A DNA stretch of 64,000 bases from a virus (IMGVR_UViG_3300045391_002348:16889-80888); one strand, 5' to 3'. Shown: positions 1-64,000, counted from the stretch's first letter. The notes: generated by a model not told the origin, from the letters alone. A program made the numbers and translations.

Positions 1-225
1 ACCGCCGGTGTCAAGACCACGGGAAGTCACACCCTCGACCATGCGCGTCAGGCCTTCGGCGGTGATCCCGCTCATCAGTATCGTCCGGGAGGTCCGAGCT
101 ACGCTCAGGGCGGTGTAATGAGTCCGCAGGACCAGGCCTACAGTGACAGCGTGTTCGATCTTGAGAACGGCTGGCGCGGTGCGGACTGGCTGGCGAAGAA
201 CCGTCCAGGTCAGCGACAGCAGTAA
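1..225 (+). CDS. 3' end of probable DUF2213-family head maturation/scaffold protein (partial)
   Basis: Frame 1 is open from base 1 to TAA at 223-225 (...QAYSDSVFDLENGWRG...). It lies directly upstream of the decoration and DUF2184 capsid genes, where DUF2213 genes usually sit. Confidence 0.55.
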   Translation, partial: TAGVKTTGSHTLDHARQAFGGDPAHQYRPGGPSYAQGGVMSPQDQAYSDSVFDLENGWRGADWLAKNRPGQRQQ

Positions 226-292
226 TCAGCGCGCGGGGTGTTGCCGGGACCCTCCGCTCCATCTAACAAACACTTACTAGGAGATCATCTCT

Positions 293-1141
293 ATGGGTAC
301 AGTAGTCCAAACAAGCTACGCTCCACAGCAGCGAGCCGGCATCGTTGGCATGCTCGTGAACCAAGTTCCTCACACTGTACGCTCCATGACTGTCGAGACC
401 GCGGCCGGCATCGGCTTTGGTCTCGCCGTCAGCCAGGGGTCCAGGGACGGTGGCTGCATTCTCGCCGGCTCAGCCTTCGTCGGCCTGAGCGTCCGAGACG
501 TCACCCTCGGCCTCGCCCCTGTCGATCCTCTGAGTGACACTCCGAACACTCTCGACACGTACGGCGTCTACACCGAGGCCGCTATCATGACGAGAGGAGA
601 CATGTGGGTGGCTCCCCAGGGAGCCGTGGCTGCCGGTAACAGCGTCTATTACAACACGACGACTGGGAAGCTCAGCGCGAGCGGCTCCGGCAACGGCGCA
701 TCCGGCTCCATCGTGTTCACCTCCCAACCGGTGGCCGACTCGACGATCACCCTGAACGGAGAGGCCTACACGTTCAAGGCATCCGGCGCGACAGGGGACC
801 AGGTCAACATCGGTCCTACCCTCGGAGACACGATTAGCAATCTCGTCGCTGTCCTGAATGCGAGCTCCAACACCGAGACGGCGAAAGCCACCTACGCGGC
901 CTCCCCCTCCTCGCCGGGAGGAGCTGGTCAAGGCTCGGGGGCCGACACCCTTCTCATCAGCTTCGATACCGTGGGCACCGCTGGTAACAGCTGGACGATC
1001 GCCACGACAGTGACAGGAGCTACGAGGTCCGCAGCTACCCTCCTGGGCGGCACGGCTGCAGCTACTCAGATCACCGGAGCCCGCTGGGCGACCAGCGCGA
1101 TCACCGGCCAGTTGGCTGTCGTCTCTCTCGGCAACCAGTAA
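293..1141 (+). CDS. Capsid decoration/cement protein with inserted beta-rich domain
   Basis: GGAG SD; GIGFGLAVSQG and IMTRGDMWV motifs typical of cement proteins preceding DUF2184 capsids. Confidence 0.75.
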   Translation: MGTVVQTSYAPQQRAGIVGMLVNQVPHTVRSMTVETAAGIGFGLAVSQGSRDGGCILAGSAFVGLSVRDVTLGLAPVDPLSDTPNTLDTYGVYTEAAIMTRGDMWVAPQGAVAAGNSVYYNTTTGKLSASGSGNGASGSIVFTSQPVADSTITLNGEAYTFKASGATGDQVNIGPTLGDTISNLVAVLNASSNTETAKATYAASPSSPGGAGQGSGADTLLISFDTVGTAGNSWTIATTVTGATRSAATLLGGTAAATQITGARWATSAITGQLAVVSLGNQ

Positions 1142-1182
1142 TTCGGATCAGGGCAACGGGTCCTAAATAGGAGTGTAGTTAC

Positions 1183-2130
1183 ATGTTATTCAGAGACAGT
1201 CCAACACAACAGCAGGCGATGGGCTTCCTCATCGCTCAGACGACCTACATCGAGCCGATGGTCTACCGGATACAGTACCCCGAGCTGAACTACAGGGAGC
1301 TAGTACCAGTCGATACGTCCGCGAACGAGTGGGCCAAGTCGATCACCTTCTTCAGCGTCGATCAGGTTGGCGCTGCTGACTGGTTCAACGCAGCGGCCAG
1401 CGACATCCCTCTGGCTGACATCGCGCGAGCGAAGTTCGAGGCGGGCATCGAGATGGCCGGTATTGGATACCGGTACAACCTGGAGGAGCTCGGCCAGGCG
1501 ATGATGCTACCGAACACGAACCTCACGTCAGAGAGAGCTGAGGCCGCGCGCAAGGCCTCGGAGGAGTTCACTCATAATACCGCGATGTATGGCGACGTGA
1601 GGAAGAACTGGAAGGGGATCACGAACCACACATCCCCTGCAGTCGTGAACGCTGCCCACACGTGGGCGTACTGGGTCGGCCAGGGGTCATCATATCTTAC
1701 GAACATCATCCAAGACTTCAACGGCCTACTCACGAATATCTGGCAGTCCTCGCTGACGGTTGAGATGGCCGACACGGTCCTCCTCCCACTCTCGGCCCTC
1801 ACTCTGCTGGCGACGACCCAGCTGCCAAATACGACGATGACACTCCTCCAGTTCATCATGGCGAATAACCTGTATACGCTAGAGACTGGACGACCTCTGA
1901 CCATCCGTGCGGTCCGTGGTCTCGACACCGCCGGGGCCTCCGGCAACGGCCGGGTCATTGCGTATCGTAAGGACCCGCAAGTCGTGAAGATGCACATGCC
2001 GATGCCGCACCGGTTCTTCCCGGTCTGGCAGCGCGGCCCCTTCGTATTTGACGTACCTGGTATTATGCGCATGGCCGGCCTAGAGATCAGGCGTCCAGGT
2101 GCGTTCCGATACCTGGACGGAGTTTGCTGA
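1183..2130 (+). CDS. Major capsid protein (DUF2184 family)
   Basis: 315 aa; YPELNYRELVPV, GYRYNLEEL, VPGIMRMAGLEIRRPGAFRYLDG signature. Confidence 0.92.
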   Translation: MLFRDSPTQQQAMGFLIAQTTYIEPMVYRIQYPELNYRELVPVDTSANEWAKSITFFSVDQVGAADWFNAAASDIPLADIARAKFEAGIEMAGIGYRYNLEELGQAMMLPNTNLTSERAEAARKASEEFTHNTAMYGDVRKNWKGITNHTSPAVVNAAHTWAYWVGQGSSYLTNIIQDFNGLLTNIWQSSLTVEMADTVLLPLSALTLLATTQLPNTTMTLLQFIMANNLYTLETGRPLTIRAVRGLDTAGASGNGRVIAYRKDPQVVKMHMPMPHRFFPVWQRGPFVFDVPGIMRMAGLEIRRPGAFRYLDGVC

Positions 2131-2174
2131 GAGGGCTGAATAACCAACCCTCTACTTTACGGGAGAAGTAACAA

Positions 2175-2747
2175 ATGTCCGAAAATAATGTGGCCATCCC
2201 GGCCACACCTGATAGGATCGTCGAGCAGGTCTCGACGAAGTTCTCTCTGGTGCCAGACGGTCGACGTCTGGCAGCAGCATCTCAGATCGTAAAAGTTCAG
2301 AATACGGACCCCCACCAGGTTCACGTCGTCGTAGACCGATTTCTGAAAGGTCATGAGATACTTCCTGGTCAGATCAAGGAAGTCGAGATGCTCGTGGAGG
2401 ACATCGAGGGGTTCATGAGGCAGCGTCTCCCAGGTCGAGGCTTCTATCCTCCCGGCGCTCGGGTGAAAGGGGGTGTCGTGAAAGGAGACAGGATGGTCGA
2501 CGGTCAGTTCATCCCTGGAGATAAAATCGAACTCCCTCCCCACCCTCTGTTATTCCCCGAGCTCGACTATAGAGTTATCGAGGCAAAGGCCCGAGAGGAG
2601 CGTATGAAGCGCACCCAGACCGGGGGCGTAGCCCAGCAGTCCGGCGATGGTGGTGAGATCGCCGAGCTTCGCGCTCTCATTGCGAAGCAGCAGAACGAGC
2701 TGAGTGAGATGCGCCGACAAATCGGCAGCAGCGGGGGTAAGAGGTAG
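2175..2747 (+). CDS. Hypothetical virion/head-associated protein
   Basis: SD GGGAG; fills the gap between capsid and connector genes; C-terminal coiled coil. Confidence 0.7.
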   Translation: MSENNVAIPATPDRIVEQVSTKFSLVPDGRRLAAASQIVKVQNTDPHQVHVVVDRFLKGHEILPGQIKEVEMLVEDIEGFMRQRLPGRGFYPPGARVKGGVVKGDRMVDGQFIPGDKIELPPHPLLFPELDYRVIEAKAREERMKRTQTGGVAQQSGDGGEIAELRALIAKQQNELSEMRRQIGSSGGKR

Positions 2748-3154
2748 TGGCAACTGTCGAGGACATCATCGCATTCAAGGCGAGGTTCTCGGAGTTCGCT
2801 AAGTTGAGCGACCCTCCGATTGCCGCGGTACTAAATACAGCCGACGTGTACCTCGACGACGTCATGTGGTCGCCCAGAGACTTTCCTCTCGCAAGAATGC
2901 TCTGGGCAGCCCACCTCCTGACACTTCAGCAGACCGTCGCAGCTAATAGCACGATCGATGGGACCGGTATGTCGGACTTGTTTGTAAGGTCCATCCGCTT
3001 CGGAGATCGCACCGTCACCTTTGAGCAGCGTCAGTCGTTCATGTCGGCCCAAGCCGGTATGGAGCCAGGCGAGATACTTCTGAGCTCGACGACCTACGGC
3101 CAGTTGTTCTTGCAGCTCCGCAGCCGCAACATTATTCCGGTGACCATTGTCTAA
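2747..3154 (+). CDS. Head-tail connector (DUF4054-like)
   Basis: FKARFSEF...LWAAHLL...STTYGQLFLQL pattern; GTG start overlapping the previous stop. Confidence 0.85.
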   Translation: MATVEDIIAFKARFSEFAKLSDPPIAAVLNTADVYLDDVMWSPRDFPLARMLWAAHLLTLQQTVAANSTIDGTGMSDLFVRSIRFGDRTVTFEQRQSFMSAQAGMEPGEILLSSTTYGQLFLQLRSRNIIPVTIV

Positions 3155-3539
3155 TTGGCGTCAACTAGAGCAGAGGATGGACGCTATCGTCGATCGCCAG
3201 TTCGGCGAGCCGGTAGAGTTCAGACCGTGGAAGAACAGTGGGGTTCGCAACGAGGGCGAGCCTGACCCGTCTCGCGATGTCGTGAAAACCGTGGGGATAG
3301 AGGTTACGCTGTCCGAAGGTAGCGCTATCACGGGAGGCAAGCAGTTCTCCAACAGCGTGTGGGTCTCCGTGGAGGAGAGCGTGCTGGGTGACCTGGCGTC
3401 CTGGAAGAAGTACGACAGGATAGTCCTCCCTGAGAGGCCAGCGGGTCAGAACGTCTTCATGTGGGACCACGCTCTCCCAGGAGCCACGGGGCGCATCGAG
3501 GTGTTCATGACTCGACTCTCTCCTGTGAGCCCACCATGA
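3147..3539 (+). CDS. Head-tail joining/closure protein
   Basis: Position after the connector; small beta-rich protein; overlapping start/stop. Confidence 0.6.
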   Translation: MSNWRQLEQRMDAIVDRQFGEPVEFRPWKNSGVRNEGEPDPSRDVVKTVGIEVTLSEGSAITGGKQFSNSVWVSVEESVLGDLASWKKYDRIVLPERPAGQNVFMWDHALPGATGRIEVFMTRLSPVSPP

Positions 3540-4354
3540 GTTTACTACGTCCAGTCATCAGAGCCTGCGTAGTCGCGGCCCTTCGCGAGCAGACATGGGC
3601 CCAAGAGCGGGTGTTCGACAGCGACCTCTCTCCCCTCGCGGACGCTGTTCTCGGAGAGACGGCCAAACCGTATATCGTCGTATTCACAGATACTGATGAC
3701 TTGAACCCGGTGAGGGGGAAGGCCGAGCTATATGACGGCGACAGCAGGGCTCTCAGTATCGTGCTGGAGATAGGAGTAGCCAACGCAGTAAAGGACCCGC
3801 AGGGGAGCATTCAGCTGCAGTTCGCCGCCACCGACGTAGGGATGGAGACCGCGTGCGATGTAATAGACACGCAGGCCCTGAACGCCTTGTTTGGTAATCC
3901 GAGGAACGCCTGGAGCGACCTCATAAAGCGCTTCGTGTACAAGGTTCAGCGCATATCCAGGCGGCGGGGGGGTCAGGGTGGCAAGGGAGTGCGGTTCGCA
4001 GCGCGTCAGATCACAATCACCTGCTCTACCAACTACGAGTTGTCGCCCGGGATCGTACCTCCTGAGACTCACCCGGTTCACCAGTTCATCGACCTGGCGA
4101 AGGAGAGGCCCCTGAGTGAGGAGGTCGACCTGGCCTCTATCATCGAGCAGCTTTTGACGACGAACCAACTCCCAGACTGGCGCGTAGCTCAGAGCCTCCT
4201 CGGTATCGACACTGATGCAAGTGTGAAGCTCGTGGCTGGCGAGACACCAGTCTGGGAGACCAGCTGGCCTGGAGTACCGGGGATCGAGGACGAGGAACCA
4301 GCAGAGATTGTAACAATCATACCGGTGGACCAGACCGGTGAAGCTGAAAGTTAA
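3536..4354 (+). CDS. Neck/tail-completion protein (start MSLLRP at the ATGA overlap)
   Basis: ATGA overlap at 3536-3539; VFDSDLSPL...PYIVVFTD pattern; synteny. Confidence 0.6.
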   Translation: MSLLRPVIRACVVAALREQTWAQERVFDSDLSPLADAVLGETAKPYIVVFTDTDDLNPVRGKAELYDGDSRALSIVLEIGVANAVKDPQGSIQLQFAATDVGMETACDVIDTQALNALFGNPRNAWSDLIKRFVYKVQRISRRRGGQGGKGVRFAARQITITCSTNYELSPGIVPPETHPVHQFIDLAKERPLSEEVDLASIIEQLLTTNQLPDWRVAQSLLGIDTDASVKLVAGETPVWETSWPGVPGIEDEEPAEIVTIIPVDQTGEAES

Positions 4355-4991
4355 TGTGGATGAACTCCTAAACTGGGGGAGGTTCGGAGAGCAGATGAGC
4401 CAGAGAACCCCAGCGGCCATCGCCCGCGCACTGAATGCGTATGGCGAGGGGGTCGCGAAGGGAGCGGCTCAGAGGATCGCTGAAAAGACCGGCATCGATA
4501 TAAACACGATTGCCGAGACGATCACAATAAAGCGGGCGACCCCCGACGACCTCAAGTGGTCTATGGATGCCAGCATGCTATCTCCCCCGGACGCCCGGTG
4601 GTCCAGACCCTGGGAGAGTAGGAACGAGAAGGCCTTCGAGCAGGACACCCTCGTGAATATAATCACGGTAGAGGACGACTGCGTATGCGAAGCTTGCGAA
4701 GAGGCTGCCTCGAAGGGGCCGTACACGATGGCCGAGGTCCGAGACCTTCAAGCCAAGTGGGCGGACTTCGTACCAAAGACCCTGGGCGGAGGAGTGAGGA
4801 CGAACCTCATTCATCCGAACTGCCGCTGCACGATCCAGAGTTGGAAGTCTCTCCGGAAGGTCCCGGTCATGCAGCAAGGTACGCCTAAGCCCGGGGCTCC
4901 TCCGCCACAGAAGTTCACCGTTCGTCAGCTGGGGCAGCTGATAGCGAGTGAGATCAGAACTGAGATCAAGGCCGTGAAGGGTAAGAGATGA
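4338..4991 (+). CDS. Neck protein with CxxC and HPNCRC (MuF-like) C-terminal motif
   Basis: AIARALN N-terminus like tail completion proteins; CEAC...HPNCRC motif. Confidence 0.6.
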   Translation: MKLKVNVDELLNWGRFGEQMSQRTPAAIARALNAYGEGVAKGAAQRIAEKTGIDINTIAETITIKRATPDDLKWSMDASMLSPPDARWSRPWESRNEKAFEQDTLVNIITVEDDCVCEACEEAASKGPYTMAEVRDLQAKWADFVPKTLGGGVRTNLIHPNCRCTIQSWKSLRKVPVMQQGTPKPGAPPPQKFTVRQLGQLIASEIRTEIKAVKGKR

Positions 4992-5728
4992 TAGGCCAGA
5001 AGCACTTCGACCGACTGGTGTTCCAGGTAGCCCAGTCGAGAAGGACCTCAGGGAACGAGAAGCGCGTAGGATACGTGCAGTCGGTGCAGAGGAACAAGGT
5101 GGAGCAGAAGGTCCGTGTCGTGATAGGGATACGGCCCGACGGCTCTCCCTGGGTATCACCCTGGCTCCACACGACTGACCACACCGGAGGAGCGAGCCGC
5201 GAGCAGAAGCTCTACGAGATCGGTCAGAACGTCCTGGTGTCCTGCCCTGGGGGAGACTTCAGCAGAGCCACCGTGTCTCCCTGGGCCGAGAGCGAGGCGT
5301 TCCCGGCCCCGGACCACGCGACCCAGATCAACGGCGATACCCTGCAGATGGGGAAGCTCCGCGTCAGCAAGCACAAGCAGGACAGCGGGCACTTCTACGA
5401 CATCTGGATCGCCGAGGGGGACGAGCCGCCGCCGGAGCACCAGGAGCAGACGGGGAAGCCTGAGAGCGGCGGAGGAGGCCAGTCCGGCTCCTTTACATCT
5501 AACAGGGAGCCTGGCAAGCCAGCGATGAAGGTCCGCATCCACGAGAGCGGCTGCATCACCGGTCGAGTAGGGAACGATGACAATGCTCCGAGGTTCGCAG
5601 CCCACACAGCAGGGGCGAAGATACGATCGGGGCAGGGAGCGTACTGGATCGATGTTCAGGGCAACCTCTGGACGACCAGCGCTCCGCAGATAAAGGATGA
5701 CAAGGTCATCCCGAACGACAACGACTAG
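4988..5728 (+). CDS. Baseplate assembly protein V / spike
   Basis: SPWL...YEIGQNVLVSCPGGD gpV OB-fold pattern. Confidence 0.85.
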   Translation: MIGQKHFDRLVFQVAQSRRTSGNEKRVGYVQSVQRNKVEQKVRVVIGIRPDGSPWVSPWLHTTDHTGGASREQKLYEIGQNVLVSCPGGDFSRATVSPWAESEAFPAPDHATQINGDTLQMGKLRVSKHKQDSGHFYDIWIAEGDEPPPEHQEQTGKPESGGGGQSGSFTSNREPGKPAMKVRIHESGCITGRVGNDDNAPRFAAHTAGAKIRSGQGAYWIDVQGNLWTTSAPQIKDDKVIPNDND

Positions 5729-5741
5729 AGGAGAAGTGAGT

Positions 5742-5957
5742 ATGCAAGTTGCTAAGCGTTTTCAAAAGCCCGGCGACGGAGCACAGGACCCGACGCGGGA
5801 GTACAAGATCGCTGACCCTCACCACAAGCCCGACTTGAACGGCGAGCTCGGCGGCGCGAGGGTCTACATGAAGAACGGAGTTCAGTATGTTAGACTGACA
5901 CCGGCACAGGCCAAGTTCTATGTCGACTCCGGTTCTCTGGTCGAGATGAATGGCTAG
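5742..5957 (+). CDS. Small hypothetical protein
   Basis: SD GAGGAG, ATG at 5742; YVRLTPAQAKFYVDSGSL. Confidence 0.65.
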   Translation: MQVAKRFQKPGDGAQDPTREYKIADPHHKPDLNGELGGARVYMKNGVQYVRLTPAQAKFYVDSGSLVEMNG

Positions 5958-6258
5958 GAACGTAACATCAGTCATCGTCGATCGAGTGACACATCCTGCG
6001 CCTCCTGGTGCAATCAAGTTCACGTCGAAGTTCGGTACTGGTGAAATAACCGGCTTCGTTCACGGGTGTCCGTGTGGTTGTGGTGCATGGAGCGGCGTCC
6101 ACTTCGAGAACTACGGTACTCCTCCTATGTGGCAGCGCACTGGTGATGATTGGCACATGACACTTGAACCGTCGATCGGTATTCGACATCCGAAGGGAGA
6201 TCAGTCAGGCTATCACTGGCACGGCTATCTACGTAACGGTGTCTTTGAGGAGTGCTGA
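5950..6258 (+). CDS. DUF6527-like Cys/His protein (copy 1)
   Basis: CPCGCG...TLEPSI...HWHGYLRNG pattern. Confidence 0.6.
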   Translation: MARNVTSVIVDRVTHPAPPGAIKFTSKFGTGEITGFVHGCPCGCGAWSGVHFENYGTPPMWQRTGDDWHMTLEPSIGIRHPKGDQSGYHWHGYLRNGVFEEC

Positions 6259-6261
6259 TTT

Positions 6262-6819
6262 TTGGCTAACTTCATCATAGACGGCTCCTCACCGTACTAC
6301 TCGACGCTGAGAGCAACCTGGCCCGATCTGTATGAGTCGCGGGCCATCATCGCTCCGTCAGGGTCCGGTGTGGACAGGAATACCGGCCGAATCATCAGCG
6401 GCTGGGATCACGTTGAGCAGAGCATCGAGGTAATCTTCGCTACCCCCTTCCACCAGCGGGTCCTCCGCCGCTGGGTCGGCTCCTTCGTCCCTCACATCCT
6501 CGGTGAGAGCGCTGTACCGAGGATCATCACCCGGTTCTTCTGGGCGATCGCAACAGCGATCGACCTCTGGGAGCCGCGGTACAGGGTGAAGCAGGTATTC
6601 TTCATGGGGGATGCTCTGAACCAGGAGACTGCGAGCCTGCTCGGGGCCCACAGTTCTCTGGCAGCAGCGGACCTCCTTCGACTGGGCCAGGCGATCTTCC
6701 GCCAGGAGGGTGTATACTTTCCGCGCGGGCACGTCGGAGACTTCACTCCGTATCATCAGCGCCAGTTCGGAATAACCGGACGGGGCGGTAACCTCTGGGA
6801 CGTGGTTGCACCGACATGA
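6262..6819 (+). CDS. Baseplate wedge protein W (gp25-like)
   Basis: GVDRNTGRIISGWDHVEQSIEVIFATP...RRWVGS...WEPR motif. Confidence 0.9.
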   Translation: MANFIIDGSSPYYSTLRATWPDLYESRAIIAPSGSGVDRNTGRIISGWDHVEQSIEVIFATPFHQRVLRRWVGSFVPHILGESAVPRIITRFFWAIATAIDLWEPRYRVKQVFFMGDALNQETASLLGAHSSLAAADLLRLGQAIFRQEGVYFPRGHVGDFTPYHQRQFGITGRGGNLWDVVAPT

Positions 6820-7169
6820 GCAAGTTAGTCAGGTTGAACAAGCAATACTATTACTACAACGGATACGGTCACTGGTGCCCGGGGTGCGGTGGTGGACACG
6901 AGATAGCTGTCGGCGAGAAGAACAGCTCAGGGGCCGAGTGGCAATTCAACAATAATCTCGCCTCGCCCTCCTTCTCGCCGAGCATAAATATCCGCTCCGG
7001 AAGGTACGCAGACCCGAACTACACCGGCGGCGGAGGGCGCATCTGCCACTATTTCATAACCGACGGGAAGATCATATACTGTTCCGACACGACCCACGCT
7101 CTTTCAGGTAAGACGGTCGACCTTCCAGATATACCCGAGAACAAGTATCAGTCATGTCAGCGTCTCTGA
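6816..7169 (+). CDS. DUF6527-like Cys/His protein (copy 2)
   Basis: WCPGCGGGH...WQFNNNLASPSFSPSI...ICHYFITDGKIIYCSDTTHALSGKTVDLPD. Confidence 0.75.
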   Translation: MSKLVRLNKQYYYYNGYGHWCPGCGGGHEIAVGEKNSSGAEWQFNNNLASPSFSPSINIRSGRYADPNYTGGGGRICHYFITDGKIIYCSDTTHALSGKTVDLPDIPENKYQSCQRL

Positions 7170-7648
7170 CAGTTGCCCGCTTCCTCGTGGCTCTCGGCGT
7201 GACGGGTCTAGCGATCTTAGCCCTCGTGTCCATAGAGAACAAGCGCCAGCGATCCAACCTGGACACGCTAGAGAGATTGAAAGCTCATGAGCAACCTAGT
7301 CTCAACAGTACCATCACGCTTCACAGTGATCCGTCCCGAGCTCCTTCCACCGATGGCAGTCCTCCAGCCGATCGACACGGAGACGATCATCTCAGCAAGG
7401 ATGGCGAAGTTCAAGGCCCTGTGGGCGAGCTACGACCCACCGAACGCAGCCCAGTACGACGTGGAAGGCCTGGAGTTCGATCCGATAAAAATACAGGCGG
7501 AGCTCGGCGCGTTCTTCGAACTCCTGGTAAGGGACAGAGTAAACCAGGCCGCGAGAGCAGTGACCCTTGCGTACGCGATTGGTTCGGACCTGGATGCCAT
7601 TGGCTCGCGATACCCCTATGGGGTGACGCGACAATTAGGAGAGAGTGA
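7154..7648 (+). CDS. Possible small membrane protein overprinting the 5' end of baseplate J
   Basis: N-terminal TM (FLVALGVTGLAILALVSI) occupies the otherwise empty 7170-7286 gap. Confidence 0.4.
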   Translation: MSASLTVARFLVALGVTGLAILALVSIENKRQRSNLDTLERLKAHEQPSLNSTITLHSDPSRAPSTDGSPPADRHGDDHLSKDGEVQGPVGELRPTERSPVRRGRPGVRSDKNTGGARRVLRTPGKGQSKPGRESSDPCVRDWFGPGCHWLAIPLWGDATIRRE

Positions 7649-8282
7649 CAGATCGTATCGGACGCGACTGTGGCTCTCTCCCTCGATCTTCTCCCTCAAC
7701 GGTCCCGGGCAAGGGACCTTCGAGAGCTATGTATTTTGGGCCCTCTCGGCTCCGATGACCGACGGAAAGTTGCGGCACGCAGCCGCTCTGACGAGGAGGG
7801 GGACTGGTCAGGTCATCATTCCGATTATGCGGGATGATAACACAGCCAGCACATTCAAAGACATCGTGACCGGAGAGTGGGTGACGACCTACTCGGGCTC
7901 GCCGCTCCCGACAGATACGCAAGTGTCTGAGGTCTACGAGTACATAAACGATGCAGATGAGGCCCGCAAAGGTCTTACTGACATCTTGTATATAACGAAG
8001 CCAAAGCTGTTTCGTACAAATATTCGGGCAGCAATCAAGCTATTTCCTGGAGTAGATCGGGACAGCCTGATGACCGAGACGATGGACGCTCTGAAGGAGT
8101 TGGTCGAGGCCATACGGTGGTTGGGGGCCGACCTAACGAACCTCGCTCTGAAGGGGGCTATGGCCCAGGCTGGGGTCTACAACGTAGACATCAAAGAGCC
8201 GGCATCCGACATAGTAACCGACCAGAGTGGTTGCGTGCTCGTGTCTGAGATCAGACTCAGCTACTCCGGAGTCGGCGAGTAA
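7287..8282 (+). CDS. Baseplate assembly protein J
   Basis: EFDPIKIQAE...RVNQAARAVTLAYAIGSDLDAIG...ESDRSYRTRL, GP...YVFWALSA. Confidence 0.92.
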   Translation: MSNLVSTVPSRFTVIRPELLPPMAVLQPIDTETIISARMAKFKALWASYDPPNAAQYDVEGLEFDPIKIQAELGAFFELLVRDRVNQAARAVTLAYAIGSDLDAIGSRYPYGVTRQLGESDRSYRTRLWLSPSIFSLNGPGQGTFESYVFWALSAPMTDGKLRHAAALTRRGTGQVIIPIMRDDNTASTFKDIVTGEWVTTYSGSPLPTDTQVSEVYEYINDADEARKGLTDILYITKPKLFRTNIRAAIKLFPGVDRDSLMTETMDALKELVEAIRWLGADLTNLALKGAMAQAGVYNVDIKEPASDIVTDQSGCVLVSEIRLSYSGVGE

Positions 8283-10042
8283 TGGCCGACCTTCAAATTA
8301 GTGCATTACTTGGTGGTGTCGGCTCGCTCGCGTCATCAAGTGTAATGAGTAAGGTCGCTGCAGCTACTCTGGCCGGAGTCGCTGTACTTATTGGCAAGGC
8401 CATAGGACCGATCCACATCGACGCTACTCTGCCGGGAGGCAGCGATTTGTCGTCGAGTACCATCGCAATACTCTCAGCGAGCGCCGTCCTCCCGGGGGCG
8501 GGAGGTCACGCTGGTAAGGCCGTCGGTCCTATTCACGTCGATATAGCAATCCCCGGCGAGAGCTCGCTTACTGTCTACAACGTCTACTATCAGCGCTTCG
8601 TCGGCACTGTCGTGTTCTCTCACGAGAACGTGTACGGTGCCGTAGGAGGTCTTCGTCTCGACGCTGAGTGGGTCGGCTCTGATCCAGTGAACCCCGGCAT
8701 TCAATTAAATGCAGGGAGCCAGTTGCTTTACGCCCAGGGAACTGGCCTGGAGAAGGCGTGGGCGGACGTCGAGGCCTACCGCCTCACGTCTACCTATGCT
8801 GAGCTCGTGAGAGATCAGTGGGACCCCTACCAGATCAGTGCCCGCAATCTGGGCTATCTTGCGTGGGCAGTCGGGGTGAACCTCTGGGAGGACGACTGGT
8901 CCGAGGCCTTCAAGCGGCACTGGATCGCCAATCAGTGGACGTACAAGTATCAGCGGGGTTCTCTACTCGGTCTGAAGAACTTCGTCGCGGCCGGTGGGGC
9001 CGAGCTCCGCAGAGCCATCACTCCTCCCGCAATCACGTACCCGCTGCCATCGTTCAGCGATGAAGATCGTGCAGCATATGTGGCCCGATTTCCTCAACTC
9101 CGCCTCTACCCATTTGTAGAGAGGAGCCAGCTGCCGTATCTGTGCTTCTTCGGTCACTTCCGAGGGGACCTCGGCGAGCGGGTGTTCTCCCGCAACGGTT
9201 CCTTCTTCGGGCCGGTCCTTCCGATGTATCCGACAAACCAGGACGCCGGCGGGAAGTATACGAGAACGGCAGCTATTTGGGATCGCGGAATAGAGACCAC
9301 CCTCACGATCCGAAAGATCACAAAGGTAATTACTGGACCGAGCGCAGGCTGGGGCTTCCTCCCAGGAACGAGCCAGTATGATGAGCAAGTCGTACTTCCT
9401 ATGGACAGGAGGTTGTACTTCACGGGGACTGGGTTCCTGTCGAGTGATCCGAATGTCGGAGTGTTTGCTAATAGGGCGACTCCGCTCCGGACCGTGACGC
9501 TCCCGAGGAGCGGACCTATCGAACTCGTCCAGGCGAAGGCGATATACCAGACCGTCCTCCCGAAGGAGGATTTGATCGATCTATATCCAGAGCACGTCAC
9601 ACAGTCCCACCAGGTTCGTCCAACTGAGTTGTATATTGGACGGAAGAACTATCTAACAGGCAAATTCCTCCCCCGCTCTAATGCGTGGCAGTTTTTGTAT
9701 GAGAGGTGGTACTTGTTCGATCCAGACCGGGTGCCCGACAGCCGAAAGGCAAACGTCTACCTCGGTCACTGCCGACTGGGTATTCCGAACTACACGGCAG
9801 AGGCCTTGATAAAAGTTACGACCCATATGCCGACCTTCCGCGTCTATGCCGGGGGCTACGTTCGGGGCTTCCTTAAAGCTCCGGGGGCGCCGGAGGTCGA
9901 CAAGGTGTATCGCGCTGTTCTAGCCTCGATGGCAGTGAGAGACACCGTATTGGTAGATACGACTGTCACGAGGAAAATTCAACTGCGCGATGTGATCACG
10001 GCCGATGGCCGTCACACGGTCGGGCAATTCGTGGAGAACTGA
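8282..10042 (+). CDS. Tail protein I (P2 gpI-like) with N- and C-terminal extensions
   Basis: WDPYQISARNLGYLAWAVGVNLWEDDW...RGSL gpI core. Confidence 0.85.
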   Translation: MADLQISALLGGVGSLASSSVMSKVAAATLAGVAVLIGKAIGPIHIDATLPGGSDLSSSTIAILSASAVLPGAGGHAGKAVGPIHVDIAIPGESSLTVYNVYYQRFVGTVVFSHENVYGAVGGLRLDAEWVGSDPVNPGIQLNAGSQLLYAQGTGLEKAWADVEAYRLTSTYAELVRDQWDPYQISARNLGYLAWAVGVNLWEDDWSEAFKRHWIANQWTYKYQRGSLLGLKNFVAAGGAELRRAITPPAITYPLPSFSDEDRAAYVARFPQLRLYPFVERSQLPYLCFFGHFRGDLGERVFSRNGSFFGPVLPMYPTNQDAGGKYTRTAAIWDRGIETTLTIRKITKVITGPSAGWGFLPGTSQYDEQVVLPMDRRLYFTGTGFLSSDPNVGVFANRATPLRTVTLPRSGPIELVQAKAIYQTVLPKEDLIDLYPEHVTQSHQVRPTELYIGRKNYLTGKFLPRSNAWQFLYERWYLFDPDRVPDSRKANVYLGHCRLGIPNYTAEALIKVTTHMPTFRVYAGGYVRGFLKAPGAPEVDKVYRAVLASMAVRDTVLVDTTVTRKIQLRDVITADGRHTVGQFVEN

Positions 10043-10046
10043 GAAG

Positions 10047-12485
10047 ATGGAACACAAGGTCATATTCCGTGACAACCAGGAGCTGCAAGGCGGTGACCTG
10101 AATAACCAGCAGGACTTCGCCCAGTCTGCGATTGATCACGTCGTCCTCGACACTATCGAGCCGGGTAAGGCCTACTCTGGTTTCGCTCTCACGAAGGGAT
10201 CGGCAACTACGGTTCAGGTCGCTCCCGGCCGCCTCTACTCGGCCGGTGAGGTGTTCGCCCGGGACGAGCTCGTGACTCTGGACCTCTACAACGACCTCCC
10301 TGTCACCACGAAGCGCCAGTTCGCCATCGTCTGCTGGGGCCAGGAAGTAAGTGAGGACATCCAGCCCAGGAACTTCGTAACTGATGCAAAGACAGGAGCG
10401 GCCGAGCCTCAGTCCGTAGCGATGGAAACGACTCGGTATTGCAATGTAAATTATGTGAGAGGGATCGAGAGCGCTGACCCGCAGTTTCCGACTATCGACG
10501 CGAACGTCCTTCTAATCGGTTACGTCCTCTGCGATCCTACAGGTATTCTGACGATCCAGCAGTCAACTGCAACTCAGGTCCCAAACCTGGCCCACGTAGC
10601 GGACGAGGTAGGGGACCTTCAGACCTGGCAGCAGCAGATCAGCGGTGCCATCGACACCCTCCGGACCGACCTTGCAAATATTGCGAGGCGGTTCGATAAC
10701 TACGTCACGACGACGACCTTCCAGAGGCTCGTAGACCTCGTAAATATTATTTACAACAAGGTGTTCTCGCCAGGCACCTACATCTTCTATGGCAATGACA
10801 ACTTCCTGGACGAGACGCAGTCCGCTGTTGGAACGACAGTTGACGGTGCCTACTCAGCCACGGTCCGAGAGGGCCTCAGGTTCCCGGGAGGCGGTGCCGG
10901 CTCGACGGGGGTTCTAGAACTCCTGAATGCAAATGAGCCCGCGATCCAGGCGTATGACACCTTCATACTTCCTAAGCCGTCAGGATCGAGGGTCCGCGTT
11001 GATTGCTCGTTCCCCGACTATACCTGGGTGCTGGAGCGCATCCTGGCAAGCGCCTACTGGGCCTCATTCACGTTCCGCCACCTAACCTGGACGCGCCATC
11101 GACACCGGTGCGGTCCTCACTTCCTCCCCTCTCCCTCGTCGACCATCTGGTGGTATAACTCGGCCAACGATCCCGTCGAGGCGAACCTCTCGATCGACGG
11201 AGAGAGTTGGACGACAGTCCCGTGGTCGACTACAATTGTCCACGACGATCACCCGGACTTTCCGCGGTTTGATAGCAAACGTTTCAAGTTCTTCTGGCAC
11301 GACTTCTGCACGCGACATCACTGGGCGAAGAACTACACGAACTATAGCCACGGAGCTAACATCCATGGTCAGTCGTTCTTGAACTCCCAGGACGGTTGGT
11401 TGGAGAGCATCACGGTGTTCTCGCACAAGACAGACTACTTCCAGCCTCTAACGATCCTCATCGTAGAGTGCGACGACCACGGAGCCCCGGATATGTCCCG
11501 CGGTATCCGTCGCGTCGTACTAGACGCTGACGGGGTGGAGGCTGCGTATGCCGCCCCTGTCGTACAGGGCGACGTCCTCTCGATCAACAACATCGTGTAT
11601 CAGTGGGATGGTAGCTCATACGACGTCCGTATCCCCCGGAACGTGAAGCCCCTCCGGCTCCGCTTCCCCCCTGTGTTCCTGAAGGCCGGTCAGGTCTATT
11701 CATTCCTGCTCCTCTCGACCTATGACCATCAGTTCTCGGTCAGTGATCGAAACGAGGCCTTCCACGTTCATCAGGGGTACTTCTGGTCGTTTGATGGAGT
11801 GGGTCGTCTCGTCAAGTGGACATCTACCGTCAAGTCTCTGAGATTTCGGGCGCACTTTTGTACTTGGGGGCTGTACGGCCAAAACCCAAATACGAACGGT
11901 CAGGTCAATTATGCGATCGATCTCCAGCCGCTCCAGCTCTCTGGCGGCATCGGGTCCATCGACGTCCTGGCCGACACGATCATCCCTCCGGCGACCGACC
12001 TCAGCTATCAAATACAAATCTCAGGGGTGTGGGTCCCGTTCGCTGGCGATCCGGACACCCCGTCCCTGGCTCTGAACCCGGCCCTTCTTCCGTTCCGGGT
12101 CGTGTTCTCTGGGACGACAGACCTTATGCCAGGTCTATCGCTTACAAATAGTCAGGTAAAGTTGGAAAGGGCAATGGCGACGGCCTTCCACCACATCTCG
12201 ACTACGATCACCCTAGGAACCCCCACGAACTCGATCAAGGTCATCGTGAAAATGTTGAACTTCGTCGAGGCCCACCACGATTGTACAATCACTCTCCACT
12301 ACGCCGGACCAACGCACAAGAGTGCGGATGTTGTCGCTGACGTAACACTAGACGACGATACAATCCAGAGGACCGCGACCTTCAACGTATCCTCGGTCTC
12401 CAGTTTTCAGGTAGAGATCGATGGAGCAACCGACGGGGTCGGAGACAACTTCGTCGTCGCCCAGGCCATAAGGTACGCGACCTGA
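10047..12485 (+). CDS. Large baseplate/tail fibre-associated protein
   Basis: Start MEHKVIFRD just after the gpI stop; 812 aa beta-rich; position. Confidence 0.7.
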   Translation: MEHKVIFRDNQELQGGDLNNQQDFAQSAIDHVVLDTIEPGKAYSGFALTKGSATTVQVAPGRLYSAGEVFARDELVTLDLYNDLPVTTKRQFAIVCWGQEVSEDIQPRNFVTDAKTGAAEPQSVAMETTRYCNVNYVRGIESADPQFPTIDANVLLIGYVLCDPTGILTIQQSTATQVPNLAHVADEVGDLQTWQQQISGAIDTLRTDLANIARRFDNYVTTTTFQRLVDLVNIIYNKVFSPGTYIFYGNDNFLDETQSAVGTTVDGAYSATVREGLRFPGGGAGSTGVLELLNANEPAIQAYDTFILPKPSGSRVRVDCSFPDYTWVLERILASAYWASFTFRHLTWTRHRHRCGPHFLPSPSSTIWWYNSANDPVEANLSIDGESWTTVPWSTTIVHDDHPDFPRFDSKRFKFFWHDFCTRHHWAKNYTNYSHGANIHGQSFLNSQDGWLESITVFSHKTDYFQPLTILIVECDDHGAPDMSRGIRRVVLDADGVEAAYAAPVVQGDVLSINNIVYQWDGSSYDVRIPRNVKPLRLRFPPVFLKAGQVYSFLLLSTYDHQFSVSDRNEAFHVHQGYFWSFDGVGRLVKWTSTVKSLRFRAHFCTWGLYGQNPNTNGQVNYAIDLQPLQLSGGIGSIDVLADTIIPPATDLSYQIQISGVWVPFAGDPDTPSLALNPALLPFRVVFSGTTDLMPGLSLTNSQVKLERAMATAFHHISTTITLGTPTNSIKVIVKMLNFVEAHHDCTITLHYAGPTHKSADVVADVTLDDDTIQRTATFNVSSVSSFQVEIDGATDGVGDNFVVAQAIRYAT

Positions 12486-12507
12486 TTTGATTGAGGAGAC
12501 CTAGACT

Positions 12508-12924
12508 ATGTATACAGGAAGCAGCCCGTTCGATGGCCTCACGATATTTCAGATAAAGGCCATCGAGAGCGGGGCCAGGATGGCAGACCCGCCCTATCAC
12601 GACGGAGTCTGGCGCCTCGTGAGGGACCAGTGCACCGGGGACGGTCCGTGGACAGATCGCGTGGTCGGAATCGCCATTGCTACCGCCCTATCCTCCATCG
12701 GAGTCGAGGACCCGCCACTAGGTACAGGACGGCTGTCCTTCGAGTTCACTGTCGGATTCCCAGCAGGGGTCGGAAGGTTAGTCGGGTCTCTGGTCCAGTT
12801 TCATCGACCAACTCTCCTACTCGAAGGAGTAGGAGCTATGCTCGTTCTAGCTATTGCCAAGCTCAAAGTAGGTTCGAGCATACCGGGAGCAGGCTCTCTC
12901 GTCTGCGATGCTATCAAACAGTGA
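12508..12924 (+). CDS. Hypothetical protein
   Basis: SD GAGGAG; in operon. Confidence 0.55.
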   Translation: MYTGSSPFDGLTIFQIKAIESGARMADPPYHDGVWRLVRDQCTGDGPWTDRVVGIAIATALSSIGVEDPPLGTGRLSFEFTVGFPAGVGRLVGSLVQFHRPTLLLEGVGAMLVLAIAKLKVGSSIPGAGSLVCDAIKQ

Positions 12925-12932
12925 GGTAACAG

Positions 12933-13127
12933 ATGGACGATCCGCTATACTATAAAGTTACGATGAAGGCCATGTTCGTGGATCACAACGAGGTTTTCAG
13001 GCCCGGGGTGACCTATAGAGTGACGAAGGCCATCTACGACGGGGCGGTCTCCGGAGCAGGTCCTTATGAGGGAAAGATATTCTCCACGCTCTGCGCAACA
13101 GCCGAGCCGGTATATCCGAGGCAGTAA
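12933..13127 (+). CDS. Small hypothetical tail-associated protein
   Basis: SD GAGG; YKVTM...FRPGVTYRV. Confidence 0.6.
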   Translation: MDDPLYYKVTMKAMFVDHNEVFRPGVTYRVTKAIYDGAVSGAGPYEGKIFSTLCATAEPVYPRQ

Positions 13128-13130
13128 TAG

Positions 13131-14489
13131 ATGCTCAATATCAGCTACCAGACCGACCTGGCTGTCAAGAGCCAGAGGACTGTACTCGACCAGAGCTTCT
13201 TTAACAAGAGGTTCTTGGCGCTGTACTCTGCTCTGCTAGGGATGGACACTCGCATCAGCTCGTTCGAAGTGACCCAGTCCTCCCTCATCCAGCTGGGTCT
13301 GGAGCGGATAAACACGGTACTCGGTCCTCTCCTTACCTCACTTGAGACAGCCCAGCAACTGGGCTTCCTCGTTGGACAGGCTGCGGGAGTCCCACACTCT
13401 CTCGTCGAGGGGGAGGCCGAGGGGTTCGTGATTACGACTGGAGCAGCGCTGTTCACCCCCACGACCTATCTCCTCGCGGAAGATGATACAGATGTCACGA
13501 ACTGGGGCATATTGAAGTTAGACGAGGGTGGTTGGACCCGAGAGACCGGGGACCTCGCTACACACTGCGTCTATGCGAGCCAGACGAAGTCATCGTCGTC
13601 TTGGACTATCTCAGCCAGCGGCGCTGTTCTTCCGGCAATGCAGGACCTTCTCGTTCAGGCAGTAGCTGCCAAGGATGCAGCCGAGGCCGCCGAGAGTACA
13701 GTATCATCAGACATCGCCACCTTGACGGCTCTCATCGCAGCCATCGAGGCCGGTCCGGTGAACTCAGTCGCGGGAAAGACCGGTGCGGTTGTCCTAGCAA
13801 TCGCAGATATAGTAGGACTAACTGACGCTCTAGCTGCCAAGGCCTCGATCACCTCTCTCAACTCAGGTCTGGCCGGGAAGCAGAATTCGTCAGCAAAGCT
13901 CACGTCTCTGGCCGGCCTCACTTGGGCGACTGACAAACTCTTGTACTTCAGCGATGCTTCTACAGCTAATACAGCGGACTTTACAGCATTTGCCAGGACG
14001 CTGGTCGCGTGCACAACGGCCGCTTTAACCCGGACTGCTCTAGGTCTGGGTGCTCTAGCCGTAAAGACCACAGCTCTGTTTGCTGATATAGACACGGCCG
14101 CCGTAGCAACAGCTGCAGAGTTTAGGTCAGGGACCGCCTCGAAGCTGCTAGCTGGTGCGAATGTCTGGGCCGGAGCTGCGTACGTCATCCTAGCCGACAC
14201 GGCTCCGATAGCCCTGGACCTCTCGACTGGTATCAATTTCACTGTCTCTCCGGCTGAGAGCCGACAGATCTCCTTCCCTACGAACCCGAAGCCGGGCCAG
14301 AGTGGTTACATCGACTTCGTTCAACCAGCAGGAGGGGCCGCGGTCCTAACATTCGCGGCTGGCTACACTTTCCCTGGGGGCGTAGCTCCCGTCGTCGACC
14401 CCACTCCCTCGCGGGTTAGTTCACTGTTCTACCACGTGAGGTCTACCAGCGAGGTGAGGGTCTCCATGGCATTCAAAGGTGTTCGATGA
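13131..14489 (+). CDS. Tail fibre protein
   Basis: VNSVAGKTGAVVL, LTSLAGL...FTAFARTLV, ATAAEFRSGT fibre motifs. Confidence 0.85.
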   Translation: MLNISYQTDLAVKSQRTVLDQSFFNKRFLALYSALLGMDTRISSFEVTQSSLIQLGLERINTVLGPLLTSLETAQQLGFLVGQAAGVPHSLVEGEAEGFVITTGAALFTPTTYLLAEDDTDVTNWGILKLDEGGWTRETGDLATHCVYASQTKSSSSWTISASGAVLPAMQDLLVQAVAAKDAAEAAESTVSSDIATLTALIAAIEAGPVNSVAGKTGAVVLAIADIVGLTDALAAKASITSLNSGLAGKQNSSAKLTSLAGLTWATDKLLYFSDASTANTADFTAFARTLVACTTAALTRTALGLGALAVKTTALFADIDTAAVATAAEFRSGTASKLLAGANVWAGAAYVILADTAPIALDLSTGINFTVSPAESRQISFPTNPKPGQSGYIDFVQPAGGAAVLTFAAGYTFPGGVAPVVDPTPSRVSSLFYHVRSTSEVRVSMAFKGVR

Positions 14490-15151
14490 TCCCTGGTATC
14501 TCCGGGATGGGATCGGGTAAGCGAACCCCTGAGGTATCTCTTACTGCTCATCCGAATACTACCACGTCGCAGACGACGGTCACCTTCGCCCTCCAATCAA
14601 TAGGAGCAGCTGATCCTGAGAGGGTGGTTGTCATCGGTATCGTCGCCCGGAATGGAGCAGCTGCGTCGGCTCTGGATATCTCCTCCGTCACTGTCGGGGG
14701 AGTAGTTGCAACACGAACCTACTTCTCGGGTATTGGAGCGACTGACGGAGACAGTCGGTATGTGACATCTTTCTACATAGCAGCCGTCCCGTCCGGGACG
14801 ACTGCCGATATTGTTATAATCTTCTCGGCCTCCTCCCACGAGACGGCCGTCGGAGTCTGGCGTACTATAGGGTTCGATGGTTTATATAGTGGGCAGACCG
14901 CCGACCTAAACCCGCTCACTCTCACCATACCGGCCATCCCGCCGGATGCTCTAGTTCTGTCTATTGCGGGGGTGATGAACCCGACAGGGGGGTTTACGTG
15001 GACGGGTCTTAGCGAGGCCTTCGATGACTCGACAGGTAATCGGTGCTCGGGAGCACAGTTTCTTGGCTATGACGGGGATACGAACCTCGTCGTCGGGGCG
15101 AGCATCATACACTCTGGCGTCGGCAAGATGGCCGCGATAGTCCTGACCTGA
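14486..15151 (+). CDS. Fibre-associated beta-sandwich protein
   Basis: ATGA overlap; SVTVGGVVAT...AAVPSGTTADIVI. Confidence 0.7.
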   Translation: MIPGISGMGSGKRTPEVSLTAHPNTTTSQTTVTFALQSIGAADPERVVVIGIVARNGAAASALDISSVTVGGVVATRTYFSGIGATDGDSRYVTSFYIAAVPSGTTADIVIIFSASSHETAVGVWRTIGFDGLYSGQTADLNPLTLTIPAIPPDALVLSIAGVMNPTGGFTWTGLSEAFDDSTGNRCSGAQFLGYDGDTNLVVGASIIHSGVGKMAAIVLT

Positions 15152-15163
15152 TAGGGAGCTACT

Positions 15164-15382
15164 ATGACTTTAATTACAAACAGTCAGAATATCCGGATCG
15201 ACGATATAACCGAGATAACGATCTCGGACATCGTCGCCGATGAAGACAGCGGAGGGTATGTTCGGAAAGTAAACTTCTTCACAGAGCCCCTCAATCAAGC
15301 AAATAGAACGCCGGTCCTGGTCGTGATGGTATACGGACCCCAGTTGAACCTGGAAGTCCAGACACCGACGTTGAAGTTCTAA
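15164..15382 (+). CDS. Hypothetical protein
   Basis: SD GGGAG; in operon. Confidence 0.6.
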   Translation: MTLITNSQNIRIDDITEITISDIVADEDSGGYVRKVNFFTEPLNQANRTPVLVVMVYGPQLNLEVQTPTLKF

Positions 15383-15396
15383 CAAAGGAGCGTGCA

Positions 15397-17286
15397 ATGA
15401 CTTCGCCTACCTTCGGCCTAGAGTTTATCAAAGTCAACGACCAACCGCAGCCGGTCGTTGGCGCCAACATGGATGTGATCGGTCTTGTCGGTCCCTGCTC
15501 TACGGCGGACGTAGACCGTTTTCCACTCAACACTCCCGTGCTCGTCTACTCGAACGATACGACTCTGGGAAGGGACCTGGGGTCTGACGGCTACCTCCGA
15601 GACGCGATCGAGGCCATCAACACCCAGCTCGCTGACTTCGAGGTAGCAGCCCAGATCGTGATTGTTAGAACTCCGTACGGTACCAGCGGCGACTCAGCCC
15701 TGCGGCTCCAGCAGACGATCGCTAGGATCATGGGTCAGTCCACTGTGGGCTCCGGTATCTGGGCTCTCCTGAAGGCCCCGAACACATTGTTCTGCACTCC
15801 TCGCATCATCGTCTGTCCAGGATACACAGGCCAGATGGCGACTAGCCTGGACACGATCGACATCGATGATATCGGTATCGGTTACATTCCAGGGCAGGAG
15901 TACACAATCACCTTCGAGCCCGGGAACGCCGAGACGAACGGGGCGAACCTCGTCCTCCCGACCGCTCACGCAATCGCCGACTCCCAGGGGTATATCCGTC
16001 AGACCGACATCTTCATTGATAGCTATGGCGCTTGGATGACTGATGAGCCGATAGCGACCCTCCCGGCGCATGACGGCGACCCTATCACCGCTCTCCAGGC
16101 CTCGGGCTCGATCATCTTCTCACAGCAGCCCGGTGTCGGGGCTACGATCACATTGAACGGTTCGGCCGTCTCCTTCGTTTCCAGCGGGGCCAGCGGCCTC
16201 CAAGTAAACATCGGAGTGAACCTGGCGGCCACGATCGACAACCTCGTAACTGTTCTAAACGAGTCATCAGACACGGAGGTCAGCAAGTGCACCTACGCCA
16301 CATTCGGCGGCACTGTCACGATCACGGACGACACCGCCGGAGTCGCGGGGAACGATTACACTCTCGCCACGACGGTAGCCGGGGCCTCAGTGTCCAATAC
16401 TACATTAACCGGAGGAAGGGATGCCGACGCATCTCAGACAGCCACTCTGACAACTACGATCGCCCTTGGAGCGAACCCGGTCGTCGCTGAACTTACACCG
16501 GTCCTTAACCAGCTCATCGCGCACGCTATCGTAGAGAGTGCAGGAACCTCTCAGGTGAACGACGAGCAGTGGCGCTCTACGATGAACAGCCAACGATTGA
16601 TCCCTCTCTCGGGTGGGATCAAGGTAATCGATCCGGATAGCGGAGCGGTCATAGTTCGACCTCTAGCTCCCAGGGTTGCCGGCATCCTGGTTGCCAGGGA
16701 TCACTCAACGGGATACCCATTCCATTCGGCGGCAAACCAGCCCATCCAGGGAGTCGTAGCCCCGGCCAGAACGATCGGGTTCTCCCTCACTGACGGAGCT
16801 ACCGAGGGGCAGGTCCTCCTGGCAGCGAACCTCGGTATCGTGGTCCGAGGCCTGGTCGGTGTCGAGACAGCCATATCGTCCGGTGGCTTCATCTTCATCG
16901 GTACAGACAACGCCGGAGACGACGAGCTCTGGAGGATGTACAACGTGACCCGGGGTCGAGACTACATCCACTTGTCTCTGATGCCGGCACTCCGGACCTA
17001 CCTGGGTCGGACGAATATCACGAAGCACACCGTCATCAGCATCCTCACCACCATATCTGACTTCCTCGGGACGCTGAAGGCCCGGGAGAACATAATCGAC
17101 TTCCGGGTGAAGTTCGACGGCAGCCTGAACACGGCGGACCAGATCAGGCTCGGCCGTCTCACCGTCGGCTTCCAGGCGGAGGAGCCGCCGGTCCTTAAGA
17201 GGATCACGACTATGTCGGCTCGCTACCGTCCAGCAATCGACGCAATGGTCTCCCAGCTGGAGCAGCAACTAAACGTAGCCGCATGA
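15397..17286 (+). CDS. Contractile tail sheath protein with inserted domains
   Basis: DVIGLVG, PRIIVCPGY, FHSAANQPIQGV, NVTRGRDYIHL, GRLTVGFQAEEPP. Confidence 0.93.
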   Translation: MTSPTFGLEFIKVNDQPQPVVGANMDVIGLVGPCSTADVDRFPLNTPVLVYSNDTTLGRDLGSDGYLRDAIEAINTQLADFEVAAQIVIVRTPYGTSGDSALRLQQTIARIMGQSTVGSGIWALLKAPNTLFCTPRIIVCPGYTGQMATSLDTIDIDDIGIGYIPGQEYTITFEPGNAETNGANLVLPTAHAIADSQGYIRQTDIFIDSYGAWMTDEPIATLPAHDGDPITALQASGSIIFSQQPGVGATITLNGSAVSFVSSGASGLQVNIGVNLAATIDNLVTVLNESSDTEVSKCTYATFGGTVTITDDTAGVAGNDYTLATTVAGASVSNTTLTGGRDADASQTATLTTTIALGANPVVAELTPVLNQLIAHAIVESAGTSQVNDEQWRSTMNSQRLIPLSGGIKVIDPDSGAVIVRPLAPRVAGILVARDHSTGYPFHSAANQPIQGVVAPARTIGFSLTDGATEGQVLLAANLGIVVRGLVGVETAISSGGFIFIGTDNAGDDELWRMYNVTRGRDYIHLSLMPALRTYLGRTNITKHTVISILTTISDFLGTLKARENIIDFRVKFDGSLNTADQIRLGRLTVGFQAEEPPVLKRITTMSARYRPAIDAMVSQLEQQLNVAA

Positions 17287-17468
17287 CGGATCGACGCCGG
17301 TTAGCCGGGTGGTACTTCAGGAACAGCTGCACGCATGCTCACTGTCCTCGTGACTGTGAGCATCCGCAGCCGTTCCTGGACGGAGACGACGAACTAATCT
17401 GCGGCCGCTGCTACTTCGTACTGGGCGAGAGGACCCGGATGGTCCCCTGCACCCCCCGAAGTATGTGA
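17283..17468 (+). CDS. Small Cys/His-rich hypothetical protein
   Basis: ATGA overlap; CTHAHCPRDC...CGRC. Confidence 0.5.
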   Translation: MTDRRRLAGWYFRNSCTHAHCPRDCEHPQPFLDGDDELICGRCYFVLGERTRMVPCTPRSM

Positions 17469-17484
17469 CTAGGAGGACAAAGAG

Positions 17485-17580
17485 GTGAAGCACGATCTTA
17501 TAAACTTAGCATTTGCTATCACTGTTCTTATCGGATTTGCTCTGTTCGCCTTCTGGCGAGCGACGAGAAGGTCCGATTAG
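17485..17580 (+). CDS. 31-aa single-pass membrane peptide (below the ORF-track cutoff)
   Basis: GTG start after AGGAGG/AGAG; MKHDLINLAFAITVLIGFALFAFWRATRRSD; TAG ends 2 nt before the next ATG. Confidence 0.6.
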   Translation: MKHDLINLAFAITVLIGFALFAFWRATRRSD

Positions 17581-17582
17581 AT

Positions 17583-17801
17583 ATGAGGTGCACGTACTGC
17601 GGTAGTAAGACCCACACTGAGAAGCTCTGCCCCAAGACCCAATCAGGTTCTTCGGCTAGAGCTCATCTCCGATGCTCATACTGCGGCGGGAGAGATCACG
17701 ACGTTCATGCCTGCCCCAAGACCCACGGTGGGAACGCTATCAGGAGAAACTATCCGGACCTGGTGGCTGACCACTTCGTCCTAGACAAGAGGAGACGATA
17801 G
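17583..17801 (+). CDS. Tandem CCHC zinc-knuckle protein
   Basis: CTYCGSKTHTEKLC and CSYCGGRDHDVHAC both fit CX2CX4HX4C. Confidence 0.8.
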   Translation: MRCTYCGSKTHTEKLCPKTQSGSSARAHLRCSYCGGRDHDVHACPKTHGGNAIRRNYPDLVADHFVLDKRRR

Positions 17802-18401
17802 ATGCCTAACACCTTGCTCACGATGGAGAGCGCTAACCTGTACTGCGGGAAGTCCTCGAAGGACCAGGGAGCCTCGAACCATCTGACTCTGACTGAGATA
17901 CAGCTGCCCATGCTTGAGGAGCAGTATGTCGAGCACCGAGCCGGCGGCGCTCCCGTCGCGATCGAGATCGACACGGTGGTCGGACGCCTGGAGGCGACCT
18001 TCGCCGTCATCGGTTGGACACCTCAGATATCCCAGCTATTTCACAGTTGGGCGACCGACGATAACTACTTCACGATGTACGGTGTCGTCCGCGATCGAGT
18101 GAGCGGCGACGCTCAGCAGGCCGTATCCCTGATGAAGGGAAGATTAGCGAGGTCAGCTCCAACCAACTGGCGCCGTGGTGACGTCCTAAATTGGAACTAC
18201 TCGATCAAGGGTATCACCCACTACGAGCTCGCGCTCTCTGGTGCTGGCCTGATCTACTTCTGGGACTTCTTCACGAACACCCTTCAGGTCGGAGGAAGCG
18301 ACAGGAACGCAAACACGAACTCGCTCCTCGCAACCGGGGCCGTTCACGTCAGTCCCTTGATCGCGATCCCGCAGGGAATGCCGCCGACCGGCGGAGCATA
18401 A
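17802..18401 (+). CDS. Tail tube protein (P2 FII-like)
   Basis: LPMLEEQYVEHRAGG, LEATF, YSIKGITHYEL, IYFWDFFTN. Confidence 0.9.
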   Translation: MPNTLLTMESANLYCGKSSKDQGASNHLTLTEIQLPMLEEQYVEHRAGGAPVAIEIDTVVGRLEATFAVIGWTPQISQLFHSWATDDNYFTMYGVVRDRVSGDAQQAVSLMKGRLARSAPTNWRRGDVLNWNYSIKGITHYELALSGAGLIYFWDFFTNTLQVGGSDRNANTNSLLATGAVHVSPLIAIPQGMPPTGGA

Positions 18402-18404
18402 TAG

Positions 18405-18875
18405 ATGCCGTCGGACGTTCTTAACCGCGACGGCAGCTGGCGGGTCTACCTCAACCACCCCCTCGCCGGTCCGAAGGGCGAGGTGGAGTACATCGAGATC
18501 ACACCGCCCAACTTCTCCCACGCGATCCGGTGGGGAGAGGAGAGCATCCCCTCGACGCTCGCCCTCCTCTCTGAACTATCAGGGCAGTCCGAGAGCCTCC
18601 TCCGCCAGCTGAAATATCCGGACGTGGAACGAGTGATGCTCGCCTTCATGAACATCCTCCCCTCTGTTATTCGGAAGGACTTCGAGAAGGGCGGCCGCCC
18701 TCTCTCGACCCCCAGGGAAGAGCTGAAGGACTTGGGAGCTGATCAGGTAGACCCGCGGTTTCCGCAGCACGAGGGGCCTCTGCAGCGCTTCCAGCAGCCG
18801 CCCCAGGTGAAGGTCCCTGGCGAGGAGGGAGGGATCGCTGACCTGATGCCGGACGCTTTCAAGAAGGTGGGCTAG
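18405..18875 (+). CDS. Tail assembly chaperone
   Basis: Between tube and tape measure; LSELSG...LLRQLKYPDVERV. Confidence 0.8.
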   Translation: MPSDVLNRDGSWRVYLNHPLAGPKGEVEYIEITPPNFSHAIRWGEESIPSTLALLSELSGQSESLLRQLKYPDVERVMLAFMNILPSVIRKDFEKGGRPLSTPREELKDLGADQVDPRFPQHEGPLQRFQQPPQVKVPGEEGGIADLMPDAFKKVG

Positions 18876-18878
18876 TCA

Positions 18879-20909
18879 ATGACCGATACCTATACAACAC
18901 GGGTCGTAGTCGAGGGTGAGGATCACACCGAGCCAATGACCCGCGAGCTCTCTCGGAGGATGTCCGAGGTAGGCGGAACGATCGAGAAGGCCATGACTGG
19001 CCGGACCCGTGACACAGAGAACCGGGTCCAGGAGCACACCCGTCATATCGCTCACATGTACCATGAGATGGCCACAGAGACCTCGGAGAACCTGTCAAAG
19101 TTACTTCTCGGTGCAGGAATCGAGGAAGGGATGCGTAGATCGTTCGAGAAGTTCGCCGAGTTCGAGCGCGTTCAGACCCGCGTTGGCATCTCCACCGGAG
19201 CCTCGGCGAGTTCGATACACAACCTGAGCCGACAGGTAGAGGACCTGGCAGCAAAGACCGGCGCTAGTTCGGGGAAACTACTGGAGCTGTTTGATGAGTT
19301 CAAAGAGAAAGCCGGTATGTCGTTCGAGGTGGCTCAGAAGGCCTTCGGACAGATAGTGGATGCGTCTCACGCGGCTGGCACCTCCGTTGAGAATGTCATG
19401 CAGGCTGCAATATCGGCAATCCATAACCTGGGTGTCACGGCCGAGGAGCTTCCCAAGGTTCTGAATGCTTGGCATACCTCTGTACCCCAGGCTATGTACG
19501 AGCCATTCGCGAATGTGGCTCCTCGCATCTCTGAAACTCTCGCGACCCTCGGCTTCACAGGAGAAAAGACAGCCCGTGAGCTCGGAGCGATATTCACCCA
19601 GATGGGGACCTCCCTCGGAGAGCCTCGCAGGGCAGCCATGGCTCTCGAGGCTGTTATGAACAATATCGGCAACCTGGGCAGCAAGCTCGGGATGCTAATC
19701 CTCCCGCAGCTCCAGAGTATCCGGGAGAGCGGCGGCGGGATGATCGAGGTCTTCAAGGCAATCCACGAGAATCTTGACAAGATCGGATACTGGACGGCGG
19801 ACCCTCTCCACCAGGCCCGGATGCGAAAGATGTTTGACATAGATCCCGCGTCGATCAAGGCTATCGATATCGTGAAGCGTAACTATCACGAGATCGAGGA
19901 GTCAATGCACAAGGGACTGACCGCGACCGAGGCCATCGAGAAGGCCTTGAAGCGTCTCGGCAACGACTCCCAGGCATCGATCGACCAGATAACAGCAGCC
20001 TTCGACGGTCTTGCCAAGTCAGTTGGTAAGTTTCTAGTAGACGTCATGAAGCTCCCAGAAGTAATGAAGCTCATGACCCTCGCGATGAAGGCCCTGACCG
20101 ACGCCGTCCCATGGTCGAAGGGGCCGAGCGAGGAGGAGAGCCAGAAGAACACTGAGGACTGGATCAAGACGCAGGAGCGATTGAAGAACCGGTTCGGTCC
20201 CTCCATCCTGGACCAGGGAGCGGCCCAGCGAGAGAAGAACCAGGAGGAGATAGCGAAGCAGAGGCTCCGAGACAAGATAGAGAGCGGAGAATTAAACAGG
20301 CCAGAGGATGATCCGTGGTACCGGGAGCCGTACACGCCTGATCCGAATTACGTTCCTCCGAACAGGTCCCCTCCGAAGGCTGATAAGCCTGCCGAGACAC
20401 ACGCACCAGCACACAAGCCGGAGGGTCGGGGAGTCCATAGCGAGACCCCGTATGTAGCCCCTCACCCCGGCCCTCCCCCTCGCCCGCAGCAACCTCCGAT
20501 GCGGATGCCTACTCCGCAGGCTCCACACCTGAGACCGCGGGAGGAGCCCCAGGCGCCTCCGAAGCCTGCTCCCTCCCACGGAGCGCTGGAGGGGGCGAGG
20601 TTCGCCAGCAACGACGACTGGTTCAACGTAGAGCCGAAGAAGCAACCAGACCGGGGCAACTTCGAGCCTGACGCAGATCGTCCGGATGAGGGGGACGATC
20701 AGTTCTCTGATCGAGGAGGACAGCCCGGCGGGTTCGACGCGGCTGCCTGGCGCCGAGAGATGGAGAAGCCGCTCCGACTTAACATCGAGGCCCCAGGAGT
20801 TCACAGGCCGACCCGGAGAGCTGCAGCGAGGCAGAAAGAGGGCTGGCTCCAAAATGACAGCGCTCGCATGGCTCGCTATGACAGCTTTGCAGACATAGGG
20901 TTCGCATAA
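18879..20909 (+). CDS. Tape measure protein with Pro-rich C-terminus
   Basis: Helical TMP core (FAEFERVQTRVGIST...) and position. Confidence 0.85.
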   Translation: MTDTYTTRVVVEGEDHTEPMTRELSRRMSEVGGTIEKAMTGRTRDTENRVQEHTRHIAHMYHEMATETSENLSKLLLGAGIEEGMRRSFEKFAEFERVQTRVGISTGASASSIHNLSRQVEDLAAKTGASSGKLLELFDEFKEKAGMSFEVAQKAFGQIVDASHAAGTSVENVMQAAISAIHNLGVTAEELPKVLNAWHTSVPQAMYEPFANVAPRISETLATLGFTGEKTARELGAIFTQMGTSLGEPRRAAMALEAVMNNIGNLGSKLGMLILPQLQSIRESGGGMIEVFKAIHENLDKIGYWTADPLHQARMRKMFDIDPASIKAIDIVKRNYHEIEESMHKGLTATEAIEKALKRLGNDSQASIDQITAAFDGLAKSVGKFLVDVMKLPEVMKLMTLAMKALTDAVPWSKGPSEEESQKNTEDWIKTQERLKNRFGPSILDQGAAQREKNQEEIAKQRLRDKIESGELNRPEDDPWYREPYTPDPNYVPPNRSPPKADKPAETHAPAHKPEGRGVHSETPYVAPHPGPPPRPQQPPMRMPTPQAPHLRPREEPQAPPKPAPSHGALEGARFASNDDWFNVEPKKQPDRGNFEPDADRPDEGDDQFSDRGGQPGGFDAAAWRREMEKPLRLNIEAPGVHRPTRRAAARQKEGWLQNDSARMARYDSFADIGFA

Positions 20910-20910
20910 G

Positions 20911-21432
20911 ATGCCACAGGGTAGTGCTCCCCCGGCTGACTGGAGGGCGACAGAGAGCGGCAACTTGCCGTCATACCGTCCTGCTACTACGCAGGGCGAT
21001 CCCATGCTGTATCAGTGGGGGCCTGTCCAGTTCAAGGTCTTTCCTCTTAACCTCCACGAGATCGACCACGAGACGGCGACCGACTGGGCGAAGAAGGAGA
21101 TCGTCGGCGCGGCGATCTACAGAGAGTGGGTCGGAGAGAATGACGAGACGCTCTACATCCGCGGCCGCATCTTCCCCTACAGGATAGGGGGCATGTCGGC
21201 CCTGGAGGCCTTCGAGGCGATGCGGCGAGGGGGAATAGCAAATATGATGATCCGCGGCGACGGCGCTGTCCTCGGCTGGTTCGTCTGCGAGAAGTTAGTC
21301 CGCAACCACACCTCCCTCTCCTCTCAGGGTGTGGGCCAGATGATTGCGTTCGAGGCCGTCCTGACCCGCGTACCCGTTCCGGAGAATGACCAGTACGCGA
21401 GCCAACTCTGGGGCTCGGTTCTTAACAGGTAG
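20911..21432 (+). CDS. Tail protein U (P2 gpU-like)
   Basis: LYQWGPVQF...EWVGENDETLYIRG...GAVLGWFV. Confidence 0.88.
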   Translation: MPQGSAPPADWRATESGNLPSYRPATTQGDPMLYQWGPVQFKVFPLNLHEIDHETATDWAKKEIVGAAIYREWVGENDETLYIRGRIFPYRIGGMSALEAFEAMRRGGIANMMIRGDGAVLGWFVCEKLVRNHTSLSSQGVGQMIAFEAVLTRVPVPENDQYASQLWGSVLNR

Positions 21433-21435
21433 CAG

Positions 21436-21708
21436 ATGGCAATCGCAGGCTTCGAGATAATCCAGGTCACAAGTGACTTCGTCACGATCGACCTCATCAT
21501 CTGGCGGCGCTACATGCAGAGAGCCCGCGGGCTCGTTGAACTCATGCTCGACGCGAACCCGCACCTCTCCCGCCTCCATCAGTCGTCTCCGTTCTTGCCG
21601 GTGGGGACACTCATCCGCGTTCCGATCGATCCTAGTATGATGGTCGGGAAGCCGCCGGCCTCCGACATGTCGAACCTCTGGACCGACCGTAAGGGATATT
21701 CTCTGTGA
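21436..21708 (+). CDS. Tail protein X
   Basis: TIDLIIWRRY...LDANPHL...LPVGTLIRVP. Confidence 0.88.
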   Translation: MAIAGFEIIQVTSDFVTIDLIIWRRYMQRARGLVELMLDANPHLSRLHQSSPFLPVGTLIRVPIDPSMMVGKPPASDMSNLWTDRKGYSL

Positions 21709-22883
21709 CATTGTACGATCCCAACTCCGGCTTCGACCCTTTCAAGGGGTCGGCTACGAATGCGAACAAACTACTCGCGTACTGCAAGGTCGTGGTGGAT
21801 GGGGTAGATGTAACCGACAGGCTGGAGCCGCACTTGGAGCTCGTCCGTGTCGTCGACTCGATCTACAGCGAGGCTTATCTGGAGGTCGACGACCGTGATG
21901 CCAGACTTCCTATCCCACCCTTCGGGGCTCCGGTGAAGATCGAGATGGGTTGGCGCTTCAAGGGTAAGCAGTCCACCGTCATGGTATTCGACGGACTAGT
22001 CCAGGACCTAGAGCACGGGAACGACAGGACGACCGGTCGCAAGATGTGGGTTCACTGCTGGGGTCGAGACCTCCTCAGCCGGATCAAGGAGCCCATGCAG
22101 GATCACCTCGGCGAGGGGGCTCCTCCCGGGAAGGAGATCGGAGAGCAGCACAAGCTCGGCGATTGGATCAGACAGATTGAGAAGAACGCCGGAGCGAAGG
22201 TGAAGATACACCCGGCCCTCTATGGCAAGACCCGCGACTACTGGGTCCAGCCCGGAGAGAGCTTCGAGCACACGATGCAGGACCTCGCGAACCAGGTCGG
22301 CGCGGTTTTCCGCCTCACCGCCGGCAACGAGGGTATCTTCACACTCCCGGGGGAGGAGCCTGACGGCTCCTCGACGGCCGACAGCGCTGTGACAGCTAAG
22401 TGGGGCGACAACCTCATCTCCTGGCGGGTTCACCCACTGGCTGCGAGACCGAGCTGGGCGAAGACGAACCAGCAGTATTACTCGGCGCGCAAAGGACAAT
22501 GGCGCGTCGTCCAGAAGGACCTGAACCTGCCGCTTCCATGGGGCGGCGCGAAGGCTATCTACGCCCTGCCGGCCCCGGCTCCTAACGCTCCTGTGTCAGA
22601 TCAGCTGAACCAGGGAACGATCCAGTTCGCCGGCATCGAGCCGGGGTTCGGACGTCTCTGTATGAACGGGGAGCCCGACGCCCGGTTCAACGGATATGTG
22701 AAGTTGACAGGGGTCCGCCCGGGTGTCGACGGTATCTACTGGATCACATCGGCCGAGCACATCTACAGCCGGATGGGTTACGTGACCTGGCTCGACGTCC
22801 AGATCGACCTCCGGAACTGGAAGGGCGGGGGAGGAGTACAGGACGGCTACATCCCGGACAGTGCTGCAGAGTCGACGGGGTAG
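21705..22883 (+). CDS. Baseplate hub / late control protein D
   Basis: DVTDRL...EVDDRD...EMGW, ARFNGYVKLTGVRPGVDGIYWITSAEH. Confidence 0.88.
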   Translation: MTLYDPNSGFDPFKGSATNANKLLAYCKVVVDGVDVTDRLEPHLELVRVVDSIYSEAYLEVDDRDARLPIPPFGAPVKIEMGWRFKGKQSTVMVFDGLVQDLEHGNDRTTGRKMWVHCWGRDLLSRIKEPMQDHLGEGAPPGKEIGEQHKLGDWIRQIEKNAGAKVKIHPALYGKTRDYWVQPGESFEHTMQDLANQVGAVFRLTAGNEGIFTLPGEEPDGSSTADSAVTAKWGDNLISWRVHPLAARPSWAKTNQQYYSARKGQWRVVQKDLNLPLPWGGAKAIYALPAPAPNAPVSDQLNQGTIQFAGIEPGFGRLCMNGEPDARFNGYVKLTGVRPGVDGIYWITSAEHIYSRMGYVTWLDVQIDLRNWKGGGGVQDGYIPDSAAESTG

Positions 22884-22886
22884 GCA

Positions 22887-24803
22887 GTGTCTGTATTTCA
22901 GATCGGGGCGCTGTTCTCTGGCGAGAGCAATCTAGCAAAGCGGGTCCGGTACCAGCCAGAGCGTATCTCAGCATTGTTTGCTGGGACCTTTCGTGTCGTA
23001 ATTGGACGGGCCTCCCTCCCAACGATTATACACGCGCGCCACGAGTGGCCGGACGGAATAAACAGTCATATCCGAGAGGCTGTCTACAGCAATCACAACG
23101 ACGAGCACCAGATCGTCGTGGATGGAAGATCGCTCGTTGGTCTATCCTCCGACGGGGTCGGGGTGGCCGAGAAGATCACGGTCGTTCCTCCCCTCGTTCT
23201 CAGCAACGGACACCTCTCATTCGATCCCACGACGATCCAGGACAACCTCGACGGGACGGTGGCCTCCATCTCCTCTCTCAGAGGGGATATGCAGGCCCAG
23301 ATCGACGCTCTGATCAACGCCCTCGCTGCAGAGGTTGCGATAAGAAAAGACGCCCAGGACGCTCTGTCCTCCGCTCTAACTCTGGAGACATCGATCCGAG
23401 CCGCTGCCGATGCTGAGGTCGCTGCCTCCACCTCGTCCTCCGACATCAGGCCGGGGACTGTCCTGTATGCCCAGTCGGTGGTCGGCGTAAATAACAATGA
23501 CATAGTAACTGGGAATAATCTTCGCGTCATCGGGTTCCAAGCGGGAAGCGTTTCTACTCCGCACATGACCTACACGTCCTATGACGGCGTCGGATTTCAG
23601 ACGCTCGCCGTGGAGTTGGATGGTGTTACAGGTTCTGGACTTTTCAACATCGGCACCTTTACTAACACTGCACAGGGCTCCGGCATCCCGGGCAGCTGGA
23701 TGAACATCTCCGGTTTCAACATCGGAGCGAACGGCTTCGGCATCTTCGTCCGCATCCCGTGGCCGAGGGTCGTCTCGATCCAGACCGGGGCGGGAGCCCT
23801 CCTCGCATCGACGAAGATGATGAAGGTTGCCCAGCCCGGTAGAATGATTGGCGCAGGCTCCCTGTCAGCGAATGCGAAGTACCAGCCGGAGAGGGTCCAG
23901 GCGAAGTTCGCCGGCACGGGAGTCGTTCTGACCTCTACTCTAAAGCTGGTGTCTCCGCTCGCCTCGATCCAGTTCAACGCCGCCTCATCTCTCAATGGCG
24001 ACGCTCAGCCTACTCTCCGCTGGCAGGGGGATACGATTGGAAGTCTTGCCGCGAGTGCCCGGTACGCCCGGGGCGGATCGGCCCTGCTATCTGGTGCGAG
24101 CTCTCTATCAGCCAAGACCGTCTCGCGCTCTACCGCCTCGGCCCTCGTCCCCGCCGTCGGTTCTCTCATAGCCAGCATGCCTGGTCCTCAGAGGTATGAC
24201 GGAGCGAACATAGCCGGGGCCACGACCCTCAAGTCGTCCTCTCTCGTGCTCAGGACTGGCTCTGCTCTATTCGCGGGAACCTCCACCCTCGCCGCGTCTA
24301 CAAAACAACGCGAGGCTGTTTTCCCGCTGGTCGGAGGAGCCGGTGCTGTCTCTGCCGGGACCATCCAGAGGCTCGCGGCCTCGGCCCTCATCGGGGGGAC
24401 GAGCAGCCTCCCCGTCACAGCCGTGATGACAGCTCTGGCATCGTCCAAGTCCTCCGGGTCCTCTCTCATGCCTGTAGCTGCGGTCCTCTATCAGATGGCA
24501 TCCGCCTCTCTCATGCAAGGAGCAACCGACCTGACTTCTGATGCGACCGGCTTATTCTCCGTCCCGATAGACGGAGAGAGTACTCTCGCCAGTGACACGA
24601 CCGCGAAGCTCTCAGCCAGGGCCACGATGAACGGAGAGGGTGGCCTCGCTGCCGAGACAGTCGCAAACTTCGAGACCGGCTCCGCCTCCAATGGTGAGAG
24701 CTCGCTAGAGGGTATAGCCTGGACCACCGGGGATATGATAGAGGCGCAGTCCGACGGTGAGAGCGACCTCCAGGTCGATGCCGAGATAGTACAGGAGGGC
24801 TAG
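22887..24803 (+). CDS. Ser/Ala/Gly-repeat virion protein (fibre-like)
   Basis: GTG start; recurrent (L/F)xG.(S/G).L.A units and a short coiled coil. Confidence 0.7.
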   Translation: MSVFQIGALFSGESNLAKRVRYQPERISALFAGTFRVVIGRASLPTIIHARHEWPDGINSHIREAVYSNHNDEHQIVVDGRSLVGLSSDGVGVAEKITVVPPLVLSNGHLSFDPTTIQDNLDGTVASISSLRGDMQAQIDALINALAAEVAIRKDAQDALSSALTLETSIRAAADAEVAASTSSSDIRPGTVLYAQSVVGVNNNDIVTGNNLRVIGFQAGSVSTPHMTYTSYDGVGFQTLAVELDGVTGSGLFNIGTFTNTAQGSGIPGSWMNISGFNIGANGFGIFVRIPWPRVVSIQTGAGALLASTKMMKVAQPGRMIGAGSLSANAKYQPERVQAKFAGTGVVLTSTLKLVSPLASIQFNAASSLNGDAQPTLRWQGDTIGSLAASARYARGGSALLSGASSLSAKTVSRSTASALVPAVGSLIASMPGPQRYDGANIAGATTLKSSSLVLRTGSALFAGTSTLAASTKQREAVFPLVGGAGAVSAGTIQRLAASALIGGTSSLPVTAVMTALASSKSSGSSLMPVAAVLYQMASASLMQGATDLTSDATGLFSVPIDGESTLASDTTAKLSARATMNGEGGLAAETVANFETGSASNGESSLEGIAWTTGDMIEAQSDGESDLQVDAEIVQEG

Positions 24804-24869
24804 AATGAGATAGAGGCTTTGCTAAGTAGTGCAAGTTACAAACTTCTAACTAAAGATCAGGGCACACTA

Positions 24870-26714
24870 ATGAAAACGATTGTAGTAAAATGCCGGTACG
24901 GCGCCATCCAGGTGTTTGCCGACGACCGGTTCATATCGAAGTCCTTGCTGGAGCTCGGGGAGTACAGCGAGAGAGAGGTCGACCTGTGGAGGCACATCCT
25001 ACGACCAGAGATGATCGCAGTGGAGGTTGGAGCGAACATCGGAGCCCTCACCCTCCCTCTCGCCGGGATCGTCTCTCACGTCTACGCGATCGAGCCCCAG
25101 CCGCAGATCAACGACCTGCTCCTGGAGAATACGAAGCATCTTCCGAACGTCACTGTCATGAATATGGCGATTGGAAGTACGCGGGGGATCATGTATGCTC
25201 CGAGCTTGGATCACCTCTCGGATACGAACTATGGGGCCATCGAGATGGGTTCTGACGGTGACTGCCAGGTTCCCGTCGTTCCCCTCGACACGCTCCCCCT
25301 GGGAGAGCGTGTCGACTTCATAAAGATCGACGTCGAGGGGATGGAGGCCGACGTCCTGAAGGGGGCGAGGGAGATAATTAACAGATGTCGACCGCTCCTC
25401 TATGTCGAGAATGATCGACCGGGGTTCGACAGTCTAATCGGGACAGTGAGAGCCCTGGGCTATAGGTGCTGGTGGCACCTGCCGCCGCTATTTTCTAGTA
25501 ACAACTTCAGGGGTTCTACGAAGAACCCGTTCGGTGAGCTCGTCTCTATGAACATGCTCTGCATCCCTACCGAGAGGGTGCCCGAGTTTGCGAAAGTAAC
25601 AGCAGACCTCCGCCCGGCTGTACCGGCCTCTGTTGGTCGCAAGGGCTGGGTCGGGGTCGCCCGCTTCGGAGGGATCGGAGATGATCTCATCGCAGCCTCG
25701 GTGCTCGCTCCTCTGAAGCGACAGGGCTACAAGATCGACATCATAACCCAGATGCCGCAGGGTGTCGTGTTCGAGAACAACCCTTATGTGGACAAGCTCT
25801 CGATCAAGGAGCCCGGGGAGATACCGAACACAGATCAGATGGCCTGGCAGAATTGGTTCAAGACCCGTGCTGGGGAGTACGATAAGTTTGTGAACCTGAG
25901 TCACAGTTGTGAGGTCTCGCTCGCGATCCTAGCAGCTATGACGCAGGCCCAGTGGCTCCCGTCGGCCCGCAGGAAGTACTTCGGGCACAACTATCTGGAG
26001 TTCGTGCACGACCTCTTGGAGGTCCCCTATGAGTTCGGCCCCCTGTTCTTTCCCACCGAGGAGGAGAGGGACCAGGCCGCTCACACCAGGCGGAGGATCG
26101 GCACCGGTCCTATCATCGGCTGGTGCCTGAACGGGAGCAGGGTTGACAAGGTCTACGCAGCCCTGCCCATCGCGATTGCCCGGGTGATCAAGGAGCTGGG
26201 GGCGCAGGTCGTCATGTTCGGGGCTCCTCCCCCGAGGCCGGACTTCGCCGCGGCGAAGCAGTGCCAGGAGCATGTGATAAATCAGAACGGCACCGACCGA
26301 GGTCTCCACCTCGCTCTCTCGCCGAACGATGTCGACAACTCCTGGCCGATCAGAAGGATGCTGACGCAGGTCCTCGACTGCGACGTGGTAGTAGGTCCGG
26401 ACACCGGCCCCATGTGGGCTGCAGCCTTTGAGCAGATGCCGAAGATCATGCTGCATAGTCACGCCAGTCAGAACAACATTACGAAGCACTGGCGAAATAC
26501 CATCAGTCTGATCCCGGACCAGAGAGAGGTTCCGTGCTGGCCCTGCCACCTCTTGCACGACGATGTCGGGAGTTGCCAGAGAGAGCAGCGACGCTGTGGT
26601 CTCAAGCCGGACACGAACGACAAGGCGGCAGCCTGCATCAGCTCGATCTCCGTCGAGACGATCGTGGGGGCTATCAGGAGTGTATTAACAAACCGGGAGA
26701 AATCCAGTGTCTAA
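24870..26714 (+). CDS. FkbM-family methyltransferase fused to GT9-like glycosyltransferase
   Basis: EVGANIG, FIKIDVEGMEADVLKGA (FkbM); RFGGIGDDL, DVVVGPDTGPMWAAA (GT9). Confidence 0.9.
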   Translation: MKTIVVKCRYGAIQVFADDRFISKSLLELGEYSEREVDLWRHILRPEMIAVEVGANIGALTLPLAGIVSHVYAIEPQPQINDLLLENTKHLPNVTVMNMAIGSTRGIMYAPSLDHLSDTNYGAIEMGSDGDCQVPVVPLDTLPLGERVDFIKIDVEGMEADVLKGAREIINRCRPLLYVENDRPGFDSLIGTVRALGYRCWWHLPPLFSSNNFRGSTKNPFGELVSMNMLCIPTERVPEFAKVTADLRPAVPASVGRKGWVGVARFGGIGDDLIAASVLAPLKRQGYKIDIITQMPQGVVFENNPYVDKLSIKEPGEIPNTDQMAWQNWFKTRAGEYDKFVNLSHSCEVSLAILAAMTQAQWLPSARRKYFGHNYLEFVHDLLEVPYEFGPLFFPTEEERDQAAHTRRRIGTGPIIGWCLNGSRVDKVYAALPIAIARVIKELGAQVVMFGAPPPRPDFAAAKQCQEHVINQNGTDRGLHLALSPNDVDNSWPIRRMLTQVLDCDVVVGPDTGPMWAAAFEQMPKIMLHSHASQNNITKHWRNTISLIPDQREVPCWPCHLLHDDVGSCQREQRRCGLKPDTNDKAAACISSISVETIVGAIRSVLTNREKSSV

Positions 26715-26946
26715 TAAAGACGACGAGTTCGAGTACCAGACCCGCACGCTGGTAATCGACGCTAACTTAGCGGCCGAGTGCGAGAAGCTGCAGAAGGGTG
26801 GGTGGGAGATCACCCCCGGTGCACTTCCGGTAGCCATCTATCACCTCCGGAAGCGCGCAGCGTCTCCGGCCGTGATGGCAGAGGGAGGGGTCACGATCGA
26901 CGACTCCATGGTCACCATCATCCGCGGTAACGGCGCCGCCAGCTGA
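26707..26946 (+). CDS. Hypothetical protein
   Basis: GTG overlapping the previous gene; fills the gap. Confidence 0.55.
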   Translation: MSNKDDEFEYQTRTLVIDANLAAECEKLQKGGWEITPGALPVAIYHLRKRAASPAVMAEGGVTIDDSMVTIIRGNGAAS

Positions 26947-26981
26947 GTGACTTAACTAACTGAAACCACAAGAGGAGAACT

Positions 26982-27455
26982 ATGATGCACACGAAACGGT
27001 CCGAGCGCATTCGGCTGATGAACCTCGGTCTCACCGTACCGATGCTCGCTCGGTTTGCTAACATATCCCAGGCCATGAGTAAGAGCATGCTCGACTGGGC
27101 TCTCAACGGGGCCACCCCGACCCGGCCCGGCGCGGTCTACGCCGGCCTTGCTCTCGGTGCTCCGGGTAGCGCAGCCTCCTCCGAGATCGGAACGGGCTCG
27201 GGGTACACCCGCCAGACTATGGCCATGGGTGCAGCAGGAACTCCGTCCGGCTCGGGTACTGCTACAAACAACGCGAACGTGACCTTCGGTCCGTTCTCCA
27301 CGGCTCAGTCCATCAGCGGCATCTTCCTGGCGGACACCGTCTCGTCCGGCGCAGGTACGATGCTGTTCTACGGAACTCTGACGACCCCCCGGACCGTCTC
27401 TCCTGGAGACAGTCTCGTCGTCTCATCGGCAGCTCTGACCATCACCCTGAGCTGA
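26982..27455 (+). CDS. Small virion (tail fibre-associated) protein
   Basis: SD GAGGAG; VYAGLA...GYTRQ...TNNANVTF...MLFYGTLTTPRTVSPGDSL pattern common in phage fibre modules. Confidence 0.75.
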   Translation: MMHTKRSERIRLMNLGLTVPMLARFANISQAMSKSMLDWALNGATPTRPGAVYAGLALGAPGSAASSEIGTGSGYTRQTMAMGAAGTPSGSGTATNNANVTFGPFSTAQSISGIFLADTVSSGAGTMLFYGTLTTPRTVSPGDSLVVSSAALTITLS

Positions 27456-28090
27456 TGGCCAAGATCGGCGTCGTATTCTACGCGGACGATCCTCATCGCC
27501 GCATCTTCCGCACGGTTCACCTCGTCCCGGGCGACACTGACGCCGAGTTTGACAAACCAGAGTGGGTCACGGTCGGGGTCGATCCGTACCGCGTCGCCAC
27601 TCTGGAGGTCATCGACGAGGCCGAGTTACCAGGTCGTCCGAGGGGTTCTGTGTCGATGCCAGCCGACGAGCCGTGGCCCCCTCCGCCTCCTGAACCGTAC
27701 AGGGCTCCCGCTGACTTGATTAGCGCGACACTGGACTTCGCAGCAGTCGACTCAGGTGATGTCCTCATCGACCTGGGGTGCGGAGTCGGTGACTGGCTGG
27801 CCGCGGCCCGTCTTCGGGGGGCTCATGCGATTGGCATAGAGATAGACGGCCGTCTCGTCGAGAAGGCCCGGATGATCGACGGGGTCGAGGTCCGTCACGG
27901 GAGTGTCGAGGGGGCCGACCTGTCGGAGGCCACTGTGGTGATCGCAAACATGGGCGAGAGTCTCCCACGAAATATCCTGTCACTCGCGACAGGGTCTCGA
28001 CTGGTAGTCGTGGACGCTCCCCCGTGGTTGAAGGTCCCCGTCCTGCGGTCGGAGTTTAACGGTCACTCGATGGGACTGTGGCGGCTGTAG
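27455..28090 (+). CDS. Class I SAM-dependent methyltransferase
   Basis: LIDLGCGVG motif I, IGIEID, ADLSEATVV. Confidence 0.85.
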   Translation: MAKIGVVFYADDPHRRIFRTVHLVPGDTDAEFDKPEWVTVGVDPYRVATLEVIDEAELPGRPRGSVSMPADEPWPPPPPEPYRAPADLISATLDFAAVDSGDVLIDLGCGVGDWLAAARLRGAHAIGIEIDGRLVEKARMIDGVEVRHGSVEGADLSEATVVIANMGESLPRNILSLATGSRLVVVDAPPWLKVPVLRSEFNGHSMGLWRL

Positions 28091-28091
28091 G

Positions 28092-31000
28092 ATGGCCTTC
28101 TCAGTTACCACGATCGGCACGTTCACCGGCACGGGTACTGCATCCGCCACGGTTGGAGCAGGGGGAGTTCCAGCTGGATCAGTCATAGCCGTCCTGGTGG
28201 GAGAGAACGCTACCGCAGTGTCCAGTGGTAGTGTCGCTGATAGTGCAAGTAACACTTACACCAGTGTTACGTCCAAGAACTACAACAACAACACCTCCAG
28301 CGGCTTCGTTGCGGCCTGGTACGCGAAGAACGTCACCGCTCTTGTTCAAAACAACACGATCACCTATACCCGAACAACAGCCGGCAGCGGAGTCTCGTTC
28401 GCCGCAGTTTATGTTACAGGCGCTGACACTAACAATCCACTGGACACCGGCGCTACTAACACAAATTTTGCTAACAGTAGTACTACATCCGTTCAATCGG
28501 GAACCCCCAGTTCAAGCGGCGATCTGTTCCTCGCCTTGGCAGGGTCGTCAGGTAATAACTTTACCCAGGACGGCACCTGGACCGGTATTACCACTATAAC
28601 CAGTAACGCCCGGATCGGGTGCGCATACGTCGTCGGTTCCGGGACTAGCACCAAGACCTATACACCGACCGTCGGAATGGTCTCTGACTGGTCGGCCCTG
28701 ATATTCGCACTCAGGCTGCCGCAGATCACCGCCTCGGCCCTGCTGGCCGGGACTGGATCGCTGTCCGCGGACGCCCTACCTCAGTTCTTCGGCTCTGCGA
28801 CCCTGGCCGGTACCGGCTCGCTCTCTGCAGACGCCCTGCCTCAGTTCTTCGGTTCGGCTACCCTGGCCGGCCAAGGCTCTCTCAAGTGCGACGCGCTCCC
28901 GCAGTTCTATGGATCGGCCACCTTGGACGGGACCGGAAGCCTCGTCAGCCTAGCTATCCTGTCGACGAACGGCTCTGCTATCCTGACGGGCGAGAGCTCG
29001 CTGTCCTCCGACGCCATCCCGCAGGTGTACGGCGCATCCCTGGAGGAGGTCACCGGCGGCCTGGACTCGTCGTCATTGCTGCTCGCCTCGACCACCTCCC
29101 TCCTCGCCGGCGTCAGCTCGCTTGCCCTGCTCGCTAACCTTATCGAGCAGACATCAGCTCTGCTAGCCGGCGAGGGAGGGGTCGGTGTCGATGTCACGAA
29201 GCAGTCGTATCTGGTCACTATCTTCCTGACCGACGGCGCGGGTTCCACGCGTTTCTGGGACATCCCCGGGGACTGGAATGATAATGATAATCTAATCATG
29301 ACGTTCGGAGCCGGCGGTGGCGGCGGCTCCACCGGGTTTGACGGACCTGGCGGTGGCGGCGGCGCATGCTGCGTCATGCCGAATTATACCTTTAGCGAGG
29401 ACGCGCGCACAGCGGGCTCGGTCTCTTACATCGTTGGAGCGGCAGGTCTGGGCCGATCTGTGAACGGAGGTCCGGCGACGGCCGGCGGAACGACGAGCTT
29501 CGACAATGGCGCATTTCAGGCCAAGGGGGCCTCGGCCGGATCAGGTAATAATGGCGGCGCCGGAGGTCTCGCCAGCGCCTCGATTGTCCCGGCCGGTGGT
29601 TTCAAGTTCAGCGGAGGAAGTGGCGGGGGTACCGGGGCCGGCGGTGGCGGCGGCGCGGCAGGTCCTCACGGTCCCGGGAGGAACGGCGGCAACGGCGGCA
29701 ACGGCGGTGGGGGCGGCGGAGGTTCTGACGGCGGGACCGCGGGCTCTAACAACAGTGGCAATGATGGTGGTAACGGTGGTGACGGCCGCAATCTGAATGG
29801 TCACGGTCTCGGGGGCCTCTTAGCCGGCGCCACTGCAGCTACCTCCGGTGCTGCCGGTAGTGGAGCCGGCGGTGGCGGGGACGGCGCCTTTACTAAAGGC
29901 GGGGGGAACGGCGCAGACAGCTACATGTTCCGTCAAACTTCAGACGGTGCAACAGCCGGCCCCGGAGGAGGCGGTGGGGGTCGCTCGGGGTCATCGGCCT
30001 CGGGGGGAGGGACTGGTGGAAGCGGCGGCGGCTACGGCGCGGGGGGCGGCGGAGCTTCGCCAGTCACGGCCGGCAGCGGGACCGGTGGCCTCATCGTCAT
30101 CCAATATAACCCGGTACTCGCCGTATTAACGGGCGAGAGTGACCTCCAGGTCGATACGACTAAGATTACGTCAGGCTACGCTCTACTGGCTGGAGACGGC
30201 TCTCTGGCCTCTCCGGCCACCCTCATCGGGACCGCAGTCGCCGCCCTCGCCGGCACGACCACCTTGTCCTCTGCGGCCTACCTCCTCGATACCCTCCTCT
30301 GGGGAGGGGCCGGAGGTCTCCTCCGGTCCACGGCGGTAGTAATTACCACCGGTGTATCTACTTTAGGTGGAGATACAGGGAGCCTCCAGGGAGCTGCCAC
30401 AGCGCTTCTCTCCGCGGGGGCCACCCTAGTAGGGGATAGCGCGCTAGACTCATCTGCAGCCTCCGATATTAGGGTGTCGGCCCGTTTATCCGGGTCCTCT
30501 AGTCTCTTAATCCCAGGGCTAGGCTGGTTCGCCTCTACCTCCATGGCGGGGGCGAGTTCAGCCGGGGCCGTGGCCGTGATGCAAGTCCAGGTCTCCTCGT
30601 TATACCCGGCACGAGGTGGAATACTTGCTCACGCGTCCACGGCCCTCTCATCATACTCTATACCACTTGATGTAACTGGTACGGTCCTGTCCGCTGCCTC
30701 ACTCCGGCTGCGGGGGTCTACCCGATTTAACGTCGCATCCGATCTCGAGTCGTCGGCCACCTACGTAGCCAGAGTTACCCAGGTAATAGGTGGAGTTGGC
30801 GGGCTTCATGTAGATATTCACTACACGAGCACTGCGGCTCGCCTTCCCTGCGTCGGTTCTCTCAGTGTCGATGCCTTCGTGAAGGGCCTGATCCCGGCGA
30901 AGGCCCTCACCTCGGGGACCTCCGACCTGACTGCCTCGGCCGCGGCTCTCCTGAAGTTCTCTGCTATCCTGAGAGGCGGTGGAAGTCTCGCGACATCCGC

Positions 31001-31697
31001 CGCCCTCTTCGCCGTAGCGAGAGCGAAGTTCCAAGGGACTAGCTCAATCCAGGCTGTCCCTGGACTATCAAAACCGGTCTCAGCTAAGTTACAGGGGGTA
31101 GGTTCCCTACGATCCCTGGCCCATTGCACAATCACGACCTCATCGGTCCTGTCTATATCATCCGACCTATCAGTCCGAGCCCACGGGAGGTTCGCGGCGT
31201 CTGCCAGGCTCGCCGGCTCTGCCGGCTATATCGGGGTCTCAGCAAGACGACGCTCCCCCCTCAACTCCCTCCTCGCCGGCTCCGCCTCATTAGACGCCTC
31301 CAGCGTCTACGCCCGCGGGGCGAGGTCACGATTGACCGGCGAGGGGAAGGTCCGGGCCGCTTCTACGGGGTTTGCCGTCGGTGCATCCACCATCCCGGCC
31401 TCGTCTGGTCTCTCGACTCGTGCGGTCCTGGTCGAGTCCGTTGTTGCAAGATTGCAGTCATCCTCCTCGGGTATAACCGCTGGGGGTGTGTGTCATCTGT
31501 CGACCGGTTCGCGAGTGGTCGGAGCCTCTAGCTTACACGTTGACGCACATCTGTACGGACACCGGGTCGTATCAGCACGGTTTAGGGCCGACGCTGGTTC
31601 AGTTAGCATCCGAGGTCGAAGGGGCTCGACCTCTCTTACGGGTCGTCGTGGTGGTGACCTGACCCGAGGGACCTCTGATGTAAAAACTATTAGCTAG
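28092..31697 (+). CDS. 1201-aa mosaic virion protein: beta-sandwich, 20-aa repeats, Gly-rich domain, Ser/Ala repeats
   Basis: Continuous ORF with GGGG-rich central domain and repeated LxGxxSL units. Confidence 0.8.
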   Translation: MAFSVTTIGTFTGTGTASATVGAGGVPAGSVIAVLVGENATAVSSGSVADSASNTYTSVTSKNYNNNTSSGFVAAWYAKNVTALVQNNTITYTRTTAGSGVSFAAVYVTGADTNNPLDTGATNTNFANSSTTSVQSGTPSSSGDLFLALAGSSGNNFTQDGTWTGITTITSNARIGCAYVVGSGTSTKTYTPTVGMVSDWSALIFALRLPQITASALLAGTGSLSADALPQFFGSATLAGTGSLSADALPQFFGSATLAGQGSLKCDALPQFYGSATLDGTGSLVSLAILSTNGSAILTGESSLSSDAIPQVYGASLEEVTGGLDSSSLLLASTTSLLAGVSSLALLANLIEQTSALLAGEGGVGVDVTKQSYLVTIFLTDGAGSTRFWDIPGDWNDNDNLIMTFGAGGGGGSTGFDGPGGGGGACCVMPNYTFSEDARTAGSVSYIVGAAGLGRSVNGGPATAGGTTSFDNGAFQAKGASAGSGNNGGAGGLASASIVPAGGFKFSGGSGGGTGAGGGGGAAGPHGPGRNGGNGGNGGGGGGGSDGGTAGSNNSGNDGGNGGDGRNLNGHGLGGLLAGATAATSGAAGSGAGGGGDGAFTKGGGNGADSYMFRQTSDGATAGPGGGGGGRSGSSASGGGTGGSGGGYGAGGGGASPVTAGSGTGGLIVIQYNPVLAVLTGESDLQVDTTKITSGYALLAGDGSLASPATLIGTAVAALAGTTTLSSAAYLLDTLLWGGAGGLLRSTAVVITTGVSTLGGDTGSLQGAATALLSAGATLVGDSALDSSAASDIRVSARLSGSSSLLIPGLGWFASTSMAGASSAGAVAVMQVQVSSLYPARGGILAHASTALSSYSIPLDVTGTVLSAASLRLRGSTRFNVASDLESSATYVARVTQVIGGVGGLHVDIHYTSTAARLPCVGSLSVDAFVKGLIPAKALTSGTSDLTASAAALLKFSAILRGGGSLATSAALFAVARAKFQGTSSIQAVPGLSKPVSAKLQGVGSLRSLAHCTITTSSVLSISSDLSVRAHGRFAASARLAGSAGYIGVSARRRSPLNSLLAGSASLDASSVYARGARSRLTGEGKVRAASTGFAVGASTIPASSGLSTRAVLVESVVARLQSSSSGITAGGVCHLSTGSRVVGASSLHVDAHLYGHRVVSARFRADAGSVSIRGRRGSTSLTGRRGGDLTRGTSDVKTIS
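28731..28935 (+). repeat. 60-bp (20-aa) tandem repeat
   Basis: A(L/T)LAGTGSLSADALPQFFGS repeated about 3.5 times. Confidence 0.85.
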
Positions 31698-31788
31698 GCG
31701 GGATCAGTCGCCCTGGTCACCCGACTAGCTGGTACGGACCCCGGCCAATAACCTGGTACGTCAAGCCTCCCGGGTCTTGGTCGGGGTC
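31692..31788. other. Twin long hairpins in the intergenic region (terminator or structured RNA)
   Basis: AGCTAG..CGGG/CCCG.CTAGCT (31692-31730) and GACCCCGGCCAA/TTGGTCGGGGTC (31737-31788). Confidence 0.5.
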
Positions 31789-31813
31789 TCGTCTTTAGGA
31801 AGGAGAGCCAATC

Positions 31814-32230
31814 GTGTCAGATAAACAGCACGACGATGTTGAACTATACGCAGGGGATACCTGGGCGATCGACGGAACTCTACTAGACATGGATGGTGGA
31901 CCGCTAGACATAACCAACATCGATCTCGATTGGATACTTCGGGGGGAGAACGGCGCGATCGCTATCATACCTGACGATGTCATCATCGATAAAGGGGACG
32001 ATCCGACCCTCGGTCTACTTGTCATAAACGTCTCGGCCAGTATAACGACTGGCCTTCCTGCTGGTCGATACAGCGACACCCTCAGGATGAGGTTCGCCGG
32101 GAAGGGTGAGACGCTGTGGGAGGGTGCGATACTTGTACAAGCAAACCGCTTCGGTGGGATCTCTCTCCGGACTAACGTAAACTTGACCGGAGCTGCGAGT
32201 TCTTTGTCAGTAGATGCAGTTATCGCGTGA
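31814..32230 (+). CDS. BppU-like beta-sandwich protein
   Basis: SD AGGAAGGAG; LYAGDTWAIDGTLLDMDGGPLDIT...GRYSD...LWEG. Confidence 0.7.
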   Translation: MSDKQHDDVELYAGDTWAIDGTLLDMDGGPLDITNIDLDWILRGENGAIAIIPDDVIIDKGDDPTLGLLVINVSASITTGLPAGRYSDTLRMRFAGKGETLWEGAILVQANRFGGISLRTNVNLTGAASSLSVDAVIA

Positions 32231-32242
32231 AGTGGGGGAAGG

Positions 32243-32437
32243 ATGGACGAGGCTCTAAAGCAACTCATTAACTTAGGTCTACCCGGGATCATCATCGCTG
32301 TCTTGCTCATTACCATCCGCGTACTATTCACAAAGTACGAGGAGTCTCAGAAGGCCCGCATCGATGACGGTCTCGCTAATCAAGAGAGAATGCACGAGGC
32401 CATCATGGCACTGGACCGGGCACGGGGGCAGAAGTGA
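32243..32437 (+). CDS. Small membrane protein (holin/antiholin-like)
   Basis: One N-terminal TM followed by a charged tail; lysis region. Confidence 0.6.
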   Translation: MDEALKQLINLGLPGIIIAVLLITIRVLFTKYEESQKARIDDGLANQERMHEAIMALDRARGQK

Positions 32438-32652
32438 GCATCATGGACTGGATCGGAAACTACATCGATCGGATGATTGACAAGAAGCTCCCTGTCTCAA
32501 CCGAGTACGTCGAGGCTCATGCGGAGAATACACGCCGCAGTATGAGGAGCCAGGTGGATGCTCTTTTACGTCGTGTAATCGACCACGAAGACGTGGACAC
32601 GCGGCGTGCTATGAGAAAAGAGGATAGCGATCGTGACAAGAACGGAGGTTGA
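32434..32652 (+). CDS. Hypothetical protein
   Basis: GTGA overlaps on both sides. Confidence 0.55.
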   Translation: MSIMDWIGNYIDRMIDKKLPVSTEYVEAHAENTRRSMRSQVDALLRRVIDHEDVDTRRAMRKEDSDRDKNGG

Positions 32653-33167
32653 GCGCGATGACTCTGTTTAGTAAGAAGATCACCTGGGGGGTCGTCGTCC
32701 GGGACGTATTCGCAATTGTACTGATGTACTTAGCCGGTATCGTATTCCTACCGAGGACCCTGCTACTCGAACTATTAAATGGTGTCCTCTCTGCGATATG
32801 CCTCTCGGTCGTCGTCGTATATACCCTGGCCACTATACCAGACCTGATCAATAGTCGGCTCAGGATCGCTAACGGGGTCACGATCATACGACTGTGCATC
32901 GTCGGAGCCTGGAGCTTCCAGCTGTGGCAGGCCATAGGTCGCATATACTTCTTGGAGTTTCACCCGGAGGTGCCCGGACGTACGTTCGACGCGTCTCTCG
33001 GTGTGTTCGGGATCGGCTACATCATCTTCGCCGCCGGCCACCTCATCGCGATCGGGATGATAGAGACCAACCAGTATGTCAGGACGAACGTCTGCATCGT
33101 CCTCTGGTCGATCTTGGCCGGTATCTTCGGGACGCTCGCCATGCACTACATCCACGGGGCACTATGA
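32649..33167 (+). CDS. Multi-pass membrane protein
   Basis: 4-5 hydrophobic segments. Confidence 0.7.
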   Translation: MSAMTLFSKKITWGVVVRDVFAIVLMYLAGIVFLPRTLLLELLNGVLSAICLSVVVVYTLATIPDLINSRLRIANGVTIIRLCIVGAWSFQLWQAIGRIYFLEFHPEVPGRTFDASLGVFGIGYIIFAAGHLIAIGMIETNQYVRTNVCIVLWSILAGIFGTLAMHYIHGAL

Positions 33168-34069
33168 GAGGGGTCGAGCACTTCAGTCTACTATCTAGCA
33201 GAAGGACCGGGAAGATGCCTGTTGTAAGTATGTTAAATCTGAAGGACCGCGCTGTGATGCCTCCGTCGATCGTTGGTAAGATCACAGCGATGGCAGCGAC
33301 CTCGTCACTGGCCAGTTACAACTGGCCGGGGCGGGGTCGTGCTCCTATGGGGTATGTGAAGGGGATGGGGGTCGTCTACGGTACGGCCTACCGCCGACTG
33401 AAGAAGGGGGACCCCATCGTCACCTCCATGGTCGAGGTCGTAGAGGGGCACCACGACGTGTTCGACCACCTGGAGACCGAGCTCCGGTCCGTCGGGCTAG
33501 TGACCGAGGGAGCGAGTGCGGCCATACGTCTGAGGATACTGCACGTCATACTGTACGCACTTGGCATGCGAGAGTCGTCGGGACGATACTGTGAGGGCCT
33601 GGACCAGTCTGCAGATAATACGAACGCCGAGGGAGCCGAGTGCGGGCCCTTCCAGCAGTCGTGGGACAGCCGTCCGGCCTCCCCCTGGATCGCGTGGCTT
33701 CTGAACGCTTACCTATCGAACACGGACTATCCGTCACTGGTCGACATATTCAAGGAGGGGGTCCACCCGAAGGCGAGTGACTCTGTTACGTATGGCTCGG
33801 GAAGGGGTGCCGACTTCCAGAAGATGATCAAGTCGCGACCGGAGTTCGCGGCCGAGGCCGCGTGCGTCGGAATGAGGACCAACTGCGGCCACTGGGGTCC
33901 GCTGGAACGTCACGAGGTCACCCTCCCCCTCCTGCTAATCGATTTCATGACAAAGGTGGAGCAGATCGTCGATACTGCATCACCGGGTAAACCCGACCCG
34001 ACCCCTTCGGGAAGAAGAACGTGGGGCCAAGCCATCGCCGATTGGATCAATCGGCTGTACAGAAAGTGA
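33164..34069 (+). CDS. Putative endolysin 1 (lysozyme-like fold)
   Basis: ATGA overlap; GMRESSG...AECGPFQQSW resembles a lysozyme/transglycosylase catalytic E-S and GxFQ pattern; lysis region. Confidence 0.6.
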   Translation: MRGVEHFSLLSSRRTGKMPVVSMLNLKDRAVMPPSIVGKITAMAATSSLASYNWPGRGRAPMGYVKGMGVVYGTAYRRLKKGDPIVTSMVEVVEGHHDVFDHLETELRSVGLVTEGASAAIRLRILHVILYALGMRESSGRYCEGLDQSADNTNAEGAECGPFQQSWDSRPASPWIAWLLNAYLSNTDYPSLVDIFKEGVHPKASDSVTYGSGRGADFQKMIKSRPEFAAEAACVGMRTNCGHWGPLERHEVTLPLLLIDFMTKVEQIVDTASPGKPDPTPSGRRTWGQAIADWINRLYRK

Positions 34070-34077
34070 GGCATGAC

Positions 34078-34263
34078 ATGTGGTTGTTAGTTCTGATCCT
34101 GGCACTCATCTTCGTCGGGTGGTCGGTGGTCACCCAGTACAAGAACACACCGATAGACAAGCCAGTGTGGAGCCGCATCTGGTCGGCCGTCGTGGCCGGA
34201 GGTCTCGTCATCGTCGGGATCGTCGGGCACTGGCTGTCTGCCCACGGCACTCCTCCGGGATAA
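34078..34263 (+). CDS. Two-TM small membrane protein
   Basis: MWLLVLILALIFVGWSVV...VVAGGLVIVGIV. Confidence 0.6.
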   Translation: MWLLVLILALIFVGWSVVTQYKNTPIDKPVWSRIWSAVVAGGLVIVGIVGHWLSAHGTPPG

Positions 34264-34273
34264 GAGAGGTCTC

Positions 34274-34912
34274 ATGGATTGGATACAGATTGGACTGAAG
34301 GTAGCCCAGCTCGGGCTACCAACCCTCGGCTCCCTCCTCGGAGGTCCGCTCGGGGGCGCTATAGGCGGCATCCTCGCGAAGGCAATAGGAGCCGCTGACG
34401 CAACACCGGAGGCGGTGGACAAGACCCTCGGAGAGATGGACCCCAACGTTCTGATACAGAAGTTGCGGTCCACCGAGGCCGAGGCCGTCGCCTTCGTCGA
34501 CGCCCAGGCGAAGGTCGCGATCGCCCAGTCGAAGGACATCAGCGACTTGATGAAGGCCGAGCTCGTAGACAGCCAGGACCATCCGAGCTGGTTTGGTATC
34601 TTCCAGCGCGGTTGGCGTCCGGCCTTCGCATGGCTCCTCCTGGTCGAGTGCGGCGGTCTCGGCGCTATCTTCGGGTGGGAGGCCGTCACTGCCGACTTCA
34701 AGACCCTCACGGCTCTCGGCGAGCACGAGAGTTTCATGCTATGGTGGTTCGGAATGCAGTTCGCGACCATCGGAGTATTCGGCATCGGCAGGTCCCAGGA
34801 GAAGGTCGCTGCAATTACCGCAGCCGGCCAGGCTACTCCCCAGGTGGACATCGGAGGGATCGTCGGCCAGGTCGTGGATCGCGTGAAGAACAAGTTCTCT
34901 AGGGAGTGGTAG
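34274..34912 (+). CDS. Holin (3TM / GTA-holin-like)
   Basis: LPTLGSLLGGPLGG N-terminus; FQRGWRPAFAW...FGIGRSQEK. Confidence 0.8.
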   Translation: MDWIQIGLKVAQLGLPTLGSLLGGPLGGAIGGILAKAIGAADATPEAVDKTLGEMDPNVLIQKLRSTEAEAVAFVDAQAKVAIAQSKDISDLMKAELVDSQDHPSWFGIFQRGWRPAFAWLLLVECGGLGAIFGWEAVTADFKTLTALGEHESFMLWWFGMQFATIGVFGIGRSQEKVAAITAAGQATPQVDIGGIVGQVVDRVKNKFSREW

Positions 34913-34913
34913 C

Positions 34914-35600
34914 ATGAGCCGTGTGTCTGAGATGTGGCACAACCTGACCGACAGGAAGCGTGCCGACACTGACTTCTTCGATGAGTTCGCCAAGCTCCTC
35001 CACGGCTCCAAGGAAGAGCCCGACGAGCCTGATGAGCCCGACGAGCCCGACGAGCCCGACGAGGCCTCTCCCTCGCCGGGCAAGCTCTCCCCTGTCCCGT
35101 ATCCTCTAGTCTGGATTGATAAGGCCCGCAGCTACATCGGAGTGAAGGAGGTCCCTGGAGCTGGAGACAACCCCGTCATCTTGAACTGGGCAAGGGGGAC
35201 CGGAGGAGCGACAGCGCGGGCGTATAAGCACGACTCGATTCCATGGTGTGCCCTGTTCGTCTGGACGGTCATGAGAGAGTCGGGGATGAGATACCTAGAC
35301 ACTCTCTGGGCTCTCGATGGCTTGAAGTATGGTATTAAGCTCGACGGTCCGGCCGTCGGCTGCATAGTGTGCTTCCAGCGAGAGGAAGGTGGGCACATAG
35401 GGTTCGTCGTGGGTAGAGACAAGCACGGTAACTTGATGGTACTCGGAGGAAACCAGTCGGACGCCGTGAACATAAAGCCGTTCGATCCTGACCGCGCTGT
35501 AGGATACAGGTGGCCCGAGGGGGTCGCGAGACCCGTAACCGGTCTCAGTCACCTTACTCTTCTGACGTCCGACGGGCGGGTCTCTACGAACGAGGCGTGA
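34914..35600 (+). CDS. Endolysin 2, TIGR02594-type NlpC/P60-CHAP peptidase
   Basis: IGVKEVPG...PWCALFV...GGHIGFV...VLGGNQSDAV. Confidence 0.9.
   Translation: MSRVSEMWHNLTDRKRADTDFFDEFAKLLHGSKEEPDEPDEPDEPDEPDEASPSPGKLSPVPYPLVWIDKARSYIGVKEVPGAGDNPVILNWARGTGGATARAYKHDSIPWCALFVWTVMRESGMRYLDTLWALDGLKYGIKLDGPAVGCIVCFQREEGGHIGFVVGRDKHGNLMVLGGNQSDAVNIKPFDPDRAVGYRWPEGVARPVTGLSHLTLLTSDGRVSTNEA
35016..35063 (+). repeat. 9-bp tandem repeat encoding (EPD)5 acidic linker
   Basis: GAGCCCGAC units. Confidence 0.9.
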
Positions 35601-35658
35601 GCTTCATCGCCGAGAGGTGGTGGAGGAGGGAGGGGGAGGGCCTTAATTAGCGAGGAGA

Positions 35659-35877
35659 ATGGATATTCTGGTCTCAGTTATCTATGCCCTCATCTATCTG
35701 GCCTGCATAGTTCTGGCGTACTATCTGATAATCTGGGTGCTGGAGTGGCTCGGCATCTCGATTCCTCCGATGGTCACGAAGGTAATCATGCTAATCTTAG
35801 TACTGGTTGCCGTCCTGGTCTTGCTCAGAGTATTCGGGCCAGTCGTTCACCTACCGGCGCTGTCGCCACCTAGATAG
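35659..35877 (+). CDS. Small two-TM membrane protein
   Basis: SD GAGGAG; highly hydrophobic; last gene of the + strand block. Confidence 0.7.
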   Translation: MDILVSVIYALIYLACIVLAYYLIIWVLEWLGISIPPMVTKVIMLILVLVAVLVLLRVFGPVVHLPALSPPR

Positions 35878-35883
35878 CGCCGG

Positions 35884-35922
35884 GGCCGGCCGCGGGCTTC
35901 GTTCCTTCACCCGTGGCCGGCC
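35884..35922. terminator. 13-bp GC hairpin at the convergence of the two transcription blocks
   Basis: GGCCGGCCGCGGG / CCCGTGGCCGGCC; no U-tract. Confidence 0.5.
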
Positions 35923-35990
35923 GCCTACGGATCCGCGGGCGCGGGCGCGCGCACTGCGCAGTGCGGCCCATTGCGCCTCAGACAGCATCG

Positions 35991-36146
35991 TCATTGTTTG
36001 CCTCGTTCGGAGCGCCACAACACCCATCCCGTCACGCAAACAAGAGCGAATGAGATCGCGAGCATGCTCAGAAATACGTAAGGGTCCATCGACCCTATAT
36101 GGAAGAACTTATCCACCCGCGGATCCGCCAAAAGCTCGTAATTCAT
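35991..36146 (-). CDS. Small single-pass membrane protein
   Basis: SD AAGGAG before MNYELL; TM YVFLSMLAISFALVCVTGWVLW. Confidence 0.65.
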   Translation of the reverse strand: MNYELLADPRVDKFFHIGSMDPYVFLSMLAISFALVCVTGWVLWRSERGKQ

Positions 36147-36148
36147 AT

Positions 36149-36262
36149 CTATCTCCTTCTGTCGGGGTGGTCCCCGTACTTGTGCCAAACGATAGAGCAC
36201 ACAACTACCAGGAGGAACACCAACGGCCAGTTAATTGCATTGAAAATGAAGTCTACTATCAT
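36149..36262 (-). CDS. 37-aa membrane peptide
   Basis: SD GAGGAGAGG; MIVDFIFNAINWPLVFLLVVVCSIVWHKYGDHPDRRR. Confidence 0.55.
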   Translation of the reverse strand: MIVDFIFNAINWPLVFLLVVVCSIVWHKYGDHPDRRR

Positions 36263-36373
36263 GACCCTCTCCTCTGCCTACGTCCGGCTACGAATGCACG
36301 CCATAGTAAGCGATCAACCCATGCGGCCGCCTGCCGGGTTGGACCGCCTGCGGTGCTGTTGCGGGATTGGAGC

Positions 36374-36553
36374 CTACTCCCACCGGGGTAACTCCAATCG
36401 CCGCGCGATAGCCTGGTGGCGTTCTCGGAGCTCGTCGCAACGATCTGCCAGTTCGTTCGTTCCTTCAACCCTTTCGTCAGGGCCGTCCGGCTCCATATCG
36501 TTGATGAACGCCAACGCGTCTTCGACCCACTGTAACAGTTCCTTGTCCATCAT
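36374..36553 (-). CDS. 59-aa acidic hypothetical protein
   Basis: ATGA overlap with the upstream stop; MMDKELLQWVEDALAFINDME... Confidence 0.6.
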   Translation of the reverse strand: MMDKELLQWVEDALAFINDMEPDGPDERVEGTNELADRCDELRERHQAIARRLELPRWE

Positions 36554-36735
36554 TGCTTCTCCTCATCTTCCTCGGCTGTCTTCGTATACATAGGTTCTCC
36601 CTCGAACCTCTGCCAGCCCTCCCACACCTCGTCTAAGTACAGGTGAAAGGCCCGGACCGCCTCGGCCTCCCGCCGACGCTCCACGGCCTCCCTCCGGGAT
36701 AGAGCACGAGCCTCGCTCTTACTGAGTACGGGCAC
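36550..36735 (-). CDS. Hypothetical protein
   Basis: Abuts neighbours; charged helix. Confidence 0.55.
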   Translation of the reverse strand: MPVLSKSEARALSRREAVERRREAEAVRAFHLYLDEVWEGWQRFEGEPMYTKTAEEDEEKQ

Positions 36736-36948
36736 TCAGTCATCCACCCTTACAAACAATCTAGCCGAGCACTCTATGCACTCGGTCTCGCAGCCGTCTT
36801 GGTTTCCCTCTATGAACCAAGCTGTCCCGCACCGGGGGCACTGGATCGATGTGAATAGTTCACCGCGGGCCTCTGCGGGATCTTGGTCAGATGCGAGGCT
36901 CGCAAGCATCGGTCTCAGGTCTACCACCTTATTATCTGTCATGACCAC
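36736..36948 (-). CDS. Zn-ribbon protein
   Basis: CPRC...CIEC; SD GGAGG. Confidence 0.65.
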   Translation of the reverse strand: MVMTDNKVVDLRPMLASLASDQDPAEARGELFTSIQCPRCGTAWFIEGNQDGCETECIECSARLFVRVDD

Positions 36949-36972
36949 CTCCGATTGTTTTGATTGTAGGCA

Positions 36973-38667
36973 TTAGACAAGCCACTCGCGCCACGTGTCT
37001 CCGTTGATCAGGGCTGCCATATCGATCTTCTTCCTGAGAGCCTCAATGATCTTTTCCTCCACTGTGTCTCTTGTTATCATGTCGATGTACGCCACTGCCT
37101 TCATCTTTCCTACGGCCTTACAGCGCTCCTCACTTTGTTGTCTATGATCGAGGTTATTTCGTGAAGAATAGTAGACGCACAGATCGGCCACTGACCAGTC
37201 TCGTCCCCTCCCTCCGGCGTCCGGTGTAGATACCATGAACCGGCACCCCGACTCGGTCCTGAACCGAACCTCCTCGCTCTCCCTCACCCCGACGTTCCCG
37301 CCCCAGAACCTTGCCACGCTTCCCTCCCCGAACTCGTCGGTGAGAGCCATGGACACCTTCTGAACGCTGTAGTCGTAGCTGCACCAGACGATCGCCTTGC
37401 CCTCGTAATTCCGGAGGAGCTTCACCAGCTCCGCGGTCCTCCTCTCCGGTATGAAATGCTTCTTGCCGTCGTCGTCTACCGTGTACCCGCAGAGGACCTG
37501 GTGGAGCCTGAGCATCTGGGTGATGACGTGGGTCGCTGTAACGAAGTCTTGCCCCGAGATGAGAGCGACCGCCTCGGCCTTCAGTTCTTTGTAGATGCGC
37601 TGCTGGTCCGGCGACATGCTGACGTCCCAGAAGGAGTAGTCGCTCGCCGGCATGTCATAGCAATCCTCCAGCCGGACGCGGAAGGAGTGCGGTGCTATCT
37701 TGTCGTGGAGCTCGGCCTCGTTCTTGTAGGTCTTCACGATGGGGATGGTCTGCACGTACCCCCCGAGCCGCGTGATAGCCTCGATCGTCCCCTGACGGTC
37801 TACCCCCTCCACCCAGGTCTCGATCCACTGCTTCAGGGCCAGAGGAGACATCGCATTCACGTTCAGGGTGGGATCGAGGGTGGCGGCCGTCCTCTTGAGC
37901 AGGGCCGGCGGCCGATAGCGGAGCACCCCAGCCATCCCCTTCAGCTTCCCCTTCAGAACCTGGTTCGGAAGCATGCAGACCTTCTCGACCTCGGCGTAGC
38001 GCTCCCGGTAAGCGACGAAGTTCACAAATCCCAGGATGCGAGGATCGAGGAACCAGAACTGATTGAACAAGTCGAGAGGAGAGCGCGGGGTCGCCAGCCC
38101 CGTCAGTATGCGACGGTGACTTGCGTGGAGAGCTACCTTCACGCAGAACTTCCCGATGATACTGTCGACCTCCTTCATGATGACGCTCTCGTCGAATACA
38201 AACATGCAGCGTCTCTGATTTAGGAACTCGGTTACAAAGTTTCGGGCCTCCTCCACTGCGCTCAAGGCCTCGGAGTTTATGAGAAGGATGCGCGGACCCT
38301 TGTGCTCCATGAACACCTGACGTATGTTCTTATCTGCCACCGTCTTGGCCCTCTTACTGACCCAGGGGTATACCCTCCCGGCTCTGTAAATGTCCTCGGG
38401 TAGGTCTGCCTTGATAGCTGCTATCCACGTGAGGTACGCCCCACCCGGAGCTACGACGAGGAGGTCGTCGACCTTCTCCTCTGTGAGGAGCTCGCCCCAG
38501 TCGTCTACGACGACCTTCGTCTTGCCCGTCCTCATCGCCATGAGGAGCGCGAAGACCTTCCTCCCCCTCATCCTATCAAGAGCCTCCTTCTGGTGGGCTC
38601 GGGGCTTCCTACGTGATACATAGGGGCCATCTATACCAGTGACGGGAGCGCTAGCATATGTCTGCAC
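36973..38667 (-). CDS. SF2 (SNF2-like) DNA helicase
   Basis: PRAHQ, MRTGKT, DES, LTGLATPRSPLD, GGRGRDW, QSEER motifs. Confidence 0.92.
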   Translation of the reverse strand: MQTYASAPVTGIDGPYVSRRKPRAHQKEALDRMRGRKVFALLMAMRTGKTKVVVDDWGELLTEEKVDDLLVVAPGGAYLTWIAAIKADLPEDIYRAGRVYPWVSKRAKTVADKNIRQVFMEHKGPRILLINSEALSAVEEARNFVTEFLNQRRCMFVFDESVIMKEVDSIIGKFCVKVALHASHRRILTGLATPRSPLDLFNQFWFLDPRILGFVNFVAYRERYAEVEKVCMLPNQVLKGKLKGMAGVLRYRPPALLKRTAATLDPTLNVNAMSPLALKQWIETWVEGVDRQGTIEAITRLGGYVQTIPIVKTYKNEAELHDKIAPHSFRVRLEDCYDMPASDYSFWDVSMSPDQQRIYKELKAEAVALISGQDFVTATHVITQMLRLHQVLCGYTVDDDGKKHFIPERRTAELVKLLRNYEGKAIVWCSYDYSVQKVSMALTDEFGEGSVARFWGGNVGVRESEEVRFRTESGCRFMVSTPDAGGRGRDWSVADLCVYYSSRNNLDHRQQSEERCKAVGKMKAVAYIDMITRDTVEEKIIEALRKKIDMAALINGDTWREWLV

Positions 38668-39089
38668 GGGACGGTAACCTCCGAAGTGTTTTCAAGTCTC
38701 ATATAAAGTCAGCTCTGTGGGTCCCCATAGAGAGCTGGGCCGTCAGCGGTCCCGGGATACCCGACAGCCACTACCTGTTCAAGGGAGGTGCCTCGGGCTG
38801 GGTAGAGTTCAAGACCGTGAAGAAGGGGGACAGGGTCCCCACTCTGAAGAAGGAGCAGGCCGCGTGGCTCGGAAGGTACGCCCGCCTCGGCGGCCGCTGC
38901 TTCCTGGCAACGCGCGTCGGAGATGACGAGCTCGTTCTTCACAGTGGGATCGATGCGACACTCGTGAGACAGTCGGGCCTCCGAGAGGCCCGACCACTTG
39001 GTCGGTTCTCCGGAGGCCCACGTGGCTGGAACTGGGCTCATATTGAGCAGTGGCTCAAGCAGCCTCCTTCTCCTCCGCCGGCGACTTGA
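38658..39089 (+). CDS. PD-(D/E)XK nuclease (VRR-NUC / Holliday-junction resolvase-like)
   Basis: PGIPDSHY...WVEFK...LKKEQAAWL...GGRCFLA. Confidence 0.85.
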   Translation: MSARDGNLRSVFKSHIKSALWVPIESWAVSGPGIPDSHYLFKGGASGWVEFKTVKKGDRVPTLKKEQAAWLGRYARLGGRCFLATRVGDDELVLHSGIDATLVRQSGLREARPLGRFSGGPRGWNWAHIEQWLKQPPSPPPAT

Positions 39090-39927
39090 TCGCGTCCTTG
39101 AGTGAGCGGCTGCCGGGGAACTTCAGCGTGACCCGCTGATCCTCGCCGATCGTGTAGCCGATGCCGCAGTCACGATTGATCATGTAGAGAGCCGTCTTGA
39201 CATAGCCCTCGTCCTTGTCGATCTTCTTCGCGATAGCCGCGATGGTGTCGCCGGCGTCTGCTCGGATGAGGACCTTCGCTCGGTCGGTATTCTCACGGAC
39301 CTGTCCGAAGTCCTCGACCTTGCCCGGCGGCTTCGTGACCACTCTAGGAGCCCGCTCAGCCCTCTCCGCAGGGGCCTTCTTCACTGCTGACTTCTTCGCT
39401 GCCTTCTTCGCCATACTTGTATCTCCTTTGTTACTTCCCGGTGCTGAGTTATTGCTCAAAGCAGGGTGCACCCACCTGCTAGTCTTGATGTCCCAACGAG
39501 ACCCTGGAACATGCTGAGACTTCTCTTGCTTTCGCTGGTTCCAGCGCTCAAACTTCTGGTCCTTCTTCCTGGAAGCAGAGGTCCTGATTTCCTCCTCCAA
39601 CTTCTCACGAGCTCTCCGGTCGACCTCTGTCTCCGGGTACCTCGCACGAAACCCCTCCTGGGCTGTCATATCCATTGCAGTCGACTTCCCGCTCATTACG
39701 GGGTGAGAGCTGTCTCGCCTCTCCCCCTTCTTGATCCTGAGGAACGGCGGGATCACGTCCCCACAGTTCAAGGCCTGGTCCATGGGGGACATATCTTCGA
39801 GGTGCTTGTTCGGTATGAACTGCCTATGACCCGTGTCCTTCCAGCGGACCTCGGAGACCTCGACGCCGGCGGCCGAGAGCTCGGCCTCCCTACTAGGATC
39901 GTACTTCACCCGCACGCTCTTACCCAC
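39055..39927 (-). CDS. Protein with C-terminal winged-HTH-like DNA-binding domain; strong internal start at 39414
   Basis: AAAGGAG SD before MAKKAAKK; TIAAIAKKIDKDEGYVKTALYMI. Confidence 0.65.
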   Translation of the reverse strand: MGKSVRVKYDPSREAELSAAGVEVSEVRWKDTGHRQFIPNKHLEDMSPMDQALNCGDVIPPFLRIKKGERRDSSHPVMSGKSTAMDMTAQEGFRARYPETEVDRRAREKLEEEIRTSASRKKDQKFERWNQRKQEKSQHVPGSRWDIKTSRWVHPALSNNSAPGSNKGDTSMAKKAAKKSAVKKAPAERAERAPRVVTKPPGKVEDFGQVRENTDRAKVLIRADAGDTIAAIAKKIDKDEGYVKTALYMINRDCGIGYTIGEDQRVTLKFPGSRSLKDAIKSPAEEKEAA

Positions 39928-40246
39928 GGCCGGCCTCCTTGTTAGATCGCAACTTCATCTCTCTACCAAAAACTGTAAGCTCATTATGGATCAGCGTGAG
40001 CTTCATCTCATCCTCGGGGGTAGCCTCGTCGCTCTCCTTCGATATAATCGACATGATACTGGCGAAAATATGCTGGGCCCCCGCCATGAAGGCCATCCTC
40101 ATATCCTCCCTCTGATGCTCCGGCAGCGGCCCACTATTCTCCAGGATCATGAGAAGCGATACCCAACCCATCTCGACCAACTTCCCCTCGCTGGCGTACT
40201 TATCAGTGATCATCTCGACTACTTTGTGAACTCTCTCATCGTCCAT
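39920..40246 (-). CDS. Hypothetical protein
   Basis: EDMRMAFMAGAQHIF pattern seen in phage proteins. Confidence 0.7.
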   Translation of the reverse strand: MDDERVHKVVEMITDKYASEGKLVEMGWVSLLMILENSGPLPEHQREDMRMAFMAGAQHIFASIMSIISKESDEATPEDEMKLTLIHNELTVFGREMKLRSNKEAGRG

Positions 40247-40296
40247 ATTAAGCCTCTAACTGTTTACTGGGATGTATCAGCGGGTGTAGGTCTTGT

Positions 40297-40662
40297 CTAG
40301 TCCTTTCTGAGGTGGACTACGACCATATCCCGTTGAACTGAGACCGCGACCCTCGCAATTGCTCCGATGAGGGATGATGGTGGACCACTGGTCTCCCCCT
40401 CGGCCCGGTTCTCCCCGAGAGAGTCGACGATGACCTCGATCGTGTCACCATGTTGTAACAGTCGAGAGAGGAGGATGCAGGCGTCGTTCGCCAGAGCTAC
40501 CATCGAGCCGTCTCTCTTGAAGCTCGCGCAGAACACCTCCTTCAGGCGTTTGTTCTCGTCGAACCCGAAGGTTGCGAGGATAGTGTGTACACTCCCGGTG
40601 CTCTCCATCCACTCGACCTTCGACGTGATAGACAGTCGGCGATCCCTTAATTTAGTTCTCAT
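40297..40662 (-). CDS. Stand-alone TSCPD-like domain (C-terminal domain of class II RNR)
   Basis: RDRRLSIT...EVF...ANDACILLSRLLQHG...SSLIGAIA. Confidence 0.65.
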   Translation of the reverse strand: MRTKLRDRRLSITSKVEWMESTGSVHTILATFGFDENKRLKEVFCASFKRDGSMVALANDACILLSRLLQHGDTIEVIVDSLGENRAEGETSGPPSSLIGAIARVAVSVQRDMVVVHLRKD

Positions 40663-40946
40663 TGGCTTCTGAGCTCCTTCATTGCTTTGACAATCCACTC
40701 GGAGATGGCGACCTCGCTGGACCTACCGATCATATCGAACGGCATGTCTATGATGAGGGTCTTGCCGTCCATTGCGATAGCAAACTTCAAGACCCCGCGC
40801 TTGATCCTGGCCTCCCTGATTTTCTCAGCGAACCTGTCGTCTATCTTCTCCCCGCGCTCGAAGGCCTTCAGCATGAAGGCGATCTTGTCGGCCTGTCGCT
40901 TGATCGCGCTGATGGGTGAGTGCTTAGTTGTCATCATCTTCCTCAT
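40659..40946 (-). CDS. Hypothetical protein
   Basis: SD GAGG; ATGA overlap downstream. Confidence 0.65.
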   Translation of the reverse strand: MRKMMTTKHSPISAIKRQADKIAFMLKAFERGEKIDDRFAEKIREARIKRGVLKFAIAMDGKTLIIDMPFDMIGRSSEVAISEWIVKAMKELRSQ

Positions 40947-41004
40947 GGCAGCAAACCCTCCTGGCGTCCCGGATTGTTAGGTGGGTTCAGGGCGATGGTA
41001 TCAG

Positions 41005-41562
41005 TCACGGAACTGCTCTCTGAAGTGGAGGAGATCGGCGAGGGAGGAGAGTGGTCGGGACCGATCGCCGGGACCGCCTGCGGACCTCCCGGGCAATAGG
41101 CCAAACGACTGCCCCGATGAGGAGCCATACCAGGATCATTAGAGGGTACATGAGGACCTCGGCCCGGGTCCTCCCCTGCACGGGCTCTGGCATAGGCCTG
41201 TAGGAGACAACGTAGACGGCGGGGGACGGTAGTGCCTCCCAGGTCTCGACAAATCGACTGGCAACCTCCTGGACAGGCTCTGCAGCCCTCTCCGGTGGAG
41301 GGAGGGGCACGAGCTCGATCCGGGGCATCTCGACCTCCCGCGTCCTGGCCTTGGCGCGGATGGTCTTTGCGCGGGCCTCTCTGGAGACGGAGACCCACAG
41401 AAGCTCTCTCTTGGCGAGCCCTCTCCCCTGGTACCAGCACTTCTTTCCGTCGATGACGCGGTAGGAGTAGCCGTGCCCTCCCGACTTCGTCTGGCAGGGA
41501 ACCGACGCACTGGCTGCGAGGGTCGTAGATAGTAGCATCGCGATGACTAGGGCGGTCTTCAT
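41005..41562 (-). CDS. Secreted/membrane protein (signal peptide plus C-terminal TM)
   Basis: MKTALVIAMLLSTTLAASA; C...YSYRVIDGKKCWY; TM near the C-terminus. Confidence 0.7.
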   Translation of the reverse strand: MKTALVIAMLLSTTLAASASVPCQTKSGGHGYSYRVIDGKKCWYQGRGLAKRELLWVSVSREARAKTIRAKARTREVEMPRIELVPLPPPERAAEPVQEVASRFVETWEALPSPAVYVVSYRPMPEPVQGRTRAEVLMYPLMILVWLLIGAVVWPIAREVRRRSRRSVPTTLLPRRSPPLQRAVP

Positions 41563-41594
41563 GATTATCTCCTGTTGCGGGGGAGTGGGATATA

Positions 41595-41927
41595 CTACTC
41601 CGCCGGCGGGTAGCGGTCCAGGTCCCACTTCTGGATGCGCTCACAGAAGCCGATCGGGGAGAAGTTGAACCCGGAGCGGCAGTTGCGGTTAATGCAGAAG
41701 ATGTTCGTGCTCATACCTCCGCCAGGTCCCTCGTAGAAGCCGTGACTGTGGCAGTCGGGGCACTCGTTCCGGGCGACGATCGAGAACAGGTCCTGGGCTC
41801 GCGGCTTCTCCGGTTTAGGTGGCGGGTTCTTCGTGGCGGGCTTCGGTTTGTGGGTCGCAACTAGGAATACGCAGACCCCGAGAAGTCCGAAGATCGTCGG
41901 GATTAGTAAGTCATTCGGTGTCATCAC
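41595..41927 (-). CDS. Membrane-anchored Zn-ribbon protein
   Basis: N-terminal TM; CPDC...CINRNC. Confidence 0.7.
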   Translation of the reverse strand: MMTPNDLLIPTIFGLLGVCVFLVATHKPKPATKNPPPKPEKPRAQDLFSIVARNECPDCHSHGFYEGPGGGMSTNIFCINRNCRSGFNFSPIGFCERIQKWDLDRYPPAE

Positions 41928-42043
41928 CTATCTCCGTGTTAGTGAAGTTTGTTCTTAGCAGGTAGCTCCTCGATGGTAGCGATCCGGTACTTCGCAATCC
42001 TCATCCACTGCGTCTGATGGTTGCGTCTCTCTTGTTCATTCAG

Positions 42044-42374
42044 TTAGTCCTTTCCAAACCCGCGTGGTAGGTCGACCTCGTCGGCCTCCTCGGCCACCCA
42101 CTTCGCCTCCTCGATCGCGTCCCTCAGCCCTTGCGTTATACCATCGATCGAAGAGGTCGCAGACAGCTTCCAACTTCTCTCCCAGAGCGGACGACGATAA
42201 ATTCTCGGGCTGGTTGTCCTTCCACTCCTCATACTCCTCCTGAACCCCGCGGAGGTCGCCCTCGGCTGTCTCGATGGCGTCAAGGCACTCCTCCATCTTC
42301 TCCAGGGCGGCGAGGAGCTTCCCCGCCGCGTCGGCCCAGCGAGCTGGGCGAGAGGTCCGCCTAGCCTTTGCCAT
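42044..42374 (-). pseudogene. Coiled-coil phage protein split by a +1 frameshift
   Basis: Deleting one A at 42151-42152 joins MAKARR...AVCDL to SIDGITQ...DLPRGFGKD* (span 331 = 330+1). Confidence 0.7.
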
Positions 42375-42702
42375 GCCAGGTCCTCCCTCCGTCATGGCTG
42401 TGAACTCCCTGGGCGATGACCCTCCGGTCCACGGACCTCCCGGCCACTCTCTCGGCCTGGGCGATCGTCTGACGGGCGAGAGCCGACCCGGTTGCCATGA
42501 TCCTCCTGTAGATGCAGGCGTCGGTCACTCCCGCCCTCTCATCGTCCGGGACACCGTCGAACACGACGGCTCCCTGAGGACCTACGCGGACCCGGACGAG
42601 CCGGCTCACGATCCTCTTGTCGACGGCGACGAGGACCTTGCGGACCTCGTCGACACGCTCGGACAGGTTCTGGTTCTTCCTCGTTACAGTATCACAGGGC
42701 AT
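42361..42702 (-). CDS. Conserved partner of Ycf46-like ATPase
   Basis: MPCD...GVHSHDGGRTWH. Confidence 0.7.
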   Translation of the reverse strand: MPCDTVTRKNQNLSERVDEVRKVLVAVDKRIVSRLVRVRVGPQGAVVFDGVPDDERAGVTDACIYRRIMATGSALARQTIAQAERVAGRSVDRRVIAQGVHSHDGGRTWHGKG

Positions 42703-42703
42703 G

Positions 42704-43510
42704 TCACACTCCTTCGAGCTGGATCGCCGGGGCCTTCTTCCTTGCGGGCTTCGTAGGCTTCGGGGCCTGACCGAGGTCTACCGACCGGGCCTTCGTCTTC
42801 GGTCTCGCGATGACCCTCTCCTCTCCGAGGTCCAGGAAGGAGACCCGCGCCGCCTTGATCTTCTTCATGACCTGAGCGTCGACTTCCAGGGCCGCGTTAT
42901 CCCCGGCCTTCACGATCTTCTTAGCTAACTCCCGGGCAGCCGCGACTGCCTCCTGGACGCGATCCGAGGCCTGCTGAGAGAGCATCGTGCCGAGGCCCTT
43001 GGCCCTGACAGCCGCTGCCCGGATGGCCTCCACGTCCATGTTCTTAACGCCGGCTTCCATGCTCCGGAGGAGGTCGCGGACCTCGCCGCCGATAGCCCTC
43101 ACGGCCTCGACGTCGTCTGCCGCGATCCTTCCCGTGAGGACCGAGACCTCCACCCGGCCGAGCTTCGCCTTCGCGTTGAAGGAGGAGGCCTCGGCCTTCG
43201 CATTCTGGATCGCTTCGTATAGCTCCTCGGCCCTGCTCTCCGGGCAGAGGAGACCGAACGCGGACTGGACGCAGACAGAGCGGAGGATAGAGCAGGCCCG
43301 GCCCCTAGCCTGACGGGCCTCCTCGTGCTCCTTCGGATCGGCGATCACTCGCTCGGTCTCCCACCGGGCGTACTTGCTCCCGTCCTCTCGTGCATGATCC
43401 GGGTCCAGTACCTTCTTCTCATAGTGGACGTTGCCCCGGATCGTGGTGTGAAGGGCGACCAGGAAGCCTGGTCGCAGTGTCTGGGTCTGTATCTTCTCCT
43501 TGGTAGTCAT
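42704..43510 (-). CDS. Helical protein in the AAA ATPase operon
   Basis: 268 aa; SD AGAGG; coiled-coil-rich. Confidence 0.75.
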   Translation of the reverse strand: MTTKEKIQTQTLRPGFLVALHTTIRGNVHYEKKVLDPDHAREDGSKYARWETERVIADPKEHEEARQARGRACSILRSVCVQSAFGLLCPESRAEELYEAIQNAKAEASSFNAKAKLGRVEVSVLTGRIAADDVEAVRAIGGEVRDLLRSMEAGVKNMDVEAIRAAAVRAKGLGTMLSQQASDRVQEAVAAARELAKKIVKAGDNAALEVDAQVMKKIKAARVSFLDLGEERVIARPKTKARSVDLGQAPKPTKPARKKAPAIQLEGV

Positions 43511-43552
43511 CGACTTCCCTCTCGCTGGTTGGGACCCGGGATGTAGCTCAGG

Positions 43553-45148
43553 TCACTTCCGAATGTCCAGTACCCTTCCTCGATTTATTTTCGCTCCGGT
43601 CTGGGCGACGGGAGAGGTCGCCGGCCGGGCTCTCGTAGCGGCCCACGTCCTGAGCTCCTCTATCTTCTCAGCCGCGGTCTTTGCCAGAGGGGTCACGGTC
43701 TTCGTAGCCTCGATGAGGTCGGCCGTCGTGATCTCCCGGCCCTTATCGGAGAAGGCTGAGAACATCGCGGTCGGGACGAGCTCGGCGACCTCTGAGCCCG
43801 TGAAGGTCTCGCAGCTGGCAGCGACGAGGTCCAGGTCGATCTTCAGCTTGCCCCGACCATGGGACTTCAGAGCGGCCGAGAGGACGCCGACCCGCTCCCG
43901 GGTGTTGGGAAGGTCCACGAACCAGACCTCGTCGAACCGACCCTTCCGGAGGAGCTCGGGCGGGAGGCTCTTGGCATCGTTCGCTGTCGCGATCACGAAG
44001 GCCTCTCCCGCTCTCTCCTGCATCCATGATAGGATCGCCCCGAGAGCGTCGGCGGAGACCCCGCCGTCAGCGGACCCCGAGGTAGCTCCCTGCAGCGACT
44101 TCTCAATCTCGTCGAGCCAGATGACGCAGCGGCCGATGGCCTCGGCGACCTTGAAGACCTTCCGGAGGTTCGTCTCGCTCTCCCCGACGAACTTGGAGCG
44201 GAGCGCACCCAGGTCCAGCCGGAGGAGAGGGACACCCCACGCTGTAGCGACCGCCTTCGCCGTGAGAGACTTGCCGCATCCGGGGACGCCGACGAGGAGT
44301 GCGCCGCGGGGGGCCGGGAGCCCGTAGGCTCTCGCCTTCGCCGAGTAGGCCAGGCGCCTCTCGATGAGCCATGTCTTCAGTAGGTCAAGACCGCCCACTG
44401 CGTCCAGCCCTCCCGGGATGGGGTCGTACCACTCCAGGACCCGCTCCCGAGTGATGACCCTCTTCTTCTCCTGAGCCACGACCGTCGGGTCGATCTTCCT
44501 GAGCTGCACGAGGCTCTTGGAGTAGCAGGCCTGAGCCTCCTCGCCGGAGAGACCTACCGCTGCGTCGATCGCGGCGTCACGCTCTCCGTTCACGAGGCTC
44601 GCTCCCTCCACGGTCTCGAGAACGACGTCCAGTATCTCCCCCATCTCCTCGCGGTCCGGGAGCGGCCACTCGATCACGGTAGCGTGGGCGGCGAGCTCCT
44701 CCGGGACCTGCGAGGAGGGGGATAAGACGATGACCGCCTGCGCCGAGTTCAGCTCCGTCGCGGGGAGGGTGCGGGCGAGGTTGCGGACCCGCCGGACCGT
44801 AGACATGGAGGAGGGGCCTTGCAGCCACGGAGCGAGGTCTCGCATGATCCAGACGTAGCGGTTGAGGAGGTCCGGAGACTTCTTAGAGAACTCCATGACG
44901 GCGTCCAGGCAGCTGTCAGGATCGTTCCCGGCGGACCCCATCCGCTTCGGGTTGCCGGCGAGGTCCTGGACCCCGGCCGCTACGTCCCACGTGACTGTCA
45001 GGTAGCTCGCGGCCGCTGCGGCCGAGGCTAGATAGCCCTCCACGCGGGCCTCCTCCCGGGTCACGATCCAGATGAGGGGGTTGCGGGCTCGGAGGAGGGC
45101 CGCGACGTCCGCGGCGACGATCTGGCTCTTGGTAAGGTTCTCGGTCAT
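43553..45148 (-). CDS. Ycf46-like tandem AAA+ ATPase
   Basis: GVPGCGKS Walker A, WLDEIEK Walker B, LLRKGRFDE; degenerate N-terminal AAA domain. Confidence 0.92.
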   Translation of the reverse strand: MTENLTKSQIVAADVAALLRARNPLIWIVTREEARVEGYLASAAAAASYLTVTWDVAAGVQDLAGNPKRMGSAGNDPDSCLDAVMEFSKKSPDLLNRYVWIMRDLAPWLQGPSSMSTVRRVRNLARTLPATELNSAQAVIVLSPSSQVPEELAAHATVIEWPLPDREEMGEILDVVLETVEGASLVNGERDAAIDAAVGLSGEEAQACYSKSLVQLRKIDPTVVAQEKKRVITRERVLEWYDPIPGGLDAVGGLDLLKTWLIERRLAYSAKARAYGLPAPRGALLVGVPGCGKSLTAKAVATAWGVPLLRLDLGALRSKFVGESETNLRKVFKVAEAIGRCVIWLDEIEKSLQGATSGSADGGVSADALGAILSWMQERAGEAFVIATANDAKSLPPELLRKGRFDEVWFVDLPNTRERVGVLSAALKSHGRGKLKIDLDLVAASCETFTGSEVAELVPTAMFSAFSDKGREITTADLIEATKTVTPLAKTAAEKIEELRTWAATRARPATSPVAQTGAKINRGRVLDIRK

Positions 45149-45186
45149 GGTAGGTCCTCTCGCTAGGGGGTTGGTGGTGCCCCCAG

Positions 45187-45237
45187 GATGTAGAAGGTCG
45201 CCGTGGGATTGTAAATAGGGTGTCTTGAAAAAAGTGG
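45187..45237 (-). promoter_or_regulatory. sigma70-like early promoter P1
   Basis: TTTACA(45215-45210)-N17-TACATC, upstream ACTTTTTTCA tract; same architecture as P2. Confidence 0.7.
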
Positions 45238-45260
45238 AGGCGACCTTCGCAGCCGCCTCC
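45228..45260 (-). terminator. Rho-independent terminator
   Basis: GGAGGCGGC-loop-GTCGCCTCC followed by ACTTTTTT. Confidence 0.75.
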
Positions 45261-45278
45261 TAGAGCCGGTCGAGGACC

Positions 45279-45416
45279 CTATCGCACCTTTATCTGTTTA
45301 ACCTTCTTCAGCAGGCTCAGTAGGAACGGAGCTCGGTTGTCGGTCGACATCTCTAGGGCCTCCTGGATGATCTTGATCTGGCCCTCTGATAGCTCGACCC
45401 ATCTGATCCGTTTCAT
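45279..45416 (-). CDS. 45-aa early protein
   Basis: SD GAGGAGG; MKRIRWVELSEGQIKIIQEALE... Confidence 0.65.
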   Translation of the reverse strand: MKRIRWVELSEGQIKIIQEALEMSTDNRAPFLLSLLKKVKQIKVR

Positions 45417-45426
45417 GATCCCTCCT

Positions 45427-45582
45427 CTAGTGCATCTCTATCCGCGGGACCACCGGAGCATCGAGTACCTTGACCTCCTCGTGTGAGGAGGCGGCCGTGA
45501 GCATCTCCTCCGCCTGATGTGCGGCCTGGATCAAGAGCCGCTGGGCGAGACGCTCGATCACGGACTTCAAGAATGACTTCAT
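45427..45582 (-). CDS. 51-aa early protein
   Basis: SD GAGGAG; MKSFLKSVIERLAQRLL... Confidence 0.65.
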   Translation of the reverse strand: MKSFLKSVIERLAQRLLIQAAHQAEEMLTAASSHEEVKVLDAPVVPRIEMH

Positions 45583-45851
45583 GGTTTAGTCTCCTCTCGC
45601 TTAGTGCAGGATCGCACCCTGGAGCCTCCCGCGGAGGAGAGGCTCGTGGCTGCGTACCTCAGTAGAGCGTATGGTGGTATCCCCAGCCGCACCGCTTGCA
45701 GCTCAGGTCGATGCAGCCGCTGTTCGGTCCTCGAGAGCGTCCCCGTTCGAGCGATCGAGCTCGATCACATATGGCTTCAAGTTCTTAGCTACGAAGTCAC
45801 GGTACGGGTTTCGTCCGGGCTTCAGTTTCGGTGCGGTCGTGGCCTTCCTCT

Positions 45852-46238
45852 TCAGACTAACTGAACGAACTGGTCGCGGCAGAAGTTGGCGAGCCACTGG
45901 CGGGCGTTCTGTCGGTCGTGACCCTCGTAGGCGGCGAGGTAGCTCGCCACGGTCTTGCCGACCATCGCATCGAAGTGCTGAGCTCCGAGGCTCCCCTCCT
46001 TCTTGGGGTTGCCCTTCACGATGGCCGTGATGACCTTCGTCGCCCGGGAGGACCGGACCGCGCCGTTCTTCTTGGCCTTAGTCTCCTCCTTCGGGAGGCG
46101 GGCCGCGAGGGCCTCGCACCGGCGGAGAGCCGCCTTGCGATCCGAGAAGCGGGTCACCGCGGGGGCGCCTAACTTCTTCGCCATCTCGTTGTAAGCGGCC
46201 ACGAGCTCCGAGCCCTTCATCTCATTGAACTTAGTCAT
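45852..46238 (-). CDS. Basic putative DNA-binding early protein
   Basis: ELVAAYNEM...RFSDRKAALRR; NPKKEGS motif. Confidence 0.7.
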   Translation of the reverse strand: MTKFNEMKGSELVAAYNEMAKKLGAPAVTRFSDRKAALRRCEALAARLPKEETKAKKNGAVRSSRATKVITAIVKGNPKKEGSLGAQHFDAMVGKTVASYLAAYEGHDRQNARQWLANFCRDQFVQLV

Positions 46239-46317
46239 GGTGTATCCCTCTCGCATGGTTGGGGTTGTTGAGTTAGTACCCTAGAGCCGCCCGCTCGGGG
46301 CGGCTCGGAGCTACCAA

Positions 46318-46812
46318 TCACTGACCCAGGTTCTTCAGGTTATCGTCGAGCTTGACCAGCATCGCGGTCCTATGAGCCAACACGCACCGGCTCATCTCGT
46401 TAGATGAGAAGGAGGTCGAGTGCTCCGGCCACCTGGCCTTGCGGACTACCTCATCAAACAGGAGACCGCGGACCTCCTTCAGTATAGCCAGCGACGAGGG
46501 CTTCGCGTACTCGTTGGCGCTATTCTGGGCGCTTTTGACCCAGCCCAGGAACTCTTGGTTCACCTTCAAACGAGCCGCCTGATCGAAGGCACTCGAGCCG
46601 TCCCACTCGAAAGTATGAGCGGGGTCCTTATAAAAGTTGACTCGAAACTCATCCAGGTTCCTCTTGGCTCCCTCTAGGTCCCACCCGGCCGTCACGACCA
46701 GACCCTCTAGAGCCTCGTCGGCTCGGACGTCTAGGGTCTTCACAGGCTCCACCTTCACGACGGCCGGGGTAGAGACGACAGGGCGGTTCTTAGTACGGGT
46801 TCTCATGATCAT
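46318..46812 (-). CDS. Hypothetical early protein (start likely 46806)
   Basis: First gene after promoter P2. Confidence 0.7.
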   Translation of the reverse strand: MIMRTRTKNRPVVSTPAVVKVEPVKTLDVRADEALEGLVVTAGWDLEGAKRNLDEFRVNFYKDPAHTFEWDGSSAFDQAARLKVNQEFLGWVKSAQNSANEYAKPSSLAILKEVRGLLFDEVVRKARWPEHSTSFSSNEMSRCVLAHRTAMLVKLDDNLKNLGQ

Positions 46813-46952
46813 CTTCCTCTCGCTAGGAGACTAGGCGGCCGGGTTCGCACCCGCTTCATCGACTTTTAACGAGGTTTATTTTGTGAGGGCTCCTCGATCC
46901 CTCCTGGTCTCCCCGGGATCTCGTCCCCGGCCGCTTCCTCTCTGGTGCCTGT

Positions 46953-47000
46953 TATCTAGGGCAATCCCATGAGGTTGTAAATAGGAAAAATGAAAAAAGT
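46953..47000 (-). promoter_or_regulatory. sigma70-like early promoter P2
   Basis: TTTACA(46981-46976)-N17-TAGATA, upstream ACTTTTTTCA tract. Confidence 0.7.
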
Positions 47001-47037
47001 TGCAGAAAAAATAAGTCCAGGATTATGAAGGACTTAG

Positions 47038-47060
47038 CTGGCGGTTGTTCAGACCGCCAG
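47038..47060. terminator. Hairpin upstream of P2
   Basis: CTGGCGGT-7nt-ACCGCCAG; no adjacent U-tract. Confidence 0.45.
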
Positions 47061-47075
47061 TAGATGCTATTGCAA

Positions 47076-47457
47076 TCATACTACCTCAGCCCAGGGGTTC
47101 GGGCCTGCCCGGAGGAGGAGATGAGCGTCCCTGTAGCCGAGCTCCTTCTCCTCGTCGAAGAGCTCGATCAGGTGTATCCACTTCCCTCTAATCCTTGCCC
47201 ACTCTATATCTCTCCGGGTGCTGTCCCCTACGTAGCCATCGACGTTTATGACGACGATGCCGCTGCTCTCCTCTATCTTCGAGAGGTGGACGAGGTCCAG
47301 GGTCGTCTTATGTTTGTTGTCGTACCACTCCTTCTGACCCTTCGACGAGGGATAGACCGCGAGGGATATAACTATATGACCAAGCCATAGACAACTTCTC
47401 GTTCCATTCGTGGTACTCCTTCTCGAAACGAGCAGACCCGCACAGTGTTATAATCAT
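47076..47457 (-). pseudogene. Nucleoside 2-deoxyribosyltransferase/DUF4406-like protein split by a +1 frameshift
   Basis: MIITLCGSARF...LSMA + GHIVISL...LDLVHLSKIEES..IVVINVDGYVGDSTRRDIEWA; extra A at 47382-47383 (382 = 381+1). Confidence 0.75.
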
Positions 47458-47464
47458 TCATTTA

Positions 47465-47959
47465 TCATCTCCTTTTGAATTCTTTGTGTAGTTTACTAGC
47501 TAACGCATCTCTAGCTCTAATCGCATCTACTTTCCGGTTGAACCTCCCTATATTTATTCGTTGTTTATTGCAGGTGATGTAGGCAATCCACTTTCCTCTG
47601 TCTGGTTGCCAAGAGACCCCTTTCGCCCCGGGCGTGTTTCTTTTGCTTCGTCGTGCATTGTAGTTATTTTGAGAACGAGTTGCCTCTCTTAGGTTCGATA
47701 TTCGATCGCTAAGACCGCGCCTATGGTCGACCTCTCTCGGCCATCTTCCGTAGTAGTAGGCCCATGCTAGGACATGACGACTGTATTTTCGGCCTGCGAT
47801 CTCTATCGCCCAGTAACCGGTCTTCATTCTAGTTCCAGCAATTTTTCCTTTAGTAGGGTGGCCCCCGTTCGCAGGATTTATTTTCCATACAAATACACCC
47901 GTGTCCGGATTGTACCGTAACACCTGATTTAGTCGTTGGATTTCGATCCTGTTTTTCAT
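47465..47959 (-). CDS. HNH homing endonuclease with AP2 domain
   Basis: LRYNPDTG, EVDH...NLREATRSQN, GVSW...WIAYI...GRF; AT-rich. Confidence 0.92.
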   Translation of the reverse strand: MKNRIEIQRLNQVLRYNPDTGVFVWKINPANGGHPTKGKIAGTRMKTGYWAIEIAGRKYSRHVLAWAYYYGRWPREVDHRRGLSDRISNLREATRSQNNYNARRSKRNTPGAKGVSWQPDRGKWIAYITCNKQRINIGRFNRKVDAIRARDALASKLHKEFKRR

Positions 47960-48155
47960 TTACAACACGCTGCCTGATATATAACCCTGCGTTGTACTTC
48001 ATCACCCGGCGACGGATCGTCGAGTGGGCCCTATTAAATCTCATCGCGATGCGTCGGTAGGATCGCCCCCTCGCTCTCATCTCGGCCATCGCGACCGTCT
48101 CCCTCCACAGGCCCTCGTCCCTTCTCAGTATCGCCTTCAGCCACTTCTTGGACAT
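47850..48155 (-). CDS. HTH DNA-binding protein
   Basis: SD GGAGG; GRSYRRIAMRFNRAHSTIRRRV. Confidence 0.7.
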   Translation of the reverse strand: MSKKWLKAILRRDEGLWRETVAMAEMRARGRSYRRIAMRFNRAHSTIRRRVMKYNAGLYIRQRVVNEKQDRNPTTKSGVTVQSGHGCICMENKSCERGPPY

Positions 48156-48327
48156 GAGGTCCTCCCGGGTGCGGCTCTCCGCGCAACTCTCGGATCAGAT
48201 GTGCGGTGATCTCTTTGTATTTGTTTAGATTACCCTTCGCCATTATCAGCGTCCCGACAAATCGGGAAGCTAGAACGTCGGCGGGGATGTCCGAGATTTT
48301 ATCATACGCTCTCGTGCGGTCGTTCAA
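48034..48327 (-). CDS. Hypothetical protein
   Basis: Follows polA; 3' end runs into the next gene. Confidence 0.5.
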   Translation of the reverse strand: MNDRTRAYDKISDIPADVLASRFVGTLIMAKGNLNKYKEITAHLIRELRGEPHPGGPHVQEVAEGDTEKGRGPVEGDGRDGRDESEGAILPTHRDEI

Positions 48328-48342
48328 CTCTCAAGCCTCCTG

Positions 48343-50406
48343 TTACTTGCAGTCTGCCCAGTTGTCTCCTATCTCCACGTCCACCTTCACCGGGACCTCC
48401 AGCGGACAAGCCTCGATCATTATGTCTGCCATCTTCCGCCCCTCCTCCTCTCCGGAGAGGGAGCAGTCGGCCTCGTCGTGTACTTGGATCATGATCTGAT
48501 CCCCGTAGCCCTCGTTCCAAAGAGCGAGCATCGCGAGCTTCATCTGGTCTGCCGCAGACGGTTGGATGAGAGAGTTCAGAGCCTTGTGGATGCGAGCCCT
48601 TGCGAGCTCCTCGTCCGGCCAGGCCTCCCGGGCCTCCTCCCACTTCAGCATGCGGCCGTCTCGGAGGTCCCAGTCCCGCGGCTCCCAGTAGGGAAAGCGC
48701 ATCCGACGGTCCATGATCGACTTGATGTAACCCCGGTCGTTCACCCGGTCCTTGCAGGCCTTCGACATGTCCTTCGCGAATGGCATCTCTCTCGCATGCT
48801 GGTCGAACATCGCCTGCGTCTGATCCTTCGTCTTGTTCAGTTGGATCGCCGTCTCGTAGACCCCGCGGCCGTAGATGATCGCGAAGTTCATGATCTTGCT
48901 AGCCTTGTAAGGGAGCTTCACGAGGTCGGCCACGAACTGGTGGTAGTTCAGGCTGGGGTCCTCGATGTACCTGGTGCGAGCGTCGTAGGCGCTCTGCATC
49001 TTCATCTTACAAGCAAAGTGGATGAGGAGCCGGACCTCCTGCTGATTAAAGTCTAGCAGTCCCCACTTCATACCGTGCTCGGGTATGAAGGCCCGGCGGA
49101 TCATCTTCCCCTCCTCCGTCCGGGTCGGAATGAACTGGAGGTTCGGGTCGCTCATAGAGAGCCGGCCGGTCACGGTCCCGCCGTCGTCGGACTTCAAGGG
49201 ATGGATCGAGCCGTGGACCCTCCCGTCGTGGAGCTGGTCGAGGAGCTGCCCCTGCAAGAAGGTCCCCACGAGCTTCGAACCCTCCCGGGCCTGCCGGATC
49301 ATCTTAGCGAGCCAGTGGTTCGTGTCCTCTAGCAGCTTCTGAGTGATCGACGGCAGACCCGTCTTCGTCATCCCGTACTGGAGACCCTCAGCGTCGAAGG
49401 CCTTCGCGATCGAGCCGGCCGCCCATATGTTTATATCCAGACCGGTCCGCCGCTTCATCTCGGCTATCTTCTCGTCTACCGCTCCCTGAAACTTCTTCTT
49501 CAGCTTCTCGACGTAGTCGACGTCGATCCGTACCCCCCTCCTTCTCATACTCATGTACATCGGGAGGAGAGCGTGTTCGAGCTCCACCACCTTCACAAGG
49601 CCGTCCCGCTCGATCAGCGGCATCTGCACTTCTAGTATCCTCCGAGGAGCCTGACTGTCCCACTCAGCATACGGCCCGACGTACTTCGGATGGAGCTTCG
49701 CAATGTCCTCCTTCGGAGAGAGGTTGTAAGCGAAGGCTGCCGACCTCAGCAGGTCCTCCTGCTTCGTCTCCCCTATCCTGTCCATCGCTATGTTTTCCAG
49801 GCTATAGCTGAGCCTGTACTCGTCCAGAAGCGCCTCGATTAGCTGGACGTCCCTGATAGGTCCCCTGATCTCTACCCCATCATTCTTAGCCCACGATATA
49901 TCGTACATGGCGTGAGCGAAGGCCTTCGTCTGTCTATCGTCTTGGAGGACGTGGTTCAGCCAGCGACGGACCTGATCGTGGTCCACGTTACCTTCGGCGT
50001 GGCCGACAGGAAGGTAGCCCGTCCAGTTGTCTGCTGTGATCGAGTACCCAGCTACGTGACCGCCCCCTCGCCAGGCCCAGCCAGCTCCGCTGTCCCTCCT
50101 GAGGCCCTCGTCGTTCGTCTCCAGGTCGACCCCGATGATCCCGTACAACTTATCTGGTAGCTGAGAGAGGTCCGGCGGCTCCCAGTCGGAGGGAGGAACG
50201 GGGGTCATCTCCTCCACACTGAAGCCCAGGTCCATCTGACCCCTCTCGGCCAGGCGAGATCGCTTCGTCGACTTCGGCTTCCCGGTGGACTTCGATACGA
50301 GGCCGTGGAGCCGCTGCTGCTGAGCCCTCCAGGCCTTCGCATTGTTCGTCGGAGCGTGGATACCCCTCCGACCATCCGGGCCAACGACGTCTTCGTACTC
50401 AGCCAT
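48343..50406 (-). CDS. polA: DNA polymerase family A with 3'-5' exonuclease
   Basis: DLET ExoI; GTVTGRLSMSDPNLQ; DFNQQE motif A; KIMNFAIIYG motif B; QVHDE motif C. Confidence 0.96.
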   Translation of the reverse strand: MAEYEDVVGPDGRRGIHAPTNNAKAWRAQQQRLHGLVSKSTGKPKSTKRSRLAERGQMDLGFSVEEMTPVPPSDWEPPDLSQLPDKLYGIIGVDLETNDEGLRRDSGAGWAWRGGGHVAGYSITADNWTGYLPVGHAEGNVDHDQVRRWLNHVLQDDRQTKAFAHAMYDISWAKNDGVEIRGPIRDVQLIEALLDEYRLSYSLENIAMDRIGETKQEDLLRSAAFAYNLSPKEDIAKLHPKYVGPYAEWDSQAPRRILEVQMPLIERDGLVKVVELEHALLPMYMSMRRRGVRIDVDYVEKLKKKFQGAVDEKIAEMKRRTGLDINIWAAGSIAKAFDAEGLQYGMTKTGLPSITQKLLEDTNHWLAKMIRQAREGSKLVGTFLQGQLLDQLHDGRVHGSIHPLKSDDGGTVTGRLSMSDPNLQFIPTRTEEGKMIRRAFIPEHGMKWGLLDFNQQEVRLLIHFACKMKMQSAYDARTRYIEDPSLNYHQFVADLVKLPYKASKIMNFAIIYGRGVYETAIQLNKTKDQTQAMFDQHAREMPFAKDMSKACKDRVNDRGYIKSIMDRRMRFPYWEPRDWDLRDGRMLKWEEAREAWPDEELARARIHKALNSLIQPSAADQMKLAMLALWNEGYGDQIMIQVHDEADCSLSGEEEGRKMADIMIEACPLEVPVKVDVEIGDNWADCK

Positions 50407-50408
50407 CT

Positions 50409-50666
50409 TCAGTCCCAGGTCGTTACGGGCGGGCTCGCCTTCCTCTGATCCGGACCATAGAGCTCGTCCAGTATCTTGTCGGCGTCAGCTCCTGTAACCC
50501 GGTAGTTGCTCGCCAGGTGATCCTGCTTCGCCCTCCGCGACAGCTCGTTCTTCCTGAGGCTTGCTGTCGAGTACCTCACGAGGACCTCCTCCTCGCGGGT
50601 CCCCGGCTCGGGCCTCCGCTCCATCTTCCTTACGATCCTCAGAATTCGCCTTATCAGCTCCACCAC
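50409..50666 (-). CDS. Hypothetical protein
   Basis: SD AGGAGAGG; ends next to the polA start. Confidence 0.55.
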   Translation of the reverse strand: MVELIRRILRIVRKMERRPEPGTREEEVLVRYSTASLRKNELSRRAKQDHLASNYRVTGADADKILDELYGPDQRKASPPVTTWD

Positions 50667-51114
50667 AGTCCTCTCCTATGACGACGACCTCGACGCCGGC
50701 TTCAGCGAGGAGGAGTTGGGCCAGGGGTATCTCCTCAGTCCACCGTCCTGGCACGATCGGCGGGAGGGGTCTCGTGACGACCCGCCTGATCCCCTTCATG
50801 AGTATCTCTCTCGTGCAGCGGACGCAGGGGTGCACGGTGCAGTATAGCGTACCTCCGCGGGTGTCGAAGGTCGCATTCGACAGGGCGTTCTCCTCGGCGT
50901 GGCGGGTGATCTGGTACTTCATGGCTCGGTCCTCCAGACGACCGTCGTCCGCGATCCCGGGAGGAAAGCCGTTGTAACCGAGGGAGAGTTTCCTCTGGTC
51001 CAGGCTGGAGACAGTGACGGCCCCGACCTTCGTGCTTGGGTCCTTTGATCCGGTGGCAGCATAACCAGCCAGTCCTAACATCCACTGGTCCCACTCCCTA
51101 CTCGTCCTCTTCAT
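50485..51114 (-). CDS. dCMP deaminase
   Basis: SKDPSTKVGAV, GYNGFP, HAEENA, PCVRC. Confidence 0.92.
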   Translation of the reverse strand: MKRTSREWDQWMLGLAGYAATGSKDPSTKVGAVTVSSLDQRKLSLGYNGFPPGIADDGRLEDRAMKYQITRHAEENALSNATFDTRGGTLYCTVHPCVRCTREILMKGIRRVVTRPLPPIVPGRWTEEIPLAQLLLAEAGVEVVVIGEDCGGADKANSEDRKEDGAEARAGDPRGGGPREVLDSKPQEERAVAEGEAGSPGEQLPGYRS

Positions 51115-51246
51115 CTCTGTCCTCCTACGGATGGTTGTGCCACCTACACCGACTGCACCAGAACTCATCCGGGTAGGAGACGTAGCTCCAGCTGTCTGTA
51201 TGAAACATCTTACAGATTATCAGGAGCACTACCTGGGTCGGGTCTA

Positions 51247-51717
51247 TCACTTGGCGTACCTCGAGATGATCTCCCCGATGATCTCCCCGATGTTTGGAGG
51301 GGTCCACCCCGGCGGCTTCACAACATCGAGCTTGTGCTTCCGCACGGAGAGAGGATCGTCGTGCCCGGAGGCCCGCACCTTCTTCATGTTCGCCTCCTGG
51401 ACGGCGTCCCAGCACTCATCGAACGGGACCCTCATCATGTGAGCGGTCCCGAGGGCGACGTAGACTAGATCGACGAGAGCATCAGCAGCCTTCGCGAGGT
51501 CACCCTCAAGGTGGGCCATGACAAACTCATCTATCTCCTCTTGCATGAAATTCACCCGGAAGTCCAGTACGCTCACCCCGTCGGTCTTGCTCTGGTCGAG
51601 GAGGGCTGGGGGTCCGCCGCTGTCTCCGAAGTTTGTGAGGCCGAACTTCCTGTGGAAATCTCCCACGTCGCCGTACATGTCCGGGTAGTACAGTGGGTCT
51701 TTGTGATTAACTACCAT
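51247..51717 (-). CDS. MazG-like all-alpha NTP pyrophosphohydrolase
   Basis: QEEIDEF...DALVDLVYVALG...ANMKK...KPPGWTPP. Confidence 0.88.
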   Translation of the reverse strand: MVVNHKDPLYYPDMYGDVGDFHRKFGLTNFGDSGGPPALLDQSKTDGVSVLDFRVNFMQEEIDEFVMAHLEGDLAKAADALVDLVYVALGTAHMMRVPFDECWDAVQEANMKKVRASGHDDPLSVRKHKLDVVKPPGWTPPNIGEIIGEIISRYAK

Positions 51718-52562
51718 GTAGCTCCTCCCTCTAGTTCACGTCGATCGTTTGCGAAGATGTGAAGTGACGTGCAGTGCATCGAGTACGTCGCCGGTTCTAT
51801 GTGCTTCCACTTGTCCGATCGCTTCTTGCACTCCTCCGTGATCCAGAGGAGGAGACGGACGGCCAGGTAGCAGTCGTCGCGGAAGTGTCTTTTCAGGTCA
51901 CAGCTCCTGAGAGGATACCAGATGTGAGAGACCCCCTCGCGAACGATGATCTGGTAGCCCAGGGTGCACGGCTTCCGGCCTCCGTCCCCCTTCCCTGTGT
52001 CCTCTGGAAAGAATAGAGGTATCCAGGCCTGTCTAGTATAGGGCTCCTCGGCGAGAAGCTCAACGAGGTCCTGAAGGTCTCCGTAGGTCCAGCCGATCCC
52101 CCGGAGGCCGCTGTCTATGATCTCCGGATACTTCCGAACTCCGGGAGACCACTCGGCTCCGGTGTAGCGGCCTCCGCTACCTCTGCGGGGAAACTTCGGC
52201 CAGAGCCTCTCGGCGTACGTGTGGTTGAATATCTCCCCCGACCGAAACTTGTCGGCGCTACTGGCCCACGGCCAGTTCTTCCACTCCTCCCCCGGGTTCA
52301 GAGGAGAGCCGCAGACGCGCTCTTCGAAGTGGTTGTCGGCCCACGGAGTGTTAGGACCTATGTCGGCTCTCCAGTGGTCCAGAGACGAGATACCGCGAAG
52401 GGGGACGGAGAAGTCGACGTTCAGCAGTTCGTAGGTCGCCATAGATGGGTTCTTCGCCGCGTCTACTCCCTGCCACCTCTCGGTCACGACCTTCGGGGCC
52501 TGGATCATCTTCCGTTTCAGGATGTCCCAGGCGTATGTGAAATCTGGGTACTTGTCTGTCAC
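51711..52562 (-). CDS. Thymidylate-synthase-fold nucleotide-modifying enzyme (dCMP hydroxymethylase-like)
   Basis: TRQA, catalytic PC (RKPCTLGY), RSCD...D motif; GTG start at the GTGA overlap. Confidence 0.85.
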   Translation of the reverse strand: MTDKYPDFTYAWDILKRKMIQAPKVVTERWQGVDAAKNPSMATYELLNVDFSVPLRGISSLDHWRADIGPNTPWADNHFEERVCGSPLNPGEEWKNWPWASSADKFRSGEIFNHTYAERLWPKFPRRGSGGRYTGAEWSPGVRKYPEIIDSGLRGIGWTYGDLQDLVELLAEEPYTRQAWIPLFFPEDTGKGDGGRKPCTLGYQIIVREGVSHIWYPLRSCDLKRHFRDDCYLAVRLLLWITEECKKRSDKWKHIEPATYSMHCTSLHIFANDRRELEGGATW

Positions 52563-53008
52563 GCTACTCCTCCCGGTTTCCAACTCTTACCTGTTCGTGC
52601 AAGTATCTCGGCCTCGTACTCCTCCGAGAGGGTCAGGCCGGTATTCGGGACGACCTGGATGGCCCGGTCGTCCCAGAGCTCGACCATGTTGTAATCCTTC
52701 TCAGCCGTGACCTCGAGCCGCGGGAGACCGCTCTGCTCCAATAGGTCCTGGATCGCACTCCTCATCATCTCGACGGTGATCTCCGCCCTGGACACCTTGC
52801 AGACTTTATTAGCTGGTCCGCAGACCCGCGCTGTGAATATCTTCACCCGCTGGCCACCAGCGACCCAGGCCTTCACCCGCTCCATCATCTTCGGGATCGG
52901 CTTGCCGAACTTGTTCCAAGCGATCCACTCATGATACTCGAACAAGGTCCCGTCGAGGTCTACTCCGATCCACGGAGCGTCCATCCATCCGTCTGTCTTA
53001 TACGCCAC
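52559..53008 (-). CDS. HAD-superfamily phosphatase/nucleotidase
   Basis: WIGVDLDGTL, IFTAR, LWDDRA. Confidence 0.85.
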   Translation of the reverse strand: MAYKTDGWMDAPWIGVDLDGTLFEYHEWIAWNKFGKPIPKMMERVKAWVAGGQRVKIFTARVCGPANKVCKVSRAEITVEMMRSAIQDLLEQSGLPRLEVTAEKDYNMVELWDDRAIQVVPNTGLTLSEEYEAEILARTGKSWKPGGVA

Positions 53009-53231
53009 TTGATCCTCCGAATACTGAGTACGATAAAATCACGATCCCGAGTATAGCGGCAACCACGGCTACAAATAAACCCAGCAGCGCCATCCACTCT
53101 CCCGGGCTGAGTGGATCGTCGTCGCTCCCGGGTCCGTCAAATCCTATGTGAACTTGAAACATACCGTCCTCCGAACTTACTGCCCTCGGCCATCGAGGAG
53201 TTCTCACAGTTCCGTGGCCGAGGGCCTTCAC
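52998..53231 (-). CDS. Small membrane protein
   Basis: C-terminal TM; SD GTGAGG. Confidence 0.55.
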   Translation of the reverse strand: MKALGHGTVRTPRWPRAVSSEDGMFQVHIGFDGPGSDDDPLSPGEWMALLGLFVAVVAAILGIVILSYSVFGGSSGV

Positions 53232-53427
53232 CTCACTAACAGGGCTCTGCGCCAGGGCTCAAGACAAGGACCGTAGGAACCAAACAGAGGTCACGTTGCT
53301 AAGCGTATGGCATCAAATCAGAACCGGTGAACCAGGGAGCGCTCGGAGTAGTCCAGAGCCTCGCTGATGGGGCCGAGACCGTCCGCCCCTCGCGGACCCC
53401 TCTCGTCCTGAGAGGGGGTTCGTTCGC

Positions 53428-54144
53428 CTACCTCCTCACCATCATCGAGTAGTCCCTCCAGGCCAAGGTGGTTACGGGGACTACGGGCTCGATCAGGTCG
53501 AGGATGGCCTCGGCATAGACATAGATTTCATACTGAGCGTGCTTACCCTCGTCCAGAGCGTCGCGGAGGATCAGCCAGTCGAACAAGTTCTTCAGATCGA
53601 CCTTTGCAAACATATGAGAGTAGGTCCCGAGCGGGAGGACGGACCTGGCGAGCTCGCGAGGTACGCCGCGGGCTAGCAGCCGGTGGTAGACCTCGAACGA
53701 GGCCGTGCACGCCTCCTTGATCTCATCGCAGGTCCGGATATCCTCCGAGGAGGAGGTGCCGTCGCGGACCCGCATCTGCTTGTTGCTCTTGGACTGGACC
53801 CCTACGTCGAACGGGTCGGGCACGTAGAACTCCTCGGGCAGCTCCGTGTAGCGAGCAGACACCTCGTTGTAACTCCAGGTCCGGTGGCGGTGCCACTGCC
53901 TGAAGACGAAGATCGGAGCCTTCACCTCGAACTGGAACTCGACGCTCTCGAACGGAGAGGTGTGCCTGTTCTTCATGAGGTATCTGATGAGCCGCTCGTC
54001 CGACTTCTCATCCTCGCCGGTGCGCCAGTCAGCGTTATATGAGACGCGAGCTGCGCGGACGATAGAGAGGTCGTTGCCCATAAAATCGCACAACCTAACA
54101 AACCCGTGATCAAGCACATTTATTCGTTTATCTGACGGAGGCAT
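53428..54144 (-). CDS. thyX: Flavin-dependent thymidylate synthase
   Basis: HTSPFE, RQWHRHRTWSYNEVSARY, ARSVLP, HAQYEI. Confidence 0.96.
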   Translation of the reverse strand: MPPSDKRINVLDHGFVRLCDFMGNDLSIVRAARVSYNADWRTGEDEKSDERLIRYLMKNRHTSPFESVEFQFEVKAPIFVFRQWHRHRTWSYNEVSARYTELPEEFYVPDPFDVGVQSKSNKQMRVRDGTSSSEDIRTCDEIKEACTASFEVYHRLLARGVPRELARSVLPLGTYSHMFAKVDLKNLFDWLILRDALDEGKHAQYEIYVYAEAILDLIEPVVPVTTLAWRDYSMMVRR

Positions 54145-54679
54145 AGGATTTTCTCCAAATTATATTTGATATAGTGACGTGGGATACCTTGTATTTTTTA
54201 GCTAGCCGACCTACCTCTCCCCGTCTTATCTTTGCACCCCGAATACCCCGGACAGCTTCATCGGATAGCTTTCGGTTTACATTAGGTTTTCCCACTAGAT
54301 GACGCGTTCTTATCTTACCGATCTCACGTCTACGTTCCTTCGGAATATCCAGTATGTTTTGAAGGCGTGTTCCCGGCTTTATGTTCTTTCCACTATTGTT
54401 AGTTGGACAATCGTCTAAGTGCCTTATTTCTAATCCGATCTTGAATGCAGCTCGTCCGTACTTAGCATAAGCAACCATGTTATGGACCGAGACCCTCGAC
54501 GATCCCGGCTTCTTGAAGTTAGTTATCCCTGGGGTTGATACCTCCACCACAGGATAACCGCAACCCATGTTTGTAGGCCGCATTTTAGTGCCTCGGAGAC
54601 TTAGCACAGACCCGATAGATAAGTCCACACGGTATCCCCGCTTAAATGCAGCCTCTACAAACTTCAGTGACCTACGCAC
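54128..54679 (-). CDS. HNH homing endonuclease
   Basis: VHNMVA...EIRHLDDCPTNNSGKNI..GT..QN; C-terminal HTH; AT-rich. Confidence 0.85.
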   Translation of the reverse strand: MRRSLKFVEAAFKRGYRVDLSIGSVLSLRGTKMRPTNMGCGYPVVEVSTPGITNFKKPGSSRVSVHNMVAYAKYGRAAFKIGLEIRHLDDCPTNNSGKNIKPGTRLQNILDIPKERRREIGKIRTRHLVGKPNVNRKLSDEAVRGIRGAKIRRGEVGRLAKKYKVSHVTISNIIWRKSYASVR

Positions 54680-54681
54680 TA

Positions 54682-55575
54682 CTAAACTCCCGGTTTGCGG
54701 AATACTGATATTGTTTGGAAGTACGGAGGGTGGACCCCGTACATCTTGTAGTAGGTGTTCAAGAAGTAGGTCGTGGGGTAGTGTCGGAGGAAGGCGGTGC
54801 CTACATGATCCAGGCCGCAGCGCTCGGCGAGGAGAGAATTCAGCATCTGGTGAAGCATGAACGGTCTCTTAGCTCGCATCATGTCCTTCACGCCGAAGGC
54901 AAAGTGGCCGCCCGGCTCCAGGTTATCCACGCACGTCTGATAGATGTCTCCGAGCGTGTCCCAGTACTCCTGGCCCTCCTTCAGGAAGGCGAGGTTGGGG
55001 AGGTCGGACTGATACTTGAACGTGCCGCTCTGGTGCCCTCCCTTGTCCTTCGCGAGCGTCGACATATGCTCGTCCCCGGAGTAGGGAGGGTTGTTAGATA
55101 CGAGAGAGAAGGTCTTGTCGATCTCGGACAGGAAGCCCCCTATGCGGCGAGCGTCTCCGATCCTGATCTTAGCAGACAAATCTAGAGACATGTGTTTTTT
55201 CACATTGGCCTCTAGTATGTCTCTAAATTGAATTTCCATACCAGCAATATTTCTGTTTTGTGTTAGAGCTTCGACTGCAGTAGTTCCGGCGCCGATGGTC
55301 GGGTCCAACACCCAGTCCCCCGGTTTTGTAAACTGCTGTATCAACCACCTTGCTATATGTAACGGCGTTTTTGCTACATGAGCTTCGTTACCGCTCTCCA
55401 TCTTATCGTAGTACTCTCGACGCTCTAGCCGACTGTAGTTTCCGCCTTCTGCTGGTCTCAGTTCACCGAGCGACCTCCTGCAAAACTCGCAATTACAATG
55501 ATACTCGTCCGGGACCTTCCCTGGGTCCATGATATTAACGGGATCGCCCTTCGCCACCTGATAGTCTCCTTCCAT
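54682..55575 (-). CDS. N6-adenine/N4-cytosine DNA methyltransferase
   Basis: VLDPTIGAGTT motif I followed by NNPPY motif IV. Confidence 0.88.
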   Translation of the reverse strand: MEGDYQVAKGDPVNIMDPGKVPDEYHCNCEFCRRSLGELRPAEGGNYSRLERREYYDKMESGNEAHVAKTPLHIARWLIQQFTKPGDWVLDPTIGAGTTAVEALTQNRNIAGMEIQFRDILEANVKKHMSLDLSAKIRIGDARRIGGFLSEIDKTFSLVSNNPPYSGDEHMSTLAKDKGGHQSGTFKYQSDLPNLAFLKEGQEYWDTLGDIYQTCVDNLEPGGHFAFGVKDMMRAKRPFMLHQMLNSLLAERCGLDHVGTAFLRHYPTTYFLNTYYKMYGVHPPYFQTISVFRKPGV

Positions 55576-55595
55576 GGTTATTAGAAAACTGGTAC

Positions 55596-55896
55596 TTATT
55601 GGACGTCCTGTAAATTTGTCCAGGTGTTATCGTGTCTCTTTTGATTTATGTGGTCGATCTCATAACGAGGGGGTCTACCCGTCATCCACAACCAAATAAT
55701 TTCATGTGCCTGGTATCGCCTCCCTAGTATCGTTCCGCAGCGATACCCCCCGTGTCCCTATGTACTCAAGCGCCTTCCTTCCTCCGAATTGAGCGTTGAA
55801 GCTACCTCGGTCGTCTTTCCTAAGTTTCCACGTCAAGTGACCTGATAGCGGATCATAGTCTAACAATTCACGGATACGTTTAGCGCTTAGTATCAC
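55596..55896 (-). pseudogene. HNH endonuclease split by a +1 frameshift in a C6/G6 run
   Basis: LLDYDPLSG...GTRG + YRCG...QAHEIIW...EIDHINQKRHDNTWTNL; run at 55746-55751 (301 = 300+1). Confidence 0.8.
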
Positions 55897-56419
55897 CGTT
55901 CAATCTCCGTCTCGCCTCGCGCACGCACTTCACCTGATAGAGGGCGTCGTGCAGAGCCCCGTGGGCCGGACCCTCCCGGGTAATGCTCCGGGGGTCGAGA
56001 CCACTCAGATGGTAGATGGTCCTGGTGTCCCGGACGTTCCAGAACTTCCAAGGAGGTACGTGCCCGACGACCTTCGAACAGGTCATCCATATCGGTTCGT
56101 CGAAGCCTGCCCCCTGACACCAGATGCAGAGCCCGCTCTGGTCCACGAACCATCTGTGGAAGTCCTGGACTACATCGACGAGCGGTCTCTTATCTGTATT
56201 CATGAGGGCCTGCGTCTCGGCCTTCTGCTGCTTCCACCAGTCGACCGTCGCGGGCTCTATCCGGAGACCGGCGAGCCAGCACGAGTGATCCTCGACATTC
56301 CGGTAGAACGTGGTCCACTCCCTGTCGGGTCCGTCCAGCTCGAACGCCACGGCTCCGATGGAGCGGATAGCCGAGCCGGGCCTCGTTCCCCACGTCTCTA
56401 GATCAAACATGATATCCAT
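55880..56419 (-). CDS. 3'-5' exonuclease (DEDD, DnaQ-like phage family)
   Basis: MFDLETWG...IRSIGAV, WCQGAGFD, RDTRT, HGALHDALYQ. Confidence 0.88.
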   Translation of the reverse strand: MDIMFDLETWGTRPGSAIRSIGAVAFELDGPDREWTTFYRNVEDHSCWLAGLRIEPATVDWWKQQKAETQALMNTDKRPLVDVVQDFHRWFVDQSGLCIWCQGAGFDEPIWMTCSKVVGHVPPWKFWNVRDTRTIYHLSGLDPRSITREGPAHGALHDALYQVKCVREARRRLNGDTKR

Positions 56420-56622
56420 CACACCAGTCCCTTCTCCTTGGCGAGCCATACTGGAACTTTGAACACTCCAGACTCGGACCCCATGCGCGGCTCGAACTCC
56501 ACCTGGGACTTCGGTAACCAGCACTCAGTCTTGCCGTCATAGATCAGATACGCCCTCGGCCTATCTTCGCGGAGTTCGGCATCTATCTCTACGACGTCGT
56601 TGCTACTTCCTCTCATCGACAT
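56419..56622 (-). CDS. Small conserved phage protein
   Basis: CWLPKSQVEF...VPVWLAKEKGL. Confidence 0.75.
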   Translation of the reverse strand: MSMRGSSNDVVEIDAELREDRPRAYLIYDGKTECWLPKSQVEFEPRMGSESGVFKVPVWLAKEKGLV

Positions 56623-56822
56623 CCTTACACTCCCCTCTCAAAGCACTCTCGACCTCTCTCCTCGCCTGGTCATCAGTCATAGGGAACGACCCCAGGGATA
56701 CCAGACGGTCCTGGTCGCGTTTCTTATAGTAAGCGTACCAGATGCAATCCCGATCGGGATCAATAGAAATACCAGGACCAACATACCACCGATCGATCCC
56801 AACTTCAACGGAGCTGTCCTCA

Positions 56823-58415
56823 TCAGAATAGGTCCTTCTCTTGGTCTATGGGCAAGTCTACGAACCGGCGAGAGGAGGGGCGAGGTGCCGCGGGGGGCGA
56901 CGCAATACTATGCGGCCGCGGCACCTCTACCGGGGTGGCTGCTCGGTCGGCGACGTCGGGGGCGGAGGCTCCACCTCTGTCGGCGACTTCAGCAGTCCGT
57001 CCGGGTCTCTTCCTTCTCCTGAGCTTCTTCGTTCCGTACCTCTCGGCGATGGCGCTATCCGTTGGTGCCTCGACGACCTCCGCCCCCTCTACGTCGATGT
57101 CCTCGTGTTCCGGACCGGGGACTATCCCGGGGTCGTACAGGTCTGCCTGGCCATTCACGGGCTGTCCTATGAGGTACTTTCTGGCCCTTATGGTGCAGCT
57201 GGAGTAGAGCCAGCACGCTCCGCACGCCCTCCCCTGGTCCGCGTAGCCTACGTTCTCGCAGTACCACTGCTTGGCTCGGTCGATGTCTACGTTCCTGGGG
57301 AGGAGCCGCCGGCCCGAGGACTTGAACTCCCGCCCCTCTACGTGGGCGGCTACCTGCTCGCTCACGTAGCGACAGAACTGGATAGGCATCGCCTTCCCGG
57401 TCTGCTTCGCCATGATGATATTCTTGTCGTAGTTGTACTCTCCGGCCTCGTTCAGCTTGGCTCCGTAGAATATGAAGTCGTCGGGGAAGCCCTGGACCCG
57501 GGCACGCTCTCGGAGAGTGAGAGGAGTGAAGCGGATGGGGTGCAGCTTGTAGCTCCCGCCGTCCTGGACCGAGGCGCCGCTCGGCTCGTCCCAGTACTCG
57601 ATCTTGCATCCGGGCTTCGCGACGAACCTCCCGGCGTTCGTGTACTGAGTGAGGGACTGACCTCGGCGCCAATGGTCCTTCGCGTACTCGGCGAACTCTG
57701 CCCAGGTCGGCCGGTCCCCGACGTACCTCATTCCGAGCATCTTCTGAGCCCGCTCACTCATGGCGCAGGGGTCGTGGTTCGGGAAGTTCGACGGGTAGCG
57801 GGGCTCGGGTAGATCGTCGACAGCCTCCTTCAAGGTCCGCTTGCCCTCGGGGTCGTCGGTCTCTCCCGGGACGAAGGCCCATCGCTCCTCCTTCAGGGAG
57901 CCAATCATGAACATTCGCTTGCGGTGCTTCTGGACGTTGCCGTAGCCCCAGTTGTGTATCCACTCGGGATACAGGTCATAGTCGGGAAGTACCTTCACGT
58001 ACTCGCTCATCGGGTAGGCTCCGAACGACTTCGGGAGGTCGTCCATCACGAAGAACCTAGGCTTGAGCCTACTGACGATTGCTACAAACAAAGGAATGTC
58101 GGCGGCATCCTTCAGTCGCTCCTCCCGGCTCTGGTTCACCCCGCTGAGCTGGGAGAAGTTCCCGCACTCGGGATGGCCGAGTGCTAGCGTGGGGTTCATC
58201 AGCCGCTCTATCTCCTGGGGCGAGAGGTCCTCGACCTTGTGCTTGAGCAGGGCCTCGGGGAAGTTATAGCGGAAGGTGTTGCGGCCCATCGAGTCTGTAA
58301 TATGGTAGTAGCGACGCCATTCTATGTTTCCAAGTATCCTGAAACCAGCCTGTTTGGCTCCAACACACATCGAACCTATCCCGCATGTAATTCCAACTGC
58401 TGTTAGTTCGCTCAT
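56823..58415 (-). CDS. Divergent C5-cytosine DNA methyltransferase homologue (candidate carboxymethyltransferase)
   Basis: Motifs I TCGIG, IV GHPECGNFS, VI MDDLPK, VIII QKHRKR, IX LTLRERARVQGFPDDF, X QTGKAMP. Confidence 0.88.
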   Translation of the reverse strand: MSELTAVGITCGIGSMCVGAKQAGFRILGNIEWRRYYHITDSMGRNTFRYNFPEALLKHKVEDLSPQEIERLMNPTLALGHPECGNFSQLSGVNQSREERLKDAADIPLFVAIVSRLKPRFFVMDDLPKSFGAYPMSEYVKVLPDYDLYPEWIHNWGYGNVQKHRKRMFMIGSLKEERWAFVPGETDDPEGKRTLKEAVDDLPEPRYPSNFPNHDPCAMSERAQKMLGMRYVGDRPTWAEFAEYAKDHWRRGQSLTQYTNAGRFVAKPGCKIEYWDEPSGASVQDGGSYKLHPIRFTPLTLRERARVQGFPDDFIFYGAKLNEAGEYNYDKNIIMAKQTGKAMPIQFCRYVSEQVAAHVEGREFKSSGRRLLPRNVDIDRAKQWYCENVGYADQGRACGACWLYSSCTIRARKYLIGQPVNGQADLYDPGIVPGPEHEDIDVEGAEVVEAPTDSAIAERYGTKKLRRRKRPGRTAEVADRGGASAPDVADRAATPVEVPRPHSIASPPAAPRPSSRRFVDLPIDQEKDLF

Positions 58416-58882
58416 ATGTGTCTCCAGTTAACTCGGCGCTGTATTGCACTAACGGTCGTCTGAGCTATCTTGTATTTTCTAGCGATCTTCGTCTGGGGGC
58501 CACTCGCATTCCGTATCTCTATAACCTGTTTATTTGTCAGTCGGCTCCTCCTCTCCCCTCTCGGAGAGTTCAGTCGACCCTTCCTAACACAATCCTGCAT
58601 ATTATCAAACTTGGTGCCCAGGAACAGATGGCTGGGGTTTATGCAAACCCCTACGTCGCACGTGTGGCACACATCCATACCCTCTGGAATATCCCCTACA
58701 AATAAGAGATAGGCTGCTCGGTGCGCTGTGGTCATCTTCTTCCACATACGAAATTTTCCGTACTGCTTAAACGTCCCTACTCGCCCACCGGTGAACAACC
58801 AGCACCCTCGCTTAGGGTCGAGCTTATACCTCTCCCTAAGTCTATCGGCTAGGACTTCTTTAGTAGGTGTTGGAGTACCCAC
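58412..58882 (-). CDS. HNH homing endonuclease
   Basis: CWLFTG...YG...AHRAAY...VCHTCDVGVCINPSHLFLGTKFDNMQD. Confidence 0.93.
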   Translation of the reverse strand: MGTPTPTKEVLADRLRERYKLDPKRGCWLFTGGRVGTFKQYGKFRMWKKMTTAHRAAYLLFVGDIPEGMDVCHTCDVGVCINPSHLFLGTKFDNMQDCVRKGRLNSPRGERRSRLTNKQVIEIRNASGPQTKIARKYKIAQTTVSAIQRRVNWRHI

Positions 58883-58907
58883 ATGCTGTCTCCTCTAACT
58901 CCCCCAG

Positions 58908-60287
58908 TCACGACCACTTACTCCTCCTGAACATCTCCACGATCAGCCTACTCCTCCCCTCGCGGTCACTCTCTACGTCAGCCGTCCTCAGCGGGACCTT
59001 CTCCCGGTCGGCAACTCCATCAGGTAAGTCACTACGGAATAAATCTCGGAGTATCTTCTTGTTAGTCCTCAGAGGTCTAGGGAGACCGAGCGCGAGCTCA
59101 CAGACCCGGCGAGAGAGGAAGGGGGAGCGGACCTCGATCCGGTTTCGCATCATCACGCGATCCAGGCGAGGGAGGTGGTAGCAGACGAGCTCATGGAACA
59201 CGTCCGAGCTCTGGCTGTCGTAGCGCTGGGCTCTCCCGTAGCCGCCGAAGAACTCGTCAGAGCCGTCACCGGTCAGGGCGACGTTAAACCTCCGCGCACC
59301 AACTACGTCGGATAGGGCTGTCTGAGGCACCAGGCTCCCGAGGTCCAGTGGTTCCTGCATATACCGGAGAGCCCGGTCCAGGGCTCCCTCGCTGTGGCCG
59401 TTCGTGCCCTCGAACTCTTGCGCGTAGAGCTCGTTCGAGTCTAGGGTGACGAGGTCACCCCCTGCGACCAACTGGGCCCACTCCTCCTCTTTATTCTCGA
59501 CATAGAACGGCACGACCTCCCCGTAGCGCTTCGCCAGCGTGTAGACGATAGAGCTGTCCAGTCCTCCTGAGAGGAGGCAGGACACTGGCACGTCGGAGGA
59601 GAGGACCCTACGTTTAACAGCCTCCTCGATCTCGTGCTTCAGGGAGTAAACTGATGAGGCAGCGGGCTGTAGTCCGTCCACGAGGCGGCACTCTATCTTC
59701 CCGGGATCAGGCCGTAGAATGACATACTCGCCGGGCTGTACCATCGTGATCTCCCGGTAGGGGGTCCGCCACGGCTCCGGGCAGTAGCCCCACTTTATGA
59801 CGGATGCGAAGTAGGTCTCGTCGGGGGAGACCGGCGCGAGGGCTGCAACCGCGTCTGGCTCGGAGGCCGCGGCGATGGCGTAGTTATCGCTCCTGTAATA
59901 GATAGGCTTCTGAGCCAGGTAGTCGCACAGGAGGTGGATCGACTTGTCGATACTGTTGTGAGCAGCTACCGCCCAGAAGCCGTCGAACTTCCTGAACCCC
60001 TCCGGACCCTTCTCAGACAGGGTCCTCGCCACGAGTGGAGCATCGCACGACTCGTCGGTGAACTCTCTGTAGTTTAGTATCTCTCCGACGAAGGCGACGA
60101 CCCACTGCTCGTGGTAGACAGGTTGATCGTCTATGGAGGACAGACCGACTATCGGGAGCCGTGAGTGATATAGCATGCAATCACTCCAGGACGTTAGACG
60201 ATCACGAATACCCCGGTGAGTTATCAGCTCTCGGCCGCGGCCGAACTTCATAGAGAACCCGGGTAGAGCAATCAGGAACCCACACAT
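58908..60287 (-). CDS. Asparagine synthetase B-like amidotransferase (Ntn glutaminase plus ATP-PPase)
   Basis: N-terminal MCG, HSRL, LLSGGLDSS, LTGDGSDEFFGGY, EVRSPFL. Confidence 0.92.
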   Translation of the reverse strand: MCGFLIALPGFSMKFGRGRELITHRGIRDRLTSWSDCMLYHSRLPIVGLSSIDDQPVYHEQWVVAFVGEILNYREFTDESCDAPLVARTLSEKGPEGFRKFDGFWAVAAHNSIDKSIHLLCDYLAQKPIYYRSDNYAIAAASEPDAVAALAPVSPDETYFASVIKWGYCPEPWRTPYREITMVQPGEYVILRPDPGKIECRLVDGLQPAASSVYSLKHEIEEAVKRRVLSSDVPVSCLLSGGLDSSIVYTLAKRYGEVVPFYVENKEEEWAQLVAGGDLVTLDSNELYAQEFEGTNGHSEGALDRALRYMQEPLDLGSLVPQTALSDVVGARRFNVALTGDGSDEFFGGYGRAQRYDSQSSDVFHELVCYHLPRLDRVMMRNRIEVRSPFLSRRVCELALGLPRPLRTNKKILRDLFRSDLPDGVADREKVPLRTADVESDREGRSRLIVEMFRRSKWS

Positions 60288-60482
60288 CTACAGGTCCTCC
60301 GAACTGCACACTATCTCTGAGCGGATGCGACCGATCCTCCTGGTGGCCCGCTCGATGCAGCCGCTGATCTTCTCTACCCTGCTCTGGACCTCCGGCGGGA
60401 ATAGAGGATTACTTATTATTTCGAGCGCCAGGTCCTCGGCATCCTTCAGCTCCTCGGTTGCGGTCTTTTCTCGCTCAGTCAT
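60288..60482 (-). CDS. Hypothetical protein
   Basis: SD GAGGA; abuts the asnB-like start. Confidence 0.55.
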   Translation of the reverse strand: MTEREKTATEELKDAEDLALEIISNPLFPPEVQSRVEKISGCIERATRRIGRIRSEIVCSSEDL

Positions 60483-60486
60483 GGGT

Positions 60487-60651
60487 CTATCCTCTCGGGT
60501 CGAAGTCCGGCTCGTAGGGCTCGTCGTCCGGTACGGCAATATCGCACGTATCGCAGTACCACCCGCCGGACATTATGCCGACGCTGGGGTCATACTCCTG
60601 ATAGCTCTCCGATATGTCTTGCCCGCACTTGGGGCACTCCACACATCTCAT
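60487..60651 (-). CDS. Zn-ribbon protein
   Basis: CPKC...CDTC; ATGA overlap. Confidence 0.65.
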   Translation of the reverse strand: MRCVECPKCGQDISESYQEYDPSVGIMSGGWYCDTCDIAVPDDEPYEPDFDPRG

Positions 60652-61112
60652 AATTTGTAACCGTCCCGCTCTCTCACGAGCTTCATTGTACTCTCCGGCC
60701 CTGGTTGGGGCCAGCGCCACTTGACTACGCCGTTTACAGAGATGGACGGCTGGACGACTACGCCTCGTGAGACCCCCCTGGTAACGGCCTCGAAGTTCTC
60801 ATAGTACTCGATCTCCAGCGGCGTCTGAGGGAGGTCCACTGTGCAGCCCTCGTAGTCATAGCCGTACAGGACGGCATTACCTGCAAATAAACGCTTATTG
60901 ATCGAGAAGTACTTTATCTGATCTACCGGGGCATAGAGACCAAACTCATAGACTACGATCGAGATGCCGACCCCGTCCGGAGAGGGGACCGGCAGGATGG
61001 TCCCGAAGTCCACGTTCTTATTCATCCTGGCCAGCATCTTCGCCTCCTCCAAATCAGCGCACTCCCACCGCGTCATCGACCTGGCCTCTGTGTCTATGAT
61101 ACCAAACTTCAT
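60648..61112 (-). CDS. Hypothetical protein
   Basis: SD GGAGG; YFSINKRLFAGNAVLYG. Confidence 0.7.
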   Translation of the reverse strand: MKFGIIDTEARSMTRWECADLEEAKMLARMNKNVDFGTILPVPSPDGVGISIVVYEFGLYAPVDQIKYFSINKRLFAGNAVLYGYDYEGCTVDLPQTPLEIEYYENFEAVTRGVSRGVVVQPSISVNGVVKWRWPQPGPESTMKLVRERDGYKL

Positions 61113-61462
61113 ATAGCACCTCCCTCTAGCGACCGCCTCGCGTATTTGCGATCCTTCTGACCGCCGCTCGGTCTCATCTCAGCACCATACCTCTTCGCGA
61201 TCTTCCGGACATTCGTGCAGTGAACGTCGAACTCGGCGGCAATGTACTCGACCTTGTCCCCTCTCCTGTAGGCGTCCACTACGGACTGGAGGACCCACTC
61301 CGGCTTGCGACCGGTCCTGCGAAGTCCGCGACTGTTAGCTACGCTGCTCACAGTGGACATACTGACCCTCCTCCTCTCTGCGATCTCGACGACCCTCATC
61401 CCGGTTCGGTAGTCACGCAAGATGCCGAGCTTCTCGTCGGCTGTTGTGGGCCTCCCCTTCAC
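61109..61462 (-). CDS. Tandem HTH DNA-binding protein
   Basis: GMRVVEIAERRRVSMSTV and GDKVEYIAAEFDVHCTNV. Confidence 0.75.
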   Translation of the reverse strand: MKGRPTTADEKLGILRDYRTGMRVVEIAERRRVSMSTVSSVANSRGLRRTGRKPEWVLQSVVDAYRRGDKVEYIAAEFDVHCTNVRKIAKRYGAEMRPSGGQKDRKYARRSLEGGAI

Positions 61463-61710
61463 CGTCGACTACTCCTCTGCAGCCTCCGCTCTCGCTGAAG
61501 GCACCCGCACGACTTCGTCTTGCCTAGAGTGGGCTCAGAGCGTCGGACCAGGGTAGAGACACTATACGGCACCTTGTACTCTTCCCTGGTTAGATGGGCT
61601 GCGGATGCTGTGAGGTCTCGTGCCGCTCAAAGAGCCGCACGAAGTTCAGTCACCACAGCACCCGCCCCCCTGCGCCGACGGCTGCTGAACTTTCGACCGT
61701 CGGAATTCAT
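61459..61710 (-). pseudogene. Reading frame with an internal TGA, ending in a GKTKSCGC motif
   Basis: ATGA and GTGA overlaps at both ends; single TGA at 61627-61629. Confidence 0.45.
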
Positions 61711-61994
61711 GTATTTCCACTCCTCTCTGACTCCGGCGCAGGCACCGGGTCCCCCCACACAGACCTTACTCCAAGGACCTCCTCGGACACGTCCGAGAAG
61801 CAGGCACGCATCAAGTCAATGAAATCCTTCTTGCGCTTCTTGCAGTTCTTACCAAGTCCCCTGACGAAGTTCATCTTGATTGCCCCCAGGAAGATCGCCC
61901 CCTCCATGGTATTCTCACGGGCGAAGTAGGCGACCCAGTTATCACCATCCTCTCTGAAGGCGATGCGACCGACCCGCTGGAGTTCGTTAGTCAT
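61707..61994 (-). CDS. Hypothetical protein
   Basis: VGRIAFREDGDNWVAYFA...FLGAI; overlaps on both sides. Confidence 0.7.
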   Translation of the reverse strand: MTNELQRVGRIAFREDGDNWVAYFARENTMEGAIFLGAIKMNFVRGLGKNCKKRKKDFIDLMRACFSDVSEEVLGVRSVWGDPVPAPESERSGNT

Positions 61995-62656
61995 CTGTCC
62001 CTCATACCTTCGTAGGAGCTGTCTGGGGGCCTCTCATCATCGGGATCGTCTCTGAGATTGCTATACTGGTCTCGCACTTGCTGCCGCTGTGGGAGAGCGC
62101 GAACCTGCTGATAATCCTTACCCCGCGACCGTCGGGAACGATCGTAGCTATGTGCCGACGTCCGTGCCAGACCTCCACGGCGTGCTTGTTTTTCATTGTG
62201 CGAAACTCGATCATCTCCTCCTCGCTTGTATATCTGCGCCAATAGGGAGCCGGCCCACCATCGGTTCATCTCATCGTTGTAGTATCTGTTGCGGCCGCTG
62301 GTATGCGGGAACTTGTAGTAGGTTGTACCCTTCACGACGACCTTCCCCAGCGGAATGATCCGCACCGGAAGCTCCAGGGCCTCCCAGGTCTCGTTGCCCA
62401 GCACGACGACCTCGTCGCCGAGGGCGATAGTGTCCAAGAGGGGACCAGCGGCCTTGCGGGCGAGGGGGAGGGACCACTCGCCTGTGAGCAGGTTGATCCT
62501 CCTGAACCGTGTAGCGTAGTCGAGCTTCGCCGTGGGGTAGACGGCATCCATCATCTTCCAGAGGCGCCAGCCGGCCGAACCCTCTGGGTGAGGGTACAGG
62601 GCCATGGCCGGGTCCTCGGAGTGCGGGTTCGTCATTCCTATGATCACGGCGGTCAT
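61991..62656 (-). CDS. Uracil-DNA-glycosylase-superfamily-like protein
   Basis: IIGMTNP, SAGWRLW, VVVLG, PHTSGRNRYYN resemble the UDG-fold motif A/B layout. Confidence 0.55.
   Translation of the reverse strand: MTAVIIGMTNPHSEDPAMALYPHPEGSAGWRLWKMMDAVYPTAKLDYATRFRRINLLTGEWSLPLARKAAGPLLDTIALGDEVVVLGNETWEALELPVRIIPLGKVVVKGTTYYKFPHTSGRNRYYNDEMNRWWAGSLLAQIYKRGGDDRVSHNEKQARRGGLARTSAHSYDRSRRSRGKDYQQVRALPQRQQVRDQYSNLRDDPDDERPPDSSYEGMRDR
62002..62214 (-). CDS. Hypothetical protein nested in the 3' run-on of the previous ORF
   Basis: Strong SD GAGGAGGAG. Confidence 0.55.
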   Translation of the reverse strand: MIEFRTMKNKHAVEVWHGRRHIATIVPDGRGVRIISRFALSHSGSKCETSIAISETIPMMRGPQTAPTKV

Positions 62657-62895
62657 GACACCTCCACGAACTCGGCGGTCTTGAATTTTTGCTTCATAAC
62701 CTCTAGTGCCGCCTTGGACAGGGTGAAACTTCCCACCAGCTCCGTCCTCCCGTTATTAACCTCGAACATCTGGCAGCTCTTGACCTCGATGACTAGGGTG
62801 CCCTCTCCTCCGATCTCCACGGCATACCGGCGCTCGATGAATTCCTTCACTGCCTGCTTGATCTCATCCTCACTTATCCCAACACACAGTTTCAT
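62653..62895 (-). CDS. Hypothetical protein
   Basis: SD GAGGAGG, ATGA overlaps. Confidence 0.65.
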   Translation of the reverse strand: MKLCVGISEDEIKQAVKEFIERRYAVEIGGEGTLVIEVKSCQMFEVNNGRTELVGSFTLSKAALEVMKQKFKTAEFVEVS

Positions 62896-63113
62896 CTGGG
62901 CCTCCTCATCACGCCGTGCTCGTCCACGGTCCACCTGCGGTTCTTCAACACCTCGATCTTACTCTCGATGGCATCCTGGATCAGACCCTCCGGGGTGACG
63001 GTGACCCCGAGCGGCACCTCTCGCTCCATCAGGTTCTTCACACTGAGTGAGGCCATGTCCTCGGCAGAGGGCTCGCACTTCATCAAGCTTAGAGAGGCGT
63101 ATGACACCCTCAC
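62892..63113 (-). CDS. Hypothetical protein
   Basis: GTGA overlap. Confidence 0.55.
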   Translation of the reverse strand: MRVSYASLSLMKCEPSAEDMASLSVKNLMEREVPLGVTVTPEGLIQDAIESKIEVLKNRRWTVDEHGVMRRPR

Positions 63114-63544
63114 ACTCCCTCGGTACTGGGGCGATCGGCTACCTTCTTGAGCCCCTGGGAGGTCTCGATGGCCTGCCCCTGGAGCTTCTCGACCTCGGCA
63201 GTCACCTGCTCGATCATCTTCAGGGTCTCCTCGGCCTGGTTGGCGAGGTCCCTGGCTGTCTTGTCCAGGAGGTCGGCGACCATCTCGCAGCGCTCCTCGA
63301 AGGCCCTCGCAGAGGACATCACAGAGGCGCCCAGGGTCCTAACCGCGTCGGCTCCCTTGGAGCCTACCGTGGACATAGCCGTAGCTACGCCCTCTCTGTG
63401 CACCTTCGGAGCGTACTCTGAGACCACCGGGGCGGGCTGGCTCTTGTGCGGGCCCTCGTGACCTACTCTGAAACTGCACCTGGTCCCGGTGTCAAGGTCC
63501 ATCCCGCTGCACCTGCGGTTTCCACCACTCTCATCGAAAGACAT
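63110..63544 (-). CDS. Protein with C..C..GHxGPH metal-binding motif and coiled coil
   Basis: SD GGAGG; CSGM...CSFRVGHEGPH. Confidence 0.65.
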   Translation of the reverse strand: MSFDESGGNRRCSGMDLDTGTRCSFRVGHEGPHKSQPAPVVSEYAPKVHREGVATAMSTVGSKGADAVRTLGASVMSSARAFEERCEMVADLLDKTARDLANQAEETLKMIEQVTAEVEKLQGQAIETSQGLKKVADRPSTEGV

Positions 63545-63581
63545 ATCAAGCCTCCACTTGATTGTTTATAAAAAACTGTGA

Positions 63582-63625
63582 CCGGAGGAGGCCACCACGG
63601 GGCCAACCCAAAAAGCCTCCTCCGG
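63582..63625 (-). terminator. 11-bp stem hairpin followed by a T6 tract
   Basis: CCGGAGGAGGC/GCCTCCTCCGG, then TCACAGTTTTTT on the minus strand. Confidence 0.5.
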
Positions 63626-63649
63626 CCGGTCAATCGCCCTGCCGGGCGA

Positions 63650-63928
63650 TCACTTCGGCAGATAATCTGACACCCTCTTGGCGTACCCGACCAAGTCGTC
63701 CCAGTGGTCCTTGTAGTTCGGGTCGCCGTGAAGTATCCTGCCGATCTTGTGTGCAAACATATCCAGGGCCTCTTTCTGCCAGGGTTCCAGCTTCTCCCAG
63801 CCGGGCTGGGCTCTCATGAGGTCCTTGTGGGCCTGCATGTAGACGGTATTCTCTCGGAATACGCCGTGCGTCCCCTGACGCTCAGCTATCAGATCATCGG
63901 TCGTTCTAACAACTAGCTGCTTTGCCAT
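63650..63928 (-). CDS. DUF6378-like protein
   Basis: ERQGTHG...KIGRILHGDPNYKDHWDDLVGYA. Confidence 0.75.
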   Translation of the reverse strand: MAKQLVVRTTDDLIAERQGTHGVFRENTVYMQAHKDLMRAQPGWEKLEPWQKEALDMFAHKIGRILHGDPNYKDHWDDLVGYAKRVSDYLPK

Positions 63929-64000
63929 ACTATACTCCTACTGTCGAGCCGCGGCGGACGGGAGGGGCTTGCATGTGGCTAGCCCACCTTTGCGAGAGGG

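Follow-up and report, generated by a model that had tools for sequence, protein, structure and literature searches.

Which reaction is catalysed by a C5-methyltransferase (C5-MTase) homologue that carries lysine in place of the motif X asparagine, and what is the role of the amidotransferase gene next to it? This question is raised by an uncultured soil phage with a complete genome of 80.9 kb, from which a stretch of 64,000 nucleotides (the window) was analysed here. We call the lysine variant, a protein of C5-MTase fold, MT(K). According to the initial annotation, MT(K) uses carboxy-SAM to write 5-carboxymethylcytosine, which an AsnB-like enzyme then converts to an amide. A new phage DNA hypermodification involving an amide-forming enzyme is plausible. 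The route through carboxy-SAM proved to be poorly supported: CmoA is absent and the clade of the AsnB-like protein tracks a paralogue of thymidylate synthase (ThyA). The best reading of the locus is an undescribed, widespread set of cytosine-modification genes built around this ThyA paralogue as hub. Tentatively, with somewhat less than even confidence, we propose that MT(K) is an accessory enzyme of this virus-only module, acting at the DNA level and not running on carboxy-SAM.

Organization of the locus

The genes for the AsnB-like protein, an HNH_3 endonuclease and MT(K) are closely spaced and co-oriented on the minus strand (Table 1), and the HNH_3 gene overlaps the start of the MT(K) gene by 4 nt, which bears out the packed layout described initially. 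The AsnB-like and MT(K) reading frames themselves adjoin or overlap in several relatives, among them L013, L022 and L036. The endonuclease gene is an insertion between them and stands outside the pathway. The nucleotide-modification genes are clustered beside the DNA polymerase gene.

Table 1. Genes and key codons of the locus, numbered from the first nucleotide of the window
Feature	Position	Strand	Matches and remarks
dCMP deaminase	50485-51168	minus	PF00383, 4e-16
MazG-like NTP pyrophosphatase, candidate dCTPase	51247-51717	minus	PF01503, 5.5e-15; phrog_671, 6e-26
dCMP-type ThyA paralogue	51711-52583	minus	phrog_160, 8e-21; no Pfam match
Asp212 codon, ThyA paralogue	51873-51875	minus	ThyA N177 position
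Cys181 codon, ThyA paralogue	51966-51968	minus	
Arg178 codon, ThyA paralogue	51975-51977	minus	ThyA L143 position
Small HAD-phosphatase-like protein	52559-53008	minus	phrog_1238, 2e-08; phrog_415, 7e-06; gene overlaps start of ThyA paralogue
ThyX, flavin-dependent thymidylate synthase	53428-54144	minus	PF02511, 3e-49
PF01555 (N6/N4) DNA MTase-like protein	54682-55575	minus	Pfam, 5e-16, profile positions 148-212 only
MT(K), C5-MTase homologue, 530 aa	56823-58415	minus	PF00145, 2e-20
Lys341 codon (AAG), MT(K)	57393-57395	minus	motif X
Cys84 codon, MT(K)	58164-58166	minus	
Free-standing HNH_3 endonuclease	58412-58882	minus	Pfam HNH_3, 2.5e-10; phrog_1872
AsnB-like Gln-dependent amidotransferase, 459 aa	58908-60287	minus	Pfam GATase_6/7 and Asn_synthase, 7e-37
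Cys2 codon, AsnB-like protein	60282-60284	minus	N-terminal nucleophile

Linkage was counted in MT(K) loci that have 4 kb or more of sequence on each side, 32 after removal of duplicates. The ThyA paralogue is found in 31 of these and an NTP pyrophosphatase (NTP-PPase) or deaminase also in 31; 29 contain the AsnB-like gene. Much of this linkage stems from phages with related backbones, in which shared gene order may look like functional coupling. In the apparent exception (L034) the ThyA paralogue is situated just beyond the flank. Distant relatives at 30-39% identity (L041, L043, L053, L054, L056, L057) have a contiguous cassette with permuted gene order. The protein matching PF01555 shows weak CcrM-like matches (NCBIfam CcrM, 4e-06); it is a separate neighbour of MT(K) in at least 20 loci and is fused to it in P0019, P0064, P0081 and others.

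Pocket residues of MT(K)

MT(K) scores 73.8 bits against Pfam PF00145, above the cut-off of 22, and 39.5 bits against NCBIfam TIGR00675, below the cut-off of 100.65. Its AF2 model (pLDDT 83.5, pTM 0.81) has the two-domain C5-MTase fold, and the top Foldseek matches of the model are M.HaeIII, M.HhaI, DNMT1 and MET1, all with probability 1.00. Towards the C terminus lies a Cys4 module (about residues 376-414), and residues 437-530 form a disordered tail.

Direct reading of the sequence gives the motifs GHPECGNFS, FVMDDLP, QKHRKR, RERARVQGFPD and QTGKAMP. The kept catalytic cysteine (Cys84, preceded by Glu83), the change of ENV to DDL and the motif X lysine (Lys341) were thus correctly annotated, and the lysine recurs in homologues; in addition, MT(K) has PEC where C5-MTases read PPC. 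Other key residues are Asp125 and, in motif II, Glu32-Trp33. In profile-profile (hhalign) alignments based on 36 family members, Lys341 falls on the asparagine of FGNSV in Escherichia coli Dcm and on the arginine of IGRAVP in the CmoX-type enzyme gp123 of Streptomyces phage TurkishDelight, so that the lysine does map to the motif X asparagine. The position corresponds to Arg350 of CmoX and Asn304 of M.HhaI. The same alignments pair HPEC with SPPC/FPC, DDL with ENV, and the glycine that follows the cysteine with glutamine.

MT(K) retains the cysteine of covalent catalysis, the motif VIII arginines and the motif II Glu-Trp that binds adenosine. Altered residues lie on both sides of the pocket. 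On the donor side, glycine replaces the glutamine after the cysteine and lysine the motif X asparagine; on the base side, proline has become glutamate and glutamate aspartate. The motif VI glutamate of C5-MTases touches N3/N4 of cytosine.

PEC, DDL and the motif X lysine are common to about 170 homologues. Motif X reads G-K in 120 of the 120 closest database homologues, and also in the IMG/VR family loci where the search pattern could read the region (it failed in a handful). G-N-A-V-P occurs among the recovered sequences in only two outgroups, 22% identical. Motif VI is D-D-L or D-N-L across the family; Cys84 is invariant, with glutamate replacing the proline before it and glycine the glutamine after it. 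Altogether, MT(K) departs from C5-MTases at five pocket positions that hardly vary among those enzymes, and the replacements are conserved over the roughly 170 sequences examined. Such conservation indicates that the lysine is not a product of chance.

MT(K) could still be an ordinary SAM-dependent orphan 5mC methyltransferase directed against host restriction, with neighbours that merely form a replication module and a lysine that is a lineage quirk. The complete two-domain fold, the catalytic and cofactor-binding residues just listed and a target-recognition region would suit this role. So would the frequent association or fusion with the PF01555 adenine/N4 MTase, which is common for phage orphan MTases, and the fusion of several homologues to Vsr-like endonuclease domains (PF04480/PF18741), Vsr being the classical partner of Dcm. 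We regard this explanation as unlikely, because of the conserved replacement of all five pocket residues and because linkage to the ThyA paralogue persists through permutation of gene order at 30-39% identity. Moreover, a phage replacing dC before replication would offer little substrate to a 5mC methylase.

Absence of CmoA

The cyanophage carboxymethyltransferase mentioned in the initial annotation does exist: it belongs to the CmoA/CmoX/CmoY system of Synechococcus phage S-B43 (Yang et al. 2025, PMC12783734; PDB 8YF3). Its ligase had been taken for a different kind of enzyme, but this protein, CmoY, is homologous to asparagine synthetase (Yang et al. 2025, PMC12783734). MT(K) departs from the features by which CmoX enzymes were selected, an SPPC motif and arginine at SpCmoX R350 (Yang et al. 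2025, PMC12783734), having HPEC and Lys341 instead.

A Lys-type carboxymethyltransferase could be imagined, which would use carboxy-SAM of the host to make 5-carboxymethylcytosine for conversion to 5-carbamoylmethylcytosine by the AsnB-like enzyme. In its favour, Lys341 stands where CmoX has Arg350, and carboxy-SAM serves as donor for the engineered M.MpeI N374K, as stated in PMC12783734. The residue after the cysteine is small in both cases, glycine in MT(K) and alanine in the CmoX-type enzyme. AsnB homologues, some of them with a glutaminase domain, are indeed partners in Arg-type CmoX systems, and the CmoA of E. coli suffices for SpCmoX in vivo (PMC12783734).

The distribution of CmoA argues against this model. 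CmoA was found neither in the complete phage genome nor in five further MT(K) genomes that are 82-100% complete (0/6 with the phage's own), nor in any of 57 loci of the MT(K) family, taken with flanks of up to 10 kb, nor in 76 further loci of the AsnB-like clade. As a positive control, the same search detected CmoA in 80/80 Arg-type CmoX loci, where the ThyA paralogue is absent (0/80). Thus, of the linkages expected from the initial annotation, the one to asnB holds (42 of 50 non-duplicate MT(K) loci) and the one to cmoA does not. The suggestion that carboxy-SAM comes from the rest of the genome or from the host fared no better: CmoA is missing from the three metagenome-assembled genomes (MAGs) carrying MT(K) family members, which are candidate hosts, and a match above cut-off is present in just one of 81 genomes of the class to which the alphaproteobacterial MAG belongs. 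Weak evidence points to Alphaproteobacteria as the likely host class. MT(K) is also no close relative of CmoX, whose structure 8YF3 ranks 35th among the Foldseek matches with 14% identity. Together with the affinities of the AsnB-like clade described below, these data make carboxymethylation by MT(K) distinctly improbable.

The AsnB-like clade and the ThyA paralogue

The AsnB-like protein begins with M-C-G and possesses the PP-loop SGGLDS. All 49 family copies begin with [MVL]CG, and SGG.DS and GDGADE.FGGY are conserved among them. It scores 182 bits against TIGR01536 (cut-off 267) and 126 bits against NF006949 (cut-off 499), below both; judged by sequence, it is a member of the asparagine synthetase B family and not an asparagine synthase equivalog. 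Its clade is separate from the CmoX-linked ligases with 99% SH-aLRT support and is no nearer to them than to E. coli AsnB, the protein P0003 scoring 44-88 bits against the former and 81 bits against the latter. The separate clade and a context of ThyA paralogue instead of CmoA speak against an identity as a CmoY-type 5cxmC amide ligase.

A further search with the clade yielded 76 new loci. The ThyA paralogue is present in 73 of these, including all 35 with good flanks, mostly 0-30 bp from the AsnB-like gene and in the order ThyA then AsnB; MT(K) accompanies only 18. One 92%-complete genome has MT(K) and the ThyA paralogue without the AsnB-like gene. The clade is the partner of the ThyA paralogue and not a private one of MT(K).

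The ThyA paralogue, hub of the module, did not figure in the initial annotation of the locus. Profile comparison with PDB gives as best match the flavin dCMP monooxygenase 9IQU/9IQC (4e-18), then MilA (8e-18) and, lower, the TS N229D mutant (7e-13) and T4 dCMP hydroxymethylase (2e-12). Within the ThyA family, N177D is diagnostic of dCMP, L143D/E of hydroxymethylation and D169N of 5-hydroxylation (Lee et al. 2026, PMC13326640). The paralogue has Asp212 at N177, Arg178 at L143 and Asp204 at D169; the arginine is found in 31/31 and 60/60 distinct paralogues and the aspartate at D169 is invariant. These residues speak against two known activities. A T4-type dCMP hydroxymethylase would share the cysteine and aspartate, but its L143 position is acidic and here it is invariantly arginine; the signature D169N of flavin-dependent 5-hydroxy-dCMP synthases is absent. 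As ThyX makes dTMP, the paralogue is free for another job.

A MazG-like or dUTPase_2-like family is represented in 31 of the 32 well-flanked loci. In some relatives the dCMP deaminase is fused to a PRA-PH domain. Thymidylat_synt, dCMP deaminase and PRA-PH are the domains most enriched on modified-cytosine contigs in MetaGPA (PMC8670742, supplementary table 2). No dNMP kinase was found in the 80.9-kb genome; cultured phages with the same ThyA paralogue have one beside it, and there are cultured phages with the paralogue and neither MT(K) nor the AsnB-like gene.

Alternatively, MT(K) might transfer the 3-amino-3-carboxypropyl group of SAM to C5 of cytosine or to a hydroxyl on the substituent made by the ThyA paralogue, with Lys341 binding the carboxylate. 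This group is transferred by some Rossmann-fold relatives of methyltransferases, such as Tyw2. Such a reaction would account, with no need of CmoA, for the conserved positive charge and the enlarged pocket, and would give the amidotransferase a carboxylate. We consider this very improbable: it leaves unexplained both the obligate ThyA paralogue and the occurrence of the AsnB-like gene mostly without MT(K), and transfer to oxygen would not require an invariant catalytic cysteine.

Proposed module

The chemistry that we infer for the module, up to its product, starts before replication, as family knowledge of the hub suggests. The MazG-like pyrophosphatase would convert dCTP to dCMP. Cys181 of the ThyA paralogue would attack C6 of dCMP, with Asp212 selecting cytosine, and a C5 substituent would be added. 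Because arginine is invariant at L143 and D169 is kept, this substituent is predicted to be neither methyl nor T4-type hydroxymethyl nor RB69-type hydroxyl. The AsnB-like enzyme, predicted to combine an Ntn-Cys glutaminase with a PP-loop adenylating domain and genetically coupled to the paralogue, would most likely amidate a carboxyl or activated carbonyl on the substituent with ammonia from glutamine, at the expense of ATP. After replication, MT(K) would act on cytosines that carry, or are due to receive, a polar or anionic C5 group, with which Lys341 would pair.

A role of MT(K) in this module is favoured by the alteration of both PPC and ENV, which the CmoX-type enzyme retains. On the other hand, the kept cofactor-binding motifs would fit ordinary group transfer to unmodified cytosine just as well. 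To our knowledge, C5-MTase chemistry does not allow alkylation at a C5 that already bears a substituent, and the proposed substrate would thus need chemistry not known in nature. It is doubtful, though worth stating, that MT(K) no longer methylates plain cytosine and uses its cysteine to activate C5-substituted cytosine supplied by the Arg-type ThyA paralogue, extending or exchanging the substituent. If so, MT(K) would be a natural enzyme with an in-vitro parallel in the methyltransferase-directed derivatisation of 5-hydroxymethylcytosine, and the module, with its AsnB-like enzyme, would write an amide-bearing cytosine that is not yet known from DNA.

Comparison with known systems

Like CmoX of the S-B43 and TurkishDelight type, MT(K) replaces the motif X asparagine by a basic residue and has a small one after the cysteine. 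In both kinds of system, the one known and the other proposed to hypermodify phage cytosine, an AsnB homologue lies nearby, the TurkishDelight-type one having a glutaminase domain, and a cluster of ligases with a Gln-amidase has already been predicted to make a primary amide (Yang et al. 2025, PMC12783734). They differ in lysine for arginine, PEC for SPPC and DDL for ENV, in the clades of their ligases and in TIGR00675, whose cut-off the CmoX-type enzyme passes and MT(K) fails. CmoA (0/57 versus 80/80 loci) and the dCMP-type ThyA paralogue are distributed in opposite ways. Engineered M.MpeI N374K, as cited in PMC12783734, shares the change of asparagine to lysine at the same position; it is a single change in an otherwise canonical enzyme in a cmoA+ host, whereas MT(K) differs at four further pocket positions and has no evident source of carboxy-SAM.

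The 5hmC pathway of T4 employs gp56 dCTPase, gp42 dCMP hydroxymethylase, gp1 kinase and the cd deaminase. The module resembles it in the NTP pyrophosphatase, the ThyA paralogue with aspartate at N177, the dCMP deaminase and the location beside the DNA polymerase gene. It differs in having arginine, not aspartate or glutamate, at L143 and no kinase found in the genome, and in its lack of glycosyltransferases, an AsnB-like enzyme and a variant C5-MTase standing in for tailoring enzymes. The 5-hydroxy-dCMP synthases RB69 gp48 and DLP3 gp80 (PDB 9IQC) are likewise phage ThyA paralogues with N177D; they are flavin-dependent and install a non-methyl C5 group (Lee et al. 2026, PMC13326640). Their D169N is absent from the paralogue of the module, and their tailoring enzymes are glycosyltransferases.

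Thymidine hypermodification of the M6/ViI type acts on uracil or thymine and uses 5-hmdU DNA kinase and aGPT-Pplase enzymes, which were not seen in the module. The proposed order of events would be the same, with a ThyA-type step (by a hydroxymethylase in M6 and ViI) that precedes replication and later tailoring of the DNA, and uncharacterised amidoligases or amidotransferases are associated with clusters of this type as well (Lee et al. 2021, PMC8989533).

Genome and gene order

The source virus is a complete 80,888-bp IMG/VR genome with direct terminal repeats, of which the window covers bases 16889-80888. The identical sequence occurs in soil and rhizosphere metagenomes, as assembled contigs only; megablast with the locus returned no match among GenBank phages, and a tRNA scan found none. 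The genes of interest form one minus-strand replication and modification module.

Genes of the replication and modification module, in order of transcription
Feature	Position	Strand	Remark
AsnB-like	58908-60287	-	
HNH	58412-58882	-	free-standing
C5-MTase homologue MT(K)	56823-58415	-	Lys341 codon AAG at 57393-57395; C-terminal part 56823-57290
Rv2179c-like exonuclease	55880-56524	-	
PF01555 MTase-like	54682-55575	-	
HNH	54128-54679	-	free-standing
ThyX	53428-54144	-	
HAD-like	52559-53008	-	149 aa
ThyA-like	51711-52583	-	
MazG-like NTP-PPase	51247-51717	-	
dCMP deaminase	50485-51168	-	
Family A DNA polymerase	48343-50406	-	
HNH	47465-47959	-	free-standing; AP2 domain

The module is broken by the three HNH endonuclease genes. 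In several relatives the genes on either side of the first one abut directly, an arrangement that points to insertion of homing endonucleases. The ThyA paralogue begins within the gene of the HAD-phosphatase-like protein. The match of the PF01555-like protein is restricted to profile positions 148-212, near its own N-terminus, and the protein may be permuted or highly divergent; it neighbours MT(K) in many relatives, with several fused forms of about 750-860 aa. A dNMP kinase, such as cultured phages with this ThyA paralogue possess, was not found in the genome.

A C5-methyltransferase scaffold with an altered pocket

MT(K), a C5-methyltransferase homologue with lysine at the motif X asparagine position, displays motifs I (CGIGSM), II (N-I-E-W), IV (GHPECGNFS, with catalytic Cys84), VI (FVMDDLP), VIII (QKHRKR), IX (RERARVQGFPD) and X (QTGKAMP, with Lys341). 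The catalytic cysteine, the DDL and the motif X lysine noticed in the initial annotation are thus confirmed. PDB searches with MT(K), both single-sequence and profile, aligned only as far as motif IX and did not cover the lysine. It was placed by profile-profile alignment (hhalign) with a 36-member family profile, in which Lys341 falls on the asparagine of E. coli Dcm, as the annotation had supposed, and on the arginine of TurkishDelight gp123, an enzyme of the CmoX (carboxymethyltransferase) type. The signature [GS]HP[EK]CG..[FY]S, D[DN]LP, RERARIQG, Q.GK..P is common to 120 database homologues and to roughly 50 viral loci.

The AF2 model of MT(K) is confident (pLDDT 83.5) and has the two-domain C5-methyltransferase fold, with M.HaeIII, M.HhaI and DNMT1 as best structural matches. 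Against the NCBI dcm model the protein scores 39.5 bits, below the cut-off of 100.65, whereas the CmoX-type enzyme passes with 166.5 bits. Covalent C6 catalysis and the binding of an adenosine cofactor need Cys84, Glu32-Trp33 and the arginines of motif VIII, all of which are retained. On the donor side, the glutamine following the cysteine and the motif X asparagine are changed; the same two positions were enlarged in engineered M.HhaI to accept bulky SAM analogues. On the base side, proline is replaced by glutamate and glutamate by aspartate, both being unaltered in the CmoX-type enzyme. Changes on both sides fit a different substrate, beyond a different donor. Judged from its sequence, MT(K) is a C5-methyltransferase scaffold whose pocket has been rebuilt on donor and base sides, and it would represent a new enzyme class. 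The most credible of three rivals to the pathway proposed below is that MT(K) is a plain orphan methylase producing 5-methylcytosine; the retained catalytic residues and fold agree with it, and the base-side replacements speak for another substrate. The least credible of the three takes MT(K) for a 3-amino-3-carboxypropyl transferase.

The catalytic core is followed by a helical module in which the cysteines C386, C398, C401 and C407 are invariant and may form a zinc site; the tail after it, rich in Pro, Arg and Ala, is disordered (pLDDT below 50 over residues 437-530). The public gene call (P0004, 488 aa) begins about 42 residues downstream and loses motif I; the longer reading frame is the better model because homologues span the full N-terminus. 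In some homologues (P0018, P0079, P0080, P0088 and P0095) the MT(K) part is joined to endonuclease-like domains of the Vsr-like/DUF559 (PF04480) and PF18741 families, and in some of these to an intein-like PF14890/PF07591 domain as well. The endonuclease-like fusions may bear on a deamination product of the modified base.

The ThyA paralogue is the hub of the module

All-against-all clustering of flanking proteins revealed a third partner of MT(K), a 290-aa ThyA-like protein. Among 32 non-duplicate MT(K) loci flanked by 4 kb or more on each side, a ThyA-like gene is present in 31, an NTP-PPase or deaminase likewise in 31, an AsnB-like gene in 29 and a PF01555 methyltransferase in 16; in the sole locus missing the ThyA-like gene (L034), it sits just past the flank. 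Relatives at only 30-39% identity carry a contiguous cassette in the permuted order NTP-PPase, MT(K), ThyA-like, AsnB-like. Three loci, one of them a 92%-complete genome, combine NTP-PPase, MT(K) and ThyA-like genes without an AsnB-like one.

The converse view came from the 80 best of at least 474 relatives of the AsnB-like enzyme, 76 of which gave new loci. The ThyA paralogue with the characteristic arginine is present in 73 of the 76 (35/35 where flanks are good), and the AsnB-like gene usually follows it after 0-30 bp; MT(K) is present in only 18. The proposed linkage of asnB to MT(K) holds when counted from MT(K), but most of these 76 AsnB-like loci do without MT(K). Taken together, the two sets of counts identify the ThyA paralogue as the hub. 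It is usually partnered by the AsnB-like enzyme, while MT(K) is accessory and in every case dependent on the hub.

A profile of the hub protein matches the flavin dCMP monooxygenase 9IQU/9IQC (4e-18), the MilA CMP hydroxymethylase (8e-18), the N229D mutant of L. casei thymidylate synthase (7e-13) and T4 dCMP hydroxymethylase (2e-12); a literature search on the codes 9IQC/9IQU found no paper. Lee et al. 2026 (PMC13326640) give diagnostic residues, in ThyA numbering: N177D denotes dCMP, L143D/E a hydroxymethyl product and D169N a 5-hydroxy product. In the present family N177 is replaced by Asp and L143 by an invariant Arg, with D169 retained, a combination outside all three characterised product classes (methyl, hydroxymethyl, hydroxyl); by this signature it would represent a new enzyme class. 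Synthesis of dTMP is provided by ThyX in the window. A scheme with the paralogue as 5-hydroxy-dCMP synthase and MT(K) as a CmoB/TrmR-like O-alkylating enzyme was rejected, D169N being absent.

Cultured phages, among them phages of Brevundimonas, Pseudomonas, Serratia and Gordonia, have homologues at 37-52% identity; those of the four named hosts are annotated simply as thymidylate synthase. Both homologues checked, in Strzyga and in the uncultured spring-water virus MW202777, have the same Asp and Arg and adjoin an NTP-PPase and a dNMP kinase or P-loop protein; in MW202777, ThyX and deaminase genes lie beside the paralogue too. In MetaGPA (PMC8670742), Thymidylat_synt, dCMP deaminase and PRA-PH were the domains most enriched on modified-cytosine contigs.

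As for the AsnB-like enzyme, the nucleophilic cysteine at its start and the PP-loop are kept in 49/49 copies, from which glutamine- and ATP-dependent amide formation is soundly predicted. A role in a 7-deazaguanine pathway appears unlikely: QueC, QueE and DpdA were not seen among the scanned replication-module genes, nor in Pfam tables covering the loci of relatives.

CmoA is absent from MT(K) loci

The initial annotation derived carboxy-SAM from the host or the remaining genome and had MT(K) write 5-carboxymethylcytosine, to be amidated by the AsnB-like enzyme. CmoA, the carboxy-SAM synthase, is found neither in this complete genome nor in five further relatives (82-100% complete), in 0/57 MT(K) family loci with flanks of up to 10 kb, and in 0/76 loci reached through the AsnB-like clade. 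The same treatment of 80 IMG/VR loci whose Arg-type CmoX is 49-94% identical to TurkishDelight gp123 served as positive control: CmoA is present in 80/80, an AsnB-like gene in 26/80 and a ThyA-family gene in 0/80. The predicted co-occurrence with cmoA thus failed, and a basic residue at motif X is insufficient for naming a carboxy-SAM enzyme.

Three MAGs, labelled Azospirillum, Alphaproteobacteria and Myxococcaceae, carry members of the MT(K) family and lack CmoA; in a sample of 81 genomes from the class of the alphaproteobacterial MAG, one has CmoA above the cut-off. On a 2.78-Mb contig of that MAG lies a frameshifted, truncated MT(K) fragment (L065:9893-10770; 68% identity over residues 4-227), probably a decayed remnant, with no AsnB-like or ThyA-like gene nearby. 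MAG labels and this one fragment make a weak host assignment, and the host clues point weakly away from CmoA. A host supply of carboxy-SAM, for which the motif X lysine speaks, ranks second in credence among the three rivals.

The module is large: MT(K) has at least 477 homologues, and a search with the clade alignment found the AsnB-like clade in at least 474 viral loci of IMG/VR. Cultured phages contain no MT(K), no homologue there exceeding 26% identity, and no close homologue was found in bacterial genomes except on MAG-binned phage-like contigs and as the one decayed fragment.

Proposed pathway

The gene linkage, the residue assignments and the absence of CmoA are observations, and the following chain of events is inferred. 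In it, dCTP would be converted to dCMP and the ThyA paralogue would then add a C5 substituent; the arginine where its cleft opens points to an anionic group or else to a trapping nucleophile that is anionic. The AsnB-like enzyme would turn a carboxyl or carbonyl into an amide, the modified nucleotide would enter DNA, and MT(K) would work on the DNA. A novel hypermodification with an amide-forming enzyme, as the initial annotation had it, is likely; its conversion of 5-carboxymethylcytosine to an amide is unsupported. A new amide-bearing cytosine, if true, would constitute a fourth route of phage cytosine modification, a source of enzymes for DNA labelling, and a new target or escape route with respect to restriction, type IV and CRISPR defences.

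Comparison with known systems

We found no literature report of 5-carbamoylmethylcytosine in DNA, nor of the MT(K)/ThyA/AsnB-like gene set. That base, considered new to phage DNA in the annotation, had already been predicted for Arg-type systems (PMC12783734). In Synechococcus phage S-B43, CmoX, whose Arg350 occupies the M.HhaI N304 position, makes 5-carboxymethylcytosine from carboxy-SAM supplied by phage CmoA (Yang et al. 2025, PMC12783734). CmoY then joins glycine to the base; the annotation had it as a different amide ligase, but it is an asparagine-synthetase homologue of the same family as AsnB, and a second large ligase cluster has a glutaminase domain and probably uses ammonia (PMC12783734). 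The AsnB-like clade stands apart from CmoX-linked ligases (99% SH-aLRT) and is no closer to them (44-88 bits) than to E. coli AsnB (81 bits). In Achromobacter phage Motura (MN094788 18037-19317), a 7-deazaguanine cluster includes an AsnB-like gene with QueC on one side and a DpdA-type transglycosylase on the other, so AsnB-like amidotransferases have been recruited to at least three phage DNA-modification contexts. A close relationship of MT(K) to CmoX was rejected: CmoX (8YF3) shares 14% identity with it and ranks only 35th among structural matches. TurkishDelight gp123 has SPPC and IGRAVP where MT(K) has PEC and lysine; its flanking genes encode a CmoA homologue and an AsnB-like protein that includes a glutaminase domain.
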